In this document: positions 1 through 64,000 of the stretch, piece after piece | Layout of the letters: each line of letters opens with the position of its first letter | Numbering within the stretch: the first letter of the stretch is position 1 | Assembly: GCA_040752335.1 (NCBI GenBank) | Contig: JBFMEV010000011.1 | Location: forward strand, 7,465 to 71,464 | DNA from: Chloroflexota bacterium | GTDB taxonomy: Bacteria; Chloroflexota; Limnocylindria; Limnocylindrales; CSP1-4 | DNA: 64,000 nucleotides | Direction of reading: 5' to 3' | The notes under the pieces: model-generated | The model's input: only the letters and a program-made list of their open reading frames with translations | Told to the model about the DNA's origin: nothing | Database searches by the model: none | Program-made: the position numbers and the translations under genes

Positions 1-2969
<2,969 letters not shown>

Positions 2970-3072
2970 ACCGAACGTCCTTCACGCGGCGGCGGGTCCC
3001 GGCCGGCCCGCCATCGCTCGCCACACGCCCGGATCGCGCCGCTGAAGCCAGGCGGCGGCGCGGAGGAGAACG

Positions 3073-7653
<4,581 letters not shown>

Positions 7654-7659
7654 CCGGAT

Positions 7660-7700
7660 GCCGGGCCCCGTTCGCCCGGCGCCCGGTCGCGACCCGCTCG
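7660..7700 (+). terminator. Candidate rpoC terminator/attenuator: hairpin GCCGGGC-N7-GCCCGGC followed by palindrome GGTCGCGACC and GCGTTT
   Basis: Inverted repeats read directly from the sequence, 7 nt after the rpoC stop. Confidence 0.3.
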
Positions 7701-7703
7701 CGT

Positions 7704-7733
7704 TTGACATGCGATCGGGCCGATTGCTACACT
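7704..7733 (+). promoter_or_regulatory. Candidate strong promoter of the str/S10/spc super-operon: TTGACA-N18-TACACT upstream of rpsL
   Basis: A perfect -35 hexamer at 7704-7709 and -10 TACACT at 7728-7733. It is followed by a ~190-nt GC-rich structured leader before the rpsL GTG at 7931. Confidence 0.45.
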
Positions 7734-7930
7734 CCGCGATCGTGGCTCCGGATGGAGGAGCCCCGTCAGACACGCCGTCGACGGGCCCGCCGGAACCCCC
7801 GAAGGATGGATGGAAAGGGTCCTCAGCGAGGGTCCCGGACCCCGCAAAGACGGACCCTGCGGTCGTCCGACCGCCCGCCCCGGCGTCACCGCGCCGACCG
7901 ACCGACGAAACCGAAAGGAGCAGCGTCTTC

Positions 7931-8362
7931 GTGCCGACGATCAGCCAGCTCGTGCGCCACGGCCGGCGTGCCAAGATCCAGAAGATCAAGGCCCCGGCGA
8001 TGCGCAAGAACTGGAACAGCCTGCGCCAGCGCCAGGTGCCGATTCCCGGCGCCCCGCAGCGTCGCGGCGTGTGCCTGCAGGTCCGGACGATGACGCCCAA
8101 GAAGCCGAACTCGGCCCTCCGCAAGATCGCCCGCGTCCGGCTCACCAACCAGATGGAGGTCACGGCCTACATCCCCGGGATCGGCCACAACCTCCAGGAG
8201 CACTCGGTCGTGCTCGTTCGCGGCGGTCGGGTCCGCGACCTGCCGTCGGTCAAGTACCACATCATCCGTGGCGCCCTCGACGCGGCCGGCGTCCGCGACC
8301 GGAAGCAGGGCCGCAGCAAGTACGGCGCCAAGGCGACCCCGGGCGTCGGAGGCGCGCGCTGA
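7931..8362 (+). CDS. rpsL: 30S ribosomal protein S12
   Basis: GTG start at 7931. Translation [35 protein letters not shown]...[10 protein letters not shown]...[29 protein letters not shown] is canonical S12. Confidence 0.9.
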
Positions 8363-8829
8363 TGCCGCGCCGGACGAGCACCCCTCGCAAGGCCAAGTAC
8401 GAGCAGGTCCCGGCCAACCGGACCACGGCCCGCTTCCACGCCAAGCTCATGAAGGAGGGCAAGCGCAACCTGGCCGAGCGGATCCTCCGCCAGGCCCTGG
8501 CCCGGGCCGAGTTCCAGGCCAAGCGGCCGGGCCTCGAGGTCCTCGAGGCGGCCCTCCGCAACGCCACCCCGATCATCGAGGTCAAGCCCCGTCGCGTCGG
8601 CGGCGCGACCTACCAGGTGCCGGTCGAGATCCGCGGCGATCGGCGCCTCTCGCTCGGCGTTCGGTGGCTCGTCCAGTCGGCCCGCAAGCGCAGCGGCAAG
8701 AGCATGAGCGAGAAGCTCGCGGCCGAGTTCGTCGACGCGATGAACGGCCTCGGCGCCGCGGTCAAGCGGCGCGAGGACACGCACAAGATGGCCGAGGCCA
8801 ACAAGGCCTTCAGCCATTTCAAGTGGTAA
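8362..8829 (+). CDS. rpsG: 30S ribosomal protein S7
   Basis: ATG at 8362 overlaps the rpsL stop (TGATG). Translation [41 protein letters not shown]... is S7, 156 aa. Confidence 0.9.
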
Positions 8830-8848
8830 CCCGGGAAAGGTACGGACC

Positions 8849-10927
8849 GTGACACGCCAGGTTCCGCTCGCCCGCACGCGGAACATCGGAATCATCGCCC
8901 ATATCGACGCCGGGAAGACCACCGTGACCGAGCGGATCCTTTTCTACACCAAGAAGATCTACAAGCTCGGCGAGGTCCATGAGGGCGCGGCCACGATGGA
9001 CTGGATGCCTCAGGAGCAGGAGCGCGGCATCACGATCACCGCCGCGGCGACGACCTGCTACTGGAACGATCACCGCATCAACATCATCGATACGCCCGGG
9101 CACGTGGACTTCACGGTCGAGGTCGAGCGGAGCCTCCGCGTCCTCGACGGCGCGGTCGTCGTGTTCGACGGCGTGGCCGGCGTCGAGCCCCAGTCCGAAA
9201 CCGTCTGGCGCCAGGCCGACCGCTACTCGGTGCCGCGGATCTGCTTCATCAACAAGCTCGACCGGACCGGGGCCGATTTCTGGCGCTGCGTCGACATGAT
9301 CGTCGACCGCCTCGGGGCGCGACCGGTGCCGGTCCAGATCCCGATCGGCTCAGAGGACACCTTCGAGGGCGTCATCGACCTGGTCGCGATGAAGGCGATC
9401 CTGTACCGCGACGACCTCGGCAGCCAGATCGATGTCGTCGACATTCCCGAGGCCCTCCGGCCCGAGGCGGCGAAGCACCGCGAGGCCATGATCGAGGCCG
9501 TCGCCGAGGCCGACGATGCGCTGACCCACAAGTACCTCGAGGGCGAGGAGCTGACGACCGACGAGATCCGCCACGGCCTCCGCCTGGGCACCCTCCAGTC
9601 GAAGTTCGTGCCGGTCCTGACCGGCTCGGCCCTCAAGAACAAGGGCATCCAGCCGATGCTCGACGCGGTGGTCGACTACCTGCCCTCGCCGCTCGACGTG
9701 CCGCCGACGATCGGGATCCGGCCGGGCACGGACCAGGAGCTGGTCCGGACCGTCGACGACAAGGAGCCCTTCGCGGCCCTGGCCTTCAAGATCGCCGCCG
9801 ACCCGTTCGTCGGCAAGCTCGCCTTCTTCCGCGTCTACTCGGGCACCCTCAAGGCCGGCTCGTACGTGCTCAACACGGCCAAGGGCAAGAAGGAGCGGGT
9901 GGGGCGGATCCTCCAGATGCACGCCAACCACCGCGAGGAGATCGACGAGGCCTACGCCGGCGATATCGCCGCGATCGTCGGCCTGAAGGACACCTTCACC
10001 GGCGACACCCTGGCCGATCCCGACCATCCGATCCTGCTCGAGACGATCTCCTTCCCGGAGCCGGTCATCGAGGTCAAGATCGAGCCCAAGACCAAGGCCG
10101 ACCAGGACAAGATGGGCATCGCCCTCCAGCGCCTGGCCGAGGAGGACCCCACCTTCCGGGTCAAGACCGACGCCGAGAGCGGCGAGACCCTCATCGCCGG
10201 GATGGGCGAGCTCCACCTCGACGTCCTCGTCGACCGGATGGTCCGGGAGTTCAGGGTCGCCGCGAACGTCGGCCGGCCCCAGGTCTCCTACCGCGAGACG
10301 ATCCGGCGCAAGGCCGAGGGCAACGGCCGCTTCGTTCGCCAGACCGGCGGCAAGGGCCAGTACGGTCACGTCGTCCTGACCCTCGAGCCGAACGACACCG
10401 GGGCGGGCTTCGAGTTCGTCGACAAGATCGTCGGCGGGACGATCCCGCGGGAGTACATGCGGGCCGTGGAGCACGGCATTCGGGAGACCCTCGAGACCGG
10501 CGTCTACGCCGGCTACCCCATGGTCGACGTCCGGGCGATCGTCCACGACGGCTCGTACCACGAGGTCGACTCGTCCGAGATGGCCTTCAAGATCGCCGCC
10601 TCGATGGCCGTCAAGGACGGCGTCGAGAAGGCCAGTCCCACGATCCTCGAGCCGATGATGCGGGTCGAGGTGACGCTGCCCGAGCAGTTCATGGGTGACG
10701 TCATCGGAGACCTGAACAGCCGGCGCGGGCTGGTCGAGGCGACCGAGGTCCGGGGCACGACGGTCGTCGTCCGGGCCGCCGTGCCGCTGGCCGAGATGTT
10801 CGGCTACGCCACGGACCTGCGGTCGATGACCCAGGGCCGGGCCAGCTACTCGATGGAGCTTTCCCACTATGCCGAGGTTCCTGGCGGTCTTGCCCAGGAG
10901 CTCGTCGCCAAGTCACGCGTTTCCTGA
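8849..10927 (+). CDS. fusA: Elongation factor G
   Basis: 692 aa. The GTPase G1 motif [14 protein letters not shown] and DTPGHVDF are present. Standard str-operon position. Confidence 0.95.
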
Positions 10928-10958
10928 CCCGGTCGGTCGGCACGAGGAGCAGCCAACG

Positions 10959-12155
<1,197 letters not shown>

Positions 12156-12158
12156 CCG

Positions 12159-12467
12159 ATGGCCAAGCAGCGAATCCGGATCCGCCTCAAGGCGTACGAC
12201 CACCGACTGCTCGATCAGTCGGCGGCCCAGATCGTCGAGACGGCCCAGCGCACCGGTGCCGACATCATCGGCCCGGTGCCGCTGCCGACGCGGATCGAGA
12301 AGTTCACCGTCATCCGCTCGCCCTTCATCGACAAGGACAGCCGGGAGCAGTTCGAGATCCGCACCCACAAGCGGCTCGTCGACATCCTGGATCCGTCGTC
12401 AAAGACGGTCGACGCCCTGATGCGGCTCTCGCTCCCCGCGGGCGTCGACATCGAAATCAAGATGTAG
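12159..12467 (+). CDS. rpsJ: 30S ribosomal protein S10
   Basis: 102 aa, [21 protein letters not shown]... Starts 3 nt after the tuf stop. Confidence 0.9.
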
Positions 12468-12477
12468 GGCGGCGGAG

Positions 12478-13089
12478 ATGTCGATTGGACTCATCGGCCG
12501 CAAGGTCGGGATGACGCAGGTCTTCAGGGACGACGGCACGATGGTCGCGGTGTCGGTGCTGGAGGTCGCCCCCAACACCGTGACCCGCCTCCGGACGACC
12601 GAGCGTGACGGCTACACCGCCGTCCAGCTCGGCACGGACGAGAAGCGACGGCTCTCCAAGCCCAGGGCCGGCCAGCTCAAGGGCTTGCCCTCGCTGGCGA
12701 CCCTGCGCGAGTTCCGGCTCGACGACCTCGGCGGCTACGAGGTCGGCCAGGCGATTGCCGTCGCCGACGTGTTCGCCCCGGGCGACCTCGTTGACGTCAC
12801 CGGCGTCTCGAAGGGCAAGGGCTTCGCCGGCCACGTCAAGCGCCACCACTTCGGCCGCGGTCCCAAGACCCATGGCTCCGACCACCATCGCGAGCCCGGC
12901 TCGATCGGTCCGGGCACGACCCCCGGCCGCGTCTACAAGGGCGTCCGGATGGCCGGCCACATGGGCGACGAGCAGGTCACGACCAGGAAGGTCAAGGTCG
13001 TCGGCGCCGACGCCGAGAAGAACCTGCTGCTGCTCCAGGGCAGCCTGCCCGGCGCCCGCGGCAGCCTGATCCTCGTGAAGAAGGCCTGA
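12478..13089 (+). CDS. rplC: 50S ribosomal protein L3
   Basis: 203 aa, [29 protein letters not shown]... is canonical L3. Confidence 0.9.
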
Positions 13090-13092
13090 CCG

Positions 13093-13716
13093 ATGCCCCA
13101 GACGACGCTCTACGACAAGACCGGCACGTCGGTCGGCAACGTTGAGCTCAGCGATGAGCTCTTCGCCGCCCCGGTGAACGTCGCGGTCCTCCACCAGGTC
13201 GTGACCGCCCAGCTCGCCGGCCGGCGAGCTGGGACCCACGACACGAGGACCCGGGGCGAGGTCCGCGGCGGGGGCCGGAAGCCGTATCGCCAGAAGGGCA
13301 CCGGCCGGGCCCGCCAGGGCTCCAGGTCCGCGCCTCACTACCGCGGCGGCGGGGCCGTCTTCGGACCGCACCCGCGCTCCTACGAGCAGCGCCTGCCGAA
13401 GAAGATGCGCCGCCTTGCCCTGCGCGGCGCGCTGACGGCCAAGCTCGGCGACGAGGCGATCCGAATCGTCGACGCCTTCGCCCTGGAGCGGATCAAGACC
13501 CGCGACTTCGCGGGCATCCTGGCCGCCCTCAACGCGACCGGTCGGGTCCTCGTCGTCGCGCCCGCCGGCGACGAGCAGCTCCGGCTGTCGGCCCGCAACC
13601 TGCCGACGGTCGAGGTGATCCTGGCCGACTCGCTGAACGTCGTCGACCTCATCAAGGCCGACACCGTCGTCATCGAGCAGCCGGCCCTGGCCCGGATGGA
13701 GGAGGTCTACCGATGA
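13093..13716 (+). CDS. rplD: 50S ribosomal protein L4
   Basis: 207 aa. S10-operon order. GGGRKPYRQKGTGRARQGS motif. Confidence 0.9.
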   Translation: MPQTTLYDKTGTSVGNVELSDELFAAPVNVAVLHQVVTAQLAGRRAGTHDTRTRGEVRGGGRKPYRQKGTGRARQGSRSAPHYRGGGAVFGPHPRSYEQRLPKKMRRLALRGALTAKLGDEAIRIVDAFALERIKTRDFAGILAALNATGRVLVVAPAGDEQLRLSARNLPTVEVILADSLNVVDLIKADTVVIEQPALARMEEVYR

Positions 13717-14027
13717 GCGCCCTGACCGCTCCGGAGATCGTCCTTCGCCCGGTGATCAGCGAGAAGTCGATCGACGAGTCGAGCCGCGGCAAGTACACCT
13801 TCGCCGTCCATCCGGACGCCAACAAGATCCAGATCAAGGCGGCGATCGAGGAGCTGTACAAGACCGACAAGGTCACCGTCGTGGCCGTCAACGTCCTGAC
13901 CCGACAGCCCCGGAAGAAGGTCACCGGGACCCGCCGCGGGCGGATCACCGGGCGCATCTCCGGCTGGCGCAAGGCCGTCATCACCCTGGCCCCCGGCCAG
14001 AAGATCCAGTTCTTCGAGGGGGTCTAG
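13713..14027 (+). CDS. rplW: 50S ribosomal protein L23
   Basis: 104 aa. ATGA overlap with rplD. ...VISEKSIDES..KYTFAVHPDANKIQIKAAIEELY. Confidence 0.9.
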   Translation: MSALTAPEIVLRPVISEKSIDESSRGKYTFAVHPDANKIQIKAAIEELYKTDKVTVVAVNVLTRQPRKKVTGTRRGRITGRISGWRKAVITLAPGQKIQFFEGV

Positions 14028-14030
14028 GCG

Positions 14031-14858
<828 letters not shown>

Positions 14859-14876
14859 CGGGGAGGCAGGCACGAG

Positions 14877-15161
14877 ATGTCCCGTTCCATCAAGAAGGGC
14901 CCGTTCGTGGAGGCCCGCCTCCTCGGCCGGATCGAGGAGATGAACAAGCGCAACGAGAAGAAGGTCGTCAAGACCTGGTCGCGCGCGTCGGTCATCTTCC
15001 CGACGTTCATCGGCCACACCGTCGCCGTCTACAACGGCCGCAAGCATGTCCCGGTCTACGTGACCGAGAACATGGTCGGCCACCGACTCGGTGAGTTCGC
15101 CCCGACCCGCACCTACCGCGGCCACGGCAAGCACACCGACCGGTCCGTGAGTCCGAAGTAG
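14877..15161 (+). CDS. rpsS: 30S ribosomal protein S19
   Basis: 94 aa, [16 protein letters not shown]...[47 protein letters not shown]. Confidence 0.92.
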
Positions 15162-15172
15162 GAGCCGTCGAC

Positions 15173-15511
15173 GTGCGTGTCTCCGCTACCGCCAAGTACC
15201 TCCGCGGCTCCACCCGGAAGGCCCGCCTGGTCGTCCAGGCCATCAGGGGCCGGTCCGTGGAGGAGGCCGCCGCCGTGCTCCGGTTCATGCCCCAGCACGC
15301 CGCCAGGGACGTCGCCAAGGTGCTGAAGAGCGCCGCGGCCAACGCCGAGAACAACCTGAACATGCCGGCCGACGAGCTGGTCGTCCTCGATGCCCGGGCG
15401 GACGAGGGACCGACGATCAAGCGCTGGCGGCCACGGGCCCAGGGCCGGGCGTTCCCGATCCACAAGGCCCAGACCCACATTACCGTGACCGTCGGCAACC
15501 GGGAGGACTGA
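15173..15511 (+). CDS. rplV: 50S ribosomal protein L22
   Basis: 112 aa, ...[32 protein letters not shown]. Confidence 0.9.
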
Positions 15512-15513
15512 CT

Positions 15514-16185
15514 ATGGGACACAAGGTCCACCCGTACGGCTTCCGCCTCGGGGTGACGCGCACCTGGACCGCCAAGTGGTACCAGGACAAGGAATACACG
15601 ACCCTCCTCAAGGAGGACATCGCGATCCGGGAGCTCGTCAACCGGCGGCTCGCCAACGCCAGCGTCAGCGGCCTGGAGATCGAGCGCAACTTCGGTCAGG
15701 TCACCGTGACCGTCCACACCGCCAAGCCCGGCATCGTCATCGGCAAAGGCGGCCAGAACGTCGAGATCCTGCGCCAGCAGATCGGCGCCCTCACCAAGCG
15801 TAAGGTCAAGCTCGAGATCAAGGAGATCCGCCAGCCGGAGCTCGACGCCTATCTCGTCGCCGTCAACATCAGCCAGCAGCTGACCCGCCGGATCGCCTTC
15901 AAGAAGGCCATGAAGCAGGCCATCCAGCGGTCGATGAAGGCCGGCGCCAAGGGCGTCAAGATCATGGTCGCGGGCCGCCTCGGTGGCGCCGAGATGGGCC
16001 GCCGCGAGTGGGACAAGGAAGGCCGCATTCCGCTCGGCACGCTCCGCGCCGACATCAGCTACGGCCAGGTCCACGCCCACACCACCTACGGCCGGATCGG
16101 GGTCAAGGTCTGGATCTACCGGGGTGACTTCGCGCCCGAGCGGCCCGTGGCGCCGCCCCAGGTCGCTCTCGGGCAGGGGGTCTGA
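15514..16185 (+). CDS. rpsC: 30S ribosomal protein S3
   Basis: 223 aa, [23 protein letters not shown]... with a KH domain. Confidence 0.92.
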
Positions 16186-16188
16186 CCG

Positions 16189-16632
16189 ATGCTCCTGCCG
16201 CGACGCGTCAAGCACCGCAAGGTGATGCGAGGCCGGATGTCCGGCGTCGCCAAGGGCGGCCACTTCGTGGCCTTCGGCGAGTACGGCCTGGCGACGACCG
16301 AGCCGGCCTGGATCACCAGCCGCCAGATCGAGGCCGCCCGGCGGGCGATGACCCGCTCGGTCAAGCGCGGCGGCAAGATCTGGATCCGCGTCTTTCCTGA
16401 CAAGCCCGTCACCAAGAAGCCGGCCGAAACCCGGATGGGATCCGGCAAGGGCGCACCCGACCACTGGGTCGCGGTCGTCAAGCCCGGCCGCATCCTGTTC
16501 GAGATGGCCGGCGTCGGACGCGACGAGGCGACCGAGGCGATGCGCCTGGCCAGTCACAAGCTGCCCGTGGCGACGCGCGTCGTCGTCCGCGAGTCTGCCC
16601 TGATGGAGGGCCCCGACGATGGACATCGGTAA
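16189..16632 (+). CDS. rplP: 50S ribosomal protein L16
   Basis: 147 aa, [24 protein letters not shown].... Confidence 0.92.
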
Positions 16633-16840
16633 AATCCGGGAGCTCTCCGACGCCGAGCTCGAGTCGGCCCTGCGCGACGCCAAGCAGGACCTCTGGAGCG
16701 CCCGGTTCGCGCTGTCCACCCGGCAGCTCAATGACACGAGCACGATTCCGCAGACCCGCCGACGGATCGCCCGGATCCTCACGGTCCAGCGCGAGCGGCT
16801 CACCGCGCGGACGGCTCCGGCCGGCCGAAAGTCGGCGTGA
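16619..16840 (+). CDS. rpmC: 50S ribosomal protein L29
   Basis: 73 aa, ...[32 protein letters not shown]. Overlaps the rplP end. Confidence 0.85.
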
Positions 16841-16851
16841 GGGATCGATCC

Positions 16852-17268
16852 ATGACTGAAGCCAGGGGCCCCGGCCGGGGCCAGCGCAAGACCAAGACCG
16901 GTCGGGTCGTGAGCGACAAGATGGACAAGACGATCGTCGTGTCCGTTGAGCGCCTGGCCCGCCACCGCCTGTACAAGCGCGTCATCCGCCTGACGACGAA
17001 GTTCAAGGCCCATGACGAGCTCAACGACGCCCATCTCGGCGACACCGTCCTGATCGAGGAGTCACGGCCGCTCTCGGCAACGAAGCGCTGGCGCCTGGTC
17101 CAGGTCCTGGCCCGGGCCGGGGGGCACGGCTCGCCGGCCGACGTCGTCGCCGAGGAGGCCGAGGTGTCCGAGGCGATCCACGCCGCGGCGCACCCGGGCC
17201 GGGCGCGCCATGAGGCCACGGACGAGGCGGCGGCGCCCGAGGCTGAGCCGGAAGGGGAGGACGCGTGA
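16852..17268 (+). CDS. rpsQ: 30S ribosomal protein S17 with a ~50-aa acidic A/E/P-rich C-terminal extension
   Basis: ATG 16852 is preceded by GAGGGA. Translation [56 protein letters not shown]... The track ORF begins at GTG 16837, which overlaps the rpmC stop. Confidence 0.85.
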
Positions 17269-17633
17269 TCCAGCCCCAGTCCCGCCTCAAGGTCGCCGAC
17301 AACACCGGTGCCCGGACGATCCAGTGCATCCGGGTCATGGGCCGCTCGCTCAAGACGACCGCCGGCGTGGGTGACGTCATCATCGCCAGCGTCAAACAGG
17401 CCATTCCCAACGCCGCCGTCAAGAAGGGCGACGTCGTCCGGGCCGTCATCGTCCGGACCGCCAAGGAATACGGCCGGCCGGACGGCAGCTACATCCGCTT
17501 CGACGAGAACGCCGCCGTCCTCATCAACAACCAGGGCAATCCCCGCGGAACCCGGATCTTCGGTCCGGTAGCCCGCGAGCTGCGAGACCGGAACTACATG
17601 AAGATCGTGTCGCTCGCCCCGGAGGTGCTGTGA
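17265..17633 (+). CDS. rplN: 50S ribosomal protein L14
   Basis: 122 aa, [24 protein letters not shown]... ATGA/GTGA overlap with rpsQ. Confidence 0.92.
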
Positions 17634-18076
17634 TGGCAGCGCGGGTCCACGAGCACGGCCACCCCACCCGCGTCCCGGAGATCCGCAAGGGCGACACCGT
17701 CGTCGTCATCGCGGGCAAGGATTCGGGCAAGCGCGGCGTCGTGGAGCGGGTCATCCGCCGGACGGCCAGCCGTGGCGCGCTCCGCGTGCCGTACCGGCGC
17801 GGAACGCCCACGAGCGGGACCGCGGTCGTCGTCGGCGGCCTCAACATCGCCAAGCGCCACACCAAGCCGCGCCAGACGAGCGGCCGGACCGACCGGATGC
17901 CGAAGGTCCAGCAGGGCGGGATCCTCGATCTCGCCATGCCCCTCGATGTCTCGAAGGTCATGCTCGTCTGCCCCAAGTGCGACCGGCCCACCCGGATCGG
18001 CCACACGACCCTCGAGGACGGCCACCGGATCCGCGTCTGCGGCCACTGCGGCGGAGCCCTGGAGGTGACGGCATGA
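17630..18076 (+). CDS. rplX: 50S ribosomal protein L24, 148 aa, with an internal insertion and a C-terminal C-x2-C...C-x2-C motif
   Basis: KOW core [19 protein letters not shown]-terminus ...[40 protein letters not shown]. Spc-operon position between L14 and L5. Confidence 0.88.
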
Positions 18077-18618
18077 TCGCGAGCAACCTCCGTCAGCGGT
18101 ACCTCGCAGAGGCCGTGCCGTCGCTCCAGAAGCAGTTCGGCTACGGCAACCCGATGGAGGTGCCGCGGCTCCAGAAGGTCGTCGTCAATGTCGGCCTCGG
18201 CGAGGCCCTGACGAACGCCAAGGCCATCGATGCCGCGGTCAAGGACCTGGCCTCCATCACCGGCCAGAAGCCGATCGTCACCAAGGCCAAGCGCTCGATC
18301 GCCCAGTTCCGCGTCCGGACGGGCAACCCGATCGGGCTCAAGGTCACCCTTCGCGGCCAGCGGATGTGGGACTTCCTGGAGCGCTTCACGCTCCTGGCGC
18401 TGCCCCGGATCCGCGACTTCCGGGGCGTGCCCGGCCGCTCGTTCGACGGGCGCGGCAACTTCTCCATCGGCCTCCGCGAGCAGATCGCGTTCCCGGAGAT
18501 CGACTACGACAAGGTGGACCGTCTCCGGGGGCTGGAAATCAGCATCGTGACGACGGCGAAGACCGACGAGGAGTCCAGGCGTCTGCTGGAGCTCCTCGGC
18601 ATGCCCTTCGCGTCGTAG
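18073..18618 (+). CDS. rplE: 50S ribosomal protein L5
   Basis: ATG 18073 overlaps the rplX stop. [45 protein letters not shown]... 181 aa. Confidence 0.92.
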
Positions 18619-18636
18619 GCGCGGGGAGGAGCACCG

Positions 18637-18822
18637 ATGGCCAAGAAGTCGATGATCGCCAAGGCGAAGCGGACCCCCAAGTTCGGCGTCCGCGGCTACC
18701 ACCGCTGCGTTGTCTGCGGGCGGCCGCGGGCGTTCATGCGCCGGTTCGCGCTGTGCCGGATCTGCTTTCGCGAGCGAGCTCTGCAGGGCGAGCTGCCGGG
18801 CGTCACGAAGTCGAGCTGGTAG
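18637..18822 (+). CDS. rpsN: 30S ribosomal protein S14, zinc-binding type Z (61 aa)
   Basis: [61 protein letters not shown]. The CxxC...CxxC motif is the classic S14-Z form. Confidence 0.9.
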
Positions 18823-18829
18823 GACAACG

Positions 18830-19228
18830 ATGAACATCTCCGATCCGATCGCGGACATGCTGACCCGCGTTCGCAACGCTTCCAGGGCTCGACACCAGGA
18901 GGTGGTCGTGCCGGCGTCGCGGACGAAGCGCGAGATCGCCCGCATCCTCAAGGCCGAGGGCTTCATCGCCGACTGGACCGAGGAGCAGGCCGGTCCCGGC
19001 CGGGCGATCCGCCTGCAGCTGCGCTACGTCGACGGCAAGGTGCCGGTCGTGTCCGGCCTGAAGCGGATCAGCAAGCCCGGCCTCCGTGTCTATGCCCGCA
19101 AGACCGACATCCCGCGGGTCCTGGGCGGGCTGGGCATCGTCATCGTCAGCACGAGCCAGGGGATCATGACCGGCGCGCAGGCCCGCAAGGCCCAGCTCGG
19201 CGGCGAAGTCCTGGCCTTCGTCTGGTAG
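18830..19228 (+). CDS. rpsH: 30S ribosomal protein S8
   Basis: ATG at 18830. [46 protein letters not shown]... 132 aa. Confidence 0.92.
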
Positions 19229-19233
19229 CCGCG

Positions 19234-19785
19234 ATGTCCCGAATCGGCCGTCTGCCCATCCCGGTCCCTGCCGGCGTCGACGTCGAGATCGACGGCCGCC
19301 GCGTGACCGTCAAGGGACCCCGCGGCACGCTCAGCCGGGAGCTCCATCCGGACATGCTCCTCAGCCGCGAGGAGGGGACGTTCGTCGTCGCCCGCCCGAG
19401 CGAGGAGAAGGTCCACAAGCAGCTTCACGGGCTGACCCGGACGCTCGTCAACAACATGGTCGTCGGGGTGACGACGGGCTACCGCAAGGGCCTCGAGATC
19501 ACCGGCGTCGGCTACCGGGCTGCGCTCGTCGGGAAGAAGCTGCAGCTCAACCTGGGCTACAGCCACCAGGTCGAGATCGAGCCGCCCGACGGGATCAGCT
19601 TCGAGGTGGAGAATCCCACCCGGCTGGCCGTCGTGGGCATCGACAAGGAGCTCGTCGGGCAGGTGGCGGCCAAGGTCCGCGCCAGCCGGAAGCCGGAGCC
19701 CTACAAGGGCAAGGGCGTCCGCTACGCCGGCGAGGTGGTCCGCCGCAAGGCCGGCAAGGCCGGCAAGATCGGCGGCAAGAAGTAG
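19234..19785 (+). CDS. rplF: 50S ribosomal protein L6
   Basis: 183 aa, [37 protein letters not shown].... Confidence 0.92.
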
Positions 19786-19794
19786 TGAACGGTC

Positions 19795-19894
19795 GCGCCG
19801 AGATCGGAAGCCAGGGGAGTGCGGCGCCGAGCGCCGGAAACGAGCGCACCCGAGCGTGCGTGAGTGACGGCGCGAAGGCGCCAACGCCGCGATG
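19795..19894 (+). repeat. Dispersed ~100-nt repeat element, copy C, between rplF and rplR
   Basis: CGAGCGCACCCGAGCGTGCGTGAGTGACGGCGCGAAGGCGCCAACGCCGCGATGG aligns base-for-base with copy B's CGAGCGCACTCCAACGTGCGTGAGCGAACGAGCGGACGCGCCAACGCAGGGATGG. The 5' half is also similar. It explains the atypically long 106-nt rplF-rplR gap. Confidence 0.7.
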
Positions 19895-19927
19895 GCTGAT
19901 CAGCGGGGCGCCCCAGGAGTCAGAGGC

Positions 19928-20290
19928 ATGACCACCGTCGCCAGCCGCGGCGCCGCGCGACGCAAGCGCCACGAACGGATCCGCCTCCGCCTGGAGGGAG
20001 ATCCCGGGCGCCCGCGACTCGCGGTCTTCCGCAGCCTCAACCATATCTACGCCCAGGTCATCGACGATTCGACCGGCGAGACGCTGGCCGCCGCGTCCTC
20101 GCTCGAGAAGGAGCTCCGCTCCGGCTCGGGCCCCAAGACGAAGGAGGCAGCCGAGGTCGGGAAGCTCATCGCGGCCCGGGCCCGGTCGGCAGGCATCGAG
20201 CGTGTCGTCTTCGACCGAGCCGGGTTCCGGTATCACGGGCGCGTCAAATCGCTCGCCGACGCGGCCCGTGAGGCCGGACTCGACTTCTGA
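19928..20290 (+). CDS. rplR: 50S ribosomal protein L18 (an alternative ATG at 19892 would add 12 aa)
   Basis: ATG 19928 has an upstream [51 protein letters not shown]... is canonical L18. The ATG at 19892 lies inside a dispersed repeat element and has no SD. Confidence 0.85.
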
Positions 20291-20299
20291 GGAGCTGCC

Positions 20300-20836
20300 G
20301 TGGCACGAATCGATCCCAACAAGCTCGCGCTCGAGGAGCGCGTCGTCCAGATCAACCGGGTCGCCAAGGTCGTCAAGGGCGGCCGGCGCTTCAGCTTCAG
20401 CGCGGTCGTCGTCGTCGGCGATGGCGCGGGCCACGTCGGTGTCGGCCTGGGCAAGGCCGGCGAGGTGCCCGAGGCGATCCGCAAGGGCGTCGAGGACGCC
20501 AAGAAGCACCTCATCCGCATCCCGACCGTGGGGACGACGATCCCGCACGAGGTCCGCCGGGAGTACGCCGCGAGCAGCGTCCTGCTCCGGCCGGCCTCCC
20601 AGGGCACGGGCGTCATCGCCGGCGGGTCAGTCCGGGCGGTCGTCGAATCGGCCGGGATCCGCGACATCCTGACCAAGGTCCACGGCTCCACCAACCCGGT
20701 CAATGTCACCCGGGCGACCCTCGAGGCGCTCAGGATGCTCCACTCGGCCGAGGAGCTCTCGGCCCGGCGTGGCGTTCCGCTGCGCAGCCGGATTGCCGGC
20801 CAGCCGGCTGCGGGGGAGGCCAGCGGTGCCCGGTAG
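20300..20836 (+). CDS. rpsE: 30S ribosomal protein S5
   Basis: 178 aa, ...[53 protein letters not shown]. Confidence 0.92.
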
Positions 20837-21038
20837 GCTGCGCGTCACCCAGGTCAAGAGCACGATCAGCCACATCGCCCGGAACCGGGCCACGATCAAG
20901 GCCCTGGGGCTCCATGGCATCGGCAGCAGCGTCGAGGTCGTCGACAACGAGGCGACCCGGGGCATGGTCCGCCAGGTCCGGTTCCTCGTGACCGTCGAGG
21001 AGATCCCCGCCGCGGCCGGCAAGGAAGACGCGAGATGA
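20826..21038 (+). CDS. rpmD: 50S ribosomal protein L30
   Basis: GTG at 20826 overlaps the rpsE end. [59 protein letters not shown]. Confidence 0.8.
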
Positions 21039-21850
21039 AACTGCACGACCTGAAGCCTGCGCCGGGCTCCCACCGGGCGAAGACCCGCGTCGGTCGCGGC
21101 ATCGCGGCCGGCAAGGGCAAGACCGCCGGGCGTGGGACGAAGGGCCAGAAGGCCCGCGCCGGCGGGGGGATCCCGGCCTGGTTCGAGGGCGGCCAGACGC
21201 CGCTCCACCAGCGGATTCCGAAGCTCCGCGGGTTCAAGAATCCGTTCAAGATCGAGTACGAGGTCGTGAACGTCGGGGCGATCGCCGGCCTGGTCGAGCT
21301 GGGCCTGCTCGAGGCCGGCGAGATGCCCGGCGCCAGGAAGGCCAAGGGCGCCGCCCCGGCGCCGATCACCGTGAACCAGGAGATCCTCCGTGCCGCCGGT
21401 CTCGTCCGGTCGCTCGACAAGCCGATGAAGATCCTCGGCAACGGTGAGATCTCGACGGCCCTGTTCGTCGTCGCCGACCGGATCACCGCCTCCGCCCGGG
21501 CCAAGATCGAGGCCGCCGGCGGCAGCGTCTCGCTGCTGGAGGTTCCGACGCGGGCGATGCCGCCGATCGGTGTCGCCGGCGACCAGGTCGAGGCCGAGGC
21601 CGACGTCGAATCTGTCGCCGCGGTCGAGGCCGTGCCCGAGGCCGCGCCAGAGCTCGAGGCCGCGCCAGAGCTCGAGGCCACGCCCGGGTCCTCCGCCACC
21701 CCGGACGCGGTGTCCGCGCCGAAGCCCGCGACCCGCTCGAGGGCCAGGGCGAAGGCGGCCCCGACCCCGAAGTCCGATCCGACGGTGACCGCACCGGAGG
21801 CCGCGGCCGGCGACACCGCCGCCAGCGCCGATCAGCCCGCGGACGCCTGA
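21035..21850 (+). CDS. rplO: 50S ribosomal protein L15 with a ~125-aa A/P/E-rich C-terminal extension
   Basis: N-terminus [67 protein letters not shown] is canonical L15. The tail contains an 18-bp in-frame tandem (AAPELE x2). Confidence 0.88.
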
Positions 21851-21853
21851 CCG

Positions 21854-23137
21854 GTGTTCGAATCGATCCTCAACGCCTTCCGGGCGCCGGACATCCGGCG
21901 CCGGATCCTGTTCGTCCTCGGGATCCTCGTCGTCTACCGGCTCCTGGCCCAGGTGCCCCTGCCGGGCGTGAACCGCGACGAGCTGGCGAGGTTCTTCGAG
22001 AACAACCAGGGCTTCCAGATCCTGGACCTGTTCGCCGGCGGCGGCCTGTCGTCGTTGTCGATCGTCGGCCTGACGATGAACCCCTACATCAACGCCTCGA
22101 TCATCATGCAGCTGATGCAGGGGGTCATCCCCTCGCTCCAGGCGCTGAGCCGTGAGGGCGAGTACGGCCGCCAGCGGCTGAACCAGTACACGCGCTACCT
22201 GACCGTCCCGATGGCCTTCCTCCAGGCCTTCGGCATCCTGTCGGCGCTGAACGCAAGCGGGATCATCATCGGCGGCTTCGGCCTCGGCAACGCCCTGTCG
22301 TGGGTCCAGATGGTGACGATGGTCGCCGGGGCGGTGGTCCTGATGTGGCTCGGCGAGCTCATCACCGAGAAGGGCATCGGCAACGGCATCAGCTTCATCA
22401 TCTTCGCCGGAATCGTCAGCCGCGCCCCGGCTGCCGTGGGCCAGCTCCTGACCGGTGGCCTGCCCCTTCGGGACATCGTCCTGTTCGCGGTCCTGGCGGT
22501 GGTCGCCGTCGGCGTGATCATCTACATCCAGGAGGGCCAGCGGCGGATCCCGATCCAGTACGCCAGCCGGGTCCGCGGCCGGCGGATGTACCAGGGCGGC
22601 CAGACGTTCCTGCCGCTGCGGGTCAACCTGGCCGGAGTGATCCCGATCATCTTCGCGATCTCGATCCTGCAGTTCCCGGCCCAGCTTGCCCTGTACTTCT
22701 CGTTCTCCACGGTCGAGGGCGTCAGGAACGTGGCCACCGCGATCGCCGGCTTCCTGTCGTCGACGACGATCCAGTACGCGATCATGTACTTCCTGCTGAC
22801 GGTGGGCTTCACATACTTCTACACGGCGTTCACCTTCAAGCCCGACGAGACGGCCGAGCAGCTCCGCAAGAACGGCGGCTTCATCCCCGGCATCCGGCCC
22901 GGCCGACCGACCCAGGACTACCTGGCCCGGGTCGTGTCCCGGATCACGATTGCCGGGGCCCTGTTCCTGGGAACCGTGGCCGTGGGCCCGGTCGTGGCCG
23001 GGGTCCTCGACCCCAACCTCGCCGGCGTCGCCCTCGGCGGCACGGGCCTCCTCATCGTCGTGTCTGTGGTCGTCGAGACGATGAAGCAGATCGAGGCGCA
23101 GCTGATGATGCGCAACTACGAAGGCTTCATCCGATGA
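21854..23137 (+). CDS. secY: Preprotein translocase subunit SecY
   Basis: 427 aa, 10 predicted TM segments. Conserved ...GGLSSLSIVGLTMNPYINASIIMQLM... Spc-operon terminal position. Confidence 0.93.
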   Translation: MFESILNAFRAPDIRRRILFVLGILVVYRLLAQVPLPGVNRDELARFFENNQGFQILDLFAGGGLSSLSIVGLTMNPYINASIIMQLMQGVIPSLQALSREGEYGRQRLNQYTRYLTVPMAFLQAFGILSALNASGIIIGGFGLGNALSWVQMVTMVAGAVVLMWLGELITEKGIGNGISFIIFAGIVSRAPAAVGQLLTGGLPLRDIVLFAVLAVVAVGVIIYIQEGQRRIPIQYASRVRGRRMYQGGQTFLPLRVNLAGVIPIIFAISILQFPAQLALYFSFSTVEGVRNVATAIAGFLSSTTIQYAIMYFLLTVGFTYFYTAFTFKPDETAEQLRKNGGFIPGIRPGRPTQDYLARVVSRITIAGALFLGTVAVGPVVAGVLDPNLAGVALGGTGLLIVVSVVVETMKQIEAQLMMRNYEGFIR

Positions 23138-23151
23138 TTGGGGCGCGCCGC

Positions 23152-23256
23152 CTGGCGGGCCATCGCGGCGTTGCCGCCTGTGCGCGCTCGCTCACGCACG
23201 TTGGAGTGCGCTCGCTCACGTGCTCGGCGGCGCCTTGCGCTGACCTCGCCATCCGG
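23152..23256 (-). repeat. Dispersed ~105-nt repeat element, copy A (inverted relative to copies B and C)
   Basis: Its reverse complement aligns without gaps to 28110..28214 at roughly 80% identity by eye. It shares the core CGCTCGCTCACG-CACGTTGGAGTG-CGCTCGCTCACG and the 5-bp hairpin CGCAC-N6-GTGCG. It occupies the secY-adk spacer. Confidence 0.75.
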
Positions 23257-23309
23257 CGCGCGACCGGCCCCGGATCGCCGGGGCTCGTCGTCCCAGGCGC
23301 GCCGGTGGC

Positions 23310-24011
23310 GTGACCCTCGTCGTTCTCCTCGGCGCACCCGGCGCTGGGAAAGGGACGCAGGCGGCGGTGCTGCGGGACCGCCTTGGGATCCCGCACATCG
23401 CGACGGGCGACCTGTTCCGGGCGGCCGTCCGCGACGCCACGCCGGTCGGTCTCGAGGCCAAGGGCTACATGGACGCGGGCCTGCTCGTCCCCGATGACGT
23501 CACGATCCGGCTCCTCGAGGAGCGCCTCGCCCGACCCGACGCCGCGGCCGGCGCGATCCTCGACGGCTTCCCCCGGACTGCGGTCCAGGCGCAGGCCCTC
23601 GATGCCTTCCTGGCGGGTCGCGGGGGCCGGGTCGATGCCGCGCTCCTCATCGAGGTGCCCGCCGAGGCCCTCGTCGCCCGGTTATCGGGTCGTTGGATCT
23701 GCCGCGCGGCCGGCCATCCCTACCACGAGACGACGAATCCGCCGCGAGTCGCGGGTATCTGCGACCTCGATGGCTCGCCCCTGTACCAGCGCGACGACGA
23801 CCGGCCCGAGACGATCCGGGCCCGCCTGGCGAGCCAGCTGGCCGACCTCGATGCGGTCGTGACCCACTACCGGGCGACCGGCGTCCTCCGCTCGGTGGAC
23901 GGCCTTCGGCCGATCGACGAGGTCTCCGCCGGCCTGCTCGCGGCGCTGGCCGCCCGCTCGGCGACGGGCGCATCCTCGGGCGCGTCCACGGGACGGGCTC
24001 GATCGTGGTGA
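23310..24011 (+). CDS. adk: Adenylate kinase with an extended C-terminus
   Basis: GTG start. P-loop LLGAPGAGKGTQA. LID-region motifs are present. Confidence 0.88.
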   Translation: MTLVVLLGAPGAGKGTQAAVLRDRLGIPHIATGDLFRAAVRDATPVGLEAKGYMDAGLLVPDDVTIRLLEERLARPDAAAGAILDGFPRTAVQAQALDAFLAGRGGRVDAALLIEVPAEALVARLSGRWICRAAGHPYHETTNPPRVAGICDLDGSPLYQRDDDRPETIRARLASQLADLDAVVTHYRATGVLRSVDGLRPIDEVSAGLLAALAARSATGASSGASTGRARSW

Positions 24012-24781
24012 CCCGCAAGTCGCGGCGCGAGATCGAACAGATGCGGCGCGCCGGGCGGGTCGTGGCCGAGGTCCTGGCACTGGTCGAGGAGGAGCTCCGA
24101 CCCGGCGTTTCGACCGGTCGGCTGGACCGCCTGGCCGAGGATCACATCCGGGCCTCGGGCGGCATCCCGTCGTTCAAGGGCTACCTCGGCGGCGGCCGCT
24201 ACGGCCGCGGTCCCAAGGCCTTTCCGGCGAGCACCTGCATCTCGATCGACAGCGAGGTCGTCCACGGCATCCCCGGCGACCGGGTCGTCCGCGACGGCCA
24301 GATCGTCTCGGTCGATGTCGGCGCGATCGTTGACGGCTGGCACGGCGACGCCGCCCGGACCTTCGTCGTCGGGGACGCGTCGCCCGAGGTGACCGAGCTC
24401 GTGACCTCGACCCGGCTGGCCCTGATGGCCGGGATCCGCGCCTCGGTCGCCGGCAATCGCATCGGCGACATCTCGGCGGCGGTCGAGGACATCGGCCGCG
24501 AGCATGGTTACGGGATCGTCCGCCAGTTCGTCGGCCACGGCATCGGGACCGAGATGCACCAGGACCCCCAGGTCCCGAACTACCGGACCGGCGCGCGGGG
24601 GATCGAGCTCCAGCCAGGCATCTGCCTGGCCATCGAGCCGATGTTCACCCTCGGCGGCGACGAGGTCGCGGTCCTGCCCGACCTCTGGACCGTGGTCACG
24701 GCCGACGGCTCGCTGGCAGCCCACTTCGAGCACACGATCGCCGTGACGGACAATGGCCCGGAGATCCTGACGAGTGTCTGA
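24005..24781 (+). CDS. map: Methionine aminopeptidase type I
   Basis: GTG 24005 overlaps the adk stop. VVTRKSRREIEQMRRAGRVVAEVL... and FVGHGIGTEMHQDPQVPNY are MetAP motifs. About 258 aa. Confidence 0.88.
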   Translation: MVTRKSRREIEQMRRAGRVVAEVLALVEEELRPGVSTGRLDRLAEDHIRASGGIPSFKGYLGGGRYGRGPKAFPASTCISIDSEVVHGIPGDRVVRDGQIVSVDVGAIVDGWHGDAARTFVVGDASPEVTELVTSTRLALMAGIRASVAGNRIGDISAAVEDIGREHGYGIVRQFVGHGIGTEMHQDPQVPNYRTGARGIELQPGICLAIEPMFTLGGDEVAVLPDLWTVVTADGSLAAHFEHTIAVTDNGPEILTSV

Positions 24782-24797
24782 GGGCGCTCGCCGCCGG

Positions 24798-24827
24798 TTG
24801 CCGGAACAACAGCAGTTCTGATACGCT
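24798..24827 (+). promoter_or_regulatory. Candidate internal sigma-70-like promoter upstream of infA (TTGCCG-N17-ATACGCT)
   Basis: Hexamer-like elements with 17-nt spacing lie in the 109-nt map-infA gap. This is a sequence-only prediction. Confidence 0.3.
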
Positions 24828-24890
24828 ACGCGTTCGTGTGTCGGCCCGCCGGGCCGGCACTCGCCGTGAGAAAGGGACACACCACCGCCC

Positions 24891-25109
24891 GTGGCCAAGC
24901 GAGACGCGATCGAAGTCGAAGGGACGGTCCTCGAGCCGCTCCCGAACACCATGTTCGCGGTCGAGCTGGAGAACGGCCACCGCGTGCTGGCCCACATCTC
25001 CGGCAAGCTCCGGATGAACTTCATCCGGATCCTGCCGGGCGACCGAGTCAGGGTCGAGCTGTCGCCGTACGACCTGACCCGCGGTCGGATCACGTACCGA
25101 CTGAAGTAA
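24891..25109 (+). CDS. infA: Translation initiation factor IF-1
   Basis: 72 aa, GTG start. [70 protein letters not shown]. Confidence 0.92.
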
Positions 25110-25169
25110 GAGCATCGTTCGGCCGCCCCCGCCCCGGCGGTGGCCGAACCCACAGGCACCGAGGATCCG

Positions 25170-25283
25170 TTGAAAGTCAGAGCTTCCATCAAGGCGCGCT
25201 GCGACAACTGCAAGGTGATTCGCCGCCACGGGACCGTGATGGTCATCTGCACCAACCCGAAGCACAAGCAGCGGCAGGGATAG
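25170..25283 (+). CDS. rpmJ: 50S ribosomal protein L36 (37 aa, zinc-ribbon form). The short ORF is not in the supplied track
   Basis: Manual translation from TTG 25170: (M)[36 protein letters not shown], stop TAG 25281-25283. Canonical position between infA and rpsM. Confidence 0.8.
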
Positions 25284-25289
25284 CAGCCG

Positions 25290-25667
25290 ATGGCACGAAT
25301 CGCCGGCGTCGACATTCCCCGCGAGAAGCGGGTCGAGGTCGCCCTCACCTACATCTACGGAATCGGGCTGCCCACCGCCCAGAAGATCCTCACCCAGACC
25401 AACGTCAACGCCGACACCCGGGTCCGGGACCTCACGGAGGAGCAGGTCAACCGCCTTCGCGAGCTCATCGACCGGCGCTACAAGGTGGAGGGCGATCTTC
25501 GCCGCGAGGTGGCGCTCAACGTCAAGCGACTGATCGAGATCGGCTCGTACCGCGGCCTCCGCCATCGGCGGAACCTGCCGGTTCGGGGCCAGCGAACCAA
25601 GACGAATGCCCGGCAGCGGCGCGGACCCAAGCGGACGGTCGGCGCACGACGCAAGGCGACGAAGTAG
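25290..25667 (+). CDS. rpsM: 30S ribosomal protein S13
   Basis: 125 aa, [34 protein letters not shown].... Confidence 0.92.
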
Positions 25668-25688
25668 TGACGAGGTACAGCAGGACGC

Positions 25689-26084
25689 ATGGCTGAGCGG
25701 AAGCGGGCCGTCAGGCAGCGTCGTCGGGAGCGGAAGAACGTCCCCCAGGGGCACGTCCACGTCCAGGCGTCGTTCAACAACACGATCATCACGATCACCG
25801 ATCCGGCCGGGGCCGTGATCAGCTGGGGCTCCGCCGGCGTGGCCGGCTTCAAGGGCTCTCGCAAGAGCACGCCCTACGCCGCCGCCATGTCGGCCGACAT
25901 CGCCGCCCGCAAGGCGATGGAGCACGGCATGCGTCAGGTCGAGGTCTACGTGAAGGGTCCCGGCGCCGGTCGGGAGCAGGCCATCCGCTCGCTCCAGACG
26001 GCCGGCCTGGAGGTCACCGCGATCACCGACGTCACGCCCATCCCGCACAACGGCTGCCGCCCGCCCAAGCGGCGCCGGGTCTGA
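25689..26084 (+). CDS. rpsK: 30S ribosomal protein S11
   Basis: 131 aa, ...[45 protein letters not shown].... Confidence 0.92.
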
Positions 26085-26098
26085 GGGGAGGCGATCGC

Positions 26099-26725
26099 AT
26101 GGCCCGCTACACAGGATCCGTCTGCCGGCTCTGCCGCCGCGAGGGCACCAAGCTGTTCCTCAAGGGCACCCGCTGCTACACCAAGAAGTGCGCCTTCGAG
26201 CGCCGCCCCAGCCCGCCCGGCCAGCACGGCGTTCGGCGCCGCAAGATGGGTGACTTCGGCATCCAGCTGCGCGAGAAGCAGAAGGTCCGCCGCGTCTACT
26301 CCGTCCTCGAGCGGCAGTTCCGCAACTACTTCGTCGAAGCCGGCAACCGCGAGGGCGTGACCGGCGAGAACCTCCTCCGGTTCCTCGAGACCCGCCTCGA
26401 CAACGTCGTCTTCCGGCTCGGCTTCGCGACCTCTCGGGCCCAGGCCCGCCAGCTCGTGGCCCACGGCCACTTCGCGGTCAACGGCACGCCGACCGACGTC
26501 CCGTCGTTCGAGGTCAAGCCCGGCGACCGGATCGAGGTCCGCGAGTCGCGCCGCGATCGCGAGCCGTTCAAGCTCGCCAAGGAGACGCTCCGGTCCCACC
26601 AGGCCCCGGAGTGGCTCAGCCTGGAGCCGGCCCGCCTGGCGGGCTCCGTCCTCAGCCTGCCCCGCCGCGACCAGATGCCGCTCGACCTCAACGAGCAGCT
26701 CGTGGTCGAGTTCTACTCGAGGTAA
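26099..26725 (+). CDS. rpsD: 30S ribosomal protein S4
   Basis: 208 aa, MARYTGSVCRLCRREGTKLFLKGTRCYTKKCAFERR... with a zinc finger. Confidence 0.92.
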   Translation: MARYTGSVCRLCRREGTKLFLKGTRCYTKKCAFERRPSPPGQHGVRRRKMGDFGIQLREKQKVRRVYSVLERQFRNYFVEAGNREGVTGENLLRFLETRLDNVVFRLGFATSRAQARQLVAHGHFAVNGTPTDVPSFEVKPGDRIEVRESRRDREPFKLAKETLRSHQAPEWLSLEPARLAGSVLSLPRRDQMPLDLNEQLVVEFYSR

Positions 26726-26734
26726 CCCGAACCC

Positions 26735-27736
26735 ATGATCGAACTCGAGAGCCCGCAGATCGAGCCCGTCGAGGAAGTCGGCACGTACGCCAAGTACGAG
26801 GCCGGCCCTCTCCAGGCCGGCTACGGCGTCACCCTCGGCAACGCGCTCCGGCGTGTCCTCCTGTCGTCGCTCGAGGGTGCCGCGGTCACGTCCATCCAGA
26901 TCCGGGACGTGTACCAGGAGTTCTCGACGATCCCGGGCGTCAAGGAGGACGTCACCCAGATCGTCCTGAACGTCAAGAAGCTGCGCCTCAAGAGCTTTGC
27001 GACCCATCCCGTCCAGCTGAGGATCACCAAGAGCGGCGCCGGCCCGGTCCTGGCCGCCGACCTCATGGAGTCGGCCGACGTCGAGATCGTCAACCCGGAC
27101 CTGGTCCTCATGACCCTCGACTCGGACGACGTGACGATCGAGATGGACCTGACCGTCGAGCGCGGCGTGGGCTACCTCGGCGCGGAGCGCTCCGAGGCCC
27201 TCCCGATCGGGGTCATCGCCGTCGACGCCATCTTCACCCCGGTCCGGAAGGTCAACTACTGGGTCGAGAGCATGCGCGTCGGCCAGGTCACGAACTTCGA
27301 CAAGCTGACGATCGAGATCGAGACGGACGGCACGATCGGCCCGGAGGAGTCGCTGAGCCGCGCGGCCGGGATCCTGGTCGAGCAATTCCGACCGTTCATC
27401 ACCATCGGCCAGGCGGCGATGCCCGGCGATCGAGCCGGGGCCGGCGTCCCGCAGCTCCCGCCGAACATGCTCGACATGCCGATCGAGGAGCTCGACCTGC
27501 CGATGCGGGCCTACAACTCGCTGAAGCGCAACAACATCGTCAAGGTCGGCCAGCTCCTCCAGCTCAAGGATGACGACCTGCTCCGGATGCGCAACTTCGG
27601 CAAGAAGTCGCTCGACGAGATGAAGGAGCGCCTCCGGATGCGCGGCTTCATCCTGCCCGAGACCGAGCCATCGGCCTTCGAGGGCGACGGCGAGCTCGAC
27701 GGGGTCGACGTCGAGGCCGAGGCCGAGGACGCCTGA
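26735..27736 (+). CDS. rpoA: DNA-directed RNA polymerase alpha subunit
   Basis: 333 aa. NTD ...YGVTLGNALRRVLLSSLEGAAVTSIQI. CTD ...LDLPMRAYNSLKRNNIVKVGQLLQLKDDDLLRMRNFGKKSLDE. Confidence 0.93.
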   Translation: MIELESPQIEPVEEVGTYAKYEAGPLQAGYGVTLGNALRRVLLSSLEGAAVTSIQIRDVYQEFSTIPGVKEDVTQIVLNVKKLRLKSFATHPVQLRITKSGAGPVLAADLMESADVEIVNPDLVLMTLDSDDVTIEMDLTVERGVGYLGAERSEALPIGVIAVDAIFTPVRKVNYWVESMRVGQVTNFDKLTIEIETDGTIGPEESLSRAAGILVEQFRPFITIGQAAMPGDRAGAGVPQLPPNMLDMPIEELDLPMRAYNSLKRNNIVKVGQLLQLKDDDLLRMRNFGKKSLDEMKERLRMRGFILPETEPSAFEGDGELDGVDVEAEAEDA

Positions 27737-27737
27737 C

Positions 27738-28091
27738 ATGGCGCACCGCGTCGATGGTCGAAAGCTCAGCCGCAAGACGGGCCCGCGACTGGCCCTCTTC
27801 AAGAACCTGACCGTCTCGGTCCTCCGCTACGAGCGGATCAAGACGACCGAGGCCAAGGCCAAGGAGGTCCAGGGCCGCGTCGAGCGGGTGATCACGCTCG
27901 CGAAGCAGGGGGACCTTGCGGCACGTCGCCGGGTCGTCTCGGAGTTCCCGAACGAGCCGCTCGTCGTGACCAAGCTGTTCGACGAGATCGCCCCGAAGTA
28001 CGCCGATCGGACGTCCGGCTACACCCGGATCGTCAAGATCGGCCAGCGCTCGGGCGACGCCGCCGAAATCGTTCAAATCGAGCTGGTGTAA
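27738..28091 (+). CDS. rplQ: 50S ribosomal protein L17
   Basis: 117 aa, MAHRVDGRKLSRKTGPRLALFKNLTVSVLRYERIKTTEAKAKEV.... Confidence 0.92.
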   Translation: MAHRVDGRKLSRKTGPRLALFKNLTVSVLRYERIKTTEAKAKEVQGRVERVITLAKQGDLAARRRVVSEFPNEPLVVTKLFDEIAPKYADRTSGYTRIVKIGQRSGDAAEIVQIELV

Positions 28092-28109
28092 TTGGCACGC
28101 TGAGCAGGT

Positions 28110-28214
28110 CGTCGTCGCTGGGCCGAGGTCAGCCCAAGGCGGCGCGGAGCACGCGAGCGAGCGCACTCCAACGTGCGTGAGCGAACGAGCGGACGCGCCA
28201 ACGCAGGGATGGCC
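28110..28214 (+). repeat. Dispersed ~105-nt repeat element, copy B, between rplQ and truA; its 3' end contains the truA ATG
   Basis: Gap-free alignment to the reverse complement of 23152..23256 and to 19795..19894. It ends ...GCGCCAACGCAGGGATGGCCCGG. Confidence 0.75.
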
Positions 28215-29018
28215 CGGCTGAGCGACGACCCAACTGGCGCCCGAGAGGGCGCCCCGACGCGCTATGTCGCGACGGTTGAATACGACGGCACGGACTTTGC
28301 CGGGTTCCAGCTTCAACCTGGGGCCCGGACCGTCCAGGGGGCGCTGGAGGCGGCGCTGGCCACTCTCTCGGGAGGGGTCCGGCAGCCCGTCGACGGCGCC
28401 GGTCGGACGGACGCCGGGGTCCACGCGACGGGGCAGGTCATCGCCTTCTCCTACGCGGGGCGCCTCTCGGCGGCCGAGCTGACCGAGGCCCTCAACGGCC
28501 TGCTCCCGCCGGATGTCGCGGTACGCGACGTCCGACAGGCAGCCCGGGGCTTCCACCCTCGCTACGCGGCGCGGTACCGGGAGTACCGCTACACCGTCTG
28601 GAACGGGCCGCGGAGCCCGCTCCGGGAGCGCACGGCGCTCCGGGTGCGGACCCCCCTGGACGTGGACGCGATGGCGCGAGCCGCGACGGCCTTCGAGGGC
28701 CGGCACGACTTCAGCGCCTTCGGCGGGGCCGATCCGCAGCCGATCCGGACCGTCCATCGGGTCCGGGTCCGGCGGCGGGGCGACCTCGTCGAGATCGACG
28801 TCCGGGCCGACGCCTTTCTGCGAGGGATGGTCCGGCGGATGGTCGCCGCTCTCCTAGCGGTGGGGGCGGGCAGGCAAGATGAGCGAGCGGTCGTCGCGGC
28901 CCTGGCCGAACGACGACCGGCCCTCGACGGGGCAGCCGCCCCGGCGAAGGGGCTGTGCCTCCGCCGCGTCGTCATGGGACGGGGCGAACGGAGCAACGGA
29001 GAGAACGAGGAACGATGA
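28209..29018 (+). CDS. truA: tRNA pseudouridine(38-40) synthase
   Basis: ...[21 protein letters not shown]... and the catalytic-region [16 protein letters not shown] are present. ATG 28209 is the only canonical in-frame start besides GTG 28173, which lies inside the repeat hairpin. Confidence 0.85.
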
Positions 29019-29446
29019 ACGCCAAGACCTACACGGTCCGGGAGAGCGAGATCGAGCGACGCTGGTTCGTCGTGGACGCGACGGGCCAGACCCTCGGCCG
29101 CCTCGCGACCCAGGTCGCCCGTGTTCTCTCGGGCAAGCACAAGCCGACCTACACCCAGCACCTCGACACCGGCGACCACGTGATCGTCCTGAACGCTTCG
29201 AAGGTGGCGGTCAGCCGCGACAAGGTGGAGAGCAAGCTCTACATCCGCCACAGCGGCCACCCCCAGGGCTACAAGGAGGAGTCGCTCGGCAAGCTCCTGG
29301 AGCGCCGGCCGGAGGAGGTCGTCCGGCGGGCCGTCAAGGGCATGCTGCCGCGAACGCGGCTGGGGGCCCAGCAGCTCAGGAAGCTCAAGATCTACGCCGG
29401 CAACGATCATCCCCATCAGGCCCAGCGGCCTGAGCCGCTCGCCTGA
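29015..29446 (+). CDS. rplM: 50S ribosomal protein L13
   Basis: ATG 29015 overlaps the truA stop. [47 protein letters not shown]... 143 aa. Confidence 0.92.
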
Positions 29447-29463
29447 CGGAGGAGCCAGCGACG

Positions 29464-29862
29464 ATGTCCACGCCCACCTTCAACTCCGGCACCGGCCGCC
29501 GCAAGACCGCCGTTGCCCGTGTCCGTCTCCTGCCCGGCGAGGGCGAGATCGTCGTCAACGGCCGCTCGCTCGCCGAGCATTTCGGGAACGCCATCGACGA
29601 GGCCGACGTCCGCCTGCCGTTCCGGGTCACCGGCACGGAGGGCCGCTTCAACGCCATGATCAAGATCGAGGGTGGCGGTGTCACCGGCCAGGCCGGCGCC
29701 ATCCGCCACGGCATCGCCCGGGCCCTCCTGGAGCTCGATCCCGACGGCCACCGGCTGCCGCTCCGCCAGGCCGGCCTCCTGACCCGCGATCCGCGGATGA
29801 AGGAGCGCAAGAAGTACGGGCTCAAGCGGGCCCGCAAGGCCCCCCAGTACACCAAGCGGTAG
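29464..29862 (+). CDS. rpsI: 30S ribosomal protein S9
   Basis: 132 aa, ...[27 protein letters not shown]...[17 protein letters not shown]. Confidence 0.92.
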
Positions 29863-29884
29863 TCGCCGCCGGCTGACGGCCGAC

Positions 29885-29915
29885 CGCGTGCGTTTGCAGC
29901 CCGCACGCGCTCGCT
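29885..29915 (+). terminator. Candidate intrinsic terminator hairpin after rpsI (8-bp stem CGCGTGCG/CGCACGCG, 9-nt loop, no U-tract)
   Basis: Inverted repeat read directly from the sequence, 23 nt after the rpsI stop. The absence of a U-tract is common in high-GC genomes but lowers confidence. Confidence 0.3.
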
Positions 29916-29933
29916 TGACCCCGTCCTGGCCGA

Positions 29934-30020
29934 TTTCATCCCGCTCCTCGACGCGACCGTCGCAGCGTGCGCCGAGCACGTGGCGAATCGCGTTACGCTC
30001 GTCCCATGGCTGGCGACGGC
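29934..30020 (+). repeat. Probable internally deleted copy D of the same element, upstream of and overlapping the start of a hypothetical ORF
   Basis: The 5' part GCGCCGAGCACGTGGCGAATCGCG resembles copy B's GCGCGGAGCACGCGAGCGAGCGCA. The 3' part CCATGGCTGGCGACGGC resembles GGATGGCCCGGCTGAGCGACGAC. The central hairpin is missing. Confidence 0.4.
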
Positions 30021-30275
30021 CCAGTGCAACGAACCGGACTCCTGGTCCACCACACCTATGACTTCGGTCCAATGGTGCACTTCGTGTTCAGGTGCCGCGG
30101 GCGGGACCGGCTCGATCAGGTCGCCGCCTCGATGGAGGTCAGTGACGCTCGTTTCTGGCTCCTCGGCGACCTCCCCACGCCCATCTCGGACTTCACGGAG
30201 CGTCGCATCCGGGATGCTGTTCTCGAGGGCCCGGTCCACGTCGAGCGCGTCGCCAGCCGCCAGTGGCGAGACTGA
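30006..30275 (+). CDS. Hypothetical protein, ~89-102 aa; start is either ATG 30006 or GTG 29967
   Basis: ORF 29967..30275. Its composition is balanced (MAGDGPVQRTGLLVHHTYDFGPMVHFVFRCRGRDRLDQVAASMEV...), unlike the R/S/P-rich overlapping alternative frame. It fills an otherwise empty 497-nt rpsI-argF gap. No recognisable family, no clear SD. Confidence 0.4.
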   Translation: MAGDGPVQRTGLLVHHTYDFGPMVHFVFRCRGRDRLDQVAASMEVSDARFWLLGDLPTPISDFTERRIRDAVLEGPVHVERVASRQWRD

Positions 30276-30359
30276 CCGAATGGGATCACCAGGACTGCGG
30301 TCTCACCTTCGCCCTCGACGATCAGCTGGTGGCACGCCTCGCACCGCTACAGTTCTGGA

Positions 30360-31328
30360 ATGAGTGACAAGCCCGACGCGACGTTGCCCCTCCGCGGGAG
30401 GGATCTGCTCAGCGCGGGTGACCTGACCCCCGACGAGGTCCGGCGCGTGTTCGCGACGGCTGCGGCCCTCAAGGCCGAGTTTCTGGTAGCGCGGCGGCAC
30501 GAGCGGCCGCCGCTCGTGCGGCGGACGCTGGCGATGCTCTTCGAGCGGCCGAGCCTGCGGACCCGGGTGACGTTCGAGGCCGGGATGCTCCAGCTCGGCG
30601 GCGGGGCCATCCAGCTGACCTCCGGCAACGTCGGCTGGGGCGAGCGGGAATCGGTCGCCGATGTCGCTCGGAACCTCCAGGCGTTCGTCGACGCGATCGT
30701 CATCCGGACCGGCCACCACGAGATCGCCGTGGAGCTCGCGGCCGCCGCCGACGTTCCCGTCATCAACGCCCTGACCCTCCACGAGCATCCCTGCCAGGCC
30801 CTGGCCGACGTCTTCACGCTGCGGGAGGCGTTCGGGCGCCTCGAGGGGCTCGTGGTGACCTTCGTCGGTGACGGCAACAACGTCTTCCACTCGCTGGCAC
30901 TGGTCGCCGCCGGCCAGGGGATCGAGGTCCGGCTCGCCCATCCGGACGGCTACGGCCCGGACCCGGCGGTGGTCGCCATGGCCGAAAGGCTGGCCGCCAC
31001 GAGCGGTGCCCGGGTCGCCATCGGGCGAGATCCGCGCGAGCTCGTGGCCGGGGCGGACGTCATCTACACCGACGCCTGGACATCGATGGGCCAGGAAGCC
31101 GAGGCCGACGAGCGGCGCGTCGCGTTCGCTGGGTACCGGGTCGACGAGACGCTCTGCGCGGCGGCCGGGCCGGGGGCGCGGGTGATGCACTGCCTCCCGG
31201 CGCACCGCGGCGAGGAGATCACGTCCGAGGTGATGGACGGGCCGCGGAGCCTCATCTTCCGCCAGTCGGAGAATCGCCTCCACGTCCAGAAGGGCCTCCT
31301 CGTCGAGCTGCTCGGCGACCCGGGGTAG
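30360..31328 (+). CDS. argF: Ornithine carbamoyltransferase
   Basis: 322 aa. Carbamoyl-phosphate site FERPSLRTRVTFE. C-terminal HCLPAHRGEE (HCLP motif) indicates OTCase rather than ATCase. Confidence 0.8.
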   Translation: MSDKPDATLPLRGRDLLSAGDLTPDEVRRVFATAAALKAEFLVARRHERPPLVRRTLAMLFERPSLRTRVTFEAGMLQLGGGAIQLTSGNVGWGERESVADVARNLQAFVDAIVIRTGHHEIAVELAAAADVPVINALTLHEHPCQALADVFTLREAFGRLEGLVVTFVGDGNNVFHSLALVAAGQGIEVRLAHPDGYGPDPAVVAMAERLAATSGARVAIGRDPRELVAGADVIYTDAWTSMGQEAEADERRVAFAGYRVDETLCAAAGPGARVMHCLPAHRGEEITSEVMDGPRSLIFRQSENRLHVQKGLLVELLGDPG

Positions 31329-31339
31329 GATGCGGTCCG

Positions 31340-32368
31340 ATGAGCCAGGCCCTCTACGAGCAGTACAAGGATGCCCTTCGGCGGGGCCACGTGGCCGCCC
31401 TCCGAGGCCGGCTCGACGCAGCCGAGGCCGCCTACCGGGCGGCCGCGGCGATCGCTCCGGACCGGGCTCTGCCGTACGTCAGCCTCGGCGGGGTGCTGCG
31501 CCGGGCCCAGCGGATCGACGATGCCCTGGCCGCGTTCGGGGTCGCGCTGACCCTGGCGCCCGAGGACGAGGGCGCGCTGCGGGGGCGGGCGGAGCTCCAG
31601 GCAGAGCGGGGCCGGCGGGCGGAGGCGGCGATCGACTTCGAAGCCCTGGCCGGAATCTTCGATCGGGCCGGCCGCCTGACCGACGCCGCCGACGCCGCCC
31701 GGCGCGCCCTGGAGCTGGCCGAATCGAGGTCCCGGCGCCGCGAGATGGAGCGCCTCGGGTCGCTCCTGCGCGAAAGCGGGACGGATCGCGACGCGGTCGA
31801 TGCCCTCGATCGGGCGCTCCGGATCCTGGAGGCCGTCGACGCGGGCGTCGAGGCGCCGCCGCCGGACGAGGCCGCGCCGCCGCCGGTGGGGGTCCAGGCG
31901 ACCGCCCCGGCCGAACCCGAACCGGAGCCCGAGGCGACGCCACAGCCGGAGGCCGAACAGGAGCCCGAGGCGTCGCCGGAGCTCTCCGCTCAGCCGCCAT
32001 CGCCGCCGGCCCCCGATCCGGCGGTCCTCCGGGCCGTCGCGGACGCCCTCCTGGACAGCGGCGACACCCGGGGCGGAACGGAGCGGCTCCTGGCGCTGGC
32101 CGCGCTCCATCGGGCTGCCGGGCGCCTCGACGCCGCGATGGACGCCTGTCTCGCGCTGCTCGCCGTGGCCCCGTCCGACCATCGCCTGCAGCGCCAGATC
32201 GCCGCGATCCAGCTGGATCGCGGCTGGAACGCCGCGGCCGCCGAGAAGCTCCGCCTGCTGGCCCGCCTGGCCGACCTCGATGGCGACGCCGAGGCGCGGG
32301 CGGCGATCTCGGCCTTCGCCGTCGAGCGAGGCATCGAGACACCGCCGGGGTCGGTGCCCCCGGGCTGA
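31340..32368 (+). CDS. TPR-repeat protein with a central P/E/A-rich disordered linker
   Basis: 342 aa. Alanine/arginine-rich TPR-like helices lie at both ends (e.g. ...GRLDAAEAAYRAAAAIAPDRALPYVSLGGVL...). The middle is EPEPEPEATPQPEAEQEPEASPE. It lies immediately upstream of cdaA. Confidence 0.55.
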   Translation: MSQALYEQYKDALRRGHVAALRGRLDAAEAAYRAAAAIAPDRALPYVSLGGVLRRAQRIDDALAAFGVALTLAPEDEGALRGRAELQAERGRRAEAAIDFEALAGIFDRAGRLTDAADAARRALELAESRSRRREMERLGSLLRESGTDRDAVDALDRALRILEAVDAGVEAPPPDEAAPPPVGVQATAPAEPEPEPEATPQPEAEQEPEASPELSAQPPSPPAPDPAVLRAVADALLDSGDTRGGTERLLALAALHRAAGRLDAAMDACLALLAVAPSDHRLQRQIAAIQLDRGWNAAAAEKLRLLARLADLDGDAEARAAISAFAVERGIETPPGSVPPG

Positions 32369-32388
32369 CGCGGTACACTCGCTGGACG

Positions 32389-33474
32389 ATGCCGCAGCTC
32401 ATAGCGTCGATCCTGGACCAGGTCAGGCCCACGACGCTCCTCGACATCGGGCTCACCGCGGTCCTCATCTACTGGCTCTTCAGCCTCATCCGCGGGACGC
32501 GAGCGGTTCGGCTGGTGATCGGCGTCAGTGTCCTGTTCGTCGTTTACTTCGCGGCCCAGGCGCTGTCCCTCCGCCTCCTCACCCAGATCCTCCAGGCGGG
32601 CGCCGTCGTCGGCCTGGTCGCGGTCGTCGTCATCTTCCAACCCGAGCTGCGGCGAGCCCTCGAGCGGATCGGTCGGGTCGGCTCGTTCGCCTGGCTCTTC
32701 CAGGCCGAGAACCGCGAGGCCGAGGAGGTTGCCTCGGCCGTCGCCCGGGCGGCAGCGCTGCTGTCCGGTGACGGCCACGGCGCCCTCATCGTCTTCGAGC
32801 GCGACACCGGGCTGGAGGAGATCGCCGAAACCGGGGTCATGATCCACGGCGATCTCACCGTCGATCTCCTCCGCACGATCTTCATGCCCCGTACCGCCCT
32901 CCACGATGGGGCCGTCATCGTCCGAGGGGCCACGGTCCTTGCCGCCGGCGCGCTCCTGCCCTTGGCCGAGACGACCGTCCATACGGAGCGGCTGGGGACC
33001 CGCCACCGGGCCGCCCTCGGGATCACCGAACAGACCGACGCGGTCGTCGTCGTCGTGTCCGAGGAGAACGGCCAGGTCAGCCTCGTCGAGCGCGCGAGGA
33101 TCGTCCGCAACCTCGGCGAGCTGCAGCTCGCCCGGGCCCTCCGCGCGCTGCTCGATCCCCAGGCTGACGGCGGCCGGTTCCGTTTCCGCTCGACCGCCGG
33201 GACGGCGCACCGATCGGCGACGAGCGGCGTCCCGTCCCGCCTCGTCGGACGAACGCCGGCCCCCGCACCGACCCCGTCACAACTCCCGAGCCCGTCCCAG
33301 CCGTCATCTCCGCCGTCCTCCGATCCGGCGGTCGCACCGGAGCCTGATGCCGCGACGGTCGCGGTGCCCGCGGCCGGTGGATCGCCGCCGCCAGGCTCGC
33401 CGCCGCCAGGCTCGTCGCCGGCAGGCTCGACGCAGACGCCTCGGCCGGCCCGGTCGGGCAACCCGGGACGATGA
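32389..33474 (+). CDS. cdaA: Diadenylate cyclase CdaA (DacA) with 3 N-terminal TM helices and a ~90-aa proline-rich C-terminal tail
   Basis: DAC-domain signatures TALHDGAVIV and LGTRHRAALGITEQTDAVVVVVSEENGQVSL. ATG 32389 was chosen inside the long spurious track ORF 31330..33474. Confidence 0.85.
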   Translation: MPQLIASILDQVRPTTLLDIGLTAVLIYWLFSLIRGTRAVRLVIGVSVLFVVYFAAQALSLRLLTQILQAGAVVGLVAVVVIFQPELRRALERIGRVGSFAWLFQAENREAEEVASAVARAAALLSGDGHGALIVFERDTGLEEIAETGVMIHGDLTVDLLRTIFMPRTALHDGAVIVRGATVLAAGALLPLAETTVHTERLGTRHRAALGITEQTDAVVVVVSEENGQVSLVERARIVRNLGELQLARALRALLDPQADGGRFRFRSTAGTAHRSATSGVPSRLVGRTPAPAPTPSQLPSPSQPSSPPSSDPAVAPEPDAATVAVPAAGGSPPPGSPPPGSSPAGSTQTPRPARSGNPGR

Positions 33475-34718
33475 CGCGAATCCTGCGCCTCGTCGTCCAC
33501 AACTGGCCCCTGAAGCTGGGGGCCGCCGCTCTGGCGACCCTGCTCTACGCCGGCCTCGTGATCTCGACGAACGCCAAGGTCTTCCCGGTCAGCATCCCGA
33601 TCGAGGCGACGGGCGCGACCGGCGACATCACGATCCTGTCCGATCTCGGCGCGGTCCGCGAGGTCCGCTACCTGGCGCCCGAGGACCTCGGGCTCCGGCT
33701 GGACAGCTCCAACTTCCGGGCGACGGTCGACCTGAGCGAGGTCGATCCGGCCGTGGGCCGTGTCTCGGTCGACGTCGAGGTCGAGGCCATCGACCCGCGT
33801 GTGACGGTCCTCGACTTCGAGCCCCGCCGGATCGTCGTCGAGCTGGACGTCGTCGTCAGCCGGACCGTCCCGGTGCGGGCGGTGATCGGACCCGTCCCGA
33901 GCGGCCTCGACGTCGGCGATCCCGTCGTCGAGGACGAGGAGGTCACGGTCACCGGTGCGGCCTCGCTCGTCGAGCGGATCGCCGAGGTCCAGGCCCGGAT
34001 CTCGGTCGATGCCTCGGGCATCGACGTCAATCGCCTCGTCGACCTGTTGCCGGTGGATCTCGCCGGCGAGCCCGTCTCGCCGGTCGACGTGGAGCCGACG
34101 TCGACCCGTGTCCGGCTGCCGATCTTCAGCGACCGCCAGACCAGGACGCTGCCGATCCGGCCGGTCGTGGCCGGCTCTCCGGCGGCCGGCTTCGAGGTCG
34201 CCTCAGTGACCGTCGATCCCATCGTCGTCGCGATCGAGGGCGACGCCGACGACCTGGCCGTGCTCGAGGTCGCCGACACCTCGCCGGTCACGATCACCGG
34301 CGCAACCTCGAACGTGACGGCCACGGCGACCCTCGAGCTCCCGGATGGGGTCCAGGCCCTCGGGGAGGTGGCGATCACGGTCACGGTGACCCTGCGCCCC
34401 GTCACCGCCTCGCGCTCGTTCGAGGCCGGCCTCATCCTCGTCGGCGCGCGGGCCGATCGCGAGTACGCGCTGTCGACCGACCGGGTGCTGGTCACGATCG
34501 GCGGCTCGATCGCCGACCTCGACCGGCTCTCGGGCTCCGATCTCGTCCTGACCCTGGACGTCACCGGCCTCGAGGCCGGGAGTCACGAGGTCAGCGTGAG
34601 CGCGAACCTCCAGACCGGGCTTACGCTGATCGGCGCGAGCCCGAACCCGATCATCGTGACGATCAGCCCGCCACCGGCCACCCCAAGCCCGCCGGCCTCG
34701 CCCAGCCCGTCGCCCTGA
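33471..34718 (+). CDS. cdaR: CdaA regulatory protein CdaR (YbbR-like domain repeats)
   Basis: 415 aa. ATGA overlap with cdaA. N-terminal TM helix followed by repeated YbbR-like beta-rich modules. Conserved cdaA-cdaR-glmM synteny. Confidence 0.75.
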   Translation: MTRILRLVVHNWPLKLGAAALATLLYAGLVISTNAKVFPVSIPIEATGATGDITILSDLGAVREVRYLAPEDLGLRLDSSNFRATVDLSEVDPAVGRVSVDVEVEAIDPRVTVLDFEPRRIVVELDVVVSRTVPVRAVIGPVPSGLDVGDPVVEDEEVTVTGAASLVERIAEVQARISVDASGIDVNRLVDLLPVDLAGEPVSPVDVEPTSTRVRLPIFSDRQTRTLPIRPVVAGSPAAGFEVASVTVDPIVVAIEGDADDLAVLEVADTSPVTITGATSNVTATATLELPDGVQALGEVAITVTVTLRPVTASRSFEAGLILVGARADREYALSTDRVLVTIGGSIADLDRLSGSDLVLTLDVTGLEAGSHEVSVSANLQTGLTLIGASPNPIIVTISPPPATPSPPASPSPSP

Positions 34719-34783
34719 CGCGCCGGACCCATACCACTCCCGATTCGAACCGCCCGCCACCCTTCCCGGAGGATCGACCGACC

Positions 34784-36118
34784 GTGGCCCGCCTGTTCGG
34801 CACCGACGGCATCCGCGGCATCGCCAACGTCGAGCTCAAGCCGACGACCGCCTACGCCCTCGGACGGGCGACCGCCCACCGGCTCGTCGGCGTCCGGGGC
34901 GCGATCGTCGTGGGCCAGGACACCCGGCGCTCCTGCGACCTCTTCGTGGCGGCCATCACGGCCGGGGCGACGAGCCTTGGGACGGACGTCCACCAGGTCG
35001 GCGTCGTGCCCACCCCGGCCCTGGCCTTCCTGGCCGGCGGTGGCGAGTACGCCGCCGGGATCATGGTTTCGGCGTCCCACAACCCGGCAGCCGACAACGG
35101 CCTCAAGGTCCTGGACCAGGACGGCCTGAAGCTCGACGACACCGTCGAGGACGAGCTCGAGCAGCTCATCTGGCGGACCGAGGAGCTGGGCGGGGTCGGC
35201 AATGACGATCTTGGCGTGGCCGTCGACGCCCGTGAGCGGACGGCCCGGTACGTCGCGGATCGGATTCGCCTCGCCTCGGCCGTGGACGCGGGCGGGCTAC
35301 GGCTCGTCCTCGACGCGGCAAACGGCTCGGGCGGCGGGGTGGGCCCCGGGATCCTCGAGGCCACCGGTGCCGCGGTCGAGGTCATCAACAACCGGCCCGA
35401 CGGGACGAACATCAACCTCCACTGCGGGGCCACCGATCCATCCGGGCTGGCCCGGGCGGTCGTCGAGCGCGGCGCCGACGTCGGGTTCGCCCTCGACGGC
35501 GACGCCGACCGGCTCATCGCGGTCGATGCCGCCGGCCGGATCGTCGACGGCGACCAGATCCTCGGCGTCCTGACCCTCGAGCGGCTCGCTCGCGACGGCC
35601 TGGCCGGTCGGACGCTGGTCGTGTCGGTTCTCTCCAACGGCGGGCTCCAGGCCGCCGTGGAGGCTGCCGGCGGGATCGTCGTCAGGACGCCCGTCGGCGA
35701 CAAGTACATCCTCGAGGGCATGCAGGTCGCCGGGGCCGGGCTCGGCGGCGAGAAGAGCGGCCACGTCATCGTCCGCGAGCACACGACGTCCGGGGACGGG
35801 ATCGTGACCGCCCTGGAGGTTCTGCGGGTCATGACCGCGGCCGGCCGGTCCCTGGCCGACCTCGCCGCGACGATCCCGCTCCTGCCGCAGCAACAGCGCG
35901 CCGTCCGGGTCCGTCACAAGGACCAGTGGGAGGGGGATCCGGTCCTCCAGCGGGCCATTCGCGAGGCGGAGACACGTCTCGGCGGGTCTGGCCGGATCCT
36001 CGTCCGGCCATCCGGCACGGAGCCCGCCCTGCGGGTGATGGTCGAAGGGCCGGACGCCGCCCTGGTCTCGGAGCTGGCCGACGCCATCGCGACCATCGCG
36101 GCCGAGCGGCTACACTGA
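34784..36118 (+). CDS. glmM: Phosphoglucosamine mutase
   Basis: GTG 34784 gives VARLFGTDGIRGIANVELKPTTAYALG.... Active-site VMVSASHNPAADNGLKV. 444 aa. The track ORF 32906..36118 has a spurious upstream extension. Confidence 0.88.
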   Translation: MARLFGTDGIRGIANVELKPTTAYALGRATAHRLVGVRGAIVVGQDTRRSCDLFVAAITAGATSLGTDVHQVGVVPTPALAFLAGGGEYAAGIMVSASHNPAADNGLKVLDQDGLKLDDTVEDELEQLIWRTEELGGVGNDDLGVAVDARERTARYVADRIRLASAVDAGGLRLVLDAANGSGGGVGPGILEATGAAVEVINNRPDGTNINLHCGATDPSGLARAVVERGADVGFALDGDADRLIAVDAAGRIVDGDQILGVLTLERLARDGLAGRTLVVSVLSNGGLQAAVEAAGGIVVRTPVGDKYILEGMQVAGAGLGGEKSGHVIVREHTTSGDGIVTALEVLRVMTAAGRSLADLAATIPLLPQQQRAVRVRHKDQWEGDPVLQRAIREAETRLGGSGRILVRPSGTEPALRVMVEGPDAALVSELADAIATIAAERLH

Positions 36119-36190
36119 CGCAGGTGCCCTCCCCATCGAGCCAGGAACCACCCGGCGGCGGCCGGGCGACAAGACGAAGGACCTGAACCG

Positions 36191-38023
<1,833 letters not shown>

Positions 38024-38041
38024 GTCGAGCAGGGGATCGGC

Positions 38042-38569
38042 GTGACCGGGCCGCTCGAGCCGCCGCCGACGGGCACGCAGGAGCTGGGCGTCGACATCAT
38101 CAAGGTCGCCCGGATCCGGGACACCCTCGAGCGCTTCGGGGCCCGCTTCAGCCGCCGCGTCCTGACCCCGGCCGAGCAGCGCTACGTCCGCGACCGGCCC
38201 GAGACGTTCGCCGGCCGCTGGGCGGCCAAGGAGGCGGTCAGCAAGGTCCTGGGGCTCGGCGTCCGGGGCATCGGCTGGCGCGACATCGAGGTCGAGCGGC
38301 TCCCGACGGGCCAGCCGGCGGTGCGGCTCCACGGCCGGGCGGCGGAGCGGGCCGAGCAGCTCGGAATGGGCCGGATCGCGCTGTCCATCAGCCACGAATC
38401 GGACTACGCCGTGGCGATCGCGTACGGCGTCCGGACTGCCGGCGGCCGGTACGTCTTCCCGCTCGACATCGAGGCCCGGCTCGACGAGCGCGAACGCCGG
38501 ATCCTGGCCCGGATGGAGCGGCTCCGGAGCCTCCACGAAGCCGCCGCCGCGGAGCGCGACGGTGGCTGA
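38042..38569 (+). CDS. acpS: Holo-[acyl-carrier-protein] synthase with a C-terminal extension
   Basis: GTG start. GVDIIKVARI... and ...AAKEAVSKVLG.. are 4'-phosphopantetheinyl transferase motifs. 175 aa versus the usual ~125. Confidence 0.75.
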   Translation: MTGPLEPPPTGTQELGVDIIKVARIRDTLERFGARFSRRVLTPAEQRYVRDRPETFAGRWAAKEAVSKVLGLGVRGIGWRDIEVERLPTGQPAVRLHGRAAERAEQLGMGRIALSISHESDYAVAIAYGVRTAGGRYVFPLDIEARLDERERRILARMERLRSLHEAAAAERDGG

Positions 38570-39620
38570 CCGGGCCATGGGGTTCGGGCGCCGGGCGACC
38601 GACGCCGGGGTCTCGGAGCCGTCCGCGGCGTCGGGGGCCGCTCCGGTCATGACCGATCGCTCGGTCGCGCTCCTCCTGCCGGCCCGGCCGCCGCGCGGCC
38701 ACAAGGGCACGTTCGGCAAGCTCCTCGTCATCGCCGGCTCGCTCGACTATGCCGGGGCCGCGCTCCTGGTCTGCCGGGCCGCCGGCCGGGCCGGGGCAGG
38801 CCTCGTGACGCTGGCCATCCCCGAGTCGCTCCAGCCCCTGTTCGCGGCCAAGGTCGTGGAGGCGACGACGATGGCCCTGCCCGAGGACGACGTCGAGGAG
38901 GTCGATCCCGAGCCGGCCCTGGCCCGGATCCTCGACCACGAGCACGACGCGATCGTCCTGGGCCCGGGCCTCCGGCCGGGCCTCGCCACGACCGAGCTGG
39001 TCCGCGAGCTGCTGGGGGCCGGCGACGAGGAGGCGCCCTCGCCGATCGTCCTCGACGCCGAGGCCCTGCGCTCGATGGCCACCCTCGGCGACTGGTGGAC
39101 GGGCGAGGGCCGTCGACCGGCCGTGCTCACCCCGCACCCCGGCGAGTTCGCCCGGCTCCGGGCCGGGGCGGGGATCGACGCCGAGGCCGACGGCGACCTG
39201 GCGGCCGACGACGACGCGCGCTCGGCCGCCGCTCGCGACGCCGCCACGAGCTGGCGCCAGGTCGTCGTCCTCAAGGGCGCCCGGACGGTGATCGCCCAGC
39301 CCGACGGGACGGTGAGCGTGGCGCCGTTCGAGAACCCAGCCCTCGCCACCGGCGGCACCGGCGACGTCCTCGCCGGGATCATCGGCGCACTCCTGGCCCA
39401 GGGCCTGGCACCGGCCGAGGCCGCCCGCCTCGGCGTCTACCTCCACGGGCTGGCTGGCGACGCGGTCCGGGAGCGCCTCGGCGATGCCGGGCTCCTGGCC
39501 GGCGACCTGCCCGACGCCGTCCCGGGCGCACGGAAGCGCCTCGCCGCGGTGGCCGACCGGATGCGGCCGGGCAAGCGCCTCGGCTTCGCCGTCGGCGAGC
39601 CGGCCGGAGCGACCGACTGA
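38562..39620 (+). CDS. nnrD: ADP-dependent (S)-NAD(P)H-hydrate dehydratase (YjeF C-terminal domain). An alternative ATG at 38649 gives 323 aa
   Basis: HKGTFGKLLVIAGSLDYAGAALLVCRAAGRAGAGLVTLA and GGTGDVLAGIIGALLAQG are carbohydrate-kinase-like NnrD signatures. No N-terminal epimerase domain is present. Confidence 0.8.
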   Translation: MADRAMGFGRRATDAGVSEPSAASGAAPVMTDRSVALLLPARPPRGHKGTFGKLLVIAGSLDYAGAALLVCRAAGRAGAGLVTLAIPESLQPLFAAKVVEATTMALPEDDVEEVDPEPALARILDHEHDAIVLGPGLRPGLATTELVRELLGAGDEEAPSPIVLDAEALRSMATLGDWWTGEGRRPAVLTPHPGEFARLRAGAGIDAEADGDLAADDDARSAAARDAATSWRQVVVLKGARTVIAQPDGTVSVAPFENPALATGGTGDVLAGIIGALLAQGLAPAEAARLGVYLHGLAGDAVRERLGDAGLLAGDLPDAVPGARKRLAAVADRMRPGKRLGFAVGEPAGATD

Positions 39621-40867
39621 GCGCCGCGGGCCCGGCCGCGCGGTCGATCGAGGCCCGGCTCGATCGGGCCGGCCTCCCGCCGCTGCCGCGAACCGCCTGG
39701 CTGGAGATCGACCTGGAGGCGCTCACGGCCAACCTGGCCACCATCCGTCGCCGGGCCGGTGCCGGCGTGCCCGTCCAGCCGGTGGTCAAGGCCGATGCCT
39801 ACGGCCACGGGGCCGGCCCCGGGGCCCGGGCCCTCGAGGCGGCCGGTGCCGACGGCTTCTGCGTCGCCGCCTTCGACGAGGCCGCGGCCCTGCGCGACGC
39901 CGGGATCCGACGCCCGATCCTCGTCCTCTACCCGGTCCCCGCGGCTTGGGCGGCGGAGGCCGCCCGGCGCCGGATCGGCGTGACCGCCGGGGACCTCCAG
40001 CTCCTCGACGCGACCCTCCTCGCCGCGGCCGGCCGAGCCGGTCGGACGGCGCTCCGGATTCAGCTCGAGGTCGAGACGGGGCTCGGCCGGGGCGGGCTCA
40101 GGCCGCCCGAGCTGCTCGAGGCAGCGCGGCGGGTGGAGGCGTCGCCCGGCGTCCGTCTCGACGGCCTGTGGACGCACCTCCAGGCGGCCGAGGACCGGCC
40201 CGGCACGGCCGCACAGCTGGAGCGGTTCGAGGCCGCAACCGCGACCCTCGTGGCGGCCGGCATTCGGCTGCCGCTCCGTCACGTCGCCGCGAGCGGCGCC
40301 CTGGTCCAGGACGGGCTCGTCGCCTACGACGGCGTGCGGCCGGGCCTGTCGATCTACGGGCTCGTGCCCGACGAGCTCCTCGACATCGTCGGCGTCGCCG
40401 TCCGACGCGCCCTCCGGCCCGTCATGTCGCTCCACGCCCGGCCCGTCCGGGTCGCCGACCTCCCGGCCGGCTGGGGCATCAGCTACGGCCCGAGCTACCG
40501 CACGGCCCGGCCGAGCCGGATCGCGACGCTGCCCCTGGGCTACGGCGACGGCTGGCCCCGGTCGCTCTCGAACCGGGCCGAGGTCCTCGTGCGAGGACAG
40601 CGCGTCCCGCTCGTCGGGACGGTGGCCATGGACGCCGTCATGGCCGACGTCAGCGCGGTCCCCGGACCCCCGGTCACGACCGACGACGAGTTCGTCCTCC
40701 TCGGTCGCCAGGGGACGGCCGAGATCACGGTCGCGGAGCTGGCGCGCCGTCGCACCACGAACTCGTGGGAAACCGTGACGAGCATGGCCGGGCGCCTGCC
40801 CCGGGTGTACCATGCCGGCTCCGGACCGGAGGGCATCCGGACGCTCGTCTCCGGAGGAATCGGGTGA
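39617..40867 (+). CDS. alr: Alanine racemase; true start unresolved (no canonical in-frame start before the PLP-lysine motif)
   Basis: PLP-binding VVKADAYGHG at 39782-39811, preceded by conserved TAWLEIDLEALTANL. The only in-frame candidates are CTG 39617, which overlaps the nnrD stop as CTGA, and GTG 39767, which is too close to the catalytic Lys. Stop at 40867. Confidence 0.8.
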   Translation: MSAAGPAARSIEARLDRAGLPPLPRTAWLEIDLEALTANLATIRRRAGAGVPVQPVVKADAYGHGAGPGARALEAAGADGFCVAAFDEAAALRDAGIRRPILVLYPVPAAWAAEAARRRIGVTAGDLQLLDATLLAAAGRAGRTALRIQLEVETGLGRGGLRPPELLEAARRVEASPGVRLDGLWTHLQAAEDRPGTAAQLERFEAATATLVAAGIRLPLRHVAASGALVQDGLVAYDGVRPGLSIYGLVPDELLDIVGVAVRRALRPVMSLHARPVRVADLPAGWGISYGPSYRTARPSRIATLPLGYGDGWPRSLSNRAEVLVRGQRVPLVGTVAMDAVMADVSAVPGPPVTTDDEFVLLGRQGTAEITVAELARRRTTNSWETVTSMAGRLPRVYHAGSGPEGIRTLVSGGIG

Positions 40868-41418
40868 CGCGCCTTGAACTGTGGAATGGGGACATCTGCG
40901 TCCTCGAGGTCGACGCGATTGTGAATCCCGCCAACCCGACGCTCTGGATGTCCACCGGGGTCGGTGGCGCGCTGAAGCGCGCCGGCGGCGACGCGATCGA
41001 GTTCGCCGCCGTCCGCCAGGGCCCGATCGAGCTCGGCGACGCGATCGTGACAGGCGGTGGCAACCTCGCGGCCAGGGCCGTCATCCACACCGCCTCGCTC
41101 GACCGCGACCGGCGCACGACCGCGCCGGTCCTGGAAGCCGCGGTCCGCAGCGCCCTCGCCCGGGCCCGCGAGATCGGGGCGACGAGCGTCGCCTTTCCGG
41201 CCCTCGGCACCGGTGTCGGCGGCTTCCCGCTCGACGAGGCGGCCCGGATCACGATCCAGACGGTCCGCGACGAGCTCGAGCGGAGCGAGGGGATCGAGCA
41301 CGTCGTCTTCGCCCTCCGCGGGCTGGCGGCCTACCAGGCCTTCGAGCGGGCGCTCGCCGAGGGCCCGGCCCCGGCGGCGGCGCGCCGCCCCGAGCCGACC
41401 GCCGAGGGTGGCGCATGA
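40864..41418 (+). CDS. Macro-domain protein (YmdB/O-acetyl-ADP-ribose deacetylase-like)
   Basis: GTG 40864 overlaps the alr stop (GTGA). ...ICVLEVDAIVNPANPTLWMSTGVGGALKRAGGDAIE...IHTASL... with the glycine-rich diphosphate-binding loops typical of macro domains. Confidence 0.75.
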   Translation: MTRLELWNGDICVLEVDAIVNPANPTLWMSTGVGGALKRAGGDAIEFAAVRQGPIELGDAIVTGGGNLAARAVIHTASLDRDRRTTAPVLEAAVRSALARAREIGATSVAFPALGTGVGGFPLDEAARITIQTVRDELERSEGIEHVVFALRGLAAYQAFERALAEGPAPAAARRPEPTAEGGA

Positions 41419-41717
41419 GCGAGCTCGGGACATCCGGCTTCGAGCCGACCGATGAGCAGCGCGACGAGCTCGTGGAGCAGGTCGCCCGCGAGATCCAGCT
41501 CCGTGGCCTGACCGCCCCGGCGGTCCACTTCCTCCACGCCAGCCGGCCCTATCGCCCGCTCGGCGCCAACGCGATGCTGTTCTTCGATCCGGTCCTCCGG
41601 AGCCTGTTCGGCGGCGACCTCGCCGAGGCCACCGCCCTCCTGGCCGACGACGACGGGATCGAGCAGCTCATCGAGCGCCTGGAGGAGCTCGACGAGGAGA
41701 CCGCCTGGGACGCCTGA
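41415..41717 (+). CDS. Hypothetical acidic protein (100 aa), translationally coupled to the macro-domain gene
   Basis: ATG 41415 overlaps the macro stop as ATGA. MSELGTSGFEPTDEQRDELVEQVAREIQLRGLTAPAVHFLHASRPYRPLGANAMLFFDPVLRSLFGGD... No recognisable family. Confidence 0.5.
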   Translation: MSELGTSGFEPTDEQRDELVEQVAREIQLRGLTAPAVHFLHASRPYRPLGANAMLFFDPVLRSLFGGDLAEATALLADDDGIEQLIERLEELDEETAWDA

Positions 41718-41761
41718 GGGCGGTCCCTGACCGTCCCGGCCGAGGCCGGTAGCATGGGCGG

Positions 41762-43390
41762 GTGACCAGGGCACCCAACGCGCTCGTCGCGGTCGACGCC
41801 GGCGCGGCCACCACCGCCGTCGCCCTGCTGGGCCGCCCCGCGGAGCGCTGGCGGCTGGTCGGCTCGCTGGCCGCCCCGGCCGGCGTCGACGAGACCGACC
41901 TGACCGAGGTCCTGGCCACCCGCGTCCGGGCGGCCGACCCGGCCCTCGCCGACGCGATCGGGCTGCGGCCCGACGGTCTCGACGGCCTGCCGCGCCTGGT
42001 GAGCCGAAGCGCCCCGCCCCGGACCCTCGTCGTCATCGGCGCCTCGCGCCGGAGCGTGGCAATCCTCGAATCGATCGCTGCCCGAACCGCCTGGCGGGTC
42101 ATCGGCGCCTCGACCGAGAGCCACGACCCCCGTGAGATGACGGAGCTGGCGCTGCGGGCCGATGTCTCGGCCGTGCTCCTCTCGGCCGGCGATCCGCCGG
42201 GTCCCGACGAGCGGCCGTCGCTCGACGACCTCGCCGGCCTCGTCGGGGCGGCGGCCCGTCGCCGACCCGAGCTCCAGGTTGTCGTGGCGCCGGCCATCCG
42301 TCGTCGAGGGGCCTGGCTCGAGAGCCTGGGCGCGGATCCGCCCGGGAATCCCGACCGGATCGTGGACGCCCCGCCGATCGGCCAGCGACGGTCCGCCGAC
42401 GAGGGCCTCCGGGACGTCCTGGACGGGCTCCTCGCCGACCGCCACGACGGCCGTCGGGGCCTCCGCGCGACCGCGGCGTCGCTGGCCGACCTTCTCGAGC
42501 GACGGGTCGAGATCGTCGAGGTCGGTCACGACGGCGGCACCCGGGTCGTGGCGGGTCCGGGCGCCCCCGGCGACGATCCGACCTGCTCGGCGGTCACGAC
42601 GGCCCGCGGCGCGCTCGTGCCGCCCGAGCCGGACGACGCGCTCGTCGACCAGGTCCTCGCCTGGACGACGGGCAGCCTCGACCGCCACCGGATGGGCGAT
42701 CGGCTGCGCGACCTCCGCGCCGCGCCGTGGTCGGACGGGGCCGGCGACGGGGCGCGCCTGCGGCTGGCGGCCGCCCGGGCGGCACTCGCCCGGATCGCGG
42801 CCCTGACGCCCGAGCTCGCCGCCCTCCCGCCCCCGGATCTGCTGATCGTCGCCGGCGGCTGCTTCGCGGTCGCGCCCGGCGCCGCGGTCATGCTCGCCGT
42901 AGCCGACACCCTGCGGCGGACCGGCGCCACCCAGGTGGCGCTCGACCCGGCCCGACTCCTTGGCCCGATCGGCACGATCGAGGATCCGCTCGAGCGGCGG
43001 GCGCTCCTGGCCGACCTCGCCGGGGATGCTCTCGTGCCCCTCGGCAGCGTCGTCCTGGCGGCCGGTCTCGGTACCCGCCGCGACGACGGGCGCGTCGGCC
43101 ATCTCACCCTCGAGCACGACGGCGCCAGGGTGGACCATGACCTCGTCGCCGGCGAGCTGGCGTTCCTCGACCTCCCGCCCGGCGCCCCTGCGACGGCGAA
43201 GTTCGAGCTGCGCGAGACCGCCCGGCTGGGTCGCCGGACCCGCCGTGTCTCGGTCGCGGTCGGCGGCGGGATCGCCGGTCTGCTCATCGACCTTCGCGAC
43301 ATCCCGCTCCGGCTGCCCGATCGGCGCGACCGCCGGCGGAGCGTGATCGCGGCCTGGTCGGCCCTGGCCTGGCCGGGAGACGAGCGATGA
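41762..43390 (+). CDS. Hypothetical 542-aa protein, possibly ASKHA-fold (GlmL/MutL-like) with a degenerate phosphate-1 motif
   Basis: GTG start. N-terminal ALVAVDAGAATTAVALLG follows the DxGxxT pattern. Later ...DLLIVAGGCFAVAPGAAVML... resembles an ASKHA adenosine motif. No confident family assignment is possible from sequence alone. Confidence 0.5.
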   Translation: MTRAPNALVAVDAGAATTAVALLGRPAERWRLVGSLAAPAGVDETDLTEVLATRVRAADPALADAIGLRPDGLDGLPRLVSRSAPPRTLVVIGASRRSVAILESIAARTAWRVIGASTESHDPREMTELALRADVSAVLLSAGDPPGPDERPSLDDLAGLVGAAARRRPELQVVVAPAIRRRGAWLESLGADPPGNPDRIVDAPPIGQRRSADEGLRDVLDGLLADRHDGRRGLRATAASLADLLERRVEIVEVGHDGGTRVVAGPGAPGDDPTCSAVTTARGALVPPEPDDALVDQVLAWTTGSLDRHRMGDRLRDLRAAPWSDGAGDGARLRLAAARAALARIAALTPELAALPPPDLLIVAGGCFAVAPGAAVMLAVADTLRRTGATQVALDPARLLGPIGTIEDPLERRALLADLAGDALVPLGSVVLAAGLGTRRDDGRVGHLTLEHDGARVDHDLVAGELAFLDLPPGAPATAKFELRETARLGRRTRRVSVAVGGGIAGLLIDLRDIPLRLPDRRDRRRSVIAAWSALAWPGDER

Positions 43391-44454
43391 CCGCGGTTCG
43401 CCGCGGCGAGGCCCGCCCCGGAACCGCGCGCGCCGCCGGCCCGGGAGCGGTCGCCCCGCCGGATGGCCTGGCCCTCGTCCGGGCCCGATCGGTGGTCATC
43501 GGGCCCGTCGAGACGACGTTTGCGCTCCGGCCCGGCGACCGGCCGCTCGTCGCCCACGGCGAGGCCGTCGTCCGGGGCGCGCCGCTCGCCGACCGTCTCC
43601 GCGATCTCCGGACCGAGGTCGTGGATGCGCCGCTCGACGCCGACGCAGCAGTCCCCGGAGGCGAGTGGACGCCGCCGCCGTCGCGCCGCCATGCCGAGCC
43701 CGCGCCGGAGCGAGGTGAGCTCCTCTTCCAGAGTGGCCGGCGCTGGCGTATCGGGACCGGCAACCATCACGAGCGACTCGAGGCGCCGTTCGCCGGGATC
43801 GTTCGCGAGGTCCGCCGCGGAACCGGGCTCGGGCTTCAGGCGCCGGCCCGGGCCGTCCTGGGCCGCGAGGTCCTGGGTGGTCCGACGTCGGGCCGCCTCG
43901 AGATCGTCGCCCCGCGAGACGGCGGGGTGCGGGCGCCCGAGATCGACGTGGGCGGGACCGGCGCAATCCTGGTCGTCGGTGCCCACATCGACGCCGAGGC
44001 GATCACCCGCGCGCGGGCGGTCGGCGTCCGGGGCATCGTGGTGGCGTCGCTCGGGGTGAAGGAGCGGCGCGACGTCCTCGCCTCGGAGCGACGGGGCCAG
44101 GCCGCGGTTCACGGCCCACCGCCGTTCGCCATCCTCGTCCTCGACGGCGCCGTGCGCCGTCCGATCGCGTCGCCGCTCATGGCGGTCCTGGAGCGCGTCA
44201 GCGGCCTCCCCGTGGCGATCGTCGACGATCCGCCCTGCCTGGTGATCGACGACGCCGGGGTGGACCTGCCCGCGCCGGAGCCGGACCTGGTGCGGGTCCT
44301 GGCCGGGCCGCTGGCCGGCGCGGAGGGTCGCTGGGCCGGTCTCGCCGGGCCGCATCGCTTCCCGGGCGGCGTGGTTCTCGAGGCCGGCTACGTCCGGTTC
44401 GGGGAGCGCCCGCCCGTCGCCGTCCCGCTGGGCGACCTGGAACGCTTCATCTGA
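43387..44454 (+). CDS. Hypothetical 355-aa protein, translationally coupled (ATGA) to the preceding gene
   Basis: ATG 43387 overlaps the upstream stop. Coding-like composition, e.g. ...GTGAILVVGAHIDAEAITRARAVGVRGIVVASLGVKERRDVL.... No recognisable domain. Confidence 0.5.
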   Translation: MTAVRRGEARPGTARAAGPGAVAPPDGLALVRARSVVIGPVETTFALRPGDRPLVAHGEAVVRGAPLADRLRDLRTEVVDAPLDADAAVPGGEWTPPPSRRHAEPAPERGELLFQSGRRWRIGTGNHHERLEAPFAGIVREVRRGTGLGLQAPARAVLGREVLGGPTSGRLEIVAPRDGGVRAPEIDVGGTGAILVVGAHIDAEAITRARAVGVRGIVVASLGVKERRDVLASERRGQAAVHGPPPFAILVLDGAVRRPIASPLMAVLERVSGLPVAIVDDPPCLVIDDAGVDLPAPEPDLVRVLAGPLAGAEGRWAGLAGPHRFPGGVVLEAGYVRFGERPPVAVPLGDLERFI

Positions 44455-44482
44455 AGGCGTCGCGCCGGCGCTCTACCGGGGA

Positions 44483-44734
44483 CTAGTCGCCAGCGCCTGC
44501 GTGGATCGGGTCGGACTTGTCGCGCCCGCATCCTGGGACGCCACAGCGTTCCCGATGAGCGTGGCCGTTGGCCACCGACACGGAGCCGATCGTCCCGTAG
44601 CTGAGCCCAGCCCCGCCACCGGGGGCTATGGCCGAGGCCCCGGGATCGAACGACTGGGTGAACCAGTGCGGCTCGCCGGGGTCAACCGACTTCGGGTCGC
44701 TCCGGCCCTGCGGGAGCCGCAACCTGAGCTTCAT
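44483..44734 (-). CDS. Small hypothetical protein (83 aa) on the minus strand, the only antisense gene in the first 50 kb
   Basis: ATG is preceded by AGAGGAG at ~9 nt. MKLRLRLPQGRSDPKSVDPGEPHWFTQSFDPGASAIAPGGGAGLSYGTIGSVSVANGHAHRERCGVPGCGRDKSDPIHAGAGD. Third-position GC is about 85%, matching the genome's coding bias. It lies in a 410-nt gap between hyp2 and tsaE. Confidence 0.45.
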   Translation of the reverse strand: MKLRLRLPQGRSDPKSVDPGEPHWFTQSFDPGASAIAPGGGAGLSYGTIGSVSVANGHAHRERCGVPGCGRDKSDPIHAGAGD

Positions 44735-44864
44735 TGTCTCGAGCTCCTCTCTCGCGCACGCCCAGCCTGGGTCAGGCACCTGGGATGTCAAGGTCCGGAT
44801 GTCCCGATCCTCGGGCGGGTGCCACGACCGGCAGGCCAGCGGACCATCGGCTACGCTCGGCCGG

Positions 44865-45368
44865 ATGACCCCTGCACAGCTCGCGATCGAGCGTGTCACG
44901 ACCAGTGAAGAGGCGACGCAGCGGCTGGCCGCGGCGCTTGCCGGCGTCGCCGCGCCCGGCGACCTGGTCTGCCTGTGGGGCGAGCTGGGCGCCGGCAAGA
45001 CAGCCTTCGCGAGGGGGTTCGGGCGAGGGCTCGGGGTCACGACCACGATCAGCTCACCGACGTTCATCCTCATGGCCGAGCACGAGGGTCGCCTGCCGCT
45101 CTTCCACCTGGACCTGTACCGGCTCACCGATGCCAGCGACGCCTGGGCCGGCGGGCTCATCGACGACCGGCAGGCCGCAGGGGTCACGCTCGTCGAGTGG
45201 CCGGATCGCTTCGGGCGGGCGCTCCCGGCTTCGCGCCTGGATGTCCGGTTCGATGGCCTCGGCGATGCGCCCCGGCGGATCCGCATCGAGACGGCGCGAT
45301 CGTCCCTGGCACGCTACGTCGCGGCAGGTGAAGCGGCCGAGCTCGACGACGCCGTGGCGGCCCGATGA
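44865..45368 (+). CDS. tsaE: tRNA threonylcarbamoyladenosine biosynthesis ATPase TsaE
   Basis: ATG 44865. MTPAQLAIERVTTSEEATQRLAAALAGVAAPGDLVCLWGELGAGKTAFARGFGRGLGV...SPTFIL... is the YjeE P-loop signature. Confidence 0.85.
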   Translation: MTPAQLAIERVTTSEEATQRLAAALAGVAAPGDLVCLWGELGAGKTAFARGFGRGLGVTTTISSPTFILMAEHEGRLPLFHLDLYRLTDASDAWAGGLIDDRQAAGVTLVEWPDRFGRALPASRLDVRFDGLGDAPRRIRIETARSSLARYVAAGEAAELDDAVAAR

Positions 45369-46072
45369 CGCCGACGCGCGACGGCCGGCCATGGCTCCTG
45401 GCGATCGACACGGGGACGTCGAAGATCGTGATCGCCGCCGGCTCGGTCGATGGCCGCGTCCTGGCCGCGATCGACGAGCCGGCCGGGCATCGTCACGGCG
45501 AGCGGCTCCTGGCCGGGGTCGAGCGGCTCGTCGGCGCAGCGCACCTCGACCTTCGGGCGCTTGCCGGGATCGTTGTGGGGATCGGGCCGGGCGCGTTCAC
45601 CGGCCTGCGGGTCGGGCTCGCGACGGCGAAGACGCTGGCCCACGCCAGGGGTCTCCCGATCGCCGGGATCGGGACCGGTGAGGCGCTGCTCCGGGCGGCC
45701 GAGACGGACCCCGGCGAACGGTCGACGCGCCGCAACGACCTCGTCCTGCTCCTGCCGGCGGGTCCCCACGACCGGCTCGAGGTTCGGCCGGGCCGCGATG
45801 CCCGCCTCCTTCCAGGCGGCATGGAACCCGACCTCGGCCCGAGCGACGTCCTCGTCGCGGTGGATCTCGCGGGCCGGGCGCCTCAGGCCGCCGTCGCCAG
45901 CGGCGAGCGGGCGCTCGCCGGCCTCGCCGCCGCACTCGTCGAGCTGGGTGCCCGGCGCCTGGCAGCCGGCTTCGGCGATGACCCGGCCCGGCTCGTGCCG
46001 GAATACGTCAGCCTGCCGCGCGGCGTCCGCGTGGCCGGCGGGGAGATCGAGTGGTCGCACGGCCCCCGGTGA
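45365..46072 (+). CDS. tsaB: tRNA t6A biosynthesis protein TsaB (YeaZ)
   Basis: ATGA overlap with tsaE. ...WLLAIDTGTSKIVIAAG... and ...GIGPGAFTGLRVGLATAKTLA... are YeaZ/Kae1-family motifs, without the metal-binding HxxH. Confidence 0.85.
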   Translation: MTPTRDGRPWLLAIDTGTSKIVIAAGSVDGRVLAAIDEPAGHRHGERLLAGVERLVGAAHLDLRALAGIVVGIGPGAFTGLRVGLATAKTLAHARGLPIAGIGTGEALLRAAETDPGERSTRRNDLVLLLPAGPHDRLEVRPGRDARLLPGGMEPDLGPSDVLVAVDLAGRAPQAAVASGERALAGLAAALVELGARRLAAGFGDDPARLVPEYVSLPRGVRVAGGEIEWSHGPR

Positions 46073-46089
46073 GGCTCCGCGTCGGCCCG

Positions 46090-46728
46090 ATGACGGTTGA
46101 TGACCTGTCCGAGGTCCACCGGATCGAGCGGGCGAGCTTCAGCGTGCCGTGGCCGGACGACGCCTATCGCAGCGAGCTCGTGGCCAACCGGCTGGCGTCG
46201 TATCTCGTCGTCCGGGTCGATGGCCAGGCCGGGATCATCGCCTACGGCGGGATCTGGCTGATGGTTGACGAGGCCCACATCACCACCTTCGCGGTCGATC
46301 CTGCCTGGCGCCGCCAGGGGGTGGGGGAGACGCTCCTCACGGCGCTCCTCGACCTGGCCGTGGCCCGTCACGCCCGGGAAGCGACGCTCGAGGTCCGGCT
46401 GTCCAACCTTCCGGCCCGGCGCCTCTATGAGAAGTACGGCTTCCGGCCGGTCGGCCTCAGGCCGCGCTACTACTCCGACAACGGCGAGGATGCCCTGATC
46501 ATGACCACCGAGCCGCTGACCGGCGGTTCGATGCGAGGGCGCCTCGCCGCTCTCCGCGCGGCGCTCGAGGCGGCGCCGCCGCCGTCGGGTCCCGCCGAGA
46601 TCGCCGGGCCGGGATCGCCCGGTGGGGCGATCGAGCCGCCCGGTGGCGCGATCGAGCCGCCCGGTGGCGCGATCGACCCGCCCGGCGCTCGGCCGCTGGC
46701 CCCGCGCGGCCCCGGTCCACGCTCGTGA
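46090..46728 (+). CDS. rimI: Ribosomal-protein-alanine N-acetyltransferase with a C-terminal (PGGAIEP)x3 repeat tail
   Basis: GNAT motifs ...AVDPAWRRQGVGETLL... and ...YEKYGF. A 21-bp in-frame tandem lies at 46618..46690. The start could instead be ATG 46051, which overlaps tsaB. Confidence 0.8.
   Translation: MTVDDLSEVHRIERASFSVPWPDDAYRSELVANRLASYLVVRVDGQAGIIAYGGIWLMVDEAHITTFAVDPAWRRQGVGETLLTALLDLAVARHAREATLEVRLSNLPARRLYEKYGFRPVGLRPRYYSDNGEDALIMTTEPLTGGSMRGRLAALRAALEAAPPPSGPAEIAGPGSPGGAIEPPGGAIEPPGGAIDPPGARPLAPRGPGPRS
46618..46690 (+). repeat. 21-bp tandem repeat x3.3 (CCCGGTGGCGCGATCGAGCCG) inside the rimI 3' end
   Basis: The copies are directly visible at 46618-46638, 46639-46659 and 46660-46680, with a partial fourth. 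They encode PGGAIEP repeats. Confidence 0.9.
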
Positions 46729-47789
46729 CCGGCCCGCTGATCCTGGCCATCGAGTCGTCGTGCGACGAGACCGGGATCGCCCTCGTCGAGGGCGGTCGCC
46801 GGATTCACGGCAACGTCGTCGCGAGCCAGGTCGCCCTCCATGCCCCGACCGGAGGGATCGTGCCCGAGGTCGCCGCCCGGGCCCATCTCCGCTGGATCCT
46901 GCCGGTCCTGGACGACGCCCTGGCCGATGCCGGCGCCACCATCGATGACGTCGATGCGGTCGCGGTGACCCACGGGCCCGGCCTGGCGGGGTCGTTGCTC
47001 GTCGGGATCAACACCGCCAAGACCCTGGCCTGGGTCCACGCCAAGCCGCTCGTCGGGGTGAACCACCTCGAGGGCCACGTCTATGCCGCCTGGCTGCTGG
47101 ACCCCGACCAGGCCGACGCCGCCGAGCCGGTGTTCCCGCTCGTGGCCCTGGTCGTGTCGGGTGGCCACACCTTCCTGGTCGAGATGCGCGACCACCTGGA
47201 GTACCGGCTCCTCGGCCAGACCGTCGACGATGCCGCCGGTGAGGCGTTCGACAAGGTCGGCCGTCTGCTCGGCCTGGGCTATCCGGGCGGCCCGGCAATC
47301 CAGCAGGCGGCCGAGGCCGCGCGCCACCATGACGCGGCGTTCCCGCGGGCCTGGCTCGGCGAGTCCTTCGACTTCAGCTTCTCAGGTCTCAAGACCGCCG
47401 CTCGCCGGATCGTCGAGGCCGAGCGGCTGCAGGCCGGGATCGCGGACGAGCCAGCGGTGCCCCTGCCCTCGCCGCGCGTCGCCGAGCTCGCCTGGGGCTT
47501 CCAGGATTCGGTCGCCGACGTTCTCGTCACCAAGACGATCCGGGCTGCCCGGGCCTGCAGGGCGCGATCGATCGTCCTCGGTGGCGGCGTCGCCGCCAAC
47601 GCCGCCCTGCGCGAGCGACTGGTGGCCGAGGCGGCCGACCTCGGGACCCCGCTGATCATCCCGAGAGCCGGGCTGTGCACCGACAACGGAGCGATGATCG
47701 GCGCCGCGGCAGCCCGGCGCTTCGAGGCCGGCGAGCGGGCCGGCCTTGACCTGGATGCTCGACCGTCGCTGCCCCTGGCGTCACGATGA
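46725..47789 (+). CDS. tsaD: tRNA N6-adenosine threonylcarbamoyltransferase TsaD (Kae1/Gcp)
   Basis: GTG overlaps the rimI stop. ...LILAIESSCDETGIALV... and metal-binding ...VNHLEGHV.... Confidence 0.9.
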   Translation: MTGPLILAIESSCDETGIALVEGGRRIHGNVVASQVALHAPTGGIVPEVAARAHLRWILPVLDDALADAGATIDDVDAVAVTHGPGLAGSLLVGINTAKTLAWVHAKPLVGVNHLEGHVYAAWLLDPDQADAAEPVFPLVALVVSGGHTFLVEMRDHLEYRLLGQTVDDAAGEAFDKVGRLLGLGYPGGPAIQQAAEAARHHDAAFPRAWLGESFDFSFSGLKTAARRIVEAERLQAGIADEPAVPLPSPRVAELAWGFQDSVADVLVTKTIRAARACRARSIVLGGGVAANAALRERLVAEAADLGTPLIIPRAGLCTDNGAMIGAAAARRFEAGERAGLDLDARPSLPLASR

Positions 47790-48694
47790 CCGGCCCCCGG
47801 TCCCGGGCGGCGCGGCTGGAACCCCTGGCCGTTCGGCGGCTCCTCCGGGACGAGGGCCTGCGGGCCCGCCACTCGCTGTCCCAGAACTTCCTGGCCGACC
47901 CGGACGTCCTCGAGGCGATCCTGGAGGCGGCCGCGCCGTCGCCGGGCGACCGGATCCTGGAGATCGGCCCGGGGCTGGGGATCCTCACCGGCGCCCTGCT
48001 GGAGGCCGGGGCGGCCGTCACGGCCGTCGAGCTCGACGAGCGCCTGGCGGCCCTGGTCCGCGAGCGCCTCGGCCCGGCTCTCGCCGCCGGCACCCTCCGG
48101 GTCATCGAGGGCGACGCCCTGGACCAGGACCTGCGCCGGCTCGTGGCGCCGCCCTTCGCGGTCGTCGCCAACCTGCCGTACCACATCACGAGCCCGATCC
48201 TCCATCGGCTTCTCGGCCGCGCGCCGCGGCCCGAGCGGCTGGTCCTGATGGTCCAGTGGGAGGTCGCCGAGCGGCTGGCCGCGGCGCCCGGTCGGATGAG
48301 CTACCTGTCGGTCTTCGTCCAGTACCACGCCGAGGTGCGGATCGTGCGGCGCGTCCCCGCCTCGGCCTTCGAGCCGGCCCCGGCCGTCGAGTCCGCGGTG
48401 ATCGTCCTGGAGCCCCGCCGGCCGGGTTCGCGGCTGCCGGTCGACGTGTCAGGCGTCGCCGAGGCCGAGGACGCCCTCTGGGCGCTGGTCCAGGCCGGCT
48501 TCCGCGAGCGGCGCAAGATGATCCACAACGTCCTCGTCCGCCAGCTCGGCCTTCCGGCAATCCGGGTCGACGCCGCGCTCGCGGCGATCGGCATCGGGCG
48601 GGATCGGCGGCCCCAGACCCTGACCGTCGATGAGTGGCTCGGCCTCCGGGCAGCGCTCGACGCCGGGCCCGCCATCCGGACCGTCGATGGCTGA
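47786..48694 (+). CDS. rsmA: 16S rRNA (adenine1518/1519-N6)-dimethyltransferase
   Basis: ATGA overlap with tsaD. ...HSLSQNFLADPDVLEAIL..., SAM-binding ILEIGPGLGILT, and NLPYHITSPIL. Confidence 0.88.
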   Translation: MTGPRSRAARLEPLAVRRLLRDEGLRARHSLSQNFLADPDVLEAILEAAAPSPGDRILEIGPGLGILTGALLEAGAAVTAVELDERLAALVRERLGPALAAGTLRVIEGDALDQDLRRLVAPPFAVVANLPYHITSPILHRLLGRAPRPERLVLMVQWEVAERLAAAPGRMSYLSVFVQYHAEVRIVRRVPASAFEPAPAVESAVIVLEPRRPGSRLPVDVSGVAEAEDALWALVQAGFRERRKMIHNVLVRQLGLPAIRVDAALAAIGIGRDRRPQTLTVDEWLGLRAALDAGPAIRTVDG

Positions 48695-48720
48695 CCGCCG
48701 GTTCGCCGGGGCGGCCCGCG

Positions 48721-49770
48721 ATGGCTGATTCGGCCGGCCGCCTGGCGCCGGTCGTGCGCCTGGCCCCGGCGAAGCTCAACCTGACCCTCGCCGTCGTCGG
48801 CCGGCGCCCCGACGGCTTCCACGAGCTCCATTCGGTGATGGTCCCCCTGGCCCTCTCGGACCGCCTCAGCCTTGCCCGGGCGGTCAGCCCGCGTGACACG
48901 CTGCGCGTCGAGGGCCGGGACGCCGGCCCGGCGGCCGACAACCTCGTCCTGCGCGCGATCGGCCTGGCGCGGGCCGCGGTCGGGCGATCGGTCGATGCCT
49001 TCCCGCTCGCCGCGCGCCTCGAGAAACGGATCCCCGTGGCGGCCGGGCTGGCCGGTGGCAGCAGCGATGCCGCGGCCGCGATCGACGCCGCCCTCGAGGC
49101 CTGGGGACGGCTCGATCCCGCGGCCCCGCCGGACCCCGAGCTGGACGATCTCCGCCGCGCGGTGGCGGCCCGGGCCGGCTCGGACGTGCCGTTCTTCCTC
49201 GCCGGCGGGCCGGCGCTCGTCGAGGGGCGCGGCGAGCGGGTGACCCGGCTGGGCCCGATCCGGGGGGCGCCGCCCGGGGTCCTGCTCGTGACGCCCGCCG
49301 TCCCCTCGGCGACGCCCGACGTCTTCGCGGCCTTCGATGCCGGCGGTGCGGCGCTCCCGACGGACCCGCGATCCACCCGCCTGACGTCTGACCACCTGGC
49401 GGCCGAGCTGCGGTCCGGGCTGACCGCCGCGGCCCTGGTTGCGAGGGCCGGGGTCCTGGCCACCGCCAACGACCTCGGACCGGCAGCGGGTGCGGTCGTG
49501 GCCGGCCTCGGCGCCCTCCGCCGAGCTCTCGCACGGCGACTCGGCCGGCCGGTGGGCGTATCCGGCTCGGGGCCGACCCTGTGGGTCCTCTATCCTTCGG
49601 CATCCGAGGCGGAGATGGCCGCCGCCGAGGTCCGCGTCGGCCTCGACGATGGCTCGCTCGCGGCCCCCGGCGAGGCCCCGCCGGCGATCATTGCGACCTC
49701 GATCGCCGCGCCGGCGCCGGCCAGGCCGGCGACCACCATGACAGGCGACGGAACGGAGGAACGGACATGA
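48721..49770 (+). CDS. ispE: 4-diphosphocytidyl-2-C-methyl-D-erythritol kinase
   Basis: ATG 48721. ...APAKLNLTLAVVGRRPDGFHELHSVMVPL... and GHMP-kinase motif ...PVAAGLAGGSSDAAAA.... A/P-rich C-terminal tail. Confidence 0.85.
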   Translation: MADSAGRLAPVVRLAPAKLNLTLAVVGRRPDGFHELHSVMVPLALSDRLSLARAVSPRDTLRVEGRDAGPAADNLVLRAIGLARAAVGRSVDAFPLAARLEKRIPVAAGLAGGSSDAAAAIDAALEAWGRLDPAAPPDPELDDLRRAVAARAGSDVPFFLAGGPALVEGRGERVTRLGPIRGAPPGVLLVTPAVPSATPDVFAAFDAGGAALPTDPRSTRLTSDHLAAELRSGLTAAALVARAGVLATANDLGPAAGAVVAGLGALRRALARRLGRPVGVSGSGPTLWVLYPSASEAEMAAAEVRVGLDDGSLAAPGEAPPAIIATSIAAPAPARPATTMTGDGTEERT

Positions 49771-50150
49771 CCCGGCAGGCGGTCTCGACATCGGGCGCCC
49801 CGGCGGCCATCGGGCCGTACAGCCAGGGGATCGCCAGCGCCGATCTCGTGTTCTGCTCTGGCCAGCTCGGCCTGGACCCCACGACGGGCGAGCTGGCCCC
49901 GGGGGTCGAGGCCCAGGCCGAGCGTGCCCTCCGGAACCTCGCCGCGGTCCTCGATGCCGCGGGCTGCTCCTGGGGCGATGTCGTGAGGACGACGATCTAC
50001 CTGGCCGACATCGGCGACTTCGGTGCGGTCAACGGCATCTACGCCCGGTTCATGCCGGACCCACCGCCGGCCCGCTCGACGTTCGCCGTCGGGGCGCTGC
50101 CGAAGGGCGGCCTCGTCGAGATCGACGCCATCGCCTGCCGCAGGAGGTGA
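49767..50150 (+). CDS. ridA: RidA/YjgF-family reactive intermediate deaminase
   Basis: ATGA overlap with ispE. ...APAAIGPYSQGIASADLVFCSGQLGLDPTTGEL... and ...ARSTFAVGALPKGGLVEIDAIA. Confidence 0.85.
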   Translation: MTRQAVSTSGAPAAIGPYSQGIASADLVFCSGQLGLDPTTGELAPGVEAQAERALRNLAAVLDAAGCSWGDVVRTTIYLADIGDFGAVNGIYARFMPDPPPARSTFAVGALPKGGLVEIDAIACRRR

Positions 50151-50235
50151 CCGTCGCCTGCCGCAGGAGGTGACCGTCGCCTGCCGCAGGAGGTGACCTT
50201 CGCCCGCCGCAGAAGGTGACCTTCGCCCGCCACCC
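50131..50235 (+). repeat. 23-bp tandem repeat x~4.5 (TCGCCTGCCGCAGGAGGTGACCG), each copy containing GGAGGTGA; it begins inside the last codons of ridA
   Basis: Copies at 50131-53, 50154-76, 50177-99 and 50200-22 (degenerate), plus a partial copy at 50223-35. A related motif recurs at about 50412-50440 (CCGGAAGGTGACGGCTTTCGGCC). Confidence 0.9.
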
Positions 50236-50573
50236 CGGCGTGTCATTGGCTGCCAGTCACAGAAACGTGCGTCGGCTTGCCGCCCGGGCCGCTCAGGCCG
50301 CGGTTCGGCTCGCTTGCATGTCTGGTGGTCACTGAACCCTGCGCAAATGACCACGGCGCCTCTGGCCCGGCCTGGCAGGCCGGACTTCCCGGGCCGGCCG
50401 TCGCGTTTCGGCCTGACACACCGGAAGGTGACGGCTTTCGGCCCCGCCGCTGCACCAAACCGGCCCCCCGAGCCGAACCGCGGCATAGCGGGTCGGAATT
50501 CCGGCGTGTGGGTCCGGGCGCCGCTTCCCGGATCTCCACAAGAGAGGCTACGTCACTCAGCGCCGGCCCTCGA

Positions 50574-50603
50574 TTGACACTCCCGCGGCGCCGCCCATAC
50601 CCT
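50574..50603 (+). promoter_or_regulatory. Candidate glmU promoter: TTGACA-N18-TACCCT, implying a leaderless or near-leaderless transcript
   Basis: -35 TTGACA 50574-50579 and -10 TACCCT 50598-50603. The predicted TSS at about 50610 is 5 nt before ATG 50616. Confidence 0.35.
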
Positions 50604-50615
50604 TTCGTGACCCGC

Positions 50616-52043
50616 ATGACCCCATCACCACCCGCGCCGACAGGGCGAACCGCCGCCATCATCCTGGCTGCGGGCCTCGGGACGCGGATGAAGTCCCGCA
50701 CCCCCAAGGTCCTCCACCCCCTGTGCGGCCGACCGATGCTCGCCTATGTCCTCGACGCGTGGGCCGACGTGACCCCGGACCTCGCGGCCGCGCCTCCGGT
50801 TGTGGTCTACTCGCCGCCCGTGGCCGCGGTCCGCGACGCCGGCCTCGGCGAGGCCGTCCGGTTCGCCCTCCAGGACGAGCCACGGGGCACCGCCGACGCC
50901 GTTCGCGCCGGCCTGGTCGAGATCCCCGAGGACGCGGCCGAGGTCCTCGTCCTGTCCGGCGACGTGCCCCTCGTCCTCGGGCCGCAGCTCCTGGCCATCC
51001 TCGAGCAGCGCCGACTGGACGACGCCGCGATCGCCCTGGCCAGCGTGTATGCCGCCGAGCCGGCGAGCCTCGGGCGGGTCGTCCGGAGCGACTTCGGGAG
51101 CGTGGAGCGGATCGTCGAGGCCAGGGACGCGACGCCCGACGAGCTCGAGTCGAACGAGATCAACGCCGGCTGCTACGCCTTCGATGCGGAGTGGCTTCGC
51201 CGCCGCATCGGCTCGGTGGAGCCGTCGAACACAACGGGCGAGCTCTATCTCACCGAGCTCATCCGCCTCGCCCGCGACGACGGCCGGATCGTGAGCGCCG
51301 TCGGCTTCGACGACGATGGGACGTTCGACGGCATCAACGACCGAGCCCAGCTCGCCGAGGCCGAATGGGCCCTCCGCGTCCGGCGAAACGAGGCCCACAT
51401 GCGCTCCGGCGTGACGATGCGCGACCCCTCGACGGTCTATCTCGACTGGGACGTGGAGCTGGCGGCGGACGTCGTCCTCGAGCCCAACGTCATCCTCCGC
51501 GGGGCGACCTCGATCGCGACCGGGAGCTCGATCGGACCGGGCACCACGATCCTCGATTCGACGATCGGCCAGGACTGCCGCGTCTGGGCCAGCGTCGTGG
51601 AGCGGTCCGTCGTGGAGGATGGGGTCACGATCGGGCCGTTCAGCCATCTCCGGCCGGGCACCCACGTCGGCCCTGGCGCCGAGATCGGCAACTACGCCGA
51701 GCTCAAGAACACGACCCTGGGAGCCCGCGTCAAGCAGCACCACATGAGCTATCTCGGGGACGCCGTGCTCGGCGAGGGCACGAACGTGGGGGCGGGCACG
51801 ATCACGGCCAACTGGGACGGCCGGACGAAGCATCGGACGACGATCGGCCGGGAGGCCTTCCTGGGCGTCGACACGATGCTCGTCGCGCCGATCGATGTAG
51901 GCGATCGCGCCAAGACCGGCGCCGGCGCGGTCGTGACGAAGTCCGTGCCGGCCGGCAAGCTGGCGGTCGGCGTCCCGGCCAGGATCCGCGAGCCGCGGAT
52001 CCGGCCGCCGGACCCGGATGCCGATGAGCCCGGAGATCGATGA
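50616..52043 (+). CDS. glmU: Bifunctional GlmU (UDP-N-acetylglucosamine pyrophosphorylase / glucosamine-1-phosphate N-acetyltransferase)
   Basis: ATG 50616. ...AAIILAAGLGTRMKSRTPKVLHPLCGRPML.... C-terminal left-handed beta-helix hexapeptide repeats. 475 aa. Confidence 0.9.
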   Translation: MTPSPPAPTGRTAAIILAAGLGTRMKSRTPKVLHPLCGRPMLAYVLDAWADVTPDLAAAPPVVVYSPPVAAVRDAGLGEAVRFALQDEPRGTADAVRAGLVEIPEDAAEVLVLSGDVPLVLGPQLLAILEQRRLDDAAIALASVYAAEPASLGRVVRSDFGSVERIVEARDATPDELESNEINAGCYAFDAEWLRRRIGSVEPSNTTGELYLTELIRLARDDGRIVSAVGFDDDGTFDGINDRAQLAEAEWALRVRRNEAHMRSGVTMRDPSTVYLDWDVELAADVVLEPNVILRGATSIATGSSIGPGTTILDSTIGQDCRVWASVVERSVVEDGVTIGPFSHLRPGTHVGPGAEIGNYAELKNTTLGARVKQHHMSYLGDAVLGEGTNVGAGTITANWDGRTKHRTTIGREAFLGVDTMLVAPIDVGDRAKTGAGAVVTKSVPAGKLAVGVPARIREPRIRPPDPDADEPGDR

Positions 52044-53371
52044 ACGAGACCGTCGTCGAGCTCCTCGTCATCGTCATCCTCGTCCTCCTCAACGGGGTCT
52101 TCGTCGCCGCCGAGATCGCCCTCATCTCGATCCGCCATAGCCGCGTCGAGCAGATGGTCGACGATGACGTTCCGGGCGCCCGGCGGGTCCGGCGGGTCGT
52201 CGACGACCCGGGCCGCTTCCTCGCCGTCGTCCAGCTGGCCATCACCTTCATTGGCTTCCTCGCCTCCGCCTTCGCCGCGGTCAGCCTCGTCGAGGCCCTC
52301 TCCGTGTTCATGCTCGGGCTCAACGTCGGCGAGGCGTACGCAACGCCGATCGCGCTCGTCGTCGTGACGATCCTCCTGTCGCTCTTCACGATCGTCTTCG
52401 GCGAGCTCGTCCCGAAGTCGCTCGCCCTCGCTCATACGGAGCGGTTCGCCCTCGCGCTGTCGGCCCCGGTCGAGCTCCTCGGACGGCTCCTGGGTCCGCT
52501 CGTGACCGGCCTCGCCTCGCTCACCGACAGGATCGCCCGAGCGCTCGGGGCGGATGTCTCTCGCGAGGCCCAGATCACGGCCGAGGAGCTGAAGCTCATC
52601 GTCGAGCGCGGCGGCGAACAGGGCGTCCTCGAGGCCGAGGAGGAGCAGATGATCAACGCGGTCATCGAGCTCGGCGAGCGGCGCGTTCACGAGGTCATGG
52701 TCCCGCGCGTCTCGATCGTCGGGATTCGCGTGAACGCGACCTTCGAGGAGGCGATCGACGTCGTCATCGAGGAGGGCCACTCGCGGATCCCGGCCTACGA
52801 GGAATCGGTCGATGAGGTCATCGGGATCCTGTACGCCAAGGACCTCCTGCCGTACCTGAAGTCAGACGCCGCGCCGCGACCGGGCCTGCGGGCGCTCCTC
52901 CGACCGCCGGTCCTCGTCCCGGAGTCGATGACCATCGACGACCTCCTCCACGAGCTCCAGCGGAGGAAGGTCCACATCGCGATCGTCCTCGACGAATACG
53001 GCGGGACCGCCGGCCTGGTGACGATCGAGGACCTCCTCGAGGAGATCGTCGGCGAGATCCAGGACGAATACGATGTCGAGGAGCCGATGGTCGTCCGGAT
53101 GTCGGAGGACGAGGCGCGGATCGACGGCCGGGCCGACGTCGACGAGCTCCGCGAGCTCTTCGACACCGAGCTCGACCTCGAGGACGAGGAGGAGTACGAC
53201 ACGGTCGGTGGGCTCATCTACCACCGGGTCGGCGGCGTACCCTCGCCCGGCGACTCAGTCCAGATCGACGGCCTGACGCTCACCGTCGAGACGACCGACG
53301 GGCGCCGGGTGGGCAAGGTCCTCGTCGTCCGCCATCCGCGAGAAGATCGCCCCAACGAGGACGACCGCTAG
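52040..53371 (+). CDS. CorC/TlyC-family transporter (DUF21 TM domain, CBS pair, CorC_HlyC domain)
   Basis: ATGA overlap with glmU. 4 N-terminal TM helices. ...MVPRVSIVGI... CBS pair. C-terminal ...GLIYHRVGGVPSPGDSVQIDGLTLTVETTDGRRVGKVLV. Confidence 0.8.
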   Translation: MNETVVELLVIVILVLLNGVFVAAEIALISIRHSRVEQMVDDDVPGARRVRRVVDDPGRFLAVVQLAITFIGFLASAFAAVSLVEALSVFMLGLNVGEAYATPIALVVVTILLSLFTIVFGELVPKSLALAHTERFALALSAPVELLGRLLGPLVTGLASLTDRIARALGADVSREAQITAEELKLIVERGGEQGVLEAEEEQMINAVIELGERRVHEVMVPRVSIVGIRVNATFEEAIDVVIEEGHSRIPAYEESVDEVIGILYAKDLLPYLKSDAAPRPGLRALLRPPVLVPESMTIDDLLHELQRRKVHIAIVLDEYGGTAGLVTIEDLLEEIVGEIQDEYDVEEPMVVRMSEDEARIDGRADVDELRELFDTELDLEDEEEYDTVGGLIYHRVGGVPSPGDSVQIDGLTLTVETTDGRRVGKVLVVRHPREDRPNEDDR

Positions 53372-53374
53372 CGC

Positions 53375-53391
53375 GGACCAGCGCTCTGGTC
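53375..53391. terminator. Short palindrome GGACCAGCGCTCTGGTC between convergent corC-like and polyprenyl synthase genes; possible bidirectional terminator
   Basis: 6-bp stem with a 4-nt loop, read directly from the sequence. It overlaps the minus-strand stop codon. Confidence 0.25.
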
Positions 53392-54415
53392 AGGCGGCGA
53401 TCACCCGGACGATGATCTCCTCGAGGCGGGCCCGGGCCTCGGGCAGGACGACCCCGGCGGCATCGAGCGCGGCCAGCGCCCGGTCGCGATGGAGCCGGGC
53501 CTGGGTCCGGGTGTAGCCCTCGGCGCCCGTCCGCTCCAGGATGGCCACGATCTCCGCGACCGTCTCGGCGGTCGGGGAGTGGTCGGCGTACAGGGTGGCG
53601 AGGCGGGCCCGGTCCTCGGGCCCGGCGTGCTCGAAGGCGTAGATGACCGGCAGGGTCTTCTTGCGGCGGGCGACGTCGGTCGGCTCCTTGCCGGTCGCCT
53701 GCTCCTCGCCCCAGATGCCGAGCAGGTCGTCGTTGAGCTGGAACGCCAGGCCCAGGTCCCAGCCGAAGGCCCGGTAGCGCTCGATGACGTGCTCGTCGTC
53801 GGTGGCGAGCAGGGCGCCGGCCTCGATCGAGGCGGCGATGAGGGCAGCCGTCTTGCGGCCGATCATGTCGAAGTACAGCTCGACCGACATCGGCTCGTCG
53901 GCCTCGCCCGTGGCGATGTCGATGAACTGGCCCTCGCACAGCGCAACGCAGGTTTCGTCGTACAGGCGCATCAGCCGGAGGACCTTCCGGTCGCTGAAGC
54001 CGAGGTCGGTGAGCCGATGGAGGGCGACCCGTGACAGGCTGAACAGCATGTCGCCGGTATTGATCGCCTGGGGGATGCCGTGGAGGCTCCAGAGGGTCGG
54101 CCGGTGGCGACGCTCGCGATCGCCGTCCTCGATATCGTCGTGGACGAGGCTGAAGTTGTGGCCCAGCTCAACGGCCGCGGCGCCCGGCAGGGCTGCCCGA
54201 TGGTCGCCGGCGATCGAGGCGTAGGCGAGGAGCCCCAGGAGCGGGCGCATCCGCTTGCCGGACGCCCCGTTCGTGCCGTCGAGCCCCAGGTGGTAGCGGC
54301 ACTGCTCGTAGACGCCGGCGGTCGCGGGGTCGCGGTCCGCCACGAGGCGCAGGATCTCCGCCTCGGTATCCGCGATGAGCTGCCCGAGATCGAGCTCGTG
54401 GGCCGCGGTCGACAT
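53390..54415 (-). CDS. Polyprenyl diphosphate synthase (trans-isoprenyl diphosphate synthase family)
   Basis: Minus-strand ORF. First aspartate-rich motif LVHDDIEDGD and second FQLNDDLLG. The start is probably at MSTAAHELDL. Confidence 0.8.
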   Translation of the reverse strand: MSTAAHELDLGQLIADTEAEILRLVADRDPATAGVYEQCRYHLGLDGTNGASGKRMRPLLGLLAYASIAGDHRAALPGAAAVELGHNFSLVHDDIEDGDRERRHRPTLWSLHGIPQAINTGDMLFSLSRVALHRLTDLGFSDRKVLRLMRLYDETCVALCEGQFIDIATGEADEPMSVELYFDMIGRKTAALIAASIEAGALLATDDEHVIERYRAFGWDLGLAFQLNDDLLGIWGEEQATGKEPTDVARRKKTLPVIYAFEHAGPEDRARLATLYADHSPTAETVAEIVAILERTGAEGYTRTQARLHRDRALAALDAAGVVLPEARARLEEIIVRVIAA

Positions 54416-54516
54416 CGTCGGTCGAGTGTAGCCGCCCGGGACCAAACGTGCGAGGCGCCGGTAGCCTGTTGCGGGCGCGACGATCGGCGACGGCCCGTGG
54501 TGCTACCGTCACGATC

Positions 54517-55536
54517 GTGCCGGCACCCCGTCGCTATGCCACCGACGCGATCGTCCTGTCGCGCTTCGACTACGGCGAGGCCGACCGGATCCTGACCCTC
54601 ATCACGCCCGGCGCCGGCAAGATCAAGGCGATCGCCAAGGGCATCCGCCGGCCGAGCTCGCGGATCGGCGGCAGCCTGGAGCCGTTCGCCGAGCTGCGAC
54701 TCCTGCTGGCCCACGGGCGGACCTTCGACGTCGTGACCCAGGTCGAGGTCATCCATCCGTGGTTGCGGCTGCGGGACGACCTCATCTCGTTCGGCACGGC
54801 CGAGTACCTCGCCGAGATGGCCGACCGAACCCAGGAGGAGCGGCATGCCTCGGAGGTGGTCTACGTCCTCCTGAAGCGCGGCTACGAGATCCTCGATGCC
54901 GGGATGGCGCCCGGCCGCGTCGCTCGGTGGTTCGAGATGCACCTCGCCGATGAGCTCGGTATCCGCCCCGAGATCGATCGCTGCGTCGAGTGCGGGCGGC
55001 TGCTCGAGGCGGACGAGCAGTACCGCTGGGTTCCGCCCCTCGGCGGCGTCCTGTGCCAGCGCTGCCCGGGTCCGCCCCACGGCATCGCCGGCCTGTCGCT
55101 CGAGGCCCTCAAGCTCCTGAAGGCCTACCAGCGGATGGACGTCGAAGCCCTGGCCGCCCTCCGCGTCCGGCCGGAGGTGGAGGCCGAGGTCGAACGGGCC
55201 ATGCGCGAGTTCCTCGCCTATACCCTGGACCGTGCCCCGAGGTCACTCGCCTTCCTCGACGAGGTGCGCGCGGGCGCGCGCCCGCACGAGGGGCGCGCGG
55301 GCTCGCCCCCCGGCTCGGGGCCCGCCGCACCCCCCCCCGCCGGTGGCGCGCCGACCCCTGCTACCATCGCGTCGCCGATCCGTACCTCGACCGTCCATGC
55401 CACGGCCGGCCACCCCAGGAGCGCACGTGACCGACTCTCCCATCCGCGACCCGAACGAGGTCACGGCCGCCGTGCCCGACCTCGACACGATCGTCGGCCT
55501 CTCGAAGCGGCGCGGCTTCGTCTTCCCATCGAGTGA
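54517..55536 (+). CDS. recO: DNA repair protein RecO; its 3' end overlaps the glyQS start by ~110 nt
   Basis: GTG 54517 gives (M)PAPRRYATDAIVLSRFDYGEADRILTLITPGAGKIKAIAKGIRRPSS.... C4 zinc motif CVECGRLL...CQRCPG. No in-frame stop until 55536. Confidence 0.8.
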   Translation: MPAPRRYATDAIVLSRFDYGEADRILTLITPGAGKIKAIAKGIRRPSSRIGGSLEPFAELRLLLAHGRTFDVVTQVEVIHPWLRLRDDLISFGTAEYLAEMADRTQEERHASEVVYVLLKRGYEILDAGMAPGRVARWFEMHLADELGIRPEIDRCVECGRLLEADEQYRWVPPLGGVLCQRCPGPPHGIAGLSLEALKLLKAYQRMDVEALAALRVRPEVEAEVERAMREFLAYTLDRAPRSLAFLDEVRAGARPHEGRAGSPPGSGPAAPPPAGGAPTPATIASPIRTSTVHATAGHPRSARDRLSHPRPERGHGRRARPRHDRRPLEAARLRLPIE

Positions 55537-56836
55537 GATCTACGGCGGCATCAACGCCGTCTGGGACTACGGCCCGCTCGGGGTGGAGCTGAAGAACAAC
55601 GTCAAGCGGGCCTGGTGGCGGGCGATGGTCCAGGAGCGCGGCGACATCGTTGGCCTGGACGCCGGCATCCTCATGCACCCCCAGGTCTGGATCACGTCCG
55701 GGCACGTCGGGAGCTTCTCCGACCCGCTTGTCGAGTGCGGGACGTGTCATCGGCGGTACCGTCTCGACGAGCTGCCGGGCGCCGAGGGGCTCTCGATCAC
55801 CGACCTCAACGACCCGGCGGTCGTCGAGCGCTTCAAGCTCGCCTGCCCCAACGACGACGGACCGCTGTCCGCGCCGCGCCGGTTCAACCTCATGTTCCAG
55901 ACGTACATGGGCCCCGTCCAGGACGACGCCTCGATCGTCTACTTCCGGCCCGAGACCGCACAGGGCAGCTACGTCAACTTCAAGAACGTCCAGCAGAGCT
56001 CGCGCAAGAAGATCCCGTTCGGGATCGCCCAGATCGGGAAGTCGTTCCGCAACGAGATCTCGCCGGGCAACTTCGTCTTCCGGATGCGCGAGTTCGAGCA
56101 GATGGAGATGCAGTACTTCGTCCGCCCCGACGAGGCCGCCCGGATCTTCGAGGAGTGGCTGCCGCGGCGCTGGGACTGGTACGTCCGCTACGGGGTGACC
56201 CCGGAGCGGCTCCGCTTCCGCGAGCACGCCCCCGACGAGCTGGCCCACTACGCCAAGAAGGCGGTCGACATCGAGTACCGCTTCCCGTTCGGCTGGAAGG
56301 AGCTCGAGGGCATCCATAACCGCGGCGACTTCGACCTCTCGCGCCACGCCGAGGCCTCGGGCGAGAACCTCGAGTATTTCGATCCCGCGACCGAGGAGCG
56401 CTACATCCCGTTCATCGTCGAGACGGCCGGTGGCCCGGATCGAGCCGCGTTCACGTTCCTCATCGACAGCTACCGCGAGGAGGAGGTTCGCGGCGAGCGC
56501 CGCGTGTCGCTCGCCCTTCACCCCGACCTCGCCCCCTACAAGGTCGCCGTCCTGCCGCTCCTCAAGAAGCGGCCCGAGATCGTCGAGCTGTGCCACCGCA
56601 TCCTGGCCGACCTCAAGCGCGACCTGATGGCCGTCTACGACGACACCGCGGCGATCGGCAAGCTCTACCGGCGCCAGGACGAGATCGGGACGCCGTGGTG
56701 CGTCACCGTCGACGTCGATTCCCTGGAGGACATGGCCGTCACCGTCCGAGACCGCGATTCGATGGCCCAGGACCGGATCCCGGTCGAGGGCGTGAAGCGC
56801 GCGATCCTCGATCGCCTGGAGGCGGCGCGGCCGTAA
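55427..56836 (+). CDS. glyQS: Glycine--tRNA ligase (dimeric alpha2 type)
   Basis: GTG 55427 is preceded by CCAGGAG. ...FVFPSSEIYGGINAVWDYGPLGVELKNNVKRAWW... and class II motifs ...FRNEISPGNFVFRMREFEQMEMQYF.... 469 aa. Confidence 0.88.
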   Translation: MTDSPIRDPNEVTAAVPDLDTIVGLSKRRGFVFPSSEIYGGINAVWDYGPLGVELKNNVKRAWWRAMVQERGDIVGLDAGILMHPQVWITSGHVGSFSDPLVECGTCHRRYRLDELPGAEGLSITDLNDPAVVERFKLACPNDDGPLSAPRRFNLMFQTYMGPVQDDASIVYFRPETAQGSYVNFKNVQQSSRKKIPFGIAQIGKSFRNEISPGNFVFRMREFEQMEMQYFVRPDEAARIFEEWLPRRWDWYVRYGVTPERLRFREHAPDELAHYAKKAVDIEYRFPFGWKELEGIHNRGDFDLSRHAEASGENLEYFDPATEERYIPFIVETAGGPDRAAFTFLIDSYREEEVRGERRVSLALHPDLAPYKVAVLPLLKKRPEIVELCHRILADLKRDLMAVYDDTAAIGKLYRRQDEIGTPWCVTVDVDSLEDMAVTVRDRDSMAQDRIPVEGVKRAILDRLEAARP

Positions 56837-56841
56837 CGTAG

Positions 56842-56871
56842 CTGCCGATCGGGCGTCTGCCGATCGGGCGT
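56842..56871 (+). repeat. 15-bp direct tandem repeat x2 (CTGCCGATCGGGCGT) just after the glyQS stop
   Basis: Two identical adjacent copies at 56842-56856 and 56857-56871. Confidence 0.85.
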
Positions 56872-56924
56872 CCTCGAGAATCGGTGGACAGGCGGCGGCC
56901 GCCAGGTCCAGGACGGAGGCCGGG

Positions 56925-58223
56925 ATGGCAGGCGAACGCGTCACCTTCCGGAAGTCGGGCTGCCAGCTCGTGCTCGACGGCTGCGCGCTGCCGATCGGGG
57001 CGGTGCTGTTTCTCGGGGTTGCGGTTCTCGCGGCCGGTGGAGTCATGGGGCCTGACCCGCTAGTCCGGTTGTTCGGGGCCGTCGGCTTCGGCTTCTTCGG
57101 CGCCATGATGGCCCTGGGCGCGGTCACGACCGTCGCCCGCGGCACCGACGACCGGGTCGCCGAGATCGGGCCGGACGGCATCTGGCTACCGGGGATGGGC
57201 TGGCTGCCGTGGTCGGAGGTCGCCGAGGTCCGGCTCGACACGATTCGCGGGGTCGGCAGCGGCGACGCTCCGGTCACGGTCGGCTATCGGCGGCTCGGGG
57301 TCACGCCGGCCGATCCCGCCGTCCGACCGGGTGCCACGGAGTTGGCGGGCTGGGCGATGGCCCGGGCCTACTTTGCCTTCGTTCGACGGATCGCCCCGAG
57401 GCTTCGGCTCGGGTCTGACGACGTGTCGCCGTTCAGCGCCGGCGAGCCCGAGCTGAGCCGGACCGACGCCGACCGCCTCATCGCCGAGGCGGGCCGCTAC
57501 GTCGAGGTCGTCGACGCGGCAGAACGCAGGGCCCGCGAGCGGGCCCCTCGCTGGGCAGGCGGCGCAGGGCCGGCGCCGCCGAGTACAGAGCTCTCGGCGG
57601 CCGAGGTCGCCGCTCTCGACGCGGGGCTCGCGCCCGGCCGGGCGCCCCGCACCCGTGCCGTGGCATCGGGGTCGGGCCTCGTCGACTCGACGATGTTGGG
57701 GACCGCCAAGCCGCGCGGGACATTCGGTCCGCCACCGCGCAGCCTTATCAGCCTCGTCGCCCGGCTCATCCCGGCAGCGATCCCGACCCTGCTGGCCATC
57801 GGCTTCCCGGTCGCGGCCCTGTCGGCCGGCGGGGGCGAGCGGATCGGCTGGTTCCTCGTCCTCTGGGACGTCGTCCTGGCAACGTTCATCATCGCCGCCC
57901 TGCTACCGTTCGTCGGCGAGGTTCGTCGACGTCGTGAGGTGGCCGCCAACCCCGTCTCGCTCGAGGTCGGGCCGGACGGCATCCGCATCCCACCCGCCGG
58001 CCGCGTCGCGTGGGACCACGTGGCCGAGATCCGAACCGAGCGGGCCGGCTTCACCACCGCCTTCGGCGACCCGCCGCTCGAACGCTGGCGCCTCGTGGTC
58101 GTGCGGGCCTCCGGCTCACCGCTGGATCGCTCGAGCGCCGTCGACTCCGACCGCATCGACGCCCGATTCGACGATGTCCTCGACCTCGTCCGCTTCTACC
58201 ACCCGGTCACGGAGACCGGTTGA
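56925..58223 (+). CDS. Hypothetical membrane protein with internal duplication (two TM-hairpin plus bacterial PH-like modules)
   Basis: 432 aa. The two halves carry parallel motifs GPDGIWLPGMGWLPWSEVAEVRLDT and GPDGIRIPPAGRVAWDHVAEIRTE, each following a pair of hydrophobic helices. This resembles bPH/YdbT-like proteins. Confidence 0.55.
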   Translation: MAGERVTFRKSGCQLVLDGCALPIGAVLFLGVAVLAAGGVMGPDPLVRLFGAVGFGFFGAMMALGAVTTVARGTDDRVAEIGPDGIWLPGMGWLPWSEVAEVRLDTIRGVGSGDAPVTVGYRRLGVTPADPAVRPGATELAGWAMARAYFAFVRRIAPRLRLGSDDVSPFSAGEPELSRTDADRLIAEAGRYVEVVDAAERRARERAPRWAGGAGPAPPSTELSAAEVAALDAGLAPGRAPRTRAVASGSGLVDSTMLGTAKPRGTFGPPPRSLISLVARLIPAAIPTLLAIGFPVAALSAGGGERIGWFLVLWDVVLATFIIAALLPFVGEVRRRREVAANPVSLEVGPDGIRIPPAGRVAWDHVAEIRTERAGFTTAFGDPPLERWRLVVVRASGSPLDRSSAVDSDRIDARFDDVLDLVRFYHPVTETG

Positions 58224-58226
58224 GCG

Positions 58227-59777
58227 TCAGACGCCCGCGGCGGCTGTCGGCGTCGCGTGGGCGGCGCGCTCTGGCCGCGTGGCCGGCTCGGCCCTGGCGG
58301 GCGGCTCCGGTGATGCCGGCGGCCACTCGGCGCGGAGCCAGGCGTCGATCGAAGCGGCCGAGCGCTTGCCGTCGCCCATGGCGAGGATGACGGTCGCCGC
58401 GCCGCGGACGATGTCGCCACCGGCGAAGACGCCGGGCATGGAGGTCATCCCGAACTCGTCCGTGACGATGTAGCCCCATGGGTTGATCGCGAGCTCCGGC
58501 GCGGTCGCGGTGAGGAGCGGGTTGGACCGGGTCCCGATCGCCACGACGACCATGTCGCAGTCGACCTGGAACTCGGAGCCCTCGATCGGCACGGGCTTGC
58601 GCCGGCCGGAGGCGTCGGGCTCGCCCAGCTCCATCCGCTGGACCCGGATGCCGGTCACCCAGCGTTCGTCGTCGCCGAGGACCTCGAGGGGCGCCGCGAG
58701 GAACTCGAAGCGGATGCCCTCCTGCTCGGCGTGATGGACCTCCTCGGCCCGGGCCGGCAGCTCGTCATGCGAGCGGCGGTAGACGATCGTGGCCTCGGAC
58801 GCGCCGAGCCGCTTCGAGGTCCGGACCGCGTCCATGGCGACGTTGCCGCCGCCGACGACGACGACTCGCTGGCCATGGAGCACGGGAGTGTCCGAATCGG
58901 CGTGCCAGGCGCCCATGAGGTTGACCCGGGTCAGGTACTCGTTGGCCGAGTAGACGCCCTTGTAGTTCTCGCCGGGGACGTTCATGAAGACGGGCAAGCC
59001 GGCGCCGACGGCGATGAACATCGCGTCGAAGCGTTCGCGCAGCTCGGGCAGGGTGTAGGTCTTGCCGATGATCGCGTTGGCCTCGATCTTCACCCCGGCC
59101 TCGACCAGCCGGTCAACCTCGGCCTGGACGATGTCCTTCGGCAGGCGGAACTCGGGGATGCCGTAGATCAGGACGCCGCCCGGGGCATGGAAGGCCTCGA
59201 AGATCGTGACGTCGTAACCCTTCTTGGCGAGCTCACCGGCGGCGGTCAGGCCGGCCGGGCCGGAGCCGATGATCGCCACTCGCTTGCCGTTCGGTGCGGG
59301 GTGAGCAACGGGCAGCTCGTCGAGATGGGCCTGGGCCCAGTCGGCGACGTAGCGCTCCAGGCTGCCGATCGCGACCGACTTGCCGGTCTTGGCCCGGAGG
59401 CAGACGCCCTCGCACTGGTTTTCCTGCGGACAGACCCGGCCGGTCACGCACGGCAGGGCGTTGTCGTCGAGGAGCGATTCGGCCGCGGCATGGAGGTCGC
59501 CGTCGCGGAGGAGCCGGATGAACTTCGGGATGTTGACGGCGACCGGGCAGCCGTCGACGCAGTAGGGCTTGGGGCACTCGAGACAGCGCTGGGCCTCGAG
59601 GATCGCCAGCTGGTAGGTGAGGCCGAGGTTGACCTCGCGGAAGTTGGTCGCCCGCTCCGCGGCGTCCTGCTCCGGCATCACCGTCCGGTCGATGCCCATC
59701 CGCTCCTTCTTCGATAGCGGGGCCGGCGCGGCGGGAACCTCAGCCGGCGCGGGCTCGACGGGGCGTGGCTCGGTCAC
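58227..59777 (-). CDS. GltD-family NADPH-dependent oxidoreductase (glutamate synthase small-subunit-like; NfnB/SudA-type)
   Basis: Minus strand. 2x[4Fe-4S] Cys clusters (CLECPKPYCVDGCPV, CEGVC). FAD/NADPH Rossmann motifs VAIIGSGPAGLTAAGEL and VVVVGGGNVAMD. GTG 59777 overlaps the upstream gene stop as GTGA; the alternative start is ATG 59699. Confidence 0.8.
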   Translation of the reverse strand: MTEPRPVEPAPAEVPAAPAPLSKKERMGIDRTVMPEQDAAERATNFREVNLGLTYQLAILEAQRCLECPKPYCVDGCPVAVNIPKFIRLLRDGDLHAAAESLLDDNALPCVTGRVCPQENQCEGVCLRAKTGKSVAIGSLERYVADWAQAHLDELPVAHPAPNGKRVAIIGSGPAGLTAAGELAKKGYDVTIFEAFHAPGGVLIYGIPEFRLPKDIVQAEVDRLVEAGVKIEANAIIGKTYTLPELRERFDAMFIAVGAGLPVFMNVPGENYKGVYSANEYLTRVNLMGAWHADSDTPVLHGQRVVVVGGGNVAMDAVRTSKRLGASEATIVYRRSHDELPARAEEVHHAEQEGIRFEFLAAPLEVLGDDERWVTGIRVQRMELGEPDASGRRKPVPIEGSEFQVDCDMVVVAIGTRSNPLLTATAPELAINPWGYIVTDEFGMTSMPGVFAGGDIVRGAATVILAMGDGKRSAASIDAWLRAEWPPASPEPPARAEPATRPERAAHATPTAAAGV

Positions 59778-60706
59778 GCGGGCACCCCCTGGGCGGGCTC
59801 GGCGGCAGGTTCTGCGACGGCGTCGGCGGCCTCGCCGGCGACGCTCTCGTCGGTCGTGGCGCCAGGCTTCGGTCGCGTCCGAAGCCCGATCTCGCAGGCC
59901 CGGCGCTCCATCGCCGCCTGCTCGAACGGCCGGTACGTCGTGAGACGATCTGACAGTTCCCGGAAATCGACGTCGTGGCCATCGAACTCCGGGCCGTCGA
60001 CGCAGGCGTAGCGGATCTCGCCGTGGACCGTCACCCGGCAGCCGCCGCACATGCCCGTGCCATCGACCATCACCGGGTTGAGCGAGACGGTCGTCTTGAG
60101 GCCGGCCGGCCGGGTCATCTCGGCGACGGCCCGCATCATCGGCACCGGGCCGACGGCGAAGACCTCGTCGATGCCGCCGGCGGCGATGACATCGGCCAGG
60201 GCCTCCGTCACGAACCCGGGCCGGCCGTACGAGCCGTCGTCGGTGCAGGCGATGACCGTGCCGCAGGCGGCGAGCTCCGCCTCGAGGATCACCCACTCGC
60301 GCGACCGGCCGCCGATGATGCTGGTGACCTCGACGCCGCGCCGATGGAGCTCCTGGGCGATCGGCAGGATGACGGCCGTGCCCACGCCGCCGCCCACGCA
60401 GACCGCGTGCCCATGCTCAGGAAGCTCCGTCGGGCGGCCCAGGGGTCCGGCGACATCGGCGATCGCGTCGCCTGGCTGGAGCTCGACGAGGTCGGCCGTG
60501 CTCTTGCCGACCGACTGGATGACGAGCGAGATCGTGCCGGCTTCCGGATCGCCGTCGGCGATCGTCAACGGGATTCGCTCCGCGCCGCGGCCCAGGTGGA
60601 CGATCACGAACTGGCCGGGCTGCCGGATCTCGGCGATCCGGGGCGCCTCGAGAACGAGCCGGGTCACGTTCGGTGAGAGGCGCTCGTTCCGGAGAATGGG
60701 ATGCAT
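59774..60706 (-). CDS. PyrK/NfnA/SudB-type ferredoxin-NADP reductase-like electron-transfer subunit (FAD plus [2Fe-2S])
   Basis: Minus strand. ATG 60706 gives MHPILRNERLSPNVTRLVLEAPRIAEIRQPGQFVIV.... C-terminal Cys cluster CGGCRV...C. Paired with the GltD-like gene as in NfnAB/sulfide dehydrogenase. Confidence 0.8.
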   Translation of the reverse strand: MHPILRNERLSPNVTRLVLEAPRIAEIRQPGQFVIVHLGRGAERIPLTIADGDPEAGTISLVIQSVGKSTADLVELQPGDAIADVAGPLGRPTELPEHGHAVCVGGGVGTAVILPIAQELHRRGVEVTSIIGGRSREWVILEAELAACGTVIACTDDGSYGRPGFVTEALADVIAAGGIDEVFAVGPVPMMRAVAEMTRPAGLKTTVSLNPVMVDGTGMCGGCRVTVHGEIRYACVDGPEFDGHDVDFRELSDRLTTYRPFEQAAMERRACEIGLRTRPKPGATTDESVAGEAADAVAEPAAEPAQGVPA

Positions 60707-60846
60707 GCGGGGACCGCCACGGTACGAAGTCGTCGCTCCTGATCCTCGCAAGCGACAGCCACCGCACCACAGCGCCGGAACGCACGGTTGGCGGGGGCCG
60801 AACGTCACCTCCCTGGCGGGCCCTCAGCGTTGCACGGGCGCCGGGA

Positions 60847-61656
60847 TCAGCCCGCGAAGAGGGCGGCGTCCTTGCCCTTCGGCCAATAGAGCTCCTTCTT
60901 GACGTGGAACTCCGGGAAACCGCGGTGCATCAGCTCGGTCTCGACGTTGATGATCATCTCGGGGTTGCCGCAGATGTAGACGACCGTCCGATCCGGTCGC
61001 AGCCCGAGGTCCTTGCACACGCCGGCGACCACCCGCTCAACCCGCCCGGTCCGACCGGCCCAGCCATCGTTGCGGGGGTCGTTGGGGCGCGAGATCGTGG
61101 GCACATAGGTCAGCGGGTAGCCCCTCTCCCGCTCGAGGCCCTCGAGGTAGTCGCGGTAGCCCAGCTCGTCCGTATACGAGCAGCCGTGGAGGACGACCGT
61201 CTTGCGCCGATCCTCGCGCAGCATCGTGTCCCGGATCATGGCGACGAACGGCGCGATCCCGGTTCCCGTCGAGACGTACAGGTGCGTCCGGTCGTCGTCC
61301 GGCTCGAGGAGGAACTTGCCCTTCGGCCCGATCATCCGCATCCGGTGGCCGATCGGCAGCCGCCACAGCGCCGTGGTGAACCGGATGACCGGCACGACCC
61401 GGACGTAGAACTCGTAGCCGTCAGTGCCGCTCAGCTGGGGCGGCGAGGCGACCGAGTACGGCCGCTGGAGGAGCTTGCCGTCGACGACGACGCCGGTCGT
61501 CATGTACTGGCCCGGCTCGAAGGGCGTCGGCTCGCCGTCGAAGCGAACCCAGAAGTAGGCGAGCTCGGGGGTCTGGTCCTCGCGCCGGACAAGCGTCGCG
61601 TTGTAGATCGGTGCGTCGGGCTCGATGACCCGCGTGTCCTCGGCGTGATGCGGCAT
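60847..61656 (-). CDS. fpr: Ferredoxin--NADP(+) reductase (FNR family); the start is ATG 61656 or 61713
   Basis: Minus strand. ...YNATLVRREDQTPELAYFWVRFDGEPTPFEPGQYMTTGV... with FAD-binding RPYSVAS and NAD(P)-binding HLYVSTGTGIAPF motifs. Confidence 0.8.
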   Translation of the reverse strand: MPHHAEDTRVIEPDAPIYNATLVRREDQTPELAYFWVRFDGEPTPFEPGQYMTTGVVVDGKLLQRPYSVASPPQLSGTDGYEFYVRVVPVIRFTTALWRLPIGHRMRMIGPKGKFLLEPDDDRTHLYVSTGTGIAPFVAMIRDTMLREDRRKTVVLHGCSYTDELGYRDYLEGLERERGYPLTYVPTISRPNDPRNDGWAGRTGRVERVVAGVCKDLGLRPDRTVVYICGNPEMIINVETELMHRGFPEFHVKKELYWPKGKDAALFAG

Positions 61657-61976
61657 CGGGCTGGTCGTCGCTCCCTGCGTGGGTTGCCCGCAGGCAGGGC
61701 TGCTCGCGGGCATGGCCGTTCGTCGGGATTGTAGTTGCGGGTCGTGGCCGCCGGGTTTCGACCCGCCGATCGGGAACCCAAACGGAACCCGCCCGCCTCC
61801 CAGCCGCAAACGTCGGGCGGCCGGGCCACCGACGGTACAATCCCGTGGACATCCGAACGATCTCCGCGGCCCACCGGCGAGCCCGCGCCGACCGGCGGGC
61901 CGCGCCGCCGCCCCGCCGCAGGAGCCCATCCACCCTGGCCACCGCCGCCCGGACCGACCGTGCCCCTCGCGCCCAT

Positions 61977-64000
61977 CGCGCTTCGAAGCGCTACATCTAC
62001 AGCTGGGGCGGGGGCGCGGCCGAGGGTGACGCCACGATGCGCGACCTCCTCGGCGGGAAGGGCGCCGGCCTGGCCGAGATGACGGCCGCCGGCCTCCCGG
62101 TCCCGCCCGGCTTCACGATCACGACCGAGGCCTGCAACGACTACTTCGCCGCCGGCGAGCAGCTCCCGGCCGGTCTCTGGGACGACGTCCTCGAGGCAGT
62201 GCGGGACGTGGAGTCGCAGACCGGCAAGGGCTTCGGCGACCCAGCCAACCCGCTCCTCGTCTCGGTCCGCTCGGGGGCCAGGTTCTCGATGCCCGGGATG
62301 ATGGACACGGTCCTCAACCTCGGCCTCAACGAGGCGACGCTCCAGGGCCTCGTCCGGCTCACGGGTAACGAGCGCTTCGGCTGGGACGCCTACCGGCGCT
62401 TCATCCAGATGTTCGGCCGGATCGTCATGGACGTCCCGGGCGAGCGATTCGACCAGGCGCTCGATGCGAAGAAGCACGCCCGGGGCGCGAAGCAGGACAC
62501 GGACCTCGACGCCGCCGACCTGCGCGATGTCGCGGCCGACTACCGGACGATCGTCCGCGAGGTCACCGGCCGCGACTTCCCCGAGGACCCCGACGAGCAG
62601 CTCGACCTCGCGATCAAGGCAGTCTTCGCCTCGTGGTTCGGGAAGCGCGCCCGGGACTATCGCGAGTACAACAAGATCGCCCACGATCTCGGCACGGCCG
62701 TCAACGTCGTGACGATGGTCTTCGGCAACATGGGTGAGGATTCCGGGACGGGCGTGGCCTTCACCCGCGACCCCAACACCGGCGACAAGGCCCTCTACGG
62801 CGAGTACCTCACGAACGCCCAGGGCGAGGACGTGGTGGCCGGCATCCGGACCCCCCAGCCGATCGCCCACATGCAGGAGGCGATGCCCGCGGTCTACGAC
62901 GAGTTCCAGCGGATCGCCGATCGCCTTGAGCACCACTATCGCGACGTCCAGGACCTCGAGTTCACGATCGAGCGCGGGCGTCTCTACATGCTCCAGACCC
63001 GCTCGGCCAAGCGGACGGCGGCGGCGGCGGTCCGCATCGCGACCGATATGGTCGCGGACGGGATCATCTCGAAGGAGGAGGCCATCGGCCGGATCGAGCC
63101 GGCGATGGTCGACCAGCTCCTCCGGGCGACGTTCGATCCCAAGGCCCTGAAGGGCGCGACGAAGATCGTCAACGGCCTCAACGCCTCGCCCGGCGCGGCC
63201 GTCGGCCGCGCTGTCTTCGACGCCGACGTGGCGGTCGAGTGGGTCAATCGCGGCGAGAAGGTCATCCTCGTCCGGATCGAGACCTCGCCCGACGACTTCC
63301 ACGGCATGGCCGTGGCCCAGGGGATCATCACCGCCCGCGGCGGGGCGACGTCCCACGCGGCCGTCGTCGCCCGCCAGATCGGCAAGCCCTGTGTCGCCGG
63401 CTCGTCCGACCTCATCGTCGACTACGCCACGAAGCAGGCCCACTGCAACGTGACCGGCACCGAGTTCAAGGAGGGCGACTGGGTCAGCCTCGACGGCTCG
63501 ACCGGGGCCCTCTACGCCGGCGCGCTGCCGACGGTCGAGGCCCGCTTCGAGGACCAGCCCGAGCTCCAGGCGATCCTCGGCTGGGCGGACGAGCTCCGCC
63601 GGATGCAGGTCTGGACCAACGCCGATAAGCCCGAGGAGGCCGCCCAGGCCCGTCGCTACGGGGCTCAAGGCATCGGCCTCTGCCGGACCGAGCACATGTT
63701 CCGCGAGGGCGAGCGCCTCGAGATCGTGCGCGGCGCGATCCTGGTGGCCAACCGGGCCACGCGGGCCAAGGCGAAGGTCGCGGCCGGGGGGTCGGTCGAT
63801 CCCGAGGAGCTCGAGGCGATCGCCACCTTCGATGCGGCGATGGCCAGGCTCGAGGCCCTCCAGCAGGGCGACTTCGAGGGCATCTTCGAGGCCATGGACG
63901 GCCTGCCGGTCGTCATCCGCCTCATCGATCCGCCGCTCCACGAGTTCCTGCCGAACCTCGAGGAGCAGCTTGTCAAGGTCACGAGGGCGGACGCGAACGG
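61977..64000 (+). CDS. ppdK: Pyruvate, phosphate dikinase, 3'-truncated by the window end; the 5' boundary is approximate
   Basis: Frame-0 translation from about 61986: KRYIYSWGGGAAEGDATMRDLLGGKGAGLAEMTAAGLPVPPGFTITTEAC.... It includes the phosphohistidine-domain GGATSHAAVVARQIG. No stop codon, so the ORF is absent from the supplied track. No canonical start lies immediately upstream of the conserved N-terminus. Confidence 0.85.

Follow-up and report, generated by a model that had tools for sequence, protein, structure and literature searches.

The REP unit measures 20–40 nt. A REPIN combines two REPs in inverted orientation, and these two units are what is conserved in it; REPINs form hairpins comparable in length to those of the repeat family described here, and REPs are typically associated with a RAYT (Y1 HUH) gene that is flanked by REPs. 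Mycobacterial MIRUs are intercistronic repeats inside the operons of a high-GC bacterium, with ends that overlap both the stop and the start codons of flanking genes; they are sometimes found in tandem, consist of direct tandem units with small coupled ORFs, lie in a single orientation and are not long palindromes. Bacterial MITEs of 100–200 bp form long stem-loops with A-G mispairs, and their reading frames can fuse to host genes (PMC2229807). Table 1 of PMC2229807 lists ERIC with TA termini, a target-site duplication and terminal inverted repeats that are short; an orientation-dependent effect on mRNA stability has also been reported for it (PMC2229807). The Correia/NEMIS elements of Neisseria are hairpin-forming intergenic repeats of 100–155 bp that are co-transcribed with their neighbours and whose RNA hairpins are substrates of RNase III (PMC2229807).

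We analysed a 64,000-nt stretch (the window) of contig JBFMEV010000011.1 from a Chloroflexota bacterium of the Limnocylindria, in which a sequence-only reading had noticed a dispersed repeat in the ribosomal-protein operon. Limnocylindria are Chloroflexota that abound in soil and freshwater and for which MAGs are almost the sole source of knowledge; no description of their repeat content was found in the searchable literature. The repeat probably represents a new ERIC/REP/MITE-like family, characteristic of Limnocylindria, which puts a large hairpin into operon transcripts.

Copies in the ribosomal-protein operon

Copies had been claimed in the rplF|rplR, secY|adk (inverted) and rplQ|truA gaps, and all three were recovered at these places by inverted-repeat search, nhmmer and a covariance model, measuring about 120–130 nt rather than the ~100 nt first given. 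Copy C (19784–19917, plus strand) lies between rplF and rplR with its purine-rich ('GA') strand in the operon sense, and contains the apical core at 19841–19864 and the element ATG at 19892–19894; it scored 69.9 bits with the covariance model (nhmmer E = 4e-28) and folds into a single long hairpin (-54.6 kcal/mol, z = -3.4). Copy A (23137–23268, minus strand; apical core 23191–23214) runs against the operon direction within the secY|adk gap, where the last base of the secY stop codon (23135–23137) is its first base, and it scored 105.7 bits (nhmmer E = 1.5e-29) with a fold of -61.3 kcal/mol (z = -4.8). Copy B (28104–28234, plus strand; apical core 28158–28181) is again in the sense orientation, between rplQ and truA, with 109.8 bits and an nhmmer E of 2.5e-30. 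The covariance model was built on 122 family members and run on the window with filters off, and its next-best match after these three reached 17 bits; nhmmer likewise found only copies A, B and C in the window, with no other match below E = 0.6. A/B (93 nt, 87% complementary) and C/A (56 nt, 84%) are the two longest inverted repeats of the window, and pairwise identity among the three copies is 61–73% across about 130–140 aligned nt, rising to 74–85% in the central 80 nt. The hairpin core, the two direct boxes and the ...CAACGC-NNN-G-ATGGC tail were seen as originally described, and the flanking genes named then (L6|L18, SecY|Adk, L17|TruA and S9|ORF) agree with Pfam.

A fourth copy, proposed at 29934–30020 (plus strand), shows no detectable family membership, being missed by the 3-copy HMM, the 122-copy HMM and the covariance model. 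Its local alignment with copy B scored 47, compared with 33 +/- 7.4 for random 141-mers (95th percentile 45.5). The claim that this copy starts a hypothetical ORF is unsupported, since the region is no detectable family member. A possible decayed, internally deleted inverted remnant takes its place directly after rpsI (29886–29919, minus strand), where GCGTGCGTT and CGCGCTCGCT align to the first arm of intact inverted copies found in the orthologous S9|argF gap of L037, L088 and L008. The covariance model gave 9.3 bits on the minus strand at 29857–29976 (E = 7, not significant alone), and 29886–29919 is at most such a remnant.

The repeat family explains otherwise puzzling long gaps in very compact operons. 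That it fills every long gap was an overstatement: in a survey of gaps of at least 100 nt, based on an independent gene call on the window, rpoB|rpoC (103 nt), rpoC|rpsL (277 nt) and map|infA (109 nt) carry no copy. The 180-nt infA|rpsM gap is occupied by rpmJ.

Dispersal, gain and loss

An exact-core scan with a 24-nt seed, covering one genome per species, returned at least 118 loci, nearly all of them from Chloroflexota MAGs (Candidatus Limnocylindria/Limnocylindrales), and viral contigs gave 0 matches to the element. Homology extends over about 80–110 nt, well past the seed, in 108 of the 118 loci listed, and the 934 kb of sampled loci (8-kb blocks around pattern matches) hold at least 132 exact-core copies. 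Among the matches listed, about 95% of copies are intergenic, and 106 classifiable copies fall into at least 73 distinct sites, 60 of the 73 being found in one genome only. The 73 sites listed comprise 52 co-directional (33 antisense and 19 sense), 16 convergent and 5 divergent ones, and two sites have mixed orientation. In either half of the set (215 neighbours), the neighbouring genes come from over 120 unrelated Pfam families. Tandem arrays of near-identical copies were found at four loci (L030, L097, L041 and L050).

Thirteen sites are common to more than one species, and some of them are deeply shared, namely secY|adk and, as a separate case, an antisense site with 12 copies (8 loci). Recurrent Pfam neighbours, counted over the whole set rather than assigned to individual sites, include pyrophosphatase with DnaB-like helicase, ATP synthase subunits, RecA with RecX, and ArgJ with amino-acid kinase; SecY/Adk, S9/OTCase and IF-2/RbfA are further housekeeping neighbours.

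Orthologous gaps of relatives' operons are filled in some species and empty in others. The secY|adk gap holds inverted copies in the window, L014, L074 and L008 and is empty in L027, where the genes overlap in GTGA; rplF|rplR is filled in the window and empty in L014 and L074; rplQ|truA has a sense copy in the window, L027 and L088, an inverted one in L083 and none in L008. The data show dispersal of the element, either way round, into numerous unrelated gaps between genes, together with gain or loss of copies where orthologous gaps are compared, and tandem amplification; they uphold the MITE/REP-like interpretation offered by the sequence-only reading.

Marks of a particular transposition mechanism were sought at several levels. 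When the 215 neighbours were taken in two halves, the 25 commonest Pfam families of each half included no Y1_Tnp, transposase or RAYT-like gene, and tblastn of the 934 kb with an IS200 TnpA query (an approximate sequence) gave no match below E = 1. The copies have no conserved terminal inverted repeats, the termini being the variable part in an arm-swap test. Flanking 5-mers match in 11% of copies compared with 2.8% in the control, with no consistent motif, and RTGA stands on both sides of the secY|adk insert in four species, for which selection keeping stop and start codons is an equally possible cause. Identity between copies is 79.7% at the same site in different species and 78.7% at different sites, with flanking proteins about 70–85% identical; on this sequence comparison, the equality points to constraint towards the consensus or to homogenisation, and a functional motif would likewise give it.

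Although some of these observations, and the sites shared between species, speak against it, we favour as explanation a non-autonomous mobile element, present or former, of the ERIC/REP/MITE type that, in very compact operons, would survive only in intercistronic gaps. An inserted element would be co-transcribed and would form a very stable hairpin in the polycistronic mRNA, often only a few nucleotides away from the upstream stop codon. An effect at the mRNA level is something we purely infer: the hairpin might act as a decay barrier, as a processing site (of RNase III or RNase E type) or as a translation brake, and might thereby uncouple the expression of neighbouring cistrons. The processing role proposed here has a precedent in the Correia elements, as substrates of RNase III. 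Should the hairpins indeed lead to processing or stabilisation of mRNA, they would offer a simple way into operon expression in a class that is uncultured. The family could also serve to mark the lineage, both in binning and, along the lines of ERIC-PCR, in the typing of strains.

The hairpin and the flanking genes

The element forms an imperfect palindrome, about 120 nt long (about 121 nt as a hairpin), whose apex is conserved: GAGCGAGCGCAC-N5-7-GTGCGTGAGCGAG. Its apical stem is almost invariant (GCGCAC / GTGCGT) and is flanked on either side by two symmetric tandem G.A mismatches (GA-GC-GA), with the conserved motifs CAAGGCG on the 5' side and CAACGC on the 3' side. The basal and outer stems vary in sequence from copy to copy while complementarity is kept: the outer arms are about 66% identical between copies compared with about 79% in the central 80 nt, and a copy's own arms pair to a median of 57–58 nt from the loop, whereas pairing stops at 6 nt when arms are swapped between copies. 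Paired cells amount to 90.4% against 75.5% in shuffles (0/500 shuffles reach 90.4%), and both-side changes to 313 cells against 113 (0/500). The covariation score was 0.327, compared with 0.105 for shuffles and no more than 0.064 when the 3' partners were slid, and 13 of the 20 stem pairs show compensatory changes, which supports the hairpin structure. Such covariation is not RNA-specific, since a single-stranded DNA hairpin or arm-to-arm correction of a palindrome is expected to give the same signal. No reading frame is conserved across the family, and the arm indels are not multiples of three. An invariant apex combined with variable yet complementary termini is unusual. Classical MITEs show the opposite pattern, and the family could therefore spread or be recognised in another way.

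The sequence-only reading had offered a reused cis-regulatory RNA as the alternative to insertion. On this account the element is a conserved cis-acting RNA module rather than selfish DNA, served by a dedicated RNA-binding protein or nuclease and setting the expression of adjacent cistrons relative to one another in housekeeping operons. Consistent with it are the strong stem covariation, the central 80 nt being about 75–85% identical whatever the site or species, the recurrence of sites across species with many housekeeping neighbour families, and the position of the hairpin base next to stop codons (in 60% of co-directional copies its distance from the upstream stop is 15 nt or less, with a median of 1 nt for antisense copies). 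It fits less well with the mixture of orientations in a single operon, where C and B are sense and A is antisense, and even between species at the orthologous L17|truA gap. The 60 singletons among the 73 sites listed and the tandem arrays also speak against it, as does the ratio of G.T to A.C mismatches, which is 0.40 in sense and 0.40 in antisense copies, indicating that the structure is not tuned to the transcribed strand. We regard this account as unlikely. A wider version, which we rate as quite unlikely, is class-wide operon punctuation, in which the apical hairpin would be recognised by a dedicated nuclease or binding protein that cuts or insulates transcripts and sets cistron stoichiometry; such a module would work either way round because it is palindromic, and it would serve dozens of housekeeping operons, possibly including the ribosomal, ATP synthase, recA-recX and arginine-biosynthesis clusters.

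Action at the DNA level, with transcription irrelevant, would make the element a cruciform or a binding site for a protein such as a nucleoid protein or topoisomerase, for which the E. coli BIMEs are a model, or a replication-associated or HUH-type single-stranded DNA hairpin. Placement is largely orientation-independent when each site counts once (33 antisense vs 19 sense, p = 0.07), the mismatches are unequally divided between the strands (about 1000 G.A cells on one strand), and the near-invariant apical stem, whose rare variants show no compensation, suggests sequence-specific recognition. We nevertheless consider this very unlikely, as the copies are scarce in divergent promoter regions and concentrated at 3' ends and in gaps within operons (5 divergent vs 16 convergent sites), the pattern that a transcript-level constraint or effect would give; a strict replication-strand rule is excluded by both orientations occurring within 10 kb.

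In 92 of 123 copies the purine-rich strand gives a more stable fold than the complementary one, and among the matches listed it runs antisense to the flanking genes in 56 of the 82 copies that are co-directional. Both results would suit small RNA genes of about 120 nt that are transcribed on their own, many of them in the antisense direction of the host operon. This account is highly improbable, given that the consensus has no promoter-like or terminator-like feature, that copies adjoin or overlap gene ends and that the orientation bias is not significant after sites are collapsed. Nor does the element match an Rfam family: Rfam 15 gave no hit in the whole window at gathering thresholds and, at E up to 5, none on the elements within 19700–30400.

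The element ATG had been thought to donate start codons to neighbouring genes, which is plausible for truA and contradicted for L18. In the truA reading frame, the only canonical starts upstream of the conserved N-terminus are GTG 28173 and ATG 28209–28211, both inside copy B. Comparison of orthologous gaps and their translations placed the truA GTG start of the relatives L027 and L088 (M-R-Y-R-A-R-V-E-Y-D-G) at an ACG codon in the window (28257–28259, plus strand), upstream of which is a Shine-Dalgarno-like GAGAGGG motif; the element ATG of copy B lies within the outer stem, without a good Shine-Dalgarno sequence. With ACG in place of the relatives' GTG, and the sole canonical starts inside copy B, a truA start at the element ATG is plausible from the sequence. 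For rplR, the likely true start is ATG 19928–19930 (plus strand), with AGGAG (19915–19919) 8 nt upstream, and the L18 orthologues in L074, L014 and L067 begin M-T at its equivalent, making the proposed 12-aa extension of L18 unlikely; the Pfam L18p match starts at residue 18 of the extended ORF.

Of the 27 sense-oriented copies among the matches listed, only 3 have their element ATG at the called gene start. In the stem, the T of this ATG forms a pair whose two members covary (A-U in 72 of 122 copies); the ATG thus arises as a by-product of the structure, and start-codon donation by the elements is incidental. A neighbouring gene could occasionally capture the ATG near the element's 3' end, and truA may be such a case. 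C-terminal ends of genes overlap the element in L069 and L044. Gene callers should beware both of false N-terminal extensions (L18) and of real capture of starts or stops (possibly truA, and these C-terminal overlaps).

Comparison with known repeat families

In contrast to cis-regulatory RNAs of the Rfam type, the family matches no curated family and keeps no constant orientation, although covariation is present. Like MIRUs it is intercistronic and sometimes tandem, with ends that overlap stop and start codons, but it is a long palindrome. It resembles bacterial MITEs of the Correia, ERIC or RUP type in being small, non-coding and dispersed in many copies, with filled and empty orthologous sites, but lacks conserved terminal inverted repeats common to the copies; of the Correia features, the conserved 24-bp terminal inverted repeats, the TA duplication and the IHF site of the long form were not seen. 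With REP/BIME and REPIN-RAYT systems it shares the nature of an extragenic palindrome found mostly at 3' ends or inside operons, able to form hairpins as single strands, as well as long evolutionary persistence and REP-type placement (about 95% intergenic; 52 co-directional, 16 convergent and 5 divergent sites listed). It differs from them in being one hairpin of about 120 nt with a conserved apex and no visible pair of separable REP units, and no RAYT-like gene occurs among the 25 most frequent Pfam families per half of the 215 neighbours of the at least 118 loci.

By analogy, ERIC/IRU (127 bp) is the closest functional and anatomical counterpart. The two have no sequence similarity and belong to different phyla, and the new family has variable termini without a consistent duplication, its conserved part being the hairpin apex rather than the ends. 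Both, however, measure about 120–130 nt, form one long imperfect hairpin with internal mismatches, and occupy transcribed intergenic regions inside operons in either orientation, with a sequence conserved across species.

Three repeat copies in the ribosomal super-operon

The window has a G+C content of 71.5% and carries rpoB-rpoC and the str/S10/spc/alpha ribosomal super-operon from 1 to about 30000, as assigned from an ORF list, a GC3-based gene call and Pfam searches of the ten genes beside the reported elements. A repeat search of the window returned two inverted repeats at the top by length, one of 93 nt (23156-23248 with 28124-28216, 87% complementary) joining the inverted element between secY and adk (copy A) to that between rplQ and truA (copy B), and one of 56 nt (84%) joining copy A to the element between rplF and rplR (copy C). 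An HMM built from the three copies regained each of them at E = 1e-28 to 1e-30, with no further match in the window below E = 0.6. A covariance model, built from 122 family members and run on the window with filters off, scored copy B (28104-28234, + strand) at 109.8 bits, copy A (23137-23268, - strand) at 105.7 bits and copy C (19784-19917, + strand) at 69.9 bits, the best score elsewhere in the window being 17 bits. The three full-length copies of the sequence-only reading are thus recovered by all three methods. The fourth copy that it placed at 29934-30020 (copy D) was missed by this HMM, by a second HMM from 122 copies and by the covariance model, which rule it out as a family member; its best local alignment to copy B scored 47, compared with 33 +/- 7.4 for random 141-mers of the window.

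That every unusually long gap in the operon is filled by the repeat was overstated, since in our gene call on the window the gaps rpoB|rpoC (103 nt), rpoC|rpsL (277 nt) and map|infA (109 nt) contain no copy. The 180-nt infA|rpsM gap is mostly explained by rpmJ (L36, 25170-25283, TTG start), which occupies most of it and goes unlisted where ORF lists are cut off at 50 aa. Inside the rpoC|rpsL gap lies a sigma-70-like promoter, TTGACA-N18-TACACT (7704-7733), suggesting that the str operon has its own promoter and that canonical -35 and -10 boxes are in use in this organism. In the stretch that separates copy A from the adk start, a small G+C-rich hairpin, GGCCCCGG-ATCG-CCGGGGC (23266-23285), stands outside the repeat consensus and is followed by no T-run.

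Two features elsewhere in the window were also recorded. At 50128-50242, a 23-nt unit, CCGTCGCCTGCCGCAGGAGGTGA, is repeated head to tail four to five times (98-70% identity); the array lies at an ORF end and extends into a 537-nt gap, each unit carrying GGAGGTGA, a Shine-Dalgarno-like motif with a stop codon. ARAGORN predicted a tRNA-Gly (TCC) of 91 nt at 46520-46610, long for a glycine tRNA, which could reflect an insertion, an intron or an over-extended prediction.

A lineage-wide hairpin family

The sequence-only reading took the elements for members of a dispersed family, and further copies were indeed found. GTDB representative genomes, one for each species, were scanned with 18 specified apex bases, CGAGCGCAC-N6-GTGCGTGAG; at least 118 loci matched, against a few tens of chance matches over the whole collection by our rough estimate, and among the matches listed similarity runs 80-110 nt beyond the seed in 108 of 118 loci. 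Nearly all the matches listed are MAGs labelled Candidatus Limnocylindria/Limnocylindrales, Chloroflexota or 'uncultured Chloroflexia', and in eleven of the loci the encoded ribosomal proteins show 70-97% identity to those of the window, which very probably belongs to a member of this class; its Adk and S9 proteins have no identical entry on record. Four loci (L030, L097, L041 and L050) hold tandem arrays of near-identical copies. These data establish a new family of hairpin repeats, ~120 nt in length and lineage-wide. The elements match no Rfam 15 family, either at gathering thresholds over the entire window or at E up to 5 over 19700-30400, excluding a known RNA family as their identity, and a literature search on repeats in the class Limnocylindria found none. 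The apex pattern has no match in 2.9 million viral contigs, which rules out a phage origin.

Some matches carry labels from outside this lineage. Three loci in MAGs labelled Solirubrobacterales or Actinomycetes (L021, L086 and L099) have the apical core in common but a different body, TGCGAGCGCAC-TGAATT-GTGCGTGAGC...GGACGCCG; they may have matched by chance or belong to a related repeat family of Actinobacteriota. Bins labelled Eisenbacteria (L034, L106) and Methylomirabilota (L053) hold a few good matches, which may come from mis-binned contigs.

Single copies fold into one long imperfect hairpin with energies of -50 to -61 kcal/mol per ~105 nt and z down to -4.8. Its apex reads GAGCGA-GCGCAC-loop-GTGCGT-GAGCGA, in which an apical stem of 6 bp with one G.T pair is flanked by two symmetric tandem G.A mismatches with a GC/GC step between them; the two direct CTCGCTCACG boxes described earlier are this motif as read on the opposite strand. 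Outside the apex, each arm has a conserved motif, CAAGGCG in the 5' and CAACGC in the 3' one, with the basal stem beyond both. In the 123 copies measured, the two arms of a copy stay paired up to a median of 57-58 nt away from the loop, so that the hairpin is ~121 nt long, whereas pairing ends at 6 nt when the 3' arm is exchanged for that of another copy. The basal half thus keeps its complementarity inside each copy and varies in sequence from copy to copy. An apparent pairing to ~85 nt, seen as palindrome extent with free end gaps, is an alignment artefact, as anchored analyses give ~54-58 nt.

RNAalifold on the 122-copy alignment predicted 20 pairs, 13 of which show compensatory changes. 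Paired cells amount to 90.4%, compared with 75.5% in column shuffles, and both-side changes to 313 cells compared with 113 (0/500 shuffles reaching the observed value in either case); the covariation score of 0.327 falls to 0.105 on shuffling and to 0.064 or less with the 3' partners displaced by 1-3 columns. The hairpin is thus kept up by compensatory change. The inner stem is invariant by construction, its sequence having served as search seed; seven incidental copies without the exact seed have loops of 5-7 nt and carry single variants in this stem, with no compensating change.

In 92 of 123 copies the better fold belongs to the purine-rich strand, which sets the orientation of a copy, rather than to its complement. 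Wobble pairs are no guide to the folded strand: an unbiased count gave 396 G.T and 591 A.C mismatches along with ~1000 G.A, and the G.T share is 0.40 in sense and antisense copies alike. Two outer columns at first appeared to favour the purine-rich strand, but the unbiased count singles out neither strand. The equal G.T share indicates that the structure belongs to the element itself and is not adapted to the direction in which its site is transcribed. The pyrimidine-rich strand was also considered for a small conserved ORF spanning the element (ATG...TGA), which was rejected because no more than about half of the copies have CAT at that position and the frame is broken by indels in the arms.

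Placement and turnover between genes

About 95% of 129 copies are intergenic, and the few 'intragenic' ones are overlaps with gene termini in which a reading frame runs into the element. Two such frames, for a molybdopterin-binding oxidoreductase subunit (L069, 2800-2916) and a cytochrome b (L044, 4274-4418), overrun their last Pfam domain by 30-45 codons and end inside an element copy, which seems to supply a C-terminal tail and stop codon.

The purine-rich strand is antisense rather than sense to co-directional neighbours in 56:26 raw copies (p = 0.001). Counting copies with homologous neighbours once reduced 106 copies to 73 sites, of which 33 are antisense, 19 sense (p = 0.07), 16 convergent and only 5 divergent, so that a strong antisense bias does not hold per orthologous site. 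A strict replication-strand rule also fails, both orientations being found within 10 kb. In 60% of co-directional copies no more than 15 nt separate the hairpin base from the upstream stop codon (median 1 nt for antisense copies), and in 65% of sense copies the same limit holds for its distance to the downstream start. The 215 neighbour genes, tallied over the whole set and not site by site, match 121 and 122 Pfam families in its two halves and are mostly housekeeping genes; frequent families are pyrophosphatase with DnaB-like helicase, ATP synthase subunits, RecA with RecX, ArgJ with amino-acid kinase, SecY with Adk, and S9 with OTCase. Transposases are absent from the 25 most frequent families listed per half.

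Comparison with orthologous operons revealed both filled and empty gaps. The secY|adk gap holds an inverted copy in the window, L014, L074 and L008, with RTGA flanking the insert on both sides in all four, and the genes overlap (GTGA) in L027. The rplF|rplR gap is filled in the window and L067 and measures 2 nt in L014 and ~27 nt in L074; rplQ|truA holds a sense copy in the window, L027 and L088, an inverted one in L083 and none in L008; and rpmD|rplO is filled in L074 only. Intact inverted copies occupy rpsI|argF in L008, L088 and L037, and the window there has GCGTGCGTTTGCAGCCCGCACGCGCTCGCTTGAC only, at 29886-29919, which aligns with their first arm and looks like an internally deleted remnant of an inverted copy, a match not significant alone. 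As a separate observation, the window's rplO (L15) frame (21035-21850) encodes 271 aa, almost double the usual length; relatives align over its first 180-243 residues only, and the C-terminal extension contains 18-nt repeats, GAGGCCGCGCCAGAGCTC (~21620-21680).

Identity over the central 80 nt is 79.7% for same-site copies from different species and 78.7% for copies from different sites, with flanking proteins only ~70-85% identical. Each copy is held near one consensus in a star-like pattern, which could be due to sequence-specific selection, homogenisation between copies or repeated replacement. Such uniform conservation keeps alive the main rival to a mobile repeat, a functional punctuation hairpin recognised in trans; this rival is weakened by the mixed orientations, opposite even between species at two sites, by the tandem arrays, and by the singleton sites, 60 of the 73 being found in one genome only and 13 being common to several species or holding several copies.

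Start codons and the nature of the element

The sequence-only reading held that the elements donate start codons to genes. The T of the element ATG takes part in a stem pair that covaries and is A-U in 72 of 122 copies; an ATG stands at that place in only about half of the family, and it is the called start in 3 of 27 sense-oriented copies. For L18 the ATG of copy C (19892) is not needed, as orthologues in L074, L014 and L067 begin, with M-T, where the window has ATG 19928, and an AGGAG stands 8 nt upstream of this codon. For truA the claim is plausible. In L027 and L088 the gene starts at GTG-CGC-TAT (M-R-Y-R-A-R-V-E-Y-D-G) downstream of a GAGAGGG motif; the corresponding window codon is ACG (28257-28259), and no ATG, GTG or TTG occurs in frame between it and copy B. 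The only canonical truA starts, ATG 28209 and GTG 28173, are therefore inside copy B. Capture of an element-borne start is nonetheless plausible rather than proven, because ATG 28209 is base-paired and lacks a good Shine-Dalgarno sequence; the alternative is a near-cognate start at the ACG behind a conserved Shine-Dalgarno sequence. Overall, such donation is an occasional side effect.

Immediately ahead of truA, or within its start, a small hairpin with a GNRA-type loop, GGCGCCC-GAGA-GGGCGCC (28236-28253), has its core, CCCGAGAGGG, kept at the nucleotide level in L027, L083 and L008, the L088 version being divergent; L083 shows a compensatory stem change (TCACCC/GGGTGA). Its spacing to the conserved VEYDG codons is no multiple of three, and with this conservation it resembles a non-coding RNA feature or a Shine-Dalgarno-presenting structure more than coding sequence. 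The truA of L083 (2050-2302, minus strand) has no in-frame ATG, GTG or TTG between the upstream stop and RVEYDG, possibly owing to a non-canonical start or an assembly error.

The repeats are intergenic, lie in both orientations at many independent sites, form tandem arrays and are gained and lost at orthologous gaps. The MITE/REP-like reading put forward from the window is the best supported, and we infer a non-autonomous element of the ERIC/REP/MITE kind that is mobile now or was so in the past. Unlike a classical MITE, the family has variable termini, no consistent target-site duplication at its copies and, among the most frequent neighbour families, no transposase nearby. Once inserted beside stop codons, an element would set a large hairpin into a polycistronic mRNA, where it might affect the host by blocking decay, by serving as a processing site or by slowing translation. 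A host effect through an mRNA hairpin has likewise been described for ERIC and Correia/NEMIS (PMC2229807); the family itself appears to be undescribed so far, and the kind of element is familiar.

Follow-up and report, generated by a model that had tools for sequence, protein, structure and literature searches.

ATP-binding subunits of the hydantoinase A, N-methylhydantoinase and acetophenone carboxylase type work only together with a second subunit, and the role of GlmL, the accessory protein of glutamate mutase, is poorly established experimentally. GlmL has been described as a chaperone that reactivates glutamate mutase (PMC4682846). Sandwich-barrel-hybrid (SBHM) domains, of a type discussed below for a protein that accompanies a GlmL-like protein, have been described as surface-exposed inserts of RNA polymerase (RNAP) (PMC10895346; 10.1101/2021.01.27.428476).

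The locus analysed here lies in a window of 64,000 nucleotides from a metagenome-assembled genome of the Chloroflexota (class Limnocylindria; 76% G+C) and contains two adjacent genes, here called A and B, and a small upstream gene, S. S-A-B is a vertically inherited three-gene module, found class-wide in the uncultured Limnocylindria, within a housekeeping super-operon between alr/macro and tsaE. A and B are real, conserved genes; the role proposed below for the S-A-B set is putative.

The S-A-B genes and their neighbourhood

Gene A (41762..43390, + strand) starts with GTG and encodes 542 amino acids, and gene B (43387..44454, + strand) starts with ATG and encodes 355. As the sequence-only reading had it, the stop of A and the start of B share an ATGA (43387..43390, + strand; CGAGCGATGACCGCG), a putative site of translational coupling. 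Its statement that codon bias is typical of the genome also holds, as the GC3 values of A and B (GC1/2/3 of 0.84/0.58/0.91 and 0.86/0.57/0.89, respectively) are close to those of the flanking housekeeping genes alr (0.80/0.58/0.93) and tsaD (0.78/0.51/0.90); the gene-like GC3 pattern is frame-specific and is missing from the other two frames of A. Clustering at 90% identity gave 743 homologous clusters for A and 884-911 for B, all of the latter belonging to one family, and the hundreds of homologues share 46-84% protein identity, a conserved length and invariant columns. A lack of conservation in relatives, which had been named beforehand as a sign of artefact, was not found: relatives of A and B occur in 358 GTDB species genomes.

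Gene S (41415..41717, + strand), conserved upstream of A, encodes an acidic protein of 100 amino acids with 22 D/E, 7 R and no K, and with no predicted TM segment. The ATG of S overlaps the stop of the macro-domain gene as ATGA (41415-41418), its stop is 44 nt from the start of A and its GC3 is 0.94. S is the most conserved of the three proteins (median identity 82%; mean pairwise distance 0.19, similar to tsaD) and is 47% identical to the 85-residue product of the first gene of the deep-branch module in locus L100; searches of Pfam, NCBIfam and the PDB gave no relatives. The sequence-only reading had overlooked this gene.

Synteny was counted from 82 species-level loci. S is upstream of A in all 80 short-form loci and B directly downstream of A in 70/70 crown and 8/8 deep loci, so that the pair, whose co-occurrence had been put forward as a check, does stay together. 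In every locus counted, tsaE is the next gene after B (67/67 crown, 6/6 deep). Of the 89 loci with both A and B, 79 offer an NTGA overlap (56 ATGA and 23 GTGA), and a 4-nt A/B overlap is likewise present in the gene calls of loci L001, L002, L100 and L101.

Pfam identified the flanking genes as acpS, nnrD (Carb_kinase), alr, macro, tsaE, tsaB, rimI, tsaD and rsmA, which bears out the earlier naming of nnrD, alr, macro, tsaE/B/D and rimI. The neighbourhood had been called actinobacterial in type, whereas the lineage is Chloroflexota, Limnocylindria; nor is the pair sporadic, as the proposed insertion would suggest, since the genes are fixed at this position throughout the class, together with the third gene S and, in deep branches, four membrane genes. 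In the window and in L001, L002 and L100 the module is surrounded by ybbR, glmM, glmS (the amidotransferase), acpS, nnrD, alr, macro, tsaE, tsaB, rimI, tsaD, rsmA, ispE and ridA, and no B12-binding or mutase domain was found among the approximately 20 neighbouring genes in these four gene-called loci. In the window, B and tsaE are separated by a gap of 410 nt, which holds a small antisense ORF.

In the deep-branch loci L100, L094, L085 and L089 the S-like gene is separated from the A-like gene by the four membrane-protein genes, of which one has a match to DUF6754 and the last shares 4 nt with A. They were present in none of the 75 short-form loci measured and are absent from the window. It may be that they were inserted secondarily in the deep branches and are not ancestral partners.

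The evolutionary rates of A and B covary. Their distance-matrix correlation (0.92) is the highest among all gene pairs and, once the housekeeping signal is removed, a residual correlation of 0.69 remains, which none of 2000 permutations reached. The pair S-A is second (0.40), followed by A-tsaD (0.39) and B-tsaD (0.35). Rate covariation and operon coupling of A and B would equally fit two enzymes of one pathway.

Protein A and the GlmL/MutL lineage

The AF2 model of A (pLDDT 89.1, pTM 0.90) has two beta-beta-beta-alpha subdomains, with strands at residues 7-13, 17-24 and 31-39 followed by a helix (44-58) in the first, and strands at 249-254, 259-265 and 274-280 followed by helices in the second. 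The model shows the two tandem beta-beta-beta-alpha-beta-alpha-beta-alpha subdomains, with a nucleotide cleft between them, by which the ASKHA fold was recognised. Foldseek returned 115 matches in the PDB at E<=1e-3, and the best 50 of these 115 are all ASKHA proteins; among the matches listed are N-methylhydantoinase (9h03), acetophenone carboxylase (5l9w), Hsp70s, glycerol and acetate kinases, PilM and Ppx. The best matches are the N-methylhydantoinase chain 9h03_A (E 4.9e-7) and the acetophenone carboxylase chain 5l9w_b (5.5e-6), and the TM-scores of A against ATP-binding subunits of this type are low (0.24-0.27). The suggestion, originally made from the sequence, of an actin-like ATPase fold similar to GlmL is thus supported, both by the ASKHA structure and by full-length homology to proteins that pass PF13941.

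A and B had been described as unrecognised proteins, and indeed neither matches any Pfam or NCBIfam model. The MutL family PF13941 (gathering score 27 bits) is matched neither by A of the window nor by any of 38 crown A members, even at E<=1, nor by any of 14 intermediate members. The deep-branch protein P0387, named 'glutamate mutase L' by NCBI, passes it with 86.5 bits (2.2e-24), and the homologue in L094 with 94.9 bits (6.3e-27) over profile positions 4-442 of 450. The link to these proteins extends over the whole length of A: hhalign of the A profile (A1) with that of the deep-branch homologues (A6) gave 99.9% and E 7.9e-34 over 512 columns, BLASTP of A with P0387 gave 29% identity over residues 1-532 (E 5e-18), and a search with the A1 profile found P0387 at 2e-27. 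A from the window has no match to TIGR01319 (glmL_fam) or NF040745 (accessory_GlmL), and the A protein of the deep-branch locus L100 scored 41.5 against a 204-bit cut-off and 38.7 against a 475-bit cut-off of the GlmL NCBIfam models. No hydantoinase A model in Pfam or NCBIfam matched A, B or their relatives, and there was no HyuB-type partner. A almost certainly descends from the GlmL/MutL (glutamate mutase L) lineage, and in the crown group, to which the window belongs, it has diverged past recognition by Pfam. The gene (41762..43390, + strand) is accordingly described as encoding a diverged GlmL/MutL-lineage protein of the ASKHA fold with a C-terminal extension.

The sequence was searched for the motifs of ATP competence, namely a PHOSPHATE-1 loop like DxGxT/SxxK, a PHOSPHATE-2 loop like DxGG and an ADENOSINE motif with GG. 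The two peptides singled out in the sequence-only reading, ALVAVDAGAATTAVALLG (residues 7-24) and IVAGGCFAVAPG (residues 361-372), are present in A and do fall at the PHOSPHATE-1 and ADENOSINE positions of the AF2 model, respectively. The PHOSPHATE-1 position, in the first beta-hairpin of the model, is occupied by residues 9-20 (VAVDAGAATTAV; 41786..41821, + strand), where Asp12, Gly14 and Thr17 are invariant and Ala stands in place of both the Ser/Thr and the Lys found in the GlmL-type DxGSxxTK. The loop does carry substitutions, as had been suspected of A, and the change is a stepwise gradient from DxGSAWTK in the deep group through DRGTAxT in the intermediate group to DAGAATT in the crown. 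The Ser/Thr and Lys of this loop usually contribute to holding the phosphates and, with both missing in the crown, the use of ATP by A of the window is doubtful; crown-group A may possibly have been reduced to nucleotide binding only.

The PHOSPHATE-2 position is in the first hairpin of subdomain II (residues 249-261, VEIVEVGHDGGTR; 42506..42544, + strand), as indicated by conservation and the model; it retains an acidic residue (E/D253) and has Gly255, Gly259 and Arg261 as invariant residues. Conservation, the model and the cross-group alignment place the ADENOSINE motif at residues 359-372 (DLLIVAGGCFAVAP; 42836..42877, + strand), where a strand (360-364) and the GG are followed by a helix (373-383), with D359, G365, G366 and P372 invariant.

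Secondary structure and conservation delimit an alternating beta/alpha domain inserted in subdomain I (residues 78-200; 41993..42361, + strand), which holds the family-specific motifs AS(T/P)E(T/S)HDPRE and GDPPGPDER. The equivalent region is within the Pfam MutL match of deep-branch proteins, where residues 9-215 correspond to profile positions 2-196. Matches to B12-binding domains in 4/38 A members were weak and non-significant (best E 0.037). Beyond the MutL domain, as judged from the model and the extent of the profile, lies a C-terminal beta-sandwich with an Arg-rich terminal helix (residues 425-542; 43034..43387, + strand), modelled as strands over residues 425-510 and a helix at 522-536; the 450 positions of the Pfam MutL profile are exhausted by residues 1-401 of a deep-branch A protein. 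The hallmark of this region, GGxxGxxxDxRxxPLxLPxRxxxRRxxLxxW (residues 502-532; nt 43265-43357), is kept in the crown, intermediate and deep groups.

Domains of protein B

The AF2 model, homologues and synteny characterise the product of gene B (43387..44454, + strand; 355 amino acids) as a three-domain putative partner protein with the domain order SBHM, alpha/beta and KOW. The model has a pLDDT of 84.8 and a pTM of 0.79, with residues 1-19 disordered, and hhalign with deep-branch B proteins gave 99.2% and E 1e-19 over 312 columns. The view that B has no recognisable domain holds at whole-protein Pfam thresholds but not for domain profiles and the model, which show an SBHM-like N-terminal domain and a KOW-like C-terminal domain.

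The all-beta N-terminal domain (residues 27-175; 43465..43911, + strand) is of the sandwich-barrel-hybrid, lipoyl-like type. Its profile (A9) matched the SBHM repeats of Thermus RNAP beta' at E 2.7e-6 for the whole chain, with individual stretches weak, and then cyanobacterial Si3 (2.6e-4), domain II of T. maritima NusG (2.6e-3) and biotinyl domains (E 0.2-0.5). Foldseek of B gave T. maritima NusG (2xhc; 6.5e-4) as the top match, with RnfC (8rbm_C; prob 0.96) and Si3 (8emb). In B, conservation across crown and deep groups is highest in the central domain (residues 176-298; 43912..44280, + strand), which has a beta-alpha-beta-alpha-beta-alpha-beta-beta arrangement in the AF2 model and contains the conserved D187, G192, G198, E204, T207-R-A-R-A211, G213, G216, K225, E226 and R236; a profile search of PDB sequences gave nothing significant for this domain, and Foldseek only low-TM local matches to the ZNRF3 PA domain, MccF and kynurenine formamidase. 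The C-terminal KOW-like (SH3-like) barrel (residues 299-355; 44281..44451, + strand) was identified with its profile (A8), which matched the KOW repeats of Spt5 (6e-4), GPKOW (2.6e-3) and the KOW of uL24 and NusG (0.03-0.5), and by Foldseek, which matched NusG and eS4. Pfam KOW (PF00467) was weakly matched, below threshold, in 9/38 B members (best E 0.027), and an NGN domain or Pfam NusG match in 0/38. The invariant charged residues of B are R72, R182, D187, E204, R208, R210, K225, E226 and R236, and there is no invariant His or Cys. B is shown to be a lineage-restricted protein in which a strongly conserved alpha/beta domain stands between an SBHM-like beta domain and a KOW-like barrel.

Possible function and comparison with known systems

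The explanation favoured here, to which as a whole we give a probability of roughly 0.55, is that S-A-B encodes a complex built around a putative GlmL-type nucleotide switch, which would act as a maintenance or assembly factor. The conserved NTGA overlap would lead to A and B being produced in a fixed ratio, and the two would form a stable hetero-complex, probably with S; the putative A-B complex is in itself likely. Within it A would be a nucleotide-dependent conformational switch and B would provide the target-binding surfaces, although a nucleotide-switch or chaperone-like action of A-B, or of A-B with S, is put forward only tentatively. GlmL-type accessory proteins and the two-subunit ASKHA reactivases offer an analogy, on which the complex would maintain or assemble another cellular component and would not be a metabolic enzyme. 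Because the experimental standing of GlmL itself is poor, the analogy has a weak reference point. The target of S-A-B is not a neighbouring B12 mutase, since none is nearby. As the deep-branch loci couple A-B to four membrane proteins, a membrane-associated target is the leading guess, and a speculative one. The KOW and SBHM domains, whose best-known occurrences are in proteins of transcription and translation, and the downstream tsaEBD, rimI and rsmA, whose products act on tRNA, a ribosomal protein or rRNA, point away from the membrane to another kind of target. With odds about as low as those of a membrane-associated target, S-A-B might form the soluble core of a novel membrane-associated machine, universal in the Limnocylindria and unrelated to B12-enzyme repair, to which the full form in the deep branches adds four membrane proteins (one DUF6754); its motor or switch would be a recruited GlmL-type ASKHA protein, and crown A would have decayed to a scaffold that is independent of nucleotide and locked to the SBHM/KOW protein.

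It is unlikely that A and B instead make up an ATP-dependent enzyme of the hydantoinase, oxoprolinase or acetone carboxylase type, in which a HyuA-like, ATP-binding A would phosphorylate a small substrate and the second subunit, B, would have a new catalytic or carrier role, its SBHM and a mobile alpha/beta domain forming a swinging arm. The top Foldseek matches of A (9h03_A and 5l9w_b) are of this type, the description of TIGR01319 presumably notes the similarity of GlmL-family proteins to the hydantoinase branch, the strict 1:1 coupling and rate covariation of A and B would suit a heteromeric enzyme, and the invariant charged residues of B could line an active site. However, the only family matched by relatives of A is MutL/GlmL and not a hydantoinase model, B has neither similarity to HyuB nor an invariant His or Cys, and no neighbouring gene suggests a substrate pathway. 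The erosion of the phosphate-1 loop in most of the class would also be unexpected for an ATP consumer under purifying selection.

The position of the module upstream of tsaE, followed by tsaB, rimI, tsaD and rsmA, might be taken to mean that S-A-B works on RNA or on the machinery of translation, for instance by assisting t6A tRNA modification or ribosome maturation, with the KOW and SBHM domains of B binding RNA, the ribosome or RNAP and A as a third ASKHA protein beside TsaB and TsaD. The junction of alr with tsaE-tsaB-rimI-tsaD, where two housekeeping operons meet, is widespread in bacteria that lack S-A-B, so that the adjacency says little, and in the window B is set apart from tsaE by the 410-nt gap and its antisense ORF. 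The matches of B to the Spt5, NusG and uL24 KOW, to the RNAP beta' SBHM inserts and to NusG domain II, and the rank of tsaD in the residual correlations, next after A-B and S-A, are in keeping with such a role; yet B, without an NGN domain or Pfam NusG match, is not a NusG paralogue, no similarity to TsaC/Sua5 was found and the deep-branch link to four membrane proteins is a poor fit. An RNA or translation role is improbable, still more so than a hydantoinase-type enzyme.

It is very improbable that A-B serves as a genuine GlmL-type reactivase whose client, an adenosylcobalamin-dependent enzyme, has its gene elsewhere in the genome. No mutase gene occurs within approximately 10 kb on either side in any of the loci examined, the GlmL equivalog scores are far below the cut-off even in the deep branch, and glutamate mutase operons contain nothing equivalent to B, S, the membrane genes or the C-terminal extension of A. 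These points are set against the GlmL/MutL lineage of A, the named subfamilies accessory_GlmL and GlmL-related ornithine degradation protein, which both accompany B12 aminomutases or mutases, the reactivating chaperone of PMC4682846 and the B12-binding-domain matches in 4/38 A members, which at E >= 0.037 are non-significant. That A and B are non-coding artefacts of reading frames at 76% G+C, where long spurious ORFs are common and many were found on both strands, is refuted by the frame-specific GC3, the homologues, the confident AF2 models and the synteny.

Compared with known systems, B resembles NusG/Spt5 and the SBHM inserts of RNAP (beta', Si3) in its KOW C-terminus and SBHM N-terminus, with weak scores per stretch, and differs from NusG in having no NGN domain and a central alpha/beta domain without a NusG counterpart. 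The ATP-binding subunits of hydantoinase A, N-methylhydantoinase and acetophenone carboxylase are ASKHA proteins and the best structural matches of A in the PDB, but there is no sequence-family match and B is unrelated to HyuB-type subunits. DdrA/DdrB are absent among the 50 Foldseek matches listed for each of A and B, and A-B has no sequence or direct structural match to DdrAB or EutA, nor B12 enzyme or dehydratase genes nearby. The concept shared with DdrA/DdrB and EutA-type reactivases is that of an ASKHA switch which, with a small partner, remodels a client enzyme; DdrA carries a swivelling beta/beta/alpha domain, presumably of the same fold class as the Foldseek matches of the central domain of B (PA domain, MccF and kynurenine formamidase). 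Unlike GlmL proper, A has no adjacent B12 mutase subunits (glmS/glmE or oraS/oraE) and is always paired with B and S, both missing from glutamate mutase operons. It departs from GlmL/MutL (PF13941; TIGR01319, NF040745, NF040744) in a phosphate-1 loop without Ser/Thr and Lys and in an extra C-terminal domain of approximately 120 residues with an Arg-rich motif, and shares with that family the ASKHA fold, the alpha/beta domain inserted in subdomain I and, at the expected places, the phosphate-1 Asp, the phosphate-2 acidic residue and the adenosine GG.

The S-A-B unit and its genomic setting

Genes A (41762..43390, + strand; GTG start, 542 aa) and B (43387..44454, + strand; ATG start, 355 aa) lie exactly where the sequence-only reading had placed them, and the ATGA at 43387-43390 is common to both. 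The G+C content of the region is 76-79%, so the length of the ORFs alone is no proof of coding. Codon-position G+C is frame-specific in A (0.84/0.58/0.91) and B (0.86/0.57/0.89) and is like that of alr and tsaD, consistent with the genome-typical codon bias noted earlier. Homologous 90%-identity clusters number 743 for A and 884 for B, all of them unnamed or 'hypothetical', and the alignments are dense in invariant columns (mean column identity 70% for A and 68% for B). The homologues and the frame-specific composition exclude a gene-calling artefact for both genes, and the hundreds of clusters and the conserved synteny described below dispose of the suspicion that the ORFs are GC-frame artefacts conserved in no relative. 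Whole-protein scans of A, B and S against Pfam and NCBIfam gave no match.

Directly upstream of A is S (41415..41717, + strand), a 100-aa acidic ORF that the sequence-only reading had missed. Its ATG overlaps the stop codon of the macro-domain gene as ATGA, 44 nt separate its end from A, and gene calls in relatives include a gene of 98-105 aa at this position. S is the best conserved of the three, with a median identity to the window copy of 82% (A, 59%; B, 60%). A profile search with S (A10) against PDB sequences matched only designed alphaRep HEAT-like repeats, through one helix motif, and these matches were taken as chance. Rfam and promoter/terminator scans of the region found none of these elements.

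The relatives of A form crown, intermediate and deep groups, and the window copy belongs to the crown. Synteny was sampled in 82 crown-group loci, each count being taken over loci with enough flank. S precedes A in 80/80, B is directly 3' of A in 70/70 and tsaE follows B in 67/67; alr is upstream in 70 of 74 loci and a macro gene is present in 48 of 79. In 79 of the 89 loci holding both genes, the stop of A and the start of B can overlap as NTGA. The housekeeping flanks are as first described, with acpS, nnrD, alr and a macro-domain gene upstream and tsaE, tsaB, rimI, tsaD and rsmA downstream, all identified by Pfam. S-A-B is thus a strict unit keeping its position and order across the crown loci, and not an 'insertion' of a gene pair as had been proposed.

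The 100%-identical records are the NCBI MAG proteins AB1736_06200 and AB1736_06205 ('Chloroflexota bacterium'). The A and B clusters carry the source labels Chloroflexota or Candidatus Limnocylindrales/Limnocylindria. When one genome per GTDB species was scanned, 358 stretches with relatives of A came up; of the 80 best, almost all have a Limnocylindria or Chloroflexota label. Given these labels and the lineage, the window is not actinobacterial, contrary to the neighbourhood type first suggested. An A protein at 57-59% identity also occurs on six contigs (L014, L024, L034, L041, L047 and L048) that bear the labels Dormiibacterota, Patescibacteria, Binatia, Deferrimicrobiaceae, Solirubrobacterales and Eisenbacteria. 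S and B accompany it in the same order given enough flank, which suggests mis-binned or mislabelled MAG contigs. The S-A-B module is known only from uncultured organisms.

Some neighbouring genes in the window have features of their own. About 410 nt (44455..44864) separate the stop of B from the probable start of tsaE, compared with 20-77 nt in the related loci L001 and L002. This gap contains an antisense ORF of 83 aa (44483..44734, - strand; MKLRLRLPQGRSDPKS...HAHRERCGVPGCGRDKSDPIH; GC3 0.845) with no Pfam match; a 58%-identical copy occupies the corresponding position in L003, the closest GTDB relative, and occurs at no other locus. The mechanical tsaE ORF (44628..45368, 246 aa) has an N-terminal extension of ~79 residues, with the TsaE domain from residue 92; since tsaE genes in relatives encode only 165-175 aa, translation probably begins at ATG 44865. 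At the 3' end of rimI (46051..46728), shortly ahead of the tsaD start that overlaps this gene, a 21-nt tandem repeat (46616..46685; 3.3 copies, 95% matches) gives the RimI-like acetyltransferase a C-terminal tail with GGAIEPP peptide repeats. The mechanical ORF of the glmM-type phosphoglucosamine mutase (32906..36118, 1070 aa) has a frame open for ~600 codons upstream that is Arg/Pro/Gly-rich, and the real gene is probably the last ~450 codons only, as in L001 (444 aa).

Lineage of protein A and the long form of the module

The AF2 model of A (pLDDT 89.1, pTM 0.90) contains two beta-beta-beta-alpha subdomains, the signature of the ASKHA fold. Residues 78-200 are an inserted domain of alternating beta/alpha structure, and a beta-sandwich followed by a final helix makes up the C-terminus. 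Foldseek against PDB gave 115 matches at E<=1e-3. Each of the 50 listed is an ASKHA protein; TM-scores are low, as expected with a multidomain query. N-methylhydantoinase (9h03_A) and acetophenone carboxylase (5l9w_b) head the list, ahead of Hsp70s, glycerol and acetate kinases, PilM and Ppx. A and B could in principle be a two-subunit ATP-dependent enzyme of the hydantoinase type, a reading that we consider doubtful.

Sequence searches point to GlmL/MutL. The A profile matched 762 proteins at E<=1e-3 among 1.84 billion representatives, including P0387 (562 aa; E 2e-27), which is 29% identical to A over the full length. P0387 matches Pfam MutL (PF13941) at 2.2e-24 and is named 'glutamate mutase L [Candidatus Limnocylindria bacterium]' at NCBI, and for its homologue at locus L094 the E-value with the MutL model is 6.3e-27, residues 1-401 covering positions 4-442 of the 450 in the profile. 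Profile-profile comparison of the crown and deep-branch A alignments gave 99.9% probability over 512 columns. These matches, with the full-length homology of A, argue that A descends from the GlmL/MutL lineage (probability about 0.9), and the core of the sequence-only reading, a degenerate GlmL/MutL-like ASKHA protein, is borne out.

The crown and intermediate members of A do not match the MutL/GlmL family models. The last ~120 residues of A are outside the MutL domain and contain a hallmark motif kept in all groups (GGxxGxxxDxRxxPLxLPxRxxxRRxxLxxW). B12-binding matches in per-member Pfam searches (E >= 0.037) were taken as noise. Profile searches against PDB sequences with crown A (A1), deep-branch A (A6) and A2 gave nothing usable, and by sequence these searches picked up no relative whose structure has been solved.

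The genome encoding P0387 (L100) has the super-operon ybbR-glmM-glmS-acpS-nnrD-alr ... tsaE-tsaB-rimI-tsaD-rsmA-ispE-ridA, with seven genes between alr and tsaE. The first encodes an 85-aa protein with 47% identity to S; the second, a 282-aa protein with terminal TM segments and a DUF6754 match (2.3e-7); the third, a polytopic membrane protein of 204 aa; the fourth, a protein of 261 aa with a TM anchor at either end; and the fifth, a polytopic membrane protein of 214 aa whose gene overlaps that of A by 4 nt. A and B are the sixth and seventh. The four membrane-protein genes lie between the S-like and A-like genes in L100 (6862..10004), L094 (about 5852..7947), L085 and L089, and no characterised family was found for their products. 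All four are present in 4/4 deep-group loci with a measurable alr-to-A distance, and two of them have homologues in most other deep-group metagenome contigs. They are absent from 75/75 short-form (S-A-B only) loci measured, where alr-to-A is only 0.3-1.3 kb, and from the whole 64-kb window.

The phosphate-1 loop of A follows a gradient in the group alignment, from DxGSAWTK (deep) through DRGTAxT (intermediate) to DAGAATT (crown), with Asp12, Gly14 and Thr17 kept in all three groups. An acidic residue and glycines are kept at the phosphate-2 position and GG at the adenosine position. The alignment places the two peptides first picked as phosphate-1 and adenosine motifs correctly, and the loop is degenerate. 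The long form, with the membrane genes, pairs with an intact GlmL-like loop and Pfam recognisability, and the short form with an eroded loop.

Protein B and its probable co-evolution with A

The AF2 model of B (pLDDT 84.8) has a disordered N-terminus followed by three domains: a beta-rich domain (residues 27-175), a beta-alpha-beta-alpha-beta-alpha-beta-beta domain (176-298) and a small barrel (299-355). Whole-protein searches (Pfam, NCBIfam, PDB-sequence profile and per-member Pfam) assigned no family, and to that extent the description of B as unrecognisable stands; it does not hold for individual domains. Using profiles built from crown and deep-branch sequences, the N-terminal domain matches sandwich-barrel hybrid motif (SBHM) repeats of the Thermus RNA polymerase beta' subunit (whole-chain E 2.7e-6, single stretches weak), the cyanobacterial Si3 insert and T. 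maritima NusG domain II, with faint matches to biotinyl domains. The C-terminal profile matches KOW motifs (Spt5, GPKOW, uL24 and NusG), in agreement with sub-threshold Pfam KOW matches in 9/38 B members. Foldseek agrees with the domain profiles (T. maritima NusG, 2xhc; eS4; RnfC; Si3). We hold the domain make-up (SBHM-like, alpha/beta, KOW-like) with modest confidence. Unlike NusG, B has no NGN domain and is therefore not a NusG paralogue; that S-A-B is an RNA- or translation-linked factor is unlikely.

The central domain is the best conserved part of B (D187, G192, G198, E204, TRARA 207-211, G213, G216, K225, E226 and R236). Its profile (A4) found no relative among PDB sequences. Its Foldseek matches, the ZNRF3 PA domain, MccF and kynurenine formamidase, presumably share the SCOP 'swivelling beta/beta/alpha' fold, which is a lead for this domain. 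The segment IDAEAITRARAVGVRG looks to us like a PEP-utilizer phosphohistidine motif, a resemblance dropped for want of search support and of an invariant His; sub-threshold DUF7406 matches in per-member Pfam searches were taken as noise. Crown and deep-branch B are homologous (hhalign 99.2%). A second profile search including deep-branch sequences gave 911 matches, and the 120 listed are all of the B family, with no relatives outside it; by this measure B appears confined to Limnocylindria.

Evolutionary rates were compared using pairwise protein-distance matrices for nine genes from 45 loci, with the mean housekeeping distance regressed out. The A-B distance-matrix correlation (0.92) is the highest of all pairs, and the residual correlation of 0.69 was reached in 0/2000 taxon permutations. 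Residual correlations are 0.40 for S-A, 0.39 for A-tsaD, 0.35 for B-tsaD and <0.3 for the remaining pairs. These values speak for A and B having co-evolved and, less strongly, for A and S; the A-B correlation fits a physical complex or other tight functional coupling alike.

Six metagenome gene calls (P0363, P0340, P0353, P0303, P0294 and P0273) join A-like and B-like segments in one chain, and P0363 also includes TsaE. As P0363 runs into tsaE, these chains most probably reflect read-through or frameshifts in the metagenome assemblies and not true fusions, and they were rejected as evidence of joint working.

Possible roles and comparison with GlmL

We favour a role for S-A-B in the maintenance or assembly of another cellular component, by analogy with two-subunit ASKHA reactivases and with GlmL, which PMC4682846 describes as a chaperone for glutamate mutase reactivation. 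The A and B proteins, probably together with S, would form a stoichiometric complex in which A acts as a nucleotide-dependent switch, possibly degenerate in the crown group, and B supplies interaction surfaces. As to the target, the strongest pointer at present is the membrane link of the deep branches. That A and B are instead a true B12 reactivase for the product of a distant gene is very unlikely, as there is no B12 mutase among the neighbouring genes at the loci examined (the window, L001, L002 and L100).

The maintenance or assembly role concerns a conserved, class-wide module with a clear evolutionary story and testable predictions, for which the literature searched contained no functional study, whether of the three-gene or the seven-gene form. 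The analysis defines S, B and the crown form of A as three unannotated protein families, together with one conserved seven-gene module. Family models made from these could serve in the annotation of Chloroflexota MAGs, which abound in soils and fresh water. The gradation of the phosphate-1 loop from intact to eroded is a natural series for testing the purpose of the nucleotide site.

B and S belong to unannotated families, and A is a novel, strongly diverged form of a known but poorly understood one. Judged by model scores, A is not GlmL proper: the cut-offs are 204 bits for TIGR01319 and 475 bits for the accessory_GlmL equivalog, and even deep-branch A reaches no more than 41.5 and 38.7 bits, respectively. 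GlmL/MutL proteins are widely annotated and their mechanism is barely characterised. Here a GlmL descendant is kept across the entire class Limnocylindria without a nearby B12 mutase, always genetically bound to two unannotated partner families and, in the deep branches, also to four membrane proteins, which argues that the GlmL scaffold has uses beyond mutase reactivation.

Follow-up and report, generated by a model that had tools for sequence, protein, structure and literature searches.

Ten of 88 VNTRs in Yersinia pestis overlap the stop codons of ORFs, and little effect on those ORFs is expected (PMC3689786). The tandem array described here, which overlaps the stop codon of ridA, resembles these VNTRs in its head-to-tail units of tens of bp that are no multiple of 3, in the placement of the upstream gene's stop within the unit, with the protein unaffected by copy number and the other copies intergenic, and probably also in a slippage origin with no designed function. 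It differs in that the array was read from one uncultured Chloroflexota metagenome-assembled genome (MAG), with a single copy number.

The MIRU-VNTRs of Mycobacterium tuberculosis are said, after Supply and colleagues, to form one family over about 40 loci, some of them with small overlapping ORFs. The likeness to the present locus lies in a high-GC genome, in gene-oriented repeats of tens of bp that are placed between co-oriented genes and touch their stops, and in a second, 72-nt repeat family of the same spacer that falls within the MIRU size range. Unlike MIRU-VNTRs, both repeat types are found here at a single locus (as judged over a 64-kb window for the 23-mer and over ~700 kb for the 72-nt core), and there is no coupling ORF, the GGAGG motifs being followed by no start at a workable distance and glmU lying 380 nt farther behind its own putative promoter.

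Three further systems share single traits with the locus. The 72-nt units recall REP/BIME elements as imperfect, hairpin-capable palindromes that follow a stop in the spacer between co-oriented genes; REP/BIME elements, however, occur as hundreds of dispersed and often alternating copies, whereas the 72-nt units are all direct, keep a fixed period and occur nowhere else in ~700 kb. CRISPR arrays are comparable to the 72-nt family only, through a period of ~72 nt in which one half is conserved and partly palindromic and the other varies, but the 72-nt repeats are highly diverged, their "spacers" are vertically inherited, and neither cas genes nor a CRISPR-DR match accompany them. Iterons of plasmids and origins are likewise direct units of ~20 bp in tandem. 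A sequence-only reading of this DNA had listed an iteron-like array among its options, and this found no support, as the array lacks a rep gene, an origin and any plasmid context or match, and its unit is a piece of the ridA coding terminus that is missing in relatives.

The tandem array at the end of ridA

The window, i.e. the whole 64-kb stretch of DNA analysed, belongs to a Limnocylindria-like Chloroflexota MAG; its GlmU is 100% identical to MEW5990930.1, from a metagenome-assembled genome. The genes of the neighbourhood are tsaD, rsmA, ispE, ridA, glmU, a CNNM/CorC gene and a polyprenyl synthase gene, with ridA as the final gene of the run tsaD-rsmA-ispE-ridA, an order kept by relatives. 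RidA homologues (PF01042) share 82-94% identity, and GlmU homologues carry PF00483, PF12804 and PF00132. The features at the ridA end are as follows.

49767..50150, + strand: ridA (RidA/YjgF family, 127 aa), from the ORF and sequence; stop TGA at 50148-50150
50131..50233, + strand: 23-bp tandem array, whole (TRF, pattern search, sequence reading, 14 RidA C-termini)
50131-50153, + strand: array copy 1, containing the ridA stop
50154-50176, + strand: array copy 2, identical to copy 1
50177-50199, + strand: array copy 3, 1 mismatch
50200-50222, + strand: array copy 4, 3 mismatches, most ancestral in appearance
50223-50233, + strand: partial fifth copy, TCGCCCGCCAC (sequence reading)

The head-to-tail 23-bp repeat at the ridA stop is real. 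TRF reported a period of 23 with 4.4 copies, 96% matches and a score of 167 at 50131-50231, the highest score within the window, and pattern search found the 23-mer at 50131, 50154, 50177 and 50200 with 0, 0, 1 and 3 mismatches respectively, an identity gradient that runs 5' to 3'. These four matches compare with 0 in 100 shuffles, and the 23-mer is confined to 50131-50222 of the window. The sequence-only reading had proposed a degenerate further copy at about 50412-50440, which proved marginal, its best alignment (50424-50448) being equalled by 40 of 1000 shuffles.

Copy 1 indeed encodes the end of ridA, comprising the last two bases of an Ile codon, the final 5 full codons and the stop, and the unit length of 23 carries the TGAs of copies 1-4 through frames 0, +2, +1 and 0. 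Since the stop codon lies inside the duplicated unit, translation ends within copy 1 and the length of RidA remains 127 aa. The view that every copy bears GGAGG and a TGA can be upheld in part: GGAGG is present in copies 1-3, copy 4 reads GAAGG, and the partial copy holds neither motif. Two short palindromes, CCTGC-C-GCAGG and GGTGACC, are contained in the unit, and the MFE z-score of the array is -1.0.

The C-terminus is IARRRS or IARRRG in 14/14 of the closest RidA proteins and IACRRR in the window. Copy 4 has retained the ancestral CCC (cf. ATCGCCCGCCGC in relatives), and TCGCCCGCC begins both copy 4 and copy 5. The GGAGG motif derives from a synonymous AGA->AGG change of an Arg codon that is unique to the lineage of the window; with this derivation and no start codon after the motif, the suggestion of a ribosome stand-by or translation-arrest element was not sustained.

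The ridA-glmU spacer and its older repeats

Downstream of the array, the following features were distinguished.

50224..50367, + strand: two recognisable units of the 72-nt family (fuzzy core search, nhmmer, unit alignment and consensus)
50289-50312 (left arm) and 50469-50491 (right arm): 23/24-nt inverted repeat (local alignment z=6.3)
50368..50570, + strand: remainder of the spacer, lineage-specific (blastn against relatives, homologue not found)
50368-50382: core-like palindrome CGGCCTGGCAGGCCG (repeat search)
50409-50424: core-like palindrome CGGCCTGACACACCGG (repeat search)
50573..50615, + strand: glmU promoter-like block, promoter role putative (11-locus alignment, blastn)
50616..52043, + strand: glmU (bifunctional GlcNAc-1-P uridyltransferase/acetyltransferase, 475 aa), from the ORF

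The gap between ridA and glmU spans 465 nt and is the longest stretch without codon-position signal in 64 kb. Gaps were ranked by a codon-periodicity scan, the ORF-based gene map being unsuitable owing to spurious high-GC ORFs; the longest aperiodic run, 50094-50702, amounts to 609 nt including smoothing and the second to 378 nt, in accordance with the claimed rarity of such gaps in the window. No convincing ORF is present, as had been read, with GC1/2/3 flat at ~0.70 where the flanking genes reach a GC3 of 0.88-0.95, and the Pfam search of gap ORFs gave no match. The range earlier assigned to the gap (50236-50570) implied a glmU start at about 50571 and had to be corrected, the actual start being at 50616. 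The lower local GC was right in direction and slight in size (0.68-0.73 against 0.71-0.83 upstream).

The hairpins that had been named are present, GTGGTCA at 50325-50331 pairing with TGACCAC at 50348-50354 and the palindrome CGGCCTG-G-CAGGCCG occupying 50368-50382. The description of the gap as structured holds weakly for folding (MFE z of -2.3 for the + and -1.9 for the - strand) and fails for conservation, none being seen in relatives. The 24-nt inverted repeat, which contains a perfect 16-bp stem (50297-50312 / 50469-50484), is the sole significant large inverted or direct duplication inside the gap by local alignment; comparable inverted repeats also occur inside coding DNA of the window, e.g. 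49002/49220. For its arms and for 50368-50570, blastn found no homologue in any relative. When metagenome contigs were scanned for the two arms as a pair, the sole match was L053, which is unrelated and ends in a perfect snap-back palindrome. No tRNA or tmRNA remnants were found in the gaps, and the promoter/terminator scan of the gap region made no calls.

The final ~45 nt before glmU are the sole part of the gap conserved in blastn against relatives. They follow the pattern ATTGACAC-N13-CCCATACNCT-N12-14-ATG, in which ATTGACAC and CCC.TAC.CT are invariant across the 11-locus alignment, with GlmU identities ranging from 58 to 93%. The block can be read as a -35 TTGACA (50574-50579, in ATTGACAC), an 18-nt spacer and TACCCT (50598-50603, within CCCATACCCT at 50594-50603), followed by 12 nt to the glmU ATG, a very short leader with no Shine-Dalgarno; these hexamers and their spacing are constant, or almost so, in the 11 loci. 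TANNNT serves as a -10 reading in high-GC bacteria; the strict sigma-70 scan left the block uncalled because TACCCT matches TATAAT at only 3/6 positions. The conserved block at 50573-50615 is interpreted as a putative compact glmU promoter. As this promoter-like block is confined to the 45 nt before the ATG and ends 12 nt short of it, the gap would lie upstream of it and form no glmU leader.

The loci compared were L001-L052 and L054-L085, the closest strain having 93% GlmU and 94% RidA identity; exact-protein look-ups gave none closer. The ridA-glmU synteny is preserved in relatives and the spacer is highly variable. The distance from stop to -35 is ~22-27 nt in L002, L003, L048 and L064, outgroups being among the short-spacer loci, while the spacer measures 93-112 nt in the congeners L055, L056 and L085 and 330-400 nt in L054, L063, L065 and L070. 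A Wzy_C gene is inserted into it in L059/L060, and L047 carries an insert of ~900 nt. L064 and L065 have identical RidA proteins, with a short spacer in the former and a long one in the latter. The 23-mer array is absent from every ridA-glmU locus compared, and unrelated short tandem arrays occupy the same spacer in L001 (23 bp x3.0), L065 (17 bp x3.7) and L070 (18 bp x2.1). Spacer divergence is close to that of third codon positions, with identities of 83-85% against 85-94% for L065 vs L070 and of 67% against 73% for L054 vs L063. Across this Chloroflexota clade, the ridA-glmU spacer is dispensable and a recurrent hot spot where sequence is duplicated in tandem and genes are inserted.

The 72-nt family is represented in the window by cores GGCTGCCAGTCACAGAAAC at 50248 and GTCTGGTGGTCACTGAACC at 50320, spaced exactly 72 nt apart, with nhmmer matches at 50236-50291 and 50300-50362; by sequence, 50224-50367 is a decayed member of this family. 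It also occurs in the congeneric loci L054, L063, L065/66/68 and L070-74, and fuzzy core search found the exact 72-nt period in all loci with the family, that is, in five lineages. Across the ~700 kb searched, the core was found only in ridA-glmU gaps. The ~36-nt core is 53% identical among paralogues and the rest of the unit 37%, against 29% by chance, and a degree of extended dyad symmetry is seen in the units (pooled z=2.85). Core conservation and dyad symmetry hint at some constraint on this older repeat, which otherwise appears to evolve roughly neutrally in the spacer. A hairpin is centred on the same core in 12/15 units, with a mean hairpin z of only -0.7, and RNAalifold gave no consensus structure for the units. 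The distances from the last core to the -35 are 52, 55, 81, 91 and 254 nt across loci, and this range ruled out a fixed phasing of the cores with the -35.

Origin of the array and competing explanations

We consider the array to be a young, lineage-specific minisatellite that arose when the ridA 3' end was duplicated in tandem through slipped-strand (microhomology-mediated) events, with a probability of roughly 0.7. Slippage-prone repeats had been among the options of the sequence-only reading, and this option fits all of the evidence: the array is found in no relative, unrelated arrays occur in the same spacer, identity falls in a gradient along the copies, and a 9-nt direct repeat flanks the unit. 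Slippage as the mechanism, the succession of steps and neutrality are inferred. The ancestral ridA terminus would have read ...ATC GCC CGC CGC AGA AGG TGA CCT, surviving as copy 4, with a second TCGCCCGCC 23 nt downstream that is today's partial copy 5; this 9-nt direct repeat would have been the misalignment substrate. Repeated rounds would then have inserted copies on the 5' side, the two newest still being identical, and the terminal residues would have passed from IARRRS (relatives) through IARRRR (copy 4) to the present IACRRR, with GGAGG as a by-product of the synonymous codon change. The rest of the gap would be the decaying relic of an older 72-nt tandem array together with lineage-specific filler.

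The whole spacer upstream of the putative glmU promoter is probably neutral, and at most it places the ridA stop ~420 nt farther from that promoter than in outgroups. High-identity head-to-tail copies beyond chance, a stop inside the repeat, untranslated later copies and restriction to one lineage most likely assign the array to the ordinary bacterial class of intergenic minisatellites overlapping an ORF stop codon, and not to a new RNA or regulatory device.

A tentative and rather unlikely reading gives the hairpin-cored 72-nt family a function: in no fewer than five congeneric Limnocylindria lineages, that of the window among them, it would form a module placed after the ridA stop and before the putative glmU promoter, and the 23-bp array would be a later addition at this repeat-generating locus. 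In favour of this reading are the exactness of the period, a dyad core conserved better than the remaining unit, and the confinement of the family to a single locus. Such a module could act as a multi-hairpin terminator or insulator, as an RNA-stability element of the ridA operon, or as a phased binding array for a regulator of cell-wall precursors.

Slightly more doubtful is the view that the 23-mers and/or the 72-nt units, with their CTGG(C/G)AG dyad core, are sites of a regulator that modulate the glmU promoter or serve as a decoy. The two short palindromes in each 23-mer are consistent with it, as are the dyad-symmetric cores conserved above the remaining unit, the position of the repeats upstream of the putative promoter, and the 72-bp period of ~7 helical turns by our own arithmetic. 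But the 23-mer is simply the coding end of ridA and occurs in no relative, the distance of the last core from the -35 varies over 52-254 nt, congeners and outgroups manage without any repeats, the core motif recurs at no other place in ~700 kb, and the sequences diverge at a roughly neutral rate overall. A DasR/NagR-like dre site is probably not present, the half-sites showing similarity yet standing 3 nt apart; a sigma-54 promoter in the CTGGCAG core was rejected, by eye, on account of wrong spacing.

We give a little less credence again to the gap as a structured non-coding RNA, either an sRNA or a 3'UTR element of the ridA operon with REP-like terminator or stabiliser hairpins, in which the 16-bp stem closes one domain. 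The long-range stem (23/24 matches, local z=6.3), a whole-gap folding energy slightly better than shuffles, the common hairpin of 12/15 units and compensatory differences between arm pairs, by eye (e.g. GGATTTCG/CGAATCC vs GGAATCCG/CGATTCC), would agree with such an RNA. Rfam, however, stayed blank: nothing in the window reached a gathering score, the best match in 50000-50750 having 18 bits against a gathering score of 71 bits, and permissive thresholds up to E<=10 returned nothing for the window and the gaps of L054, L063, L065 and L070. The units yielded no RNAalifold consensus and weak hairpin z-scores, the inverted-repeat arms and 50368-50570 have no homologue in relatives, inverted repeats of similar strength lie in coding DNA of the window, promoter and terminator calls are none, and the element is missing in congeners. 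With no Rfam match, no conserved structure and the region missing in close relatives, the sRNA that had been suggested from the sequence was set aside.

It is very improbable that the array or its copy number is an artefact of short-read MAG assembly. The source is a metagenome-assembled genome and copies 1 and 2 are identical, their number being unanchored by unique bases, but a typical read is longer than the ~101-bp array, copies 3-5 can be told apart by their substitutions, and unique sequence lies on either side.

Still harder to credit is the 72-nt part as a fossil orphan CRISPR-like array, unrelated to the 23-bp array, in which partly palindromic repeats of ~36 nt with a GAAAC end alternate with ~36-nt spacers. 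The 72-nt period with its conserved and variable halves and the hairpin potential of the core would suit it, as would the core end ...CAACGAAAC, which resembles the 3' handles of CRISPR repeats. Yet identity among the repeats is only ~53%, species share orthologous "spacers" (L065, L070) that show no turnover, CRISPR-DR Rfam matches and cas genes among the called neighbours are none, and conservation continues beyond GAAAC into the supposed spacer (CTGCGTCGCG).

Equally hard to believe is a small protein with 24-residue repeats (C-L-A-V-N-E-[ST]-C-V-A) encoded in the gap, or a frameshift or read-through extension of RidA provided by the repeats. The unit of 72 nt corresponds to 24 codons, the motif frame is open through the gaps of L054, L063 and the window, and some unit differences fall, by eye, at third positions. 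The flat GC1/2/3 is at odds with real genes, though, a usable start codon or SD is missing in L063 and the window, the motif frame relative to ridA differs per locus, a standalone gene is called in none of L054, L063 and L065-L074, the gap-spanning ORF of L064 runs to the contig end and resembles glmU with an extended start, and a Pfam match is lacking. Read-through of RidA is blocked by TGA in all three frames within 70 nt.

A mobile element or MITE was rejected, as the 24-nt inverted repeat has no target-site duplication by eye, a second copy is absent from the window and the loci, and the region has no plasmid or phage match; descent from the Wzy_C gene of L059 or from the insert in L047 was rejected too, the similarity being no higher than in shuffles and the tblastx matches compositional noise.

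Meaning for the lineage

Overall, the array itself matters little, and it is a caution that, within high-GC spacers, hairpins and motifs resembling an SD can stem from coding sequence and slippage. A function of the 72-nt family, if proved, would add a type of locus-specific repeat module so far undescribed in Chloroflexota. Two modest side results concern the clade as a whole: its ridA-glmU junction recurrently gains tandem duplications and inserted genes, and Limnocylindria have a strongly conserved, nearly leaderless putative promoter motif for glmU. For this uncultured soil/sediment Chloroflexota lineage, the array may be of use as a strain marker.

The 23-bp array and the ridA-glmU gap

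The tandem repeat that the sequence-only reading had described at the 3' end of ridA was recovered, minor details apart, by TRF as a period-23 array of 4.4 copies with 96% matches, and its score of 167 is the highest among the 101 TRF rows of the window. The consensus of the 23-mer is TCGCCTGCCGCAGGAGGTGACCG, and its copies, numbered 1 to 5 from the 5' side, were placed by pattern search.

Features of the ridA end, the array and glmU in the window
49767-50150: ridA; the TGA stop (50148-50150) lies inside array copy 1, as had been read
50131-50233: 23-bp array; copies 1-4 start at 50131, 50154, 50177 and 50200, with 0, 0, 1 and 3 mismatches
50223-50233: copy 5, partial (11 nt), TCGCCCGCCAC
50616: glmU start (ATG)

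Within the 64 kb the 23-mer is confined to the array, with 0 occurrences expected from shuffles, and the proposed degenerate copy, best aligned at 50424-50448, proved marginal, being equalled in score by 40 of 1000 shuffles. Gross mis-assembly is unlikely for an array of only ~101 bp in which copies 3-5 are marked by distinguishing substitutions, and the count of identical 5' copies rests on the assembly. As the stop codon is carried by the repeat unit, RidA has 127 residues at any copy number. The 23-nt unit distributes the TGAs over frames 0, +2, +1 and 0, copy by copy, so that all frames are closed within 70 nt. The GGAGG attributed to every copy is found in copies 1-3, whereas copy 4 carries GAAGG instead.

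The 465-nt gap between ridA and glmU is non-coding: GC stays near 0.70 at all three codon positions whichever frame is read, against GC3 of 0.88-0.95 and GC2 of 0.51-0.64 in the comparison genes ridA, glmU and ispE, and its ORFs gave no Pfam match, in keeping with the earlier impression that no convincing ORF is present. Gaps of such size are indeed rare in the window, the longest signal-free run of a codon-periodicity scan being 50094-50702 (609 nt including smoothing) and the runner-up 378 nt; the lower GC claimed for the gap does exist, but the dip is slight.

The next-longest runs without codon-position GC periodicity are 61649-62026 (378 nt), which includes short GC-rich tandem repeats at 61864-61919, and 7633-7911 (279 nt). 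Overlapping 26-27-bp GC-rich tandem repeats of palindromic character (GGGGCGCGC...) occupy 55259-55358, in a stretch of weak coding signal (55263-55449). Little codon-position signal is also seen over 46540-46741, in the C-terminal tail of a RimI-like acetyltransferase ORF (46051-46728); a 91-nt ARAGORN 'tRNA-Gly' call within this tail (46520-46610), probably a false positive, adjoins a 21-bp x3.3 in-frame repeat (PGGAIEP x3, 46616-46685) just upstream of tsaD.

A promoter-like block and a variable spacer

By its GlmU relatives the window falls among MAGs of Chloroflexota that bear the labels Candidatus Limnocylindrales or Chloroflexia, and the order tsaD-rsmA-ispE-ridA-glmU-CNNM/CorC is kept. 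GlmU of the window is 100% identical to MEW5990930.1, encoded on a MAG contig of 78.8 kb, exact-sequence look-ups with RidA and GlmU gave no match, and the nearest other genomes stand at 89-93% GlmU identity, making strain-level comparison impossible. Within 50101-50615, matches to the fetched loci of relatives are limited to two parts, the 3' end of ridA and the ~45-50 nt that immediately precede glmU. In an 11-locus alignment (A2: L001-L004, L045, L047, L048, L054-L056, L059), the latter shows ATTGACAC without variation, a variable stretch of 13 bases, CCCATACNCT with hardly any variation, and 12-14 nt more up to the ATG, a block (50573-50615 in the window) kept across relatives of 58-93% GlmU identity. 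From this conservation we infer a glmU promoter.

Elements of the putative glmU promoter
50574-50579: -35, TTGACA, followed by an 18-nt spacer
50598-50603: -10, TACCCT, TANNNT-type

A strict sigma-70 scan did not call this promoter, the -10 matching TATAAT at 3 of 6 positions only. No SD precedes the glmU ATG, and the arrangement suggests a very short leader, with nearly leaderless mRNA across Limnocylindria-like Chloroflexota. If the promoter reading is right, the 420 nt from the ridA stop to 50573 would lie upstream of the promoter and would not be a glmU 5' leader.

Spacer between ridA stop and -35, with inserts and tandem arrays
L002, L003, L048 (outgroups, 78-80% GlmU identity), L064: about 22-27 nt
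L056: 54 nt
L055, L085: 73-74 nt
L001: 91 nt; array of 23 bp x3.0 at 3890-3958, abutting the -35
L062: 172 nt
L054, L063, L065/68, L070-73: 270-360 nt; arrays of 17 bp x3.7 (L065, 1913-1980) and 18 bp x2.1 (L070, 1893-1929)
Window: 423 nt
L047: insert of about 900 nt with an uncharacterised ORF, about 3080-3955
L059/L060: whole inserted Wzy_C (O-antigen ligase-like) gene, 1002-2711, minus strand, divergent from glmU

RidA is the same protein in L064 and L065, but the spacer is of the shortest type in L064 and long in L065. Such variability argues that the extra DNA is needed by neither ridA nor glmU. The arrays of L001, L065 and L070 all lie in the ridA-glmU spacer with unrelated unit sequences, and together with the inserts they mark the junction as a place where tandem duplication and insertion recur.

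An older 72-nt repeat in the same spacer

Comparison of the gap with L054 and L063 yielded a separate tandem motif with the consensus GG..ttC.TGtCTGGCAGTCA.CGAa.CctGCgtCgCG, whose cores (the better-kept part of ~36 nt) recur at exactly 72-nt spacing, the period being exact in five lineages. Only two recognisable units are retained in the window.

Positions of 72-nt family cores
Window: 50248, 50320; recognisable units 50224-50367
L063: 127, 199, 271, 343; span 103-390
L054: 607, 679, (751); span 583-798
L065/66/68 (L065 coordinates): 2009, 2081, 2153; span 1983-2198
L070-74 (L070 coordinates): 1989, 2061, 2133; span 1963-2178

Profiles of unit or core searched with nhmmer matched those ridA-glmU gaps only, all from one genus-level clade, in ~700 kb of window and loci. 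The carriers are not mutual closest relatives within a star-like clade (89-94% GlmU identity), so the array is either genus-ancestral with repeated losses or moving between lineages. A coding role was rejected: codon-position GC is flat, the frame relative to ridA differs per locus, and the motif frame lacks a start codon in both L063 and the window. Neither a tRNA nor an Rfam match was found in the family, and its RNAalifold consensus was empty or near zero.

Orthologous spacers are 83-85% identical between L065 and L070 (third codon positions 85-94%) and 67% between L054 and L063 (73%); divergence about equal to that of third codon positions indicates little constraint overall. Paralogue identity is 53% within the core and 37% elsewhere (chance 29%), a hairpin centred on CTGG(C/G)AG occurs in 12 of 15 units with a mean z of only -0.7, and extended dyad symmetry reaches a pooled z of 2.85, for which four units are responsible. 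The exact period, better-kept core, hairpin fold and dyad symmetry hint at residual constraint. The distance from last core to -35 varies (52, 55, 81, 91, 254 nt), arguing against a phased activator array, and a functional locus-specific module is quite improbable.

The ~200 nt after 50367 have no homologue among the sequences searched. Core-like palindromes lie at 50368-50382 and 50409-50424, and a 23/24-nt inverted repeat pairs 50289-50312 with 50469-50491 (local z=6.3); the coding DNA of the window also holds inverted repeats of comparable strength, and this stem was therefore not taken as RNA evidence. The gap had no match in plasmid and phage collections, and neither the window nor the fetched loci contain it a second time. 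A single scan of metagenomes with the inverted-repeat pair yielded nothing but L053 (FTJA01004143.1), an unrelated contig whose end (1920-2164) forms a perfect snap-back palindrome of ~200 nt. This palindrome is probably an artefact of assembly or amplification, and it matches the pattern by construction only.

Origin of the 23-bp array

Of the 14 closest RidA proteins, 13 end in IARRRS and the other in IARRRG; RidA of the window ends in IACRRR. The DNA of relatives at this terminus is ATCGCCCGCCGCCGCAGCTGA; array copy 4, TCGCCCGCCGCAGAAGGTGA, differs from it by three substitutions and retains the ancestral CCC, while two more substitutions, CCC to CCT and AGA to AGG, mark copies 1-3. The former replaces Arg by Cys in the translated copy; the latter is synonymous and creates GGAGG, so the SD-like motif is a by-product of a lineage-unique Arg-codon change, and no usable start codon lies downstream of it.

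The same nine nucleotides, TCGCCCGCC, open copy 4 and copy 5 and so form a direct repeat with a 23-nt offset; short direct repeats are a classical substrate for slipped-strand duplication. Misalignment at this repeat may have produced the duplication, and the array would then have expanded recently at its coding end, which fits the 5'-to-3' mismatch gradient.

Of the four readings first offered, the slippage-prone repeat is supported; the sRNA, the ribosome stand-by or translation-arrest element and the iteron-like array are not. In the sequence searched, the array does not have the traits that define iterons, CRISPR arrays and dispersed REP or MIRU families, and no Rfam family matched. It resembles MIRU-type repeats, which are intergenic repeats of high-GC genomes, only loosely. 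A closer parallel is offered by the VNTRs of Yersinia pestis that overlap ORF stop codons (10 of 88 loci), in which little consequence of copy number for the ORF is expected (PMC3689786). It behaves like those stop-codon VNTRs, although it is known here from one sequence and copy-number polymorphism is what defines a VNTR.

Overall, with a probability of roughly 0.7, the array arose recently by microhomology-mediated tandem duplication of the end of ridA and is neutral. Its setting would be a dispensable spacer, a clade-wide hot spot for repeats and insertions, that precedes a compact, conserved, putative glmU promoter.
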